Positions 1-27,438 are shown, counted from the stretch's first letter. The stretch is 27,438 bases of DNA from Sulfurimonadaceae bacterium (GCA_041571435.1 JBFFUI010000032.1:1-27438), one strand, 5' to 3'. A program made the numbers and translations. The notes: a model not told the origin generated them from the sequence alone.

Positions 1-324
1 AGTTTCGGCCTGCTCATCTGCTTTGAACTCCGCTTTAAACAGTTTTGGCAAGTGCTAGAGGGGGCGGATATAATATTAATTCCAGCTCAATGGGGTAAAC
101 TACGCACGCAAAATTTTGTTTCATTGACCAATGCCCTGGCCGTTATGAACCAGTGCTATGTGGTGGCATCCGACACCAACAACAGTGACACGACGGGGAT
201 GAGCGGGATCATTACCCCTTTCGGCGAAGAGCGTCGAAACGGCAGGGCCCCCTCTCTGATTGAGACATATAAAGAAAAAGAGGTGCGTAAAATGCGCCGA
301 TATTTGGATGTAGGTATAGCGTGA
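1..324 (+). CDS. Carbon-nitrogen hydrolase (nitrilase superfamily), 5'-truncated by the window edge
   Basis: Frame is open from base 1: SFGLLICFELRF contains the nitrilase catalytic Cys motif (ICF/YE/DLRF), followed by GADIILIPAQW and G-S-I-I-T-P-x-G-like segments. Confidence 0.85.
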   Translation, partial: SFGLLICFELRFKQFWQVLEGADIILIPAQWGKLRTQNFVSLTNALAVMNQCYVVASDTNNSDTTGMSGIITPFGEERRNGRAPSLIETYKEKEVRKMRRYLDVGIA

Positions 325-962
325 TCGATAAAATAACAGCAATTAAAACAAAACGTATGGCCGAGGAGATCGACAGTGTTTTTGAACTCTCTCCGAAAGT
401 CAAAGAGGCCATCATCAACACAAACCGCGAAAAATTCGTTCCTGTTGCTATGCGTCAGCATGCCTATAAGCTTGATGCGTTGCCGATTGGGGCAAATCAG
501 TGGATCTCTTCACCGCTAACGGTGGCGAAGATGACCGAGTACCTTGATCCTGAAGGTGCAGACAGGGTTCTGGAGATCGGTTGCGGCAGCGGCTATCAGG
601 CGGCCGTTCTATCGCATCTTTTCCGCGGTGTCTTTTCGATCGAACGTATCGAACCGTTGATCGTTGAAGCGAAGCAGCGTTTTCGCGAACTGGGCATACA
701 AAACGTGCACACCCGAACAGATGACGGCCAAAAAGGGTGGATCCAGTATGCCCCTTATGACCGTATCCTCTTCTCGGCTGCCCCGACGCACATACCACAG
801 GCGCTCATTGACCAGCTGGCTCCGCGCGGCGTTATTGTGGCTCCGATGGAAAAAGACGGCAAACAGGTGATTACACGCTTTGTCAAAATCGGGGATGAGT
901 TGATCGAAGATGAGTTGGAAGTCTGTGAATTCGTCCCTGTCCTGGATGGTGTTCAGCGATAA
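321..962 (+). CDS. pcm: Protein-L-isoaspartate O-methyltransferase
   Basis: ISSP, VLEIGCGSGYQAAVL SAM motif, APYDRI, C-terminal FVP; GTGA overlap with the upstream stop. Confidence 0.95.
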   Translation: MIDKITAIKTKRMAEEIDSVFELSPKVKEAIINTNREKFVPVAMRQHAYKLDALPIGANQWISSPLTVAKMTEYLDPEGADRVLEIGCGSGYQAAVLSHLFRGVFSIERIEPLIVEAKQRFRELGIQNVHTRTDDGQKGWIQYAPYDRILFSAAPTHIPQALIDQLAPRGVIVAPMEKDGKQVITRFVKIGDELIEDELEVCEFVPVLDGVQR

Positions 963-1010
963 CGCACTGTTATTTAATGTCTTTTCATACATTTAGTTGC
1001 TATTGGTTAT

Positions 1011-1016
1011 TATAAT
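1011..1016 (+). promoter_or_regulatory. Sigma70 -10 box for the 1044-4270 gene run
   Basis: TATAAT in an AT-rich gap, 27 nt before the ATG at 1044. Confidence 0.5.
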
Positions 1017-1043
1017 ACGATTAACACCATACAAGGTCTGATT

Positions 1044-1499
1044 ATGAAGAAACTTTCGCTGGTCGTCTTTCTTTTTCTCTTTTCACATCCGCCCCTGTTT
1101 GCCACAACCCCGCATAACCTTGAAGGGTTAAAAGCCCTCAACGTTTTGGTGATTGACAAGAGCAACACGATCTCCCAGCAGACCAAAAAAAAGATCTACA
1201 CGGCCCTTAACAAGAGGCTCGAAGAGAATGGGATCCTCAGCAAAAAAGAGGATATCGGCACAATGTTCGTAAAGATCACCTCTACAAAGATCGATAACAG
1301 ATGGGTTGCCTATATCCAACTCGGTATCGGTGAAGAGGCTGTGATTGAGCGTTCGGGAAAGGTACAGAGCTTTGTTATATCCTACAGTATCGACGATATG
1401 GTCGAGAGTGAGGATATTGACGCCGAAGTGTATGATTCAGTAATAAACTTTTTAATCAATGAGTTTCTTGAACAGTATCATGAAGACAATGACGAATAA
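1044..1499 (+). CDS. Hypothetical exported protein
   Basis: 151 aa; signal-peptide-like N-terminus MKKLSLVVFLFLF; AAGG RBS; co-linear with downstream genes. Confidence 0.75.
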   Translation: MKKLSLVVFLFLFSHPPLFATTPHNLEGLKALNVLVIDKSNTISQQTKKKIYTALNKRLEENGILSKKEDIGTMFVKITSTKIDNRWVAYIQLGIGEEAVIERSGKVQSFVISYSIDDMVESEDIDAEVYDSVINFLINEFLEQYHEDNDE

Positions 1500-1508
1500 G
1501 GAAAGAAT

Positions 1509-2117
1509 ATGACTATGCAACAGATGTGGAACGAGAAGTTTTCCGGTAAGACGTTTTTGTACGGTAAAGAGCCCAATGCTTTTTTAGCGGCAAATGAGCC
1601 TCTTTTACGGCCTAAAAGCGATATTCTGATGTTAGGTGAGGGTGAAGGCAGAACAGCATGCTTTATGGCTCTTAAAGGGCATGCTGTCACTGCATTAGAT
1701 GCCTCGGATGTCGGCTTGGACAAAACCAGAGCGCTGGCAAAAGAGATGGGTGTCGAGGTCAAGACCATACACGCCGACTTGAGCGAATGGCGTAGCGAAC
1801 GAAAATACAACGGGGTTTTGACCTCATTCTTACATCTGCCGGAGCCGCTACGTACGGAGGCGTTTTCGCATGCGTTGGATTCACTTGATAGCGGTGGTTT
1901 CTTCATGGGTGAGTTCTTCTCTGTGAAACAGCTCTCCCGGGATTCCGGAGGGCCCAAGATGGCGGAGCTACTTTACACCCTTGAATCTATTGAAAAAATA
2001 GTCAGTCGTGATGATCTGAAGATCATTAAACTAGAAGAGTGCGTTGACCACCTGTCGGAAGGCCATGGCCACCAAGGCGATGCAGAACTGATCCGTGTTA
2101 TTGCACAGAAATTATAA
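1509..2117 (+). CDS. Class I SAM-dependent methyltransferase (TehB-like family)
   Basis: W-x-E-K-F...YGKEPN, ILMLGEGEGR SAM motif, SGGP motif; AAGGA RBS. Confidence 0.85.
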   Translation: MTMQQMWNEKFSGKTFLYGKEPNAFLAANEPLLRPKSDILMLGEGEGRTACFMALKGHAVTALDASDVGLDKTRALAKEMGVEVKTIHADLSEWRSERKYNGVLTSFLHLPEPLRTEAFSHALDSLDSGGFFMGEFFSVKQLSRDSGGPKMAELLYTLESIEKIVSRDDLKIIKLEECVDHLSEGHGHQGDAELIRVIAQKL

Positions 2118-2126
2118 GGGTAAGCC

Positions 2127-3826
2127 GTGAGTAAACCGTTTATACAGCTGCCATTATTGACACTGAAGGCACTTTTTGAATACAGTCAAGAGCATTATGA
2201 TGATCGCCCTGCTCTGGGTTTTGTCGACGGCGAAGGGATGAGTTATGCCGAACTGGGTGCGAAAATCAGGTCGATCCAGACGATGCTCCATGCGTATGGG
2301 ATCCGCGGCGGTGACAAGGTCGCGCTCTACAGTGAGAACATGCCGAACTGGGGTGCGGTATATTTTGCGGTGACGACCATGGGCGCGATAATCGTCCCGG
2401 TTCTGCCTGATTTTCACACATCCGAGGCACTGCACATCGCCCACCATGCAGAGTGCAAAGCGGCTTTTATCTCCCAAAAACTCTTTGATACGATGTTGGA
2501 TGAGACGCAGCCGCCTTCGATGAACCTTCTGGTGATACTCAATGAGCTTAATGTGCTCGAAAAGTTGTCATCACAGTCCAAAGTCGAAAAAGCGTTGCAA
2601 AAGGGTGAGGAACATCTTACCAAAGCGATGGGCAAAGGCAAAAAGGAGAAAGAGGTAGCTGAAGATGATACGGCGGCCATCATCTATACCTCAGGCACCA
2701 CAGGCAGTTCCAAAGGGGTGATGCTTTCGCATAAGAACCTCACATCCAACGCTGTTATGGCACAGACTATTGTCGATATCTTTCCGGAGGACCGTTTCCT
2801 CTCTATACTGCCATTGGCACATACCTATGAATGCACACTCGGTTTTCTTATTCCGATGCTTAACGGTGCTTCCGTATATTATATCCTCAAGCCGCCAACC
2901 CCAACGATCCTGATCAAAGCGATGGCTACGGTAAAACCGAATTTTATGCTAACCGTTCCGCTTATTATTGAGAAGATATATAAAAACAAGGTGCAGCCGA
3001 ACTTTCATAAAAACATGTTGATCCGTGCGCTTTACGCCATTCCTCTTGTACGAAAGAAGCTCAACAAGATCGCAGGCAGAAAGCTGATGGAGACCTTTGG
3101 CGGCAACATGCGGTTTTTTGGTATCGGCGGTGCCAGCCTCTCGCCATACGTGGAGAGGTTTTTGCGTGAGGCTGAGTTTCCTTACTGTATCGGTTACGGA
3201 TTGACAGAGACCTCGCCACTGCTGGCCGGGACTAACGCGACTAAAACAAAGCTCTATGCCATCGGCCCGGCAATGGAGGGGATAGAGCTTGAACTGCGCG
3301 ACCATGACGATTCCGGTTCGGGTGTTCTCTGGGCGCGCGGTCCGAATGTTATGCAGGGATATTACAAGGATCCGGAGAAGACGGCTTCAGTGATAGACGG
3401 TGACGGCTGGTTCAACACGGAAGATATCGGCCATTTCGATGAAGAGGGCTACTTCTTCATGAGCGGACGCGCCAAAAACATCATCGTCGGACCAGGCGGC
3501 GAAAACATCTACCCGGAGCAGATTGAAGGGGCGATCAATGCCAATGAACTTGTCGCGGACTCGTTAGTATATGACGATAACGGCATACTAACAGCGCGTA
3601 TCCATCTCGATTATGACAAGCTTGATGATCTCTTCGGTGACAGCATAAGCTCCGAGACAAAGACGCACGAAAAGATTGAGACGGTTTTGGAAGAGATACG
3701 CACTGAGGTCAATGAAAATGTCTCCGCCTTCTCACGCATACGTAAGGTCATAGAACAGCGTGAGGAGTTTGTCAAGACCCCGACGAAGAAGATCAAACGT
3801 TATCTCTATGTCGAGGCGAAAAAATA

Positions 3827-3827
<1 letters not shown>
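2127..3827 (+). CDS. Long-chain fatty acid-CoA ligase (AMP-binding)
   Basis: IIYTSGTTGSSKGVML AMP-binding motif, GYGLTET, GRAKNII, GENIYPE, TPTKKIKR. Confidence 0.92.
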
Positions 3828-4270
<443 letters not shown>

Positions 4271-4339
4271 TCCACACTATTCCTACATATTTTTCGCTTA
4301 CACTTGTTTATTCCAATACTAAAAACTAAAGGCGAAACT

Positions 4340-4498
4340 ATGAAACACGCGTATCTAACCGAAGCCGAGATCCACAAGTCATTCAGAGCAGGTGCCATTA
4401 CATCCAAAGAGGCTACGGAGTTGCTTACAAAGTTAAAAGTGCATTCAGAGATTAAAATAGAGCGTAGAGGTAAAGCCGCTACTCAGAAGAAGATCTAA
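4340..4498 (+). CDS. Small basic hypothetical protein (52 aa)
   Basis: ATG at 4340 preceded by AAAGG; MKHAYLTEAEIHKSF...; converges on the next gene with a 9-nt gap. Confidence 0.55.
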   Translation: MKHAYLTEAEIHKSFRAGAITSKEATELLTKLKVHSEIKIERRGKAATQKKI

Positions 4499-4507
4499 AC
4501 AGTAATA

Positions 4508-4879
4508 TCAGCTTTTAAAAGGGCGTTCTTCGTATTTTATCGAGGTGCCTGTAAGATAGAAAGCGGCATCTTTTACGGATGCTAACGCGTTATACTTCCC
4601 TATTGCAAAAGCACATTTTCCCTCTTCAAACACGATGCTAACACCATCGGCCATATCGATGAATGACACTTGTTCATCATCCACCAAACGTGCATCACTG
4701 ACACCGTCAACTTCAAACGCAATATTGATCCAGTCGTTACCGCGGTTGGTATCCTGCACTGAGAGTTCAACGGTAAAGTTCAGCGGCGAGTTCATAGTGA
4801 CGGCATAGAGTTCACCGTCTATAGCGTTGTCGATACGTTGTAGAAGTTCTGGGGTTTTGTTAGCATATAGAGGTTTCAT
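4508..4879 (-). CDS. Hypothetical protein
   Basis: 123-aa ORF of globular, beta-rich composition filling the gap downstream of nrdA. Confidence 0.75.
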   Translation of the reverse strand: MKPLYANKTPELLQRIDNAIDGELYAVTMNSPLNFTVELSVQDTNRGNDWINIAFEVDGVSDARLVDDEQVSFIDMADGVSIVFEEGKCAFAIGKYNALASVKDAAFYLTGTSIKYEERPFKS

Positions 4880-4913
4880 GGTGGCCCTGCTTAGTCGTAG
4901 TTAAAAGTGAAAG

Positions 4914-4939
4914 ACATACTGCTTTTTCAAACAGTATGC
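4914..4939 (-). terminator. Probable intrinsic terminator after nrdA
   Basis: Minus-strand stem GCAUACUGUUU/AAGCAGUAUGU followed by CUUUCACUUUU, 9 nt after the nrdA stop. Confidence 0.65.
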
Positions 4940-4948
4940 AGGTTTGGC

Positions 4949-7315
4949 CTATTGACAGCCGACGCACTCCATTGAACGGTCTTCAACGTCGTTGCTGGTC
5001 TCCGGTGACTGTGATCGGAGATAGTAGGTTGACTTGATACCCAGCTGCCACGCAAGCATGTAGATGTCATTAAGATATTTACCGCTCGCTTTGTCCAGCG
5101 TGATAAAGATGTTCAGACTCTGGCCCTGATCGATCCATTTCTGACGGATCGCACCGGCTTTAATCAGGATGCGCTGATCCAGGTCGTAGGCCGGCGTATA
5201 GTATGACCATGTCTCAGGGCTTAAATTAGGTACGACAACTGGAATGAGACCACTAAGGTTCTCTTCGTACCATTTACGCTTATAAACAGGCTCTATGGCT
5301 TGTGTAGTACCTGTTAAGATGGAGATCGACGATGTCGGAGCGACAGCCATCAGATAACCGTTACGCATGCCGTTCTTTTTGATCGTTTCACGTAATTCAT
5401 CCCATTCGTAGGCAGAAGCAAAGAGACCACCGCGATCTACCAGGTTGCGTACCTCTGCATTGGCATGATCCATCGGCAAGATCCCGCGGCTCCATTTTGA
5501 GCCTTCAAACTCCGGATAGCATCCTTTTTCGACGGCCAGTTCAGACGATGCTTTGATGGCGTTGTAACTGACCGACTCCATCACTTCATCGATCTTGTCG
5601 AAATGCTCCTGTGAACCCCAGCTGATACCTGCTTCGGCTAACATCTGTGCTTCACCCATAACACCAAGTCCGACAGAACGTGTACGAAGGTTAGTACGTT
5701 TTACTTTTTCTAAAGGATAGAAGTTTAGATCGATAACGTTGTCTAACGCACGCATCGCTGTCGGAACTATACGTTCTATATCCTCTTTTTTGTTGATACG
5801 CGAAAGGTTGACTGAGGCAAGGTTACAGACGGCAGTCGCTCCATCAATCTTCTCTTTCTCTACAATAAAGATCTGCTGACCACCGATGCTGTCCAGTGCT
5901 GTCACTTTCTTGGCCGGTTTTTCAATACCGCTGTCGACTTTGACGATCTCATCCTCTTCATAGGTCAGGAATTGACCATCCTCAAACTTGAGTTTGATCA
6001 GGTAGTGGTTCGGTGCGGTGTTCTGGAAGATCTCGGTACAAAGATTTGAACTGCGGATGATACCGGCGTGATCATTCGGGTTAGCACGGTTAGCATTGTC
6101 TTTAAAACACAGGAACGGACTGCCGGACTCAAAGTATGAGGTCAGGATCTTGCGCCACAGGTCTTTGGCTTTGACTTTTTCTTTTAAAATACTCTCATCT
6201 TGTTCAAACTCGATATAGCGTTTTTCAAACGCTTCGCCATAAAGGTTTGTCAATTCACGTGTTTGGAACGGATCGAACAGCGTCCATATCCCATCTTCCT
6301 GCACGCGCTTCATAAAGACGTCGCTGATCCAAAGTGACGGGAAAAGGTCGTGCGCTCTACGGCGTTCTTCACCCGAGTTCTTTTTCAGATCCAGGAAGTC
6401 ATTGATATCGATATGCCACGGTTCAAGGTAGACGGCGATCGCCCCTTTACGTGTCCCCAACTGATCAACGGCAATAGCAACATCGTTGGTGATCTTCAAG
6501 AAAGGAACGGTACCGCCGGCTGCATTTTTATGCCCATCGATGAACGAACCGATCGAACGGACCTGTGTCCAGTCCCAACCGATTCCACCACCAAACTTTG
6601 AAAGCAACGCCATCTCTTTGTAGCCGTCAAAGATACCTTCGATGTTATCCGGTGTCGAACCGATATAACACGAGCTCAATTGGTGGCGAGGTGTACGCGC
6701 ATTAGAGAGTGTCGGTGTAGCCAGCATGATCTCGAATTGGGAGATCATATCGTAGAACTTGATCGCCCACTCCTCTTTATTCTCTTCGTTCTGTGCCAGG
6801 AACATTGCAATACCCATGAACATGTGCTGCGGAAGTTCTATCGGGTCACCCTTGCCGTCTTTAATCAGATAACGGTCATAGAGTGTTTTGATGCCCAGGT
6901 AGTTGAAAAGCATATCACGTTCCGGTGCGATGTGTTTGTCAAGCACTTCCAGATCATACATATCGCGCAGACCGAGAAGTATACGTCCCTCTTTTTCGCC
7001 ACGTTCAAAATACTTCTCCAAACTGCAGTAACCGGTAAAACCATTGACTTGATGGTAGAGGTCAAACAGGAACAGGCGTGATGCGACAAAGGTCCAGTTG
7101 GGAGCATCAATGTCGATCTTGTCGACAGCTGTTTTGATCAGTGTTTCCTGAATTGCTTTTGAAGTTATGCCATCTTGAAAGTGCAACTGGGCATCAACTT
7201 CCAGTTCACTTTGACTGACACCGCTGAGCCCTTTGACGGCTGCAGAAGTATACTTTTGAATTTTGGAGATATCGAGTGTTTCACGTCGACCGTTACGTTT
7301 AAGAATCGTGATCAT
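4949..7315 (-). CDS. nrdA: Ribonucleoside-diphosphate reductase class Ia alpha subunit
   Basis: N-terminal ATP cone, ATPTL, LSSC, SNLCTEI radical Cys, VCNLAS, APTSSIS, KSTYY and C-terminal CxxC (CVGCQ). Confidence 0.97.
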   Translation of the reverse strand: MITILKRNGRRETLDISKIQKYTSAAVKGLSGVSQSELEVDAQLHFQDGITSKAIQETLIKTAVDKIDIDAPNWTFVASRLFLFDLYHQVNGFTGYCSLEKYFERGEKEGRILLGLRDMYDLEVLDKHIAPERDMLFNYLGIKTLYDRYLIKDGKGDPIELPQHMFMGIAMFLAQNEENKEEWAIKFYDMISQFEIMLATPTLSNARTPRHQLSSCYIGSTPDNIEGIFDGYKEMALLSKFGGGIGWDWTQVRSIGSFIDGHKNAAGGTVPFLKITNDVAIAVDQLGTRKGAIAVYLEPWHIDINDFLDLKKNSGEERRRAHDLFPSLWISDVFMKRVQEDGIWTLFDPFQTRELTNLYGEAFEKRYIEFEQDESILKEKVKAKDLWRKILTSYFESGSPFLCFKDNANRANPNDHAGIIRSSNLCTEIFQNTAPNHYLIKLKFEDGQFLTYEEDEIVKVDSGIEKPAKKVTALDSIGGQQIFIVEKEKIDGATAVCNLASVNLSRINKKEDIERIVPTAMRALDNVIDLNFYPLEKVKRTNLRTRSVGLGVMGEAQMLAEAGISWGSQEHFDKIDEVMESVSYNAIKASSELAVEKGCYPEFEGSKWSRGILPMDHANAEVRNLVDRGGLFASAYEWDELRETIKKNGMRNGYLMAVAPTSSISILTGTTQAIEPVYKRKWYEENLSGLIPVVVPNLSPETWSYYTPAYDLDQRILIKAGAIRQKWIDQGQSLNIFITLDKASGKYLNDIYMLAWQLGIKSTYYLRSQSPETSNDVEDRSMECVGCQ

Positions 7316-7368
7316 GCTTTTCCCTTAGCGCATTATATTTAGTAATATTATCTAGTAATAATAAAGGC

Positions 7369-8697
7369 TTACTTAAAAACCCTATTAAAAATTGCATCAA
7401 CATTTTTTGTGTAGTAATCATAATTAAAACACTCTCGAATCGCATCCTCATCCAGACTTGCTCGTAGCTCTTCATCGGCTAACAGATGGTTAAGATAGAG
7501 GCTCTCACCTTTCTCGTTTGTTGTCGGTTTGCCCTGCTGGATCTCTTGCCAAACTTTCATCGCGTTACGCTGAACGATTTTGTAGGCATCTTCACGGCTC
7601 ACACCTTTAAGCGGCAGCTCAAGCAGTACACGCTGCGAGAAGACCAAACCGCCAGTCAGGTTCAGGTTCTTCATCATGTTCTCAGGATAGACCGTCAGGT
7701 TAGCGATAACATTGTTCATACGGTGCAACATAAAGTCAGTCGTGATGAATGCATCCGGTAACCAGAAACGCTCATTTGATGAGTGAGAGATATCACGCTC
7801 ATGCCATAACGCCACGTTTTCCATAGCAGGGTTTGCGAATGATCGGATTGTACGTGCAAGACCTGTTATGTTTTCTGTTAGGATCGGGTTACGTTTGTGT
7901 GGCATAGCAGAAGAACCTTTTTGCCCTTTTGCAAAATACTCTTCAGCCTCATAGACTTCTGTTCTCTGTAGGTGTCTGATTTGAACAGCAAACTTTTCAA
8001 CGGAAGAAGCGAGAAGTGCCAAGGCAGTTGCAAGACGGGCATATCTATCTCTGTGTACGACTTGATTTGAACATGGTTCAGGTTTAAGTCCAAGTTCTGC
8101 CATTGCATACTCTTCAAGTTCAAGAGGTGCGTGTGCAAAGTTACCCATCGCGCCTGAGATCTGTCCTACCGAGATAACTTCCATCGTCTCTTCAAGGTTT
8201 TTCAAGTGGCGTGCAGCTTCATCATACCACACAGCCAACGTCAAACCAAACGTGATAGGCTCGCCATGGATACCATGACTTCGTCCTACCATCAATGTGA
8301 ACTTATGCTCTTCGGCACGTTTCTTGATCGACTCCATCAACATCTTGACATCATCGATGATAATAGTTAAAGAGTCTCTCATCTGTAGTGCTACACCTGT
8401 ATCAACTGCATCAGAACTTGTCATACCATAGTGGAACCAACGCGATTCATCGCCTAGGCTCTCAGAAACGCTTGTGTTAAATGCAATCAGGTCATGTTTG
8501 GTAACCGCTTCAATCTCTTCAATACGCTCTACAGAGAACTTTGCATTTTTAACAATCTTGTCCGCATCCTCTTGAGGAATCTTTCCAAGTTTTGCCCAGG
8601 CTTTTACTGCTGCTTTTTCTACTTCCAGCCATGCCGCATATCGAGCATACTGTGTCCATTTTTCAGCCATCTCGGGGCGCGAATAACGTTCTACCAT
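7369..8697 (-). CDS. purB: Adenylosuccinate lyase
   Basis: GSSAMPHKRNP fumarate-lyase signature, TKHD, HYGMTSSD, GRSHG, HERDISH. Confidence 0.97.
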   Translation of the reverse strand: MVERYSRPEMAEKWTQYARYAAWLEVEKAAVKAWAKLGKIPQEDADKIVKNAKFSVERIEEIEAVTKHDLIAFNTSVSESLGDESRWFHYGMTSSDAVDTGVALQMRDSLTIIIDDVKMLMESIKKRAEEHKFTLMVGRSHGIHGEPITFGLTLAVWYDEAARHLKNLEETMEVISVGQISGAMGNFAHAPLELEEYAMAELGLKPEPCSNQVVHRDRYARLATALALLASSVEKFAVQIRHLQRTEVYEAEEYFAKGQKGSSAMPHKRNPILTENITGLARTIRSFANPAMENVALWHERDISHSSNERFWLPDAFITTDFMLHRMNNVIANLTVYPENMMKNLNLTGGLVFSQRVLLELPLKGVSREDAYKIVQRNAMKVWQEIQQGKPTTNEKGESLYLNHLLADEELRASLDEDAIRECFNYDYYTKNVDAIFNRVFK

Positions 8698-8761
8698 TTT
8701 GTACCTTTTTGTTGTTGAGTGATGAATACGTACTAACTGCTTAGAATCAATTGGACTAAGG

Positions 8762-8767
8762 TATAAT
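8762..8767 (+). promoter_or_regulatory. Sigma70 -10 box, probable promoter of the RluA-family gene
   Basis: TATAAT in the divergent purB/RluA intergenic region. Confidence 0.5.
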
Positions 8768-8775
8768 TCGTACGA

Positions 8776-8825
8776 AAATCTCTGGATAAAAGACCAACCT
8801 TTTGCAGTTTTTTATCCAGAGATTT
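8776..8825. repeat. Perfect 16-bp inverted repeat with 18-nt spacer
   Basis: AAATCTCTGGATAAAA (8776-8791) and TTTTATCCAGAGATTT (8810-8825). Confidence 0.9.
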
Positions 8826-8881
8826 CATCCATATTTTATATATTAATACTACTAAAAATAGACTAATAAAGGGTTTAAAAA

Positions 8882-9796
8882 ATGCCATTTATTCATAAGC
8901 GATTTTACGTTGAAAATAAAACGCCGGCTTTCCTTTTTTTGATCAAAGAGTTGGGTATGTCTCACAAGTTTGCACAACGAATGATCGCCAAAGGTCGTCT
9001 GCTTTGTAATGGTGAATATGTCATTAAAGATTCTTTCCAGCTTCAAGGCAATGTTGAACTTATTGATTTCGAAGCTGCCCCGAGAGGATTAAAACCGACA
9101 TTTGTTACTAACGACTTTGCGCTCTTTGACAAACCGTCCGGTGTTTTAATTCATCCGCAGAACCGACATACGCCCTACTCGCTCATTGATGAGATAAAAC
9201 ACCACTTCGGTCGCGACGCTAACATCACACACCGTATCGATCAGGAGACAAGCGGCCTGGTGTTAAGCGCTAACAATAAAGAGAGCGAGCGAACACTCAA
9301 GATGATGTTTGAAAACCGTCAGATGGAGAAGCGTTATCTGGCATTGGTACACGGTCATGTTTCACGTGAAACATATATTGATGTACCGCTTCTGAGAGCA
9401 GAGGATGAAAGTGCTCTGGTAAGAATGGTAGTGAAGGTACATGAAACCGGCAAACCCTCTCAAACCAATATTATACCTCTGGAGTATTTTCCTGACCTTG
9501 ACATGACACTGGTAGAAGCTCAACCGCGGACAGGACGTCAGCATCAGATAAGGGTTCATTTGTTTCACGTGAAACATCCGATAGTAGGTGATCCGATTTA
9601 TGGACAGAAAGAGGAAGATATCGTACGGTTTTTAGACAGGGATATTTCGCCTTCAGAACGTAAAAAACTGTCAGGAGCAAAAAGGTTATTGCTGCATGCT
9701 TCACAGCTTGGTTTTGCGTACGAAGGCAATCAGTATGATATACATTCCAAGGTCGACTTCAGAGCGCTTGCACTCAAAGAGGCAAGAGAAGCCTGA
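8882..9796 (+). CDS. RluA/RluD-family RNA pseudouridine synthase
   Basis: DKPSG, HRIDQETSG (catalytic Asp), TGRQHQIRVH, HPIVGDPIYG, LLHA. Confidence 0.93.
   Translation: MPFIHKRFYVENKTPAFLFLIKELGMSHKFAQRMIAKGRLLCNGEYVIKDSFQLQGNVELIDFEAAPRGLKPTFVTNDFALFDKPSGVLIHPQNRHTPYSLIDEIKHHFGRDANITHRIDQETSGLVLSANNKESERTLKMMFENRQMEKRYLALVHGHVSRETYIDVPLLRAEDESALVRMVVKVHETGKPSQTNIIPLEYFPDLDMTLVEAQPRTGRQHQIRVHLFHVKHPIVGDPIYGQKEEDIVRFLDRDISPSERKKLSGAKRLLLHASQLGFAYEGNQYDIHSKVDFRALALKEAREA
9358..9373. promoter_or_regulatory. parS: parS centromere-like site (ParB binding)
   Basis: TGTTTCACGTGAAACA, a perfect match to the bacterial parS consensus; palindrome extends to 18 bp (9357-9374). Confidence 0.85.
9561..9576. 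promoter_or_regulatory. parS: parS centromere-like site (ParB binding)
   Basis: Second perfect TGTTTCACGTGAAACA, 203 bp from the first. Confidence 0.85.
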
Positions 9797-9835
9797 CGTA
9801 GACAGAGTATATATATGATATAGAAAGCAGAGTGA

Positions 9836-11548
9836 CTACTTGATATACCGCTTCTGTTTTGACGCTTTGATCATCTTTCTATCCACTAAAATATAGCCAT
9901 CAACACAATCATTAAAATCGTTGTCTATACCAAAATCAAAAAAAGTAACACCGCCCTCTTCACAAAGATCCGCATATTGTTTGAAGAGTGTCGGTACATT
10001 CACGTTGAAAGCAGAGAGATAATTTTTGAGCTGCATAAAAGCAACTTTATAATCATTGTCATCAAACAGTTCATCAAACTCTTTAATGGTGTTTTTAGAG
10101 AGCTTGTATGGTGATCGTGCATAGAGAGATTGCTCATGCGGTGGAAAGAAACGACTGTAAAAATAGACCAAAGCATCTCTTGCATTGGTAGGGTAAGTGG
10201 CACTGATACTCACCGGTCCCATCATGTAACGTATCTGCGGATTGTGATACAGATAAGCACCGATACCCTGCCAAAGATAATCAAGAGCACGCGTTCCCCA
10301 ATAGCGAGGCTGTACAAAACTGCGACCTAACTCAACAGCCTCCATAAGGTATTTGTCATGTGATTCATCCATGTCGCACAGCTCATTCAAGTATAGACCT
10401 TCTTTACCGGCCCATGAAAGGATCCAGTTACACTCTCCAAAACGGTAGGCACCGACTATCTCAAGGTCCTGGTCATCCCATAGGATAAGATGCTGATAGT
10501 ATTCGTCATATCTGTCTAGGTCTTTTTGTCTGCCGCTACCCTCGCCCACTTTTCTAAAACTGTATTCACGTAGGCGTCCTATCTCACTCAAGAGAGTCGG
10601 GGCCTGATTGTGTTCAACGAGATAGATGATCTTGTTATCTGTCGTCATACCCAGTTTTTCAGCAGCTGCAAGTTCCTGTTTTATAATCTGACGGGATTCA
10701 GGGTGGGCAATACACTGCTCTGTTTTATAAATACCTTTTTTGCCTTTGCTAATTTTATAAAGGTGCTTTCTGAAGAGTTTTGCATGCTTTTTCAGAGAGA
10801 GATTCATACTTGAAATCGTCTGTTGCGAGATCAGTTCGCCGACGGTAAATTCTATAACACTGTCTCTTGTTTTCATCATCTCATGTGCTAACAGCATTGC
10901 ACCAAGCGGTTTGTAAAGCATTGATGCGGTATAAAATCCAAGACTATTCCGGGCATTGATATGGATCGGTAAGATGGGTGTTTGCGTACGTTTTGCAAAC
11001 TTTAGAAACCCTTTTTTCCATCGACTGTCCATAACACCATTTAGATTGGCGCGTGATACTTCACCGGCAGGAAAAAATATAACAAGTTCCTCGTTCTGAA
11101 GCGATTCTTCAATCGATTTTAGACTTGTTCTTGTCAATTTACCGCTAATATTGTCGACTGGTATGATAAGCTCTTCCAGAGGCTTGAGTTTCGAAAGAAG
11201 AACATTGGCAACAATCTTTATCTTTTTGTCTTGACGTACTGCAGTCAACATCTGTATCAAAACCAAAGCGTCGATGGCACCAAGAGGATGGTTGGCAACA
11301 ACAATACATTTTCCGAGAGAAGGAATGTTCAGTATCTCTCTGTTATCTGTCTTATAAGAGATGTTAAAGTGTTCCAGAACACTATGGACAAAAGCCAATC
11401 CCTTTTGAGGATGATCAGTCAAAAATTCGTTGATTTGCTGTTCATGGAAAAGAAGCTGTAGGAATGAGACAGTCGGTTTGGTGATGATTTTTGGGTACTG
11501 GAAGATTCCGGGATGCTCTTTTTGTAATATCCGCTCTACACTCAACAT
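9836..11548 (-). CDS. Bifunctional PlsC-type acyltransferase / GNAT N-acyltransferase (OlsF-like amino-lipid synthase, often annotated putative hemolysin)
   Basis: N-terminal NHPLGAID (HX4D) and FFPAGEVSR; C-terminal IGRLRE, VGAYR, ELGRSFV, LWQGIG. ATG 11548 chosen because GGAG lies 6 nt upstream; 11560 is an alternative; the ORF track extends to 11620. Confidence 0.85.
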   Translation of the reverse strand: MLSVERILQKEHPGIFQYPKIITKPTVSFLQLLFHEQQINEFLTDHPQKGLAFVHSVLEHFNISYKTDNREILNIPSLGKCIVVANHPLGAIDALVLIQMLTAVRQDKKIKIVANVLLSKLKPLEELIIPVDNISGKLTRTSLKSIEESLQNEELVIFFPAGEVSRANLNGVMDSRWKKGFLKFAKRTQTPILPIHINARNSLGFYTASMLYKPLGAMLLAHEMMKTRDSVIEFTVGELISQQTISSMNLSLKKHAKLFRKHLYKISKGKKGIYKTEQCIAHPESRQIIKQELAAAEKLGMTTDNKIIYLVEHNQAPTLLSEIGRLREYSFRKVGEGSGRQKDLDRYDEYYQHLILWDDQDLEIVGAYRFGECNWILSWAGKEGLYLNELCDMDESHDKYLMEAVELGRSFVQPRYWGTRALDYLWQGIGAYLYHNPQIRYMMGPVSISATYPTNARDALVYFYSRFFPPHEQSLYARSPYKLSKNTIKEFDELFDDNDYKVAFMQLKNYLSAFNVNVPTLFKQYADLCEEGGVTFFDFGIDNDFNDCVDGYILVDRKMIKASKQKRYIK

Positions 11549-11763
11549 GTGGTTCTCCATTTTACTAGTTATTAATGATATGAAAAGTGTAGAAGAGTTT
11601 GATTTCGCAACGGTTACCAATAGGTACTATTTATATTACAATATATATTTTTAATGTTATAAAATGTTATATATGTTCTATTCCCCATAATTAGGTAGTA
11701 CTTGGATATAAGTGTCTCCAAAACAAAGATATTTGATTGAATCATGATGAAAAAATCATGAAA

Positions 11764-11772
11764 ATTATAGCA
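11764..11772 (-). promoter_or_regulatory. Extended -10 promoter, probably for the acyltransferase
   Basis: Minus strand reads TGcTATAAT, about 215 nt upstream of the start. Confidence 0.5.
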
Positions 11773-12271
11773 GTGTGAAAAACTTTTTCTCTTTCTCTTG
11801 TTTTAAGTAATCATATGAATTTTCTTTGCTTATAATTCATTTTACGCCCCTATTTTAGGGCTCTAGACAGAGCATTTAAAAATTAATAGATTAAGCATAT
11901 GTTTATCTAAATCTAATCTGAAAGTGAGAAGAAATTTCTTAATTTGCCAAAATAATTTGATTTTTATTCACATCTTTTGCACAATGTGAAAATAAGACGT
12001 TTTAAGGCACTTTATCGTTCAGGCAAGTCATAGTATGAAAAAATTCTCTTAAGGCCTTCTCGTTTAAATATAGGCACTCAAAATTTAAGCTAAATATAAT
12101 TTTTTTCGGAAGATAACAGTAGAAATCTCAACGCATGGTTTTGACAGCCGTCTTTTTTAATGAGATATCAATATATCGATAGATCTCAAAAGTTTCAGTG
12201 ATGCTCGTAATAAAATATGACTGTAAAAATGTCAGTAGTGTATAAGATTAGTGTGTTACCATTGCAGACAT

Positions 12272-12310
12272 AAACGGTCTCCCTGGTGTGTTGACCGTTT
12301 TTCTCTATTT
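12272..12310 (+). terminator. Terminator-like hairpin with no annotated upstream gene
   Basis: AAACGGTC (12272-12279) and GACCGTTT (12293-12300), followed by a pyrimidine tract. Confidence 0.45.
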
Positions 12311-12390
12311 TCCCCTTCCCTAATATTATTTTACTTTCTATCTCTCTAATAGTTTCATGGTATGATTCTGCATATATAGGAGAGTGACTA

Positions 12391-12684
12391 ATGAAAAAAT
12401 TTATCGCTATTTTGGTTATTTTGGCATCTGTAATCGGAGTGCTGCGTCTTAACTTGCCGAGCAACTCTATTGATGCACAGATTCAGGAAGATCAAGAAGC
12501 AAGTTTTATGGAAAAAGCAGTGGCGGGCATGATGTTCAGTGATGTCATTGCAGATTGGCAGTATATTGATCTGGTTGTTGTCAAGTTTGCCTGTTCAGAG
12601 CGTCTGAACATGACCATGATAGCCTTGCCGTTCAAACGGTGGAAAAGCTATGATGCAAACGGTAGTATTTGTCAGGGCGATTAG
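12391..12684 (+). CDS. Hypothetical exported or membrane-anchored protein
   Basis: AGGAG RBS, MKKFIAILVIL N-terminus, two Cys; TGgTATGAT promoter-like sequence upstream. Confidence 0.7.
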   Translation: MKKFIAILVILASVIGVLRLNLPSNSIDAQIQEDQEASFMEKAVAGMMFSDVIADWQYIDLVVVKFACSERLNMTMIALPFKRWKSYDANGSICQGD

Positions 12685-12731
12685 AATGTTAATATATAAA
12701 GAGTGGGTCAGGACCAGCTAACTATAATGTG

Positions 12732-12980
12732 TTAGACCTGGTTGTAACGCTTGATAATCTTCTTAACGCGGTTTTTCAACTTACGCAGTGCGTCTGTGGC
12801 ATCTTTTCCATCAGCAGTCAGGTTGCCAAAGTCCACCTCTTCTTCAAACTGCACTTTGGCAATCCAGCCAATTTTCGAGTGATATTTGACACCGACAAAA
12901 CGTACCGCGCCGAAGTGCTCTTCACAAAGCTGGTGAATACGTAAAATACGGTCTGAATTGGTTTTTGTATCTGTTGCCAT
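12732..12980 (-). CDS. Small hypothetical protein (82 aa)
   Basis: AAGGA RBS, TACAAT upstream (13007-13012), basic C-terminal helix. Confidence 0.75.
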   Translation of the reverse strand: MATDTKTNSDRILRIHQLCEEHFGAVRFVGVKYHSKIGWIAKVQFEEEVDFGNLTADGKDATDALRKLKNRVKKIIKRYNQV

Positions 12981-13062
12981 AAAGTATCCTTAGATTGTAT
13001 GGCAATATTGTAGCCAAGAGAGGGTAACTTTGCGGTTAATAAGTGACTAAAAAAGTGGCACC

Positions 13063-13167
13063 CTACGCGTCGTTTTTCTCATTTGTGACGACATAGATGA
13101 TCCCACCGACACCGACAGCGACGACAACGATCAGAAAACCGACTTGTACCCAATCCAGTATGGTCAT
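13063..13167 (-). CDS. Small single-pass membrane protein (34 aa), absent from the ORF track
   Basis: [38 protein letters not shown] overlap with the rlmN stop; AAGGA RBS 6 nt upstream. Confidence 0.7.
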
Positions 13168-14252
13168 AGTAAATCCTTCTTCTCATTCTCTTTGGTCTCT
13201 TTTAACTGGCCGCAGGCGGCACTGATATCGATACCCTTGGAGTCCCGAATGGTACATAATAGGCCGTGTTTCACGAGGTACTCCTGGAAGGCGACCATAT
13301 CGTCGCGGCTTGGGCGCTGATAATCGGAACCCGGGTAGGGGTTGAAGTAGATCAGGTTGACCTTGGCCTTGATGCCGCTGAGCAGTTTGACAAGCTGTTT
13401 TGCCGAGTGGATGTCGTCATTCTTGCCTTTGATAACAAGATACTCAAACATAACACGTTTGCGGGTGTCGATCGGGAAACGTTTGACGGCATCGATGATG
13501 GACTGGATGTTGTAGGCTTTGTTCATGGGAATGAGCTCGGTACGAAGCTCGTCATCTACAGCATGCAGAGAGATGGCGATATGGACACCCAGGTCGGCCT
13601 CTCCCAGTTTGTCGATCTTGGTGCTGATACCGCTTGTCGATACGGTCTGGCGCTTGCCGGAGATGGCGAGACCGTCCTCCTCCTTGAAGATCTTGATCGC
13701 CTGTGTCAGGTTGTCCAGGTTGTCAAGCGGTTCACCCATCCCCATGTAGACAATGTTGACACGGCGGTTTGAGGCGTGCTGGTTGTCTTTTTTGACGCTC
13801 AACACCTGTGCTACGATCTCACCAGCGGTCAGGTCACGGGTGAACCCCCCTTTTGCCGTCAAACAGAAGCTGCACCCTACTTTGCATCCTACCTGCGTGG
13901 AGACACAGACGGTGTGTTTTGACTCGTGGAGAAGCTTGCCCTCTTCGTCATATTGGGCGTCCTTCATCTTGAGCCATACCGTCTCTACGGTCTTGCCGTC
14001 CGGAAGTTCAAAAAGGTACTTTATCGTGCCGTCGGCAGACGTTTCTTTGTGCAGGATCTTGAGCGGGTTCAGGATAAATTTTTCGTTCAGCTCTTCGCGA
14101 AGGGCTTTGGGAAGGTTTTTCATCTCATCAAAGCTGTCGACATAGCTGTTGTAGATCCAGCCATAGATCTGTTTGGCCCTGAACGACGGTTTAACGAGGG
14201 ATTCGAGCTCTTTTTTGGTGTAATCGAGAATAGTCGGTTTTGTTGTTGACAC
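13164..14252 (-). CDS. rlmN: Dual-specificity 23S rRNA/tRNA m2A methyltransferase (radical SAM)
   Basis: CKVGCSFC CxxxCxxC, MGMGEP, SLHA, AACGQL. GTG 14252 has a GAGG RBS; ATG 14282 is an alternative start. Confidence 0.95.
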
Positions 14253-14351
14253 GGTCGCCTCGTCGTAATTGATTGGTGACATGATAGCGTATGAGGACTT
14301 TATAGGGGATGAAAAATACGATCGTAGCGCAGAGGCTTTGGTACCTCTGGA

Positions 14352-14894
14352 CTACTTTGTCGTCAACGCTTTGATACGTCTTTTCACATGCGCGCTCAAC
14401 AAGCTCTTGGCCTGTTCATGGTTTTTTAAAAAGTCCTCATGAGCGCTCTCGTTACAGTGGTTGGTAATACAAAAGACACCTCCGGCAGGAATGTCAAACT
14501 CCTGGGCGATGCGCAGGACACTGAAGAACTCCATATTCTCGATCTCGACACCAAAGTTCAGAAACTTTTTAACCAGCTCTGCGTCCGTGGAGATATAGTT
14601 TGAGGAGTTAACGATGATGTCTTTTGTTCCGTCTGTCTGAGTGCTGACAACGTTGTCCAGCGGGGTATAGGCCTTTTTTTCAAGAAATGCCAACTCAATG
14701 TTGGCGGCCGTTTTAGACTCTACGATGTCAAAGATGTTGTGTTTGCCATAAGAGCCGGCCGTACCGACAAAGAGTAGAAACTCCGGTTTATCGAAGAGGC
14801 AGAGCCGTGTCAGGTTCATCGCCGTTTCGATTAGCCCTACCCCCATGGGCACAGCAAAGTCAAAGGTCTCGTTATTGCCGGCGCAGATAATCAC
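14352..14894 (-). CDS. Nucleoside phosphorylase/hydrolase-like protein (PNP_UDP_1-type fold)
   Basis: [11 protein letters not shown] and ENME motifs; overlaps the hisF stop. Confidence 0.75.
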
Positions 14895-15649
14895 AGGCGC
14901 ACCGGTATGTGGTTTTCATGAAGGTAGTGTTTGAGATCCATAATGTCGATCTCTTTGTAGTGAAAAATGCTTGCTGCAAGGGCAGCATCGGCACCATGTT
15001 CAAACGCCTCTTTGATGTGTTCCATGGACCCTGCCCCGCCGCTGGCGATAATCGGTACATTGACCAGTTCGCTGATCTGCTGGGTGATCGGGATGTCAAA
15101 ACCCGCTTTGGTGCCGTCAGCGTCCATAGAGGTGAGCAGGATCTCCCCTGCTCCACGGTCTACGGCCTCTTTGGCCCAGTCGAGGGCATTGATACCGGTA
15201 TCGACACGTCCGCCGTTTAGATAGACATTGTACTGATTACCTGTCTTTTTGACATCGATCGCGACGACAATACATTGTGCACCGAAACGTTGTGCCCCTT
15301 CGTTGATAAGCTCAGGACGTTTGATTGCAGCAGAGTTGATGCTGACCTTGTCACAGCCTACGTTTAAAAGGGCATAGATGTCATCGAGTTTCCGGATACC
15401 GCCACCGACAGTGAGCGGGATAAAGACCTCTTGCGCCACTTTTTCAACGATGTCGACAATGGTGTCACGCCCTTCATGGGAAGCACCGATGTCCAGAAAA
15501 GTAATCTCGTCAGCACCCTCTTCATTATAGCGTTTTGCTACCTCTACGGGGTCTCCGGCATCTTTAAGTCCGACAAAGTTGACACCCTTGACAACGCGCC
15601 CGTCTTTGACATCAAGACACGGAATGATACGTTTTGCAAAATAATCCAT
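14891..15649 (-). CDS. hisF: Imidazole glycerol phosphate synthase cyclase subunit
   Basis: [51 protein letters not shown]. Confidence 0.97.
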
Positions 15650-15790
15650 ACTGCTGCTTTTGTTTATGTAGTTATGTAATTATAGAGCAAATTCTCTTAA
15701 TACGGTTACACTGTTTGGCCATGCCTTTTTTTCTTAGTCTGCACTAAGAGAGATCAGGCTTGATTGGATACCGTTATAGGGGTATAATAA

Positions 15791-16018
15791 ATGAACAAGG
15801 AGAAATATATGGACGCTATACATCAAGAGCTGATAAGTCGTAAAAAAGAGATTCAGCTGGCAGTTGAGCTGCTGTTCAAAAGCAATATGAAGATAACAGA
15901 TTGGGATGTACCCGAAGCAGACGATAAAGAGGGTGCTAAGATACTGCTGGATATCATACAAGAGAAGATCGATTCCATACGAGAAGATGTCCAGGCGGGC
16001 AGATATAACAACTATTAA
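15791..16018 (+). CDS. Small hypothetical protein
   Basis: 75-aa helical ORF containing DWDVPE. An internal ATG (MDAIHQ) preceded by AAGGAG may be the true start. Confidence 0.7.
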   Translation: MNKEKYMDAIHQELISRKKEIQLAVELLFKSNMKITDWDVPEADDKEGAKILLDIIQEKIDSIREDVQAGRYNNY

Positions 16019-16027
16019 GGAGACAAT

Positions 16028-16240
16028 ATGAGTTCACACAAAGATCATACACATTTAGAGAAGATCAAAGATGCTGTCGAGAAGTCCGAACTGCTGAGTG
16101 AAGCAGAAAAATCGCAGACGATGCAGCATATTGATGAGTGGATATTGGAAGATAAGGCAGAAGGAACACTTTATCAGGAGCTCATCGAGTTGGCAAACGG
16201 CATCAAGCCGCTATTGGCAGAACTGGGGCTTATTAAATAG
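16028..16240 (+). CDS. Small acidic hypothetical protein
   Basis: AAGGAG RBS; helical; C-terminal LAELGL. Confidence 0.75.
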   Translation: MSSHKDHTHLEKIKDAVEKSELLSEAEKSQTMQHIDEWILEDKAEGTLYQELIELANGIKPLLAELGLIK

Positions 16241-16242
16241 CA

Positions 16243-16335
16243 ATGACAACCGTGCTTATACTTTTATTGGGCGGTTTGGCCGCGACAGTGCTGGGGCTCT
16301 ATTTTCTTTATGATATGCGTAAAAAGGAAAAATAG
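16243..16335 (+). CDS. Small single-pass membrane protein (30 aa), absent from the ORF track
   Basis: MTTVLILLLGGLAATVLGLYFLYDMRKKEK; starts 2 nt after the previous stop; hydrophobic helix plus basic tail. Confidence 0.55.
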   Translation: MTTVLILLLGGLAATVLGLYFLYDMRKKEK

Positions 16336-16373
16336 GGTCGACCGCGCGTTGACAGCATCGGGTAACGGATAAG

Positions 16374-17210
16374 ATGAGCTACCCATTGGCCTTGCTAGTG
16401 CTTTTTGGCAGTTTTGGGGCAGTGCTTGTTGGCGCCAATCTTTTCTATAATATACGTAACCGGCTACGTCTGCAAAAGATAGACGCACTTGATTTTCCGG
16501 AATCGTATACTAAAATACTTTCTAAAACACCGCATTACCTAAAACTACCCATTATCGACCAGAAAAAGCTGCAGCGTTCGATACTCCGTTTCATTCATAC
16601 CAAGGACTTTATAGGCGTCGGATTGGACGTGACGGATGAGATGAAAGTCATTATCGCTTTTTATGCCTGTCTGCTGCTGGTACATAAAGCGACAGAGAAC
16701 TGTTATGAAGCGCTTAAGACGATTATTATCTACCCGCATGCCGTTATGGTCAAAGAGGTCAAATCGGCAGGGGGTATCTATACCAGAGAGAAGTTTGTCA
16801 TTCAGGGCCAATCGGCAAATGATACGGTGGTCATCATCTGGCATGAGGCGAAAAAAGAGGCGTATCATCTGCGTCACAACAACGTCATCATTCATGAATT
16901 CGCACATGAGATTGATTATATGGACGGGTATATCGATGGGGTGCCGCCTCTGGAAAGGTCAAAATATGACGGTTGGACCAATATCTTTTATAAAGAGTTC
17001 AAGAAACTGAACAAGATCGCATTAAAAGACAGGGCGTGGGGAAAGTATAAACTGCTTGGGTCTTACGCTGCCAGCAATGAAGCTGAGTTCTTTGCCGTAG
17101 TTACCGAACGTTTTTTTGAGGCCCCTGCTTCACTGAAACATCATTTTCCAAATCTCTATAACGAGTTGGAAAGTTTTTATCAGATCGATACGGAAAAGCT
17201 TCTCTCCTGA
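16374..17210 (+). CDS. MtfA-like zinc metallopeptidase (M90 family)
   Basis: NVIIHEFAHEID (HExxH), YAASNEAEFFAV, FFEAP; N-terminal TM anchor. Confidence 0.88.
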   Translation: MSYPLALLVLFGSFGAVLVGANLFYNIRNRLRLQKIDALDFPESYTKILSKTPHYLKLPIIDQKKLQRSILRFIHTKDFIGVGLDVTDEMKVIIAFYACLLLVHKATENCYEALKTIIIYPHAVMVKEVKSAGGIYTREKFVIQGQSANDTVVIIWHEAKKEAYHLRHNNVIIHEFAHEIDYMDGYIDGVPPLERSKYDGWTNIFYKEFKKLNKIALKDRAWGKYKLLGSYAASNEAEFFAVVTERFFEAPASLKHHFPNLYNELESFYQIDTEKLLS

Positions 17211-17216
17211 TACAGA

Positions 17217-18074
17217 TTAAAAGTAGTAGCCCAAACGAACGGCACCGAAATGGTCACTTGCCGAATCACTCAACCCGTAGGCATAGCCCAGTGTCGCAAA
17301 CCACTGTTTGTTGATAGTGTAAAAGAGGTAGAACGAAGCGGTCTCAAGCGGTTCTACCCTCTCTTCAGCACCGGCTCGAACAAGTTTGTTGTAGATACTG
17401 TCACTGCGGTTGTATGCCAGACTAGTGTAGAGGCGGCTTGTCGGGTAGAAGCCTACGCCTATATTGAAAGCATTGGTGTTTTGGTAGCTGACGTCCACGG
17501 TTTCGGCGGAAGCGGTGTCCACGTAGCTGAAGTCGTCATCGTTGATCATCGTGTAGCTGTAGCTGCCAAAAAAACTGATGTTGTTCAGAAGGTAGCTCAG
17601 GCTTGCGGACACCGTATAGTCAAGGTTGTTGTTATCGGCGTCATAGGTCGGCAGAAGAAGTCCTCCGCCCGCACGCAGGTTTAAGGAAGGAAGCGGATTC
17701 AGCTGATAATAACCGCCCACAAAGGAGTCTGTCAGACCGCTGTCGCTGCTGATACTGCTCTCTGAACTGTAGTTGCCGCTAGAGGCTAGAAGCGAAAAGT
17801 TTTTATAGTAGTAGTCCGCCTGGATTGTGGCTGTAAGGGTGTCTGTTTTTTCTTCGGTAATCGGGTTGAGTTGCGAATAACTGGCGCCCAAAATAAGATC
17901 GAAATGGTGGTCACCCTCCAGCTTTTTGATGGTACAGCCATGCATATCCACCAGTTCGGTCAATGGAGTGTTCGGACAGCGGTCTATCGTATCGTCAACG
18001 CCGTCCAGATCGTAGTCACTGTAGGCCATCAGGCTCAGTGTACATAGTAAAAAAACAGAAAATGCTTTTTGCAT
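17217..18074 (-). CDS. Outer-membrane beta-barrel protein with an N-terminal Asp-rich thrombospondin-3-like motif
   Basis: Signal peptide; DYDLDGVDDTIDRCPNTP...VDMHGC; alternating aromatic strands; C-terminal GYYF. Confidence 0.75.
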   Translation of the reverse strand: MQKAFSVFLLCTLSLMAYSDYDLDGVDDTIDRCPNTPLTELVDMHGCTIKKLEGDHHFDLILGASYSQLNPITEEKTDTLTATIQADYYYKNFSLLASSGNYSSESSISSDSGLTDSFVGGYYQLNPLPSLNLRAGGGLLLPTYDADNNNLDYTVSASLSYLLNNISFFGSYSYTMINDDDFSYVDTASAETVDVSYQNTNAFNIGVGFYPTSRLYTSLAYNRSDSIYNKLVRAGAEERVEPLETASFYLFYTINKQWFATLGYAYGLSDSASDHFGAVRLGYYF

Positions 18075-18088
18075 TTATTCTCCATGAA

Positions 18089-18112
18089 GAGACCGCCTTT
18101 CGAGGTGGCCTC
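18089..18112 (-). terminator. Intercistronic stem-loop
   Basis: GAGGCCACCU-CGAA-AGGCGGUCUC (one mismatch) between the Gln-rich gene and the barrel gene; weak U tract. Confidence 0.5.
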
Positions 18113-18124
18113 ATTTGTCAAAAC

Positions 18125-18532
18125 TTATTTCTTGGACTGACCGGTGGAACTCTGGACCTGATTCATCTGTCGAACCTGGTTCATTTGCTGCAGTTGCTGC
18201 ATCTGCTGCGACTCTTGCATCTCATGCAAGCGACTGCGTTCCTGCGTCATAGTCCGTGTCTTTGCCTGTTCTGCTTTGGCATTTGCATCCTGTTCGTTCA
18301 GACGTTCCCGCGTCTGTATCTGTGTGCGAAGCTGTGTGATAGCCGCTTCACGTTCTGTCTCATTCATTGTCGCCAGACGCAGTTTAAACTGGTTCATCAG
18401 TTTAACACGTTCTTGTGCAGGAGCTTCTTTGATAGTCGTGATCTGATCATCAACACTGATATCGTCTGCCATACCTGCTGTTAATGTTCCGAGTAGCATC
18501 AATGCTGCTGCGCTTACTGTGATTGCTTTCAT
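18125..18532 (-). CDS. Secreted Gln/Met-rich coiled-coil hypothetical protein
   Basis: Signal peptide, AAGGA RBS, low-complexity tail MQESQQMQQLQQMNQVRQMNQVQ. Confidence 0.8.
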   Translation of the reverse strand: MKAITVSAAALMLLGTLTAGMADDISVDDQITTIKEAPAQERVKLMNQFKLRLATMNETEREAAITQLRTQIQTRERLNEQDANAKAEQAKTRTMTQERSRLHEMQESQQMQQLQQMNQVRQMNQVQSSTGQSKK

Positions 18533-18577
18533 CTATTATCCTTTAGGAGTATTGCTTGTCTGTTTTTTAACTGTTGC

Positions 18578-18609
18578 ATTGTCACATAGAAGTGTTAGTC
18601 GACTGTTAG
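18578..18609 (-). promoter_or_regulatory. Putative response-regulator box plus -10 for the Gln-rich gene
   Basis: Minus strand CTAACAGTCGAC-TAACACTTCT-atgt-GACAAT; same core as 20281-20311. Confidence 0.55.
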
Positions 18610-19650
18610 CGCTGAGAGGTTTAGTGCAAAGGTACTCCCTTTGTCCGCTTCGCTTGTAACGCTGATTCTGACCTTCAGTTCGTCACACAGTTTTTTAACG
18701 ATGTGGAGACCTATCCCTATGCCCCGTTCCTGTTCCTTGTAAAAACGCTCGAAGATACGTTTGGGGTTTTTGATCCCCTTGCCTGTATCGGTGATGTACA
18801 GGGTTGAACTACCCGGTTCGAAGGTCACGCTGACCGAACCGTTTGGACGGTTGTACTTTGCGGCATTGCTCAAAATGTTGTCGAGAATACGGGCGAATGC
18901 CTCGGGATTGGTACGGATCCTGCTCATTTTCATCGTCACATCAAAATCGATATTGGGGTAGATTCTGGAGAGTATGTCTACCCGCTGTGCAATAAAGCCT
19001 TTGAGCTCTATAACCTCTTTTTGATGCGCATGATCGTGAAGATAGGAGCGAAGGTTCTGCTGGAGGTCGAGTACCGTCTGGACACTCTGCTCTATACGTT
19101 TAACCTTGTCGTTGTCGCCGATCTCGCGTTGTAGCATCGCGCTGTTCAGACGCAGTGCCGCTAACGGGGTGTTGAAGTCGTGCAGGATATCCTTGATAAA
19201 CTCCTGGGTCAGCAGCAAGGCGTTGCGAAGCGGGTAGAGGGCATAGACGGAAAAGAGGCCTGAGATGATGAAGATAACGGCCAGAACCCATACAAACTCC
19301 CAGATTGCATCACTCTGCAAGGTACGCAGCTCGCGCTGATACTCTTCTGCAGGGAGATGCAGTGCCATCAGGTATTCATTGGCACCCGGGATCGGGAAGT
19401 AACTGCGCAGACCGGTCTCATCTTTATAAAGTGTGTAGCTCTCTTGATGTTCCACTGCTACAAAGTCGATCGTGAAACGTTCGCATTTAAGATCAAAACT
19501 GCAGAGGCGCATCTGTGTGAAGAGATGGTCATCAAGGTTTTTGACCTCTTTGGTGTAGTTGATGTAGAAGAGGGAACTGATCACGATGCTCAATGAGATA
19601 AAAAAGAGCAGGAAACTTTTTAAAAAGGACTCAATCTCAACGCGATTCAA
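18595..19650 (-). CDS. Sensor histidine kinase
   Basis: Two TM helices, H-box HDFNTPL, N-box NILSNAAKY, DTGKGI, GIGIGLHIVK. Confidence 0.95.
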   Translation of the reverse strand: MNRVEIESFLKSFLLFFISLSIVISSLFYINYTKEVKNLDDHLFTQMRLCSFDLKCERFTIDFVAVEHQESYTLYKDETGLRSYFPIPGANEYLMALHLPAEEYQRELRTLQSDAIWEFVWVLAVIFIISGLFSVYALYPLRNALLLTQEFIKDILHDFNTPLAALRLNSAMLQREIGDNDKVKRIEQSVQTVLDLQQNLRSYLHDHAHQKEVIELKGFIAQRVDILSRIYPNIDFDVTMKMSRIRTNPEAFARILDNILSNAAKYNRPNGSVSVTFEPGSSTLYITDTGKGIKNPKRIFERFYKEQERGIGIGLHIVKKLCDELKVRISVTSEADKGSTFALNLSALTVD

Positions 19651-20275
19651 GGATGTATCCTACACCGCGAAGATTTTTGATATTCAATCCGGTTGTCTGT
19701 TTGAGTTTGGTCAGGGCGACACGCAATGCGGTCGGGGAGGGCTTTTCAAGGCTCTCCATAAGGATGTTGGTGTCAAGCACCTGGTCGATATTGTGGATAA
19801 AGAGCTCAAAGAGCCGTTCTTGTACCTCTCCCATGGCGATGATACTACCGTTTTTACGCAGCACCTTTGCCTGTGGATCGTACTCCAGATCGTTATACTT
19901 GATAGTAGCGGATTGCTGGGCCAGTTTGGCATTGACACGGATGAGCAGCTCTTCGGGAAAAAACGGTTTCTTGATATAGTCGTCCGCACCCACCTGAAAG
20001 CCCCTGGTGATAGAGTTCAGGTCCACCAGAGCACTTATAAAGATAGCAGGGGTCTTGTCATCAGCCGAACGCAGACTCTCCAAGAGCTCAAGCCCGTTCA
20101 TCTCAGGGACATTGATGTCAAAGATGTAGAGATCATACCCCCCTTCATACGAAGCGTCCGCTGCCGCACCGCCGTCCAAGACGAGCGTAACGTCATAGTC
20201 TTCACTTTGCAATAACTCCAGAAGGGTTTCTGCCAATAGGTTGTCATCTTCCAATAAAAGTATTTTTTTAGCCAT
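19637..20275 (-). CDS. OmpR-family response regulator
   Basis: LLEDD, phospho-Asp in FDINVP, DDYIKKPF, C-terminal winged helix ending NLRGVGY. Confidence 0.95.
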   Translation of the reverse strand: MAKKILLLEDDNLLAETLLELLQSEDYDVTLVLDGGAAADASYEGGYDLYIFDINVPEMNGLELLESLRSADDKTPAIFISALVDLNSITRGFQVGADDYIKKPFFPEELLIRVNAKLAQQSATIKYNDLEYDPQAKVLRKNGSIIAMGEVQERLFELFIHNIDQVLDTNILMESLEKPSPTALRVALTKLKQTTGLNIKNLRGVGYILESR

Positions 20276-20280
20276 TACCT

Positions 20281-20311
20281 ATTGTAGTACAGAAGTGTTA
20301 CAAGAGTGCTA
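20281..20311 (-). promoter_or_regulatory. Putative autoregulatory box plus -10 for the response regulator
   Basis: Minus strand TAGCACTCTTG-TAACACTTCT-gtac-TACAAT. Confidence 0.55.
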
Positions 20312-20385
20312 AAAGTACGACCTTAACAATATGTTAATATGATATGAATAGAATAGAGTTCTAAATTGTTTTAAAGGAATAGATC

Positions 20386-20967
20386 ATGAAACCCCAATAC
20401 ACTGTACTTTACCGTATCTGGCACTGGACGATGGCTCTTTCCGTTGTCGGCCTGCTTGGCACCGTTGCATTGCGAAAAACGTTTTTGAGCTGGCATACGA
20501 ATGCGGATTTGATCCAGAATAAGCTGGCTGAAACAGGCACAGAGATTACCGCAGAGACCGCCAAGATGATCGCGCAGGCGATCCGTGCACCAATGTGGGA
20601 GTGGCATTATATTTTCGGACTTATTTTAGCGATCTCTATCGTTATACGTCTCTACATGATCGCGAGCAAACGTGCCGAGATGCCTTTAAAAACTGTGCTG
20701 GAGGCACCCAAAGAGGAGAAGCCTAAACGTCTGGTGCATCTGCTGCTCTGCTTTTCGATTATGCTTATGGCGCTGACCGGCGGATTTTATTACTTCCATG
20801 AGGCACTTGGTTTCAGCCATGATAGTGTGCATTGGGTTAAAGAGTTCCACGAAAATACGATGTACGCTGTTTTAGTTTTGGTCGTTCTGCACCTCGGCGG
20901 TGTTTTCCGTCATGAATTAACGACTAAAGAGGGGATTGTCTCCAAGATGATCCACGGTGAGGACTAG
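20386..20967 (+). CDS. Di-heme cytochrome b (b561 / Ni-hydrogenase CytB family)
   Basis: RIWHW, WHYIFG, KEFHE and LHLGG heme-ligand His positions in about four TM helices; AAGGA RBS. Confidence 0.85.
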   Translation: MKPQYTVLYRIWHWTMALSVVGLLGTVALRKTFLSWHTNADLIQNKLAETGTEITAETAKMIAQAIRAPMWEWHYIFGLILAISIVIRLYMIASKRAEMPLKTVLEAPKEEKPKRLVHLLLCFSIMLMALTGGFYYFHEALGFSHDSVHWVKEFHENTMYAVLVLVVLHLGGVFRHELTTKEGIVSKMIHGED

Positions 20968-20982
20968 AGGTATAAATGCCGA

Positions 20983-21011
20983 TTGACAGATACCGCTAAA
21001 AAGCCTATAGT
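20983..21011 (+). promoter_or_regulatory. Near-consensus sigma70 promoter
   Basis: TTGACA (20983-20988), 17-nt spacer, TATAGT (21006-21011). Confidence 0.7.
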
Positions 21012-21015
21012 TACA

Positions 21016-21107
21016 GAAGATAACTTCAGGGAGCATACGATGAACATTTACCTCGACTTCACATCAACACCGCGTATGTTCTCTTGGCGTGACGCCTAAC
21101 TTTTTTT
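21016..21107 (+). ncRNA. Candidate structured small RNA (alternatively mRNA of a 19-aa peptide, 21040-21099)
   Basis: Follows the promoter; 12-bp stem 21028-21039/21073-21084 with G-U pairs favouring the + strand; GGCG-TGA-CGCC hairpin then a T run. Confidence 0.5.
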
Positions 21108-21162
21108 CTCTCTTTTATAACCTGATATTGACAGACTGATTTTTATAATAAAAAGGATAATT

Positions 21163-21837
21163 ATGGCGTTACAGCTGGACGATTTCCTGATCACAGGAAG
21201 AACATTTGAGGAGTATTCCGCCTTTTTTGATTTAGATATCGAAGAACTGGAACACAAACGTGTATTGGACTGCCCCAGTGGGGTCAGCAGCTTTGTCGCG
21301 ACGGCTAACAGGCAGGGTATTGCTGCAGAGGGGTGTGATATGATTTATCGGTTCGCAAGGGCTGATATCGTGCATCAAGGCGAACTGTCGATCGATAAGA
21401 TCTATGCGGACACAACATGGATGCAAGGCCACAACCTTGCCTTTTACGGTTCGATCGAGGGGCATCGCAGTTTTAGAGAGCAGGCACTTGCGGGGTTTAA
21501 AGGCGACCATAATCTGCAACGTTACCGTTATGAGACGCTGCCATCGCTCTCTTATGCCGATGACAGTTTTGACCTTCTTTTAAGTAGTCATCTTCTCTTT
21601 GTTTATGACGATAGACTTGATCTTGATTTTCATATAAAAACGATTACGGAGATGCTGCGCGTGGCCAGAGAGGTGCGCATATTTCCGTTGATCGACTTTA
21701 TGAACAGCCGCAGGGATGAGACGGAGAATCTGTCACCCTTTGTAAAAGCCGTGATGGCACACTTCAATGCCGAGATCATTGCCGTCGACTTTGAATTTCA
21801 GCCCGGCGGCAATGCAATGATGCGACTTTGTCGATAA
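21163..21837 (+). CDS. Class I SAM-dependent methyltransferase
   Basis: VLDCPSG motif, FDLLLSSHLLF, EMLRVAREVRIFP; AAGGA RBS. Confidence 0.82.
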   Translation: MALQLDDFLITGRTFEEYSAFFDLDIEELEHKRVLDCPSGVSSFVATANRQGIAAEGCDMIYRFARADIVHQGELSIDKIYADTTWMQGHNLAFYGSIEGHRSFREQALAGFKGDHNLQRYRYETLPSLSYADDSFDLLLSSHLLFVYDDRLDLDFHIKTITEMLRVAREVRIFPLIDFMNSRRDETENLSPFVKAVMAHFNAEIIAVDFEFQPGGNAMMRLCR

Positions 21838-21853
21838 AGTGTTCAGGCACTAC

Positions 21854-22381
21854 TTACGATTGCGGCAGTTTTGGGCTGAGAAGTCTGTCGGCGATAAACC
21901 CCTGTAGTAAAGCTCCCAGTAGAATATAGAAGGTGAGGGCGATGGTAAAGCCGGTACCGAAGTAGGCGACCATCATCGGCAGCCACGGAAGCTTGATGGA
22001 CCTGGCGTAGAAGAACGTTACGATCAACCCGTCTCGTACGCCGTGTTTGCGCAGATCACTCAGCATCGGGTACCAGACATAGCCCGAGCCGTGGCTGAAC
22101 AGGCCGCTGAGCAAGGCGATCACCCACCCTTTCATACCGCTCTCTTCTCCCAGATGCTTTGCGATTTTCTTGGGCTGTATAAAGCTGTTGATGATGCTCA
22201 TCAATACAACGACAACAAGTAAGATCGGTAGAATGACCTGTAAGACCGCAAGACTGTTAGAAAAGGCGTCAAAGGCTTTTGCCGGATTGCCAAAGGCAGC
22301 GACAACATAGAGGGTAAGTACGATGGAGAGCATGATCCAGCCACTTCTGTGAGGTGTTTTATTGTTGCTCTTGTTGCGCAT
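21854..22381 (-). CDS. Predicted permease half-module (DUF318/ArsP-like)
   Basis: Multiple TM helices, KHLGEESG and G-x-G-YVWYP motifs. Confidence 0.75.
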   Translation of the reverse strand: MRNKSNNKTPHRSGWIMLSIVLTLYVVAAFGNPAKAFDAFSNSLAVLQVILPILLVVVVLMSIINSFIQPKKIAKHLGEESGMKGWVIALLSGLFSHGSGYVWYPMLSDLRKHGVRDGLIVTFFYARSIKLPWLPMMVAYFGTGFTIALTFYILLGALLQGFIADRLLSPKLPQS

Positions 22382-22812
22382 CAGAAAAGTCCTGCCGTTG
22401 CTACAGTCACCCAGGCAATCAACATCGCAAAAATAAGAGCGAGCAGGTTTCGTACAAGGGTAAAATGCAGGCCGAAAAGCGTATATTCCAAAGGAAGCTG
22501 AACCAGACCAAGGGTGACAAAAGAGATGATGAATGCGGTTACGGCATAGAGGGATATCCCCTCCTGGAGCAGCTCCCCGCCTATGATGTAGCTAAGGAAG
22601 GGTTGCCCGACCGAGACACCGCCGGTAAGCGTTCCGATCACGGTATCGTAAAGGGGCGAACCGGTAAAAAATGACTGCAGTATTTCGGGCGTTATATAGG
22701 CCTGAAAAAGTCCGACAAGCCCGATAACGCCAAGTAGCATCGGAGCAATGGTATAGAGCATGTTAAATGCGTTTACAAGCGATTTTAGAAAGGAAGGTTG
22801 CTGTGGTTTCAT
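22381..22812 (-). CDS. Predicted permease half-module (DUF318/ArsP-like)
   Basis: Multiple TM helices, GQPFLSYIIGGELL motif; 1-nt overlap with the partner gene. Confidence 0.75.
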   Translation of the reverse strand: MKPQQPSFLKSLVNAFNMLYTIAPMLLGVIGLVGLFQAYITPEILQSFFTGSPLYDTVIGTLTGGVSVGQPFLSYIIGGELLQEGISLYAVTAFIISFVTLGLVQLPLEYTLFGLHFTLVRNLLALIFAMLIAWVTVATAGLF

Positions 22813-22819
22813 GTTCTGA

Positions 22820-22828
22820 AGTATAACA
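22820..22828 (-). promoter_or_regulatory. Extended -10 promoter of the permease pair
   Basis: Minus strand TGtTATACT, 7 nt from the ATG; no SD sequence. Confidence 0.55.
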
Positions 22829-22836
22829 CAGGGTAT

Positions 22837-22983
22837 AGAGATAAAGCCGTAAACAATTTCAACGGCGTTTGATGGTTGTCCTTGCCAGAAAATGAATCGA
22901 AAATGGCAAGGACAGGATAAAGAAATGTATAAATGAAAGGAAAGTCGATTAAGAGAGGAGTGGTGCTCTTTCTCGCTTCCGTG
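22837..22983 (-). ncRNA. Candidate small RNA
   Basis: TATAAT (22989-22994, minus), C/U-rich body, perfect 11-bp stem 22877-22887/22904-22914, distal hairpin 22846-22866 followed by UUUAUCUCU; no substantial ORF. Confidence 0.4.
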
Positions 22984-23004
22984 AAATAATTATAAAAGGT
23001 AAAA

Positions 23005-23067
23005 GTGTGGAAAAAGTGTTGATATCGGTAGTATGTCTAACTTTATACGTTGGACATAATACCGCCG
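23005..23067. repeat. Degenerate ~65-bp repeat, copy A
   Basis: GTGTGGAAAAAGTGTTGATATCGGTAGTATGTCTAACTTTATACGTTGGACATAATACCGCCG aligns with 24690-24753. Confidence 0.75.
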
Positions 23068-23081
23068 TTAAAGGTTGCGGG

Positions 23082-24470
23082 CTAATCTTCCTCTTCAAGT
23101 GAGATTTCGTCTGCGATGCCATCAATAGGACGATCTTTGACTTTCACGAGTGTCCCGGGCTGATTGTAAAGGGCAGCAAAATCAGATTCTGAGATCGGAC
23201 TACCGACATTGTTTTGAAACTGTGTTGTACCGTTTATTGTGTAAAGAAGATTTTCAATGGTGATCGCGCTGCCCACGGTATAGGCATTGACCCGTCCTTG
23301 AATAATCTCTCGGTCGTTCTGTCCCGCATCAAGTTTGGCCAGTATAATATAGCCATTGGCATCCATCCCCTCGGCCAGAACAAAACTGTTGATTGTAATA
23401 TTATCAAAGGCAACGTCTCTAAACTCGGTCGAGGAATCGACATAGAGGGTTACAGTACCAGGGTTAAAAGTAAGTGTCAGGGTATTTGTGCCTTTGGCCG
23501 TTACTTCAGCATTGAACTTCAACTCTTCGTGACGTCCCTCGACTTTTTGTGCGAGCAGAATACCGTTGATGATTGGTCCTTCAGCTTCTATCGGCACGTT
23601 GTCATTCAAAACCAGGGTTAGGGGTGTTCTCGTCGCTGATGATGCATCTATCTCTTGCCCGTTGAGAAAGAAACTGGCATCGGAGGTATAGCCACTGATA
23701 ATCCCCTCGAGACTGACCTTCGAGATATTGTCATCAAAGCCGTTGTCCTCACGTTGAACAAGTGTTGCAATGATAGTATCGCCGCTTAGTGTTCCTTTGA
23801 CTTCGACGAAGAGGCCGTCAGCCAATACCAAATCATTGGGTTCGAACGTCGATGAAGTTGCATCGACAGGGGTTGTCCCAAGAACAAAAGTGTTGCCTGA
23901 TAGGGCGCTGATTAAGCCTTTTTTCTCTACTTCTGCCGTTCCCCCTTTGTCCTCGATACGTGTTGCAATGATGGTGCCGTCATTGAGCAGTGTGCCGCTG
24001 ACTTCGACAATGTCACCGTTCACCAGAGCGGCATAAGTGGTATTGTAAAATATTGTTGATGTGATGTCGGCAACAACGTTTTGACCCAATACGGTAAAAT
24101 TCTTATTGAGTCCGTTATCGGTCAGTCCGCTGATCGCTCCTTGTACTTCGTCATCATAAATGACACTGTATGCGACGCCATGCTGACCGCTGTCATCCAC
24201 AGCACCTCCGACATTAACCGTCATACCGACAACCAGGCTGCTTTCCGAACCGGGGCTGTCATCGACCATGATTGCCGATCCAGTGGTGTCAAGTTCGATC
24301 CCGTTGACAACAATGCTGCCTTTTGCGGTGATCGGACCTTGTATTAATATGTTAGTAGCCGTATGGTTACCGCTAGAACCGGAGGAACTATCACTCGAAC
24401 ATCCAGAATAGAATAGGAGGGAGAGTATGGCTATAAGGCTATAGCGCCATTTCGATGCAAAACGTTTCAT
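23082..24470 (-). CDS. DUF5666-type repeat lipoprotein
   Basis: Lipobox FYSGC, Ser/Gly linker, repeated beta modules (G-x-I...G-x-x-VEV-x-G...I-x-A-x-x-I-E); AAGGAG RBS. Confidence 0.8.
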   Translation of the reverse strand: MKRFASKWRYSLIAILSLLFYSGCSSDSSSGSSGNHTATNILIQGPITAKGSIVVNGIELDTTGSAIMVDDSPGSESSLVVGMTVNVGGAVDDSGQHGVAYSVIYDDEVQGAISGLTDNGLNKNFTVLGQNVVADITSTIFYNTTYAALVNGDIVEVSGTLLNDGTIIATRIEDKGGTAEVEKKGLISALSGNTFVLGTTPVDATSSTFEPNDLVLADGLFVEVKGTLSGDTIIATLVQREDNGFDDNISKVSLEGIISGYTSDASFFLNGQEIDASSATRTPLTLVLNDNVPIEAEGPIINGILLAQKVEGRHEELKFNAEVTAKGTNTLTLTFNPGTVTLYVDSSTEFRDVAFDNITINSFVLAEGMDANGYIILAKLDAGQNDREIIQGRVNAYTVGSAITIENLLYTINGTTQFQNNVGSPISESDFAALYNQPGTLVKVKDRPIDGIADEISLEEED

Positions 24471-24689
24471 GATAAACTCCTTGTTTTTAACTATATTCCG
24501 TGAACAGTAAAGTCGTAGTAAAGCATAAACACTAGATTCTTAATATAAGAAAAAAGAATAGTATTATGCAGTTCAAGCTGCAGATAGGGCCAAAATTGTA
24601 TAAATGAAATAAAACGCTTAAACGCAGAATTAAAGAGTAGTAACGTTATATAATAGAATGTAAAAAGGCTACTTTACAGCAGGGTGACT

Positions 24690-24753
24690 GTGTGAAAAAA
24701 GTGTCAATATCGACAGATATGCGAAACTTTACATGCTGGACATAACCCCACCG
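24690..24753. repeat. Degenerate ~65-bp repeat, copy B
   Basis: GTGTGAAAAAAGTGTCAATATCGACAGATATGCGAAACTTTACATGCTGGACATAACCCCACCG aligns with 23005-23067. Confidence 0.75.
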
Positions 24754-24754
24754 C

Positions 24755-26296
24755 TTAAAAGCTATAGACAAGCTCCGCAAAGACCCTGTCGTTGTTTTTT
24801 ATCGCATTATAAAAAGGGATTTCACCATCGCCGCCGATATAGTCGACAAAACCGCCGTTGACGGTCAGTGCATCGTTGAGCTTATAGTCCATCCAAAAAC
24901 GCTGGAATCCGCCGTCTTGAAAGCGGAAGTTGCTGCCGCCGAACATGGAGATAAGGTAGTTGACGGTGGCATTGTCATGGTCAAAGGTGTAGTTGGCTCT
25001 GGCAGCGAACTGAAGGGTGTCTTTACGCGCATAATCGGGGACGATCGCTTTACCCGCTTCAACAGCACTCTGCATCATGATCTCTTCATAGCCAAAGATG
25101 TGTCTGTCTGCCAGCTCCAGTGACAAAACGGTTTTGGTGATACCGCTGTAATCGATACCCAAGAGGGCATCCAGACGGTTCTTGTTTGTCTCAACGCTGC
25201 GGTAGTCAATGTCCATAATGTAGGCAGCTTCCGCTTTGTAGAGCCACGCACCGCTGACGATGTTGGTCGCCACACCGGCCATGTAGATCTTGTCGTAGGT
25301 TCGGAGGTTCGTGCTATAGTCATAACCGAAACGGCTGTTCAGGACGTTGGCGGCGTACCATGAGAGGTCCCACCCTTCGTACCGCCCATCCAAAGCGAGG
25401 GCAAACTGGGTGTTTTTCAGAGCCCAGTCCGGCTCTTCGCGGCCGGGAAAGAGTGCGTCGGGGATCGTCGGACCGAAGATATCTCTGGGACGATAATCGC
25501 TTCCGAAGGCCGGTTCGATCTCGAGACGGGGTTCGTGAATGATCATCGCAGAGAGCCCGTAGTCGCCAAAGTAGTAGTCCAGTTTGGTCATGGTCTCGCT
25601 CAGGCGAAGGTCTTCGATGTCGACCATTCCCGGCTCACGGTTGTCAAGCGGGTTAATGACATCGGTGATGCGGATGGAGTCCGACTTGCCCCAGATGACG
25701 ATCTGTCGGCCGATCTTGATGTCGAGTGAAGGGCTCAGGGTGCCTTGGATGTAGGCATCTTTGATGTCGTAGAAGTACTCGTAGGTGTCGAGCACCGTAG
25801 TGCTGTAGTTCTCGCGTCCGTGAATAGCCCAGGAAGCGTCATACCAACCCATGAGTTCGATACGCGATTTCCAATTGTCAGCGTGTCGCATATCAAGCGC
25901 AAGGTTCAATTTGGTCCTGGCCCGAAAGAGTCCACGGAAATCCATCGCTTTGTCATCGGCGAAAGCAGGGGTGTCCGGAAGAGGGGTTGGTGCATTTTGG
26001 GCATAGTTGTAGGCACCTAAAAAACCAAGCGATCCGGTAAGATCATACCAGTCGTTTCCCATCTGTTTTTCAGTGGCAGAGCGGGTTGTATCGTCTTCAT
26101 CATCAAAACCGGCAAGCGCCTCTTCATCAAGTTCCGACCCTGAAGGCTCATCATCAAAACCGCTCAGGGCCGCTTCGTCAAGCACGGTTGCGGCAGCGGG
26201 TTCGTCAAACCCTTCCATCGCGTCACTCAGCTCATCCGCAAAGGTGACACTGTTTATAAAGACCAGCGATGACAAAACCAATGAGAGCGGACGCAC
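24755..26296 (-). CDS. Outer-membrane beta-barrel protein (DUF1302-like)
   Basis: Signal peptide, KIGRQIVIWG and DVINP motifs, C-terminal YSF; operon context. Confidence 0.78.
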   Translation of the reverse strand: MRPLSLVLSSLVFINSVTFADELSDAMEGFDEPAAATVLDEAALSGFDDEPSGSELDEEALAGFDDEDDTTRSATEKQMGNDWYDLTGSLGFLGAYNYAQNAPTPLPDTPAFADDKAMDFRGLFRARTKLNLALDMRHADNWKSRIELMGWYDASWAIHGRENYSTTVLDTYEYFYDIKDAYIQGTLSPSLDIKIGRQIVIWGKSDSIRITDVINPLDNREPGMVDIEDLRLSETMTKLDYYFGDYGLSAMIIHEPRLEIEPAFGSDYRPRDIFGPTIPDALFPGREEPDWALKNTQFALALDGRYEGWDLSWYAANVLNSRFGYDYSTNLRTYDKIYMAGVATNIVSGAWLYKAEAAYIMDIDYRSVETNKNRLDALLGIDYSGITKTVLSLELADRHIFGYEEIMMQSAVEAGKAIVPDYARKDTLQFAARANYTFDHDNATVNYLISMFGGSNFRFQDGGFQRFWMDYKLNDALTVNGGFVDYIGGDGEIPFYNAIKNNDRVFAELVYSF

Positions 26297-27079
26297 TTAG
26301 ATCCCTTTTTCGATCTGTCTGACGGTGAAGAAACTGTCGTTAAGGTTCTGGTTGAACTTGACGTCGTTAAACTTCAACACGGTGGTGTGCAGGGTCTGTT
26401 TGCCCTTTTTAGTCTTCATCTCGATCTCGGTTGCTACCCAGATCCCGTCGATCTGTTCAAGTTTTTTAACATCCATGTACTTCTTTTTCCCGCCGTCCGC
26501 CATGAAGTGGAGGGCGCGGATAACGACGAAGTTGTCCTGACGGACAAAGATGTAGGACTTGGTGTAGCCTGTCTCATCGATGATCTTTTGCGTTTTGGGA
26601 ACGGACTCGATGATCCACACCTTGTGTTCGCCCACCTTGGACTCTTTTGCGAGTTTGTAGCTGTAGTCTTCGATATTTCGGCTCGTCATGTCCGAATAGC
26701 TGAAATCGGAACCCATAAAGGAGGCACTTTTGTCGCTGGAGGCGATACGCTTGGACTTTTTGAGCGCCGGCAGGTAGAGCCATTGGTCATCGTCCTTGGC
26801 GCTGTCATCATAGTCGTAGGTCAAAAATGCCGTGTTCTTGACGTCGCTCGGGCTAAGAAAGAAGATGGCGCTGTAGATATCTTCGCCCATGTCTTTCGAG
26901 AACTTTTTCATCGAACGGACACGCTCGCTGCCGTGCTTGTCAATCAGGATCATCTTCATCGTGCCGACACCGTTGTCGCCATCGTCACGGGTGTCGACCC
27001 TGTTGACGATCTCGTCGACGCTCAGGTTTGCGAAGAGGGCAAGCGGTGCCAGTAAAAGCAGCAGTAGTTTTTTCATCAT
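26297..27079 (-). CDS. LolA-like outer-membrane lipoprotein-sorting protein
   Basis: Signal peptide, P-x-DVK-x-T-x-FL, DDQWLYLPALKKSKRI, FMGSDFSYSD. Confidence 0.85.
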   Translation of the reverse strand: MMKKLLLLLLAPLALFANLSVDEIVNRVDTRDDGDNGVGTMKMILIDKHGSERVRSMKKFSKDMGEDIYSAIFFLSPSDVKNTAFLTYDYDDSAKDDDQWLYLPALKKSKRIASSDKSASFMGSDFSYSDMTSRNIEDYSYKLAKESKVGEHKVWIIESVPKTQKIIDETGYTKSYIFVRQDNFVVIRALHFMADGGKKKYMDVKKLEQIDGIWVATEIEMKTKKGKQTLHTTVLKFNDVKFNQNLNDSFFTVRQIEKGI

Positions 27080-27438
27080 AATGTCTCCTTATGATTTTTA
27101 TAGAGTAGGTTCATCAGTGCCGGTGCCAGGAAGAAGTCCGCAACAAGGGCCACGATGATAGCGGTTCCGGCCAACAGGCCGAAGTTGAAGAGGTTGCCCA
27201 TGCTGGCGAAAAGGTAGACATAAAAACCGACGCTCAGGACAATGGTCGTAATGAGCATCGCCCGCCCGCTTCCCGTCAGGGTGAGACGTACGGCCTCCTG
27301 GACCGATTTTCCTTCGTCATAATAGCGTCTAAAGTTGTGCATAAAGTGGAAGTTGTCATCAACGGCCAGACCCAGAACGATGGTACCGACCAGCATCGTA
27401 AAGAGATCGAAAGGGATATTGAAGATGACCATAAAGGC
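27076..27438 (-). CDS. RND/MMPL-family transporter, C-terminal part (truncated by the window edge)
   Basis: GLAVDDNFHF, GRAMLITT, FG...ALVADFFLAPAL. Confidence 0.88.
   Translation of the reverse strand, partial: AFMVIFNIPFDLFTMLVGTIVLGLAVDDNFHFMHNFRRYYDEGKSVQEAVRLTLTGSGRAMLITTIVLSVGFYVYLFASMGNLFNFGLLAGTAIIVALVADFFLAPALMNLLYKNHKETL

Follow-up and report, generated by a model that had tools for sequence, protein, structure and literature searches.

A conserved leader with an invariant tryptophan codon is a candidate attenuator of a methyltransferase-like gene in the Sulfurimonadaceae

Our main finding is a short, conserved leader that probably acts in cis, as a ribosome-dependent leader-peptide attenuator, on a downstream gene encoding a methyltransferase-like protein of 224 amino acids. 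From the sequences available, we put the probability of this reading at about 0.65. Note that, throughout, 'the window' refers to the whole stretch of DNA analysed, 27,438 nucleotides from a Sulfurimonadaceae bacterium. A leader-peptide attenuator was among the interpretations offered by a first-pass annotation of this locus. Four lines of evidence now favour it: a conserved open frame, a covarying stem that sequesters the Shine-Dalgarno (SD) sequence, linkage to the methyltransferase gene, and likeness to the leaders TrpL, MetL and LeuL. The anatomy of the leader, its conservation, covariation in a stem termed P1, lineage-specific complementarity in a long-range helix termed P3, and linkage to the gene are established in what follows.

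The features of the region are listed in Table 1. The first-pass annotation had described a promoter-like sequence (TTGACA-N17-TATAGT), a 12-bp stem, a GGCG-UGA-CGCC hairpin, a U run, and an ORF of 19 codons with GGGAG positioned 6 nt 5' of its ATG. Each of these is present. A further element, the GAAG-AUAA-CUUC mini-hairpin, can be found in the window but has no counterpart in the homologous leaders examined. Between positions 20300 and 22500, we found two promoter-like sites, compared to 3.2 expected from shuffled sequences. Hence, the promoter match by itself is not significant. A TAnnnT hexamer is located 24-42 nt 5' of the leader start codon in 32 of the 34 distinct leaders. The transcript probably starts near position 21018. 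Initiation at this point, about 7 nt past the -10 box, would cut into the mini-hairpin. Folding of 100 nt gave an energy of -21.7 kcal/mol (z = -2.43), which was equalled by 5 of 200 shuffles. The signal from folding a single sequence is modest, and it is the comparison of homologues that shows the structure not to be due to chance.

Table 1. Features of the leader region and its surroundings, in window coordinates
Feature	Position	Strand	Remarks
Cytochrome b561 gene	20386-20967		Upstream of the leader
Promoter-like site	20983-21011	+	TTGACA 20983-20988, 17-nt spacer, TATAGT 21006-21011; 11/12 match in scan
Mini-hairpin GAAG-AUAA-CUUC	21016-21027	+	Present in the window; probably outside the element
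P1 5' arm, AGGGAGCAUACG	21028-21039	+	Holds leader SD GGGAG; duplex -17.6 kcal/mol, z -3.5
Leader ORF, MNIYLDFTSTPRMFSWRDA then UAA	21040-21099	+	19 codons; homologous ORFs open in 34/34
P1 3' arm, CGUAUGUUCUCU	21073-21084	+	Codons R-M-F-S; predicted anti-SD against the leader's own ribosome-binding site
In-frame Trp codon UGG	21085-21087	+	C next; invariant in 35 leaders
P2 hairpin GGCG-UGA-CGCC	21086-21096	+	Same bases are the 5' strand of long-range helix P3
C/U-rich, G-poor spacer	21100-21149	+	Includes U7 at 21101-21107
Methyltransferase translation-initiation region	21150-21178	+	SD AAGGA 21153-21157, AUG 21163-21165, codons 2-6
P3 3' strand, GGCGUUAC.GCUGG	21165-21178	+	In MFE and centroid folds
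Putative regulated gene, 224 aa	21163-21837	+	Class I SAM-methyltransferase fold, predicted from the structural model
Split ArsP-like permease pair		Opposite	Downstream of the methyltransferase gene

The leader proposed by the first-pass annotation is conserved. BLAST searches with the leader DNA, in 41 genomes (G000 and 40 relatives), matched the flanking coding parts and not the leader. Starting from the protein, we found 326 homologous protein clusters. A locus query made with the single protein gave 45 pattern matches, none of them confirmed, and a query made with protein alignment A1 was used instead. The loci comprise 75 from species genomes and 80 from metagenomes (80 fetched of 250 confirmed). 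Among these, 61 upstream regions resembling those of Campylobacterota were examined, 56 of which are distinct. The leader unit is present in 35 of the 56, accounting for 34 distinct leaders, and absent from 21. A covariance model, R1, recovers all 35 leaders with E values of 6.4e-6 or less. R1 recovered no leader from the 91 loci that carry distant homologues, in Actinomycetota, Archaea and other groups (the best two matches had E values of 0.18 and 0.28). Of 141 genomes sampled from the family, 16 encode a homologue and, in 10 cases, this is a close one. The leader accompanies nine of the ten close homologues; the tenth locus is cut by a contig end. No leader was found in the 6 genomes, of the 141, that have only a distant paralogue. 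Note that the groups compared are related, so these counts overstate independence.

In every case carrying the unit, the gene downstream of the leader encodes the 224-amino-acid methyltransferase-like protein. The flanking genes differ by locus. They encode glyoxalase-like, tautomerase, CMD, flavin reductase, HxlR and LysE proteins, hexapeptide and GNAT acetyltransferases, Pyridox_ox_2, DsrE, and others. Matches to R1 elsewhere, where checked, were leuA leaders, ordinary protein starts, or sites with no clear leader or downstream gene. Similarly, nearly all matches in a class-wide R1 search were the starts of membrane or secreted proteins, and one was a true leader, a MetL. A leader scan of the window's own genome was noisy, and its sole clean case was the window leader. 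The leuA gene of this genome is split across two contig ends and no Leu leader was found with it. We conclude that only the methyltransferase gene is linked to the leader, while its neighbours vary. According to the first-pass annotation, variable downstream genes would refute regulation in cis. This is not what we observed, for the loci checked: the neighbours vary, and the gene downstream of the unit is the same.

This linkage also bears on whether the RNA acts in trans, either as an sRNA located before the gene by chance or as a dual-function attenuator RNA like rnTrpL of Sinorhizobium. The element has its own promoter-like site, with a hairpin and U-run about 90 nt downstream, and sRNAs derived from attenuators are known (PMC6614838). 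However, the distance to the same gene is fixed, the element has conserved translation signals, and its loop is hypervariable. Furthermore, we found no second copy, and no target-like conserved single-stranded segment that could serve as a seed. We give action in trans very little chance. The stand-alone sRNA suggested by the first-pass annotation is particularly hard to reconcile with the position of the element, which is invariably 36-76 nt 5' of one and the same gene, save for two loci where an insertion extends the distance to 138-156 nt.

We turn now to the ORF. The frame leading from the start codon, through UGG, to the stop codon is open in all 34 distinct leaders. For the other two frames, this is so in 6 and 14 leaders, respectively. 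Seven different distances between the start codon and UGG were found (45, 51, 54, 60, 69, 78 and 81 nt), each a multiple of 3. The homologous ORFs span 18-33 codons and follow an A-rich, AAAGGAG-like SD sequence, located 5-8 nt 5' of the start codon. All 35 leaders keep UGG with a C after it (L036 carries two UGG triplets) and a pyrimidine segment directly 5' of UGG is common to leaders. In the window, UGG is codon 16 of 19. Homologous leaders have their stop codon 1-8 codons beyond the Trp, and only those of the Sulfuricurvum-type group have a terminal Pro. Upstream of the last six residues, the peptide varies freely (for instance MTHYRTIDNTPLVR.., MRYHYNNDHNYFVQ.. and MKVKETSINAI..). Read from sequence, this pattern is that of a leader with translation that matters and a product that does not. 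In L019, ATA occupies the position of the start codon, which counts against a translated leader.

The frame of UGG is weaker evidence than it appears. Logically, if the frame as a whole is held by selection, UGG will be in frame by descent. The codon shares bases with the conserved GGC of hairpin P2, and a Trp is found close to the end of MetL as well. Hence, UGG may be retained for the sake of the RNA, with its frame inherited. Even so, the 8 of 34 distinct leaders that have no GGC/GCC hairpin still have UGG(C). The U of UGG is kept even where unpaired, which counts against a purely structural reading.

The first-pass annotation also raised the possibility that the 19-residue peptide is a substrate of the methyltransferase. 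More broadly, the peptide could be the actual product, such as a precursor modified by the neighbouring enzyme. Strict adjacency of the small ORF and the enzyme gene, together with the invariant Trp residue, would fit such a role. However, the N-terminal two thirds of the peptide, hypervariable like the rest apart from the Trp, are free in both sequence and length. The residues before the Trp track the anti-SD sequence, and the tail of 1-8 residues tracks pairing with the first codons of the enzyme gene. For many enzyme homologues, there is no ORF of this kind; the leader is missing from 21 of the 56 close loci, and from 91 of the 91 distant loci. In addition, no other gene for maturation or export is conserved nearby. 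Hence, we consider a role as peptide substrate very unlikely.

Stem P1 pairs the SD region with part of the ORF. In most leaders, the best duplex of this kind ends 0-13 nt 5' of UGG; it falls beyond UGG in 2 of 34 (L050 and L089). In the Sulfuricurvum-type group, the duplex has an energy of about -19 kcal/mol, with z mostly between -3.4 and -4.9 (for L025, the values are -14.2 kcal/mol and -1.3). P1 is weak and non-specific in the A/U-rich groups (L031, L105, L107 and L050). The stem above the SD sequence differs by group and yet remains complementary: CAUACG/CGUAUG, AGCA/UGCU, AAA/UUU or GGUAUUA/UAAUGCC. MAFFT alignments A2 and A3 placed the stem arms out of register between groups. We therefore used duplex energies, arm swapping, and an alignment, A5, made with a covariance model. 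A leader's own P1 arms gave -17 to -19.5 kcal/mol, compared to about -9 to -12 kcal/mol when combined with those of a different group. Exchange of arms between groups cost 6-10 kcal/mol in groups 1 and 2. With one representative per group, none of 1854 derangements attained the observed sum. This arm-swap test is independent of alignment. In A5, which is fitted to the covariance model and so favours the modelled pairs, 78.5% of cells pair, compared to 71.3% after shuffling, and the covariation score is 0.283, compared to 0.192 (0 of 500 shuffles; all slid controls were lower). The top three pairs are of compensatory types, for example CG:13, AU:10 and UA:4. We conclude that the P1 stem covaries and is real.

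The region enclosed by P1 is 20-69 nt in length, and has a conserved reading frame and no conserved nucleotides. The first-pass annotation had suggested comparing stem covariation with codon conservation; P1 covaries and the reading frame is kept, with the peptide sequence mostly free. These properties are relevant to another early suggestion, a riboswitch that binds a metabolite, such as SAM or SAH, and controls the methyltransferase. An SD sequence sequestered in a stem, before the gene for a SAM-dependent enzyme, would suit this arrangement. However, the enclosed loop is free in sequence and length, and what it conserves is the frame. Furthermore, searching the whole window against Rfam gave no match at the gathering score, in line with the earlier remark that the element was not recognised as a known riboswitch. 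With the threshold relaxed to E values of 10 or less, the only match between 20900 and 21250 was GP20-b (E 6.1, 12.5 bits against a cut-off of 36.2), which is over the promoter and at chance level. We find a riboswitch scarcely credible. A T-box, in which UGGC would pair with the 3' end of a tRNA, was considered and dropped, given a loop with no conserved stem and the empty Rfam result. The literature searched, a collection that excluded subscription journals, yielded no description of the element.

The second helix, P3, links the tail of the leader to the start of the methyltransferase gene. In the window, UUGGCGUGACGCC (21084-21096) is complementary to GGCGUUAC.GCUGG, which covers the AUG and codons 2-6. 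At -17.7 kcal/mol, this pairing was equalled by none of 17 foreign tails or starts. Both folds predicted for 21018-21185, MFE and centroid, contain P3. In the MFE fold only, the helix is prolonged, via UAA/UUA, by pairing of the U-run with AAAAAGG (21100-21106 with 21150-21156). Hence, in this fold, the methyltransferase SD would be covered too. Both ribosome-binding sites, that of the leader and that of the methyltransferase, are sequestered in the predicted ground-state fold. We modelled the presence of a ribosome by blocking 30 nt around UGG. For the window, the unpaired probability of the methyltransferase SD rose from 0.33 to 0.92. Averaged over 34 leaders, the predicted opening was modest, from 0.38 to 0.52-0.56. 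The corresponding SD in homologues is AAGGAUA.

P3 is also strong in L016 (-16.4 kcal/mol), L105 (-17.8 kcal/mol, CUCUAG with UUAGAG), L038, L089 and L121. For L019, where the energy is -11.0 kcal/mol, 0 of 17 foreign starts beat the pairing with its own tail, and 6 of 17 foreign tails did equally well on its start. In the group with peptides ending ..WQF, AAUUCUAA pairs with UUAGAAUU, at -11.5 to -11.9 kcal/mol. Thus, equivalent complementarity is made from quite different sequences between lineages. Again, with one representative per group, no derangement out of 1854 attained the observed sum. P3 was not significant in the largest group (Sulfuricurvum-type: L021 and L099), nor in L031, L032, L036, L100 and L107. 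We conclude that P3, as a predicted helix, is well supported in the window and in some lineages, and is not universal.

In the window, P2 and P3 are alternative pairings. A hairpin of the P2 type (TGGC-N3-8-GCC) occurs in 26 of the 34 distinct leaders. The window hairpin is weak, and a terminator scan made no call at its 4 bp and the U-run. Since P2 is 4 bp in length, and is separated from the U-run by 4 nt, it would be a poor intrinsic terminator. This matters because the leader could control transcription only. In such a scheme, P2 and the U-rich tract would terminate most transcripts about 90 nt from the start, and P3 would be incidental. A ribosome on UGG, or on the stop codon, would then mask either the terminator or a loading site for Rho in the G-poor spacer. 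The spacers would lend themselves to the latter; they are rut-like, with 3.9% G and a C/G ratio of 6.2 (the window has 23.8% G). Transcriptional control would also agree with the GGC/GCC hairpin, followed by a U-rich tract, in those 26 leaders, and with the leuA leaders of the family, which have a clear hairpin and U terminator. Likewise, leader RNAs of Campylobacter jejuni are reported to end soon after the stop codon (PMC3847290). However, the stem is just 3-4 bp, the U-run begins 4-8 nt beyond it, no terminator is called, and 8 of 34 leaders have no hairpin. Furthermore, the complementarity of P3 is lineage-specific and better than that with foreign partners. Control by transcription attenuation only is possible, if on the unlikely side.

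For the ribosome-dependent attenuator that we prefer, translation, pausing, the order of events, the signal, and the output are inferred, and we envisage the following. The promoter just upstream would start the RNA, and the first feature to emerge would be the ribosome-binding site of the leader. The leader SD would be free until the far end of the 19-codon ORF is transcribed, whereupon P1 would close. Since closure of P1 covers the SD, we propose that leader translation is largely limited to the first, co-transcriptional ribosome. In the window, the leader tail (Trp codon, P2, stop codon and U-run) would pair with the methyltransferase SD, AUG and codons 2-6, and the gene would be shut. A ribosome on the tail would melt P1 and P3 together, exposing the methyltransferase start. 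Most plausibly, it would be held there by a pause at the single UGG, when charged tRNA-Trp is scarce, though it may be held otherwise. Should the ribosome run through and leave, both helices would re-form. For lineages that lack P3, a weak terminator may instead be provided by the small hairpin and the U-rich tract directly 3' of the stop codon. This would be masked by the ribosome, in the manner suggested for Campylobacter TrpL. Our scheme, with its segments in the order SD, codons, tail with C/U tract, and target, is a permuted version of the classical 1-2-3-4 scheme. Note that the Trp close to the end of MetL leaves room for a signal other than Trp. Two points count against our reading: the leader has a single regulatory codon, and no evidence connects the enzyme with tryptophan.

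A simpler arrangement would be constitutive coupling, where the leader senses nothing. Its translation would open the methyltransferase start once per transcript, for a low fixed output. Sequestration of both ribosome-binding sites, in the ground-state fold, is consistent with this. So too is the regulatory content of the leader, which is one codon and not a run of such codons. However, UGG is invariant, at a fixed place, amid peptides that otherwise vary freely, and the peptides end like known sensing leaders. We consider constitutive coupling unlikely.

The sensing leaders in question are the leader peptides TrpL, MetL and LeuL of C. jejuni, described by Porcelli et al. 2013 (PMC3847290). 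That paper reports LeuL leaders in most Epsilonproteobacteria, including Sulfuricurvum kujiense. Its Table S12 has TrpL sequences ending ..LRSWRF and ..SFSWR, has a MetL ending ..CMRAWHA, and gives no TrpL for the trp operons of Sulfurimonas, Sulfuricurvum and Sulfurovum. For C. jejuni, translation of all three leaders is confirmed by start-site peaks in Ribo-seq (PMC11955535). The C-terminal ends of TrpL and MetL resemble those found here (..MFSWRDA, ..LRSWQF, ..SLFTSWR and ..ALFWRLP). The likeness extends to the phylum, a short ORF of about 20-30 codons, and an SD and promoter belonging to the leader. It also includes the single Trp codon of TrpL and MetL, 1-3 residues from the end and with a U-rich tract thereafter, which is similar here. 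The window leader accords with TrpL in ORF length (about 20-35 codons) and in the spacing of the ribosome-binding site. In contrast, TrpL is located before the trp biosynthesis operon and the leader described here precedes a methyltransferase-like gene. R1 gave the Campylobacter MetL leader a score of 26.1 bits, and TrpL of the same genome a score of 14.6 bits. The Campylobacter TrpL RNA folds no better than shuffled sequences. Note that PF04715 had no match in genome G281, so PF00425 was used to locate trpE.

Within the family, other genera have leaders before leuA, encoding 2-isopropylmalate synthase (for example MKSHHVHISKTMSGISSANLSLLLLHLL). The SD part of such a leader, AGGAGAGA, is paired with UCUCUCCU, located at the first Leu codons, and the terminator mentioned above comes afterwards. 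A stem connecting the SD to the regulatory codons is therefore common to P1 and to the LeuL-type leaders of Sulfurimonadaceae. By analogy with the leuA leaders, this suggests that the order of segments is a local design.

In attenuators of the E. coli trpL type, the position of the ribosome on the leader ORF selects between alternative RNA pairings. Our model has the ribosome choosing pairings in the same way. However, E. coli trpL has a run of regulatory codons, where there is one here. The segment order is also permuted, so that the codon segment pairs with the leader's own SD, 5' of the ORF, and the window lacks a strong terminator. In translational attenuation of ermC and cat, a ribosome-binding site paired with the leader is freed by a stalled ribosome. 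Like ermC, the window has a leader ORF before a methyltransferase gene and, in silico, a ribosome-binding site paired with the leader. This predicted pairing does not hold in all lineages. The downstream gene does not match the resistance families, Erm rRNA methylase or Cat; the predicted fold is that of a generic class I methyltransferase. Also, unlike ermC and cat, the leader has its own SD sequestered, and no known drug-stall motif was recognised in it. The conserved Trp of TnaC is positioned 12 residues ahead of a terminal Pro and the stop codon. The TnaC system (PMC3299997) shares three properties with our leader: a conserved Trp in a short leader peptide, probable action at the stop codon, and a spacer poor in G where Rho could load. 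However, the Trp here is 1-8 residues from the stop codon, not 12, and neither an Asp nor a terminal Pro is conserved across groups.

What, then, is the regulated gene? The 224-amino-acid protein has no Pfam or NCBIfam match above threshold. Below threshold, Pfam returned Methyltransf_31 (E 0.011) and Methyltransf_11 (E 0.034). At E values of 10 or less, these two generic methyltransferase domains and DapB_C were the only Pfam matches, all below cut-off, with no Erm family. The AlphaFold model is confident (pLDDT 88.6), and Foldseek with this model found class I SAM methyltransferases. NNMT/PNMT and the tRNA m1A58 enzyme came first, with a TM-score of only ~0.4. Neighbours in the Atlas belong to 'SAM-dependent methyltransferase' clusters. 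Thus, the SAM methyltransferase proposed by the first-pass annotation agrees with the class I fold and the Atlas neighbours but finds Pfam matches at sub-threshold level, and the assignment has this limited basis. A PDB sequence search with A1 gave only chance-level matches, which were viperin-like (E 0.02-0.04).

The surroundings of the gene point to mobility. In the nearest congeners with the region (L003, L004, L006 and L011), the cytochrome b561 gene directly adjoins the convergent permease gene. Hence, the leader and methyltransferase gene, about 886 bp, appear to have been inserted or deleted as one unit. The unit is also carried by plasmid pSULKU02 of a cultured strain, Sulfuricurvum kujiense DSM 16994, where SULKU_RS13830 and SULKU_RS13825 flank it. 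The plasmid annotation, a table that lists protein-coding genes only, describes the gene product as a hypothetical protein and gives no feature over the leader.

Leader-peptide attenuators are textbook control of amino-acid operons. To our knowledge, they are rare on other cargo, antibiotic-resistance genes excepted. What is new here is a leader like TrpL or MetL on a non-biosynthetic, mobile gene; the type of device is itself known. The leader is conserved across Sulfurimonadaceae and neighbouring Campylobacterota, before genes of a methyltransferase family that moves as a small cassette. It represents an RNA element for which Rfam has no family. Its design is compact, with the leader's own SD sequence as the putative switching arm, a property common to the leuA leaders of the family. 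In its fullest form, our interpretation is that a TrpL-like sensing leader was captured by a mobile, sometimes plasmid-borne, methyltransferase gene, to make a permuted four-segment switch that is induced by pausing at one Trp codon. Taken as a whole, this is speculative and rather doubtful. If true, the four segments would be the leader SD, the codon segment, the C/U tract or tail, and the enzyme start, with the leader ribosome-binding site as the switching arm. The enzyme would be a stress-induced methyltransferase, with a function related to tRNA-Trp, to the chemistry of Trp or indole, or to protection from a translation inhibitor. Finding what opens the switch would help to reveal the purpose of the enzyme family.

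Leu-run leader peptides precede leuA, which encodes 2-isopropylmalate synthase, in other genera of the Sulfurimonadaceae. These loci are matched by R1, the covariance model built on methyltransferase leaders; their positions, and those of the other features described here, are listed in the table below. One such peptide is ..SLSLLLLHLL. In these leaders the first Leu codons, UCUCUCCU, pair with the leader Shine-Dalgarno (SD) sequence, AGGAGAGA, and a GC-rich hairpin with a U-tract terminator lies ~45 nt 3' of the stop codon. The design, with its SD-to-codon pairing, is the same as in the 19-codon methyltransferase leader. Note that, in the window's own genome, no Leu-run leader was found before leuA, which is there divided between two contig ends, those of C42 and C43.

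In the window, the leader and methyltransferase gene occupy a block of ~886 bp, missing from four congeners. In these four, the cytochrome b561 gene adjoins the permease gene. Sulfuricurvum kujiense DSM 16994 carries a homologous leader and methyltransferase unit on its plasmid pSULKU02, surrounded by genes for GNAT acetyltransferase, ABC ATPase-domain and WYL-domain proteins. Downstream of the block, two adjoining ORFs each match part of a predicted-permease family, as though a single permease had been divided between them; congeners retain this pair.

The spacer between leader and gene in the window is unlike those of its nearest leader relatives, which have in common AGCAAGCAC followed by a U-run. 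A 9-mer, ATTGACAGA, occurs twice in the window, once as the -35 region of the leader and once in the spacer. The spacer also contains a second promoter-like site. Since a transcript from this site would begin inside the methyltransferase SD, its use is doubtful. At two Sulfuricurvum-type loci, the leader-to-gene distance is 138-156 nt because of an insertion that carries three short inverted repeats and resembles a MITE or REP element.

Features and their coordinates
Feature	Position	Strand	Remarks
leuA leader ORF	start ~62 nt into each extracted stretch		L177-L185, L195; R1 matches
Leader plus methyltransferase block	window 20968-21853
9-mer, two copies	window 20982-20990; 21128-21136
Promoter-like site	window 21122-21149		CTGATA-N16-TATAAT
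Adjoining ORFs, 175 and 143 aa	window 21854-22812	minus	each a partial ArsP_1 match
Spacer insertion, ~100 nt	L021 ~1000-1140; L095 ~477-600		Sulfuricurvum-type
ATA at leader start	L019 1881-1883
Irregular methyltransferase homologue	L239 ~1420-1500		G046:C83
MetL hairpin	L226 1501-1600	minus	Campylobacter, G281

Two homologous loci are irregular. In one (L019), ATA occupies the leader start position, which is ATG or GTG in all other leaders. Despite this, the SD-pairing stem, invariant UGG codon and hairpin are all intact. The leader is either decaying or uses a rare start codon. In the other (L239), a normal leader, MKMMKRHTNAITIFLRSWQF, precedes a methyltransferase homologue that fits the profile from residue 27 onward only. 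Its usual N-terminal codons stand in a different reading frame, suggesting that the gene is frameshifted or misassembled.

In the MetL leader of one Campylobacter genome (G281), the Trp codon lies within a 6-bp hairpin, GCGUGC-UUG-GCACGC, directly preceding the stop codon. Therefore, Trp codons placed late in Campylobacterota leaders may have an RNA-level role, alongside or in place of a coding one.
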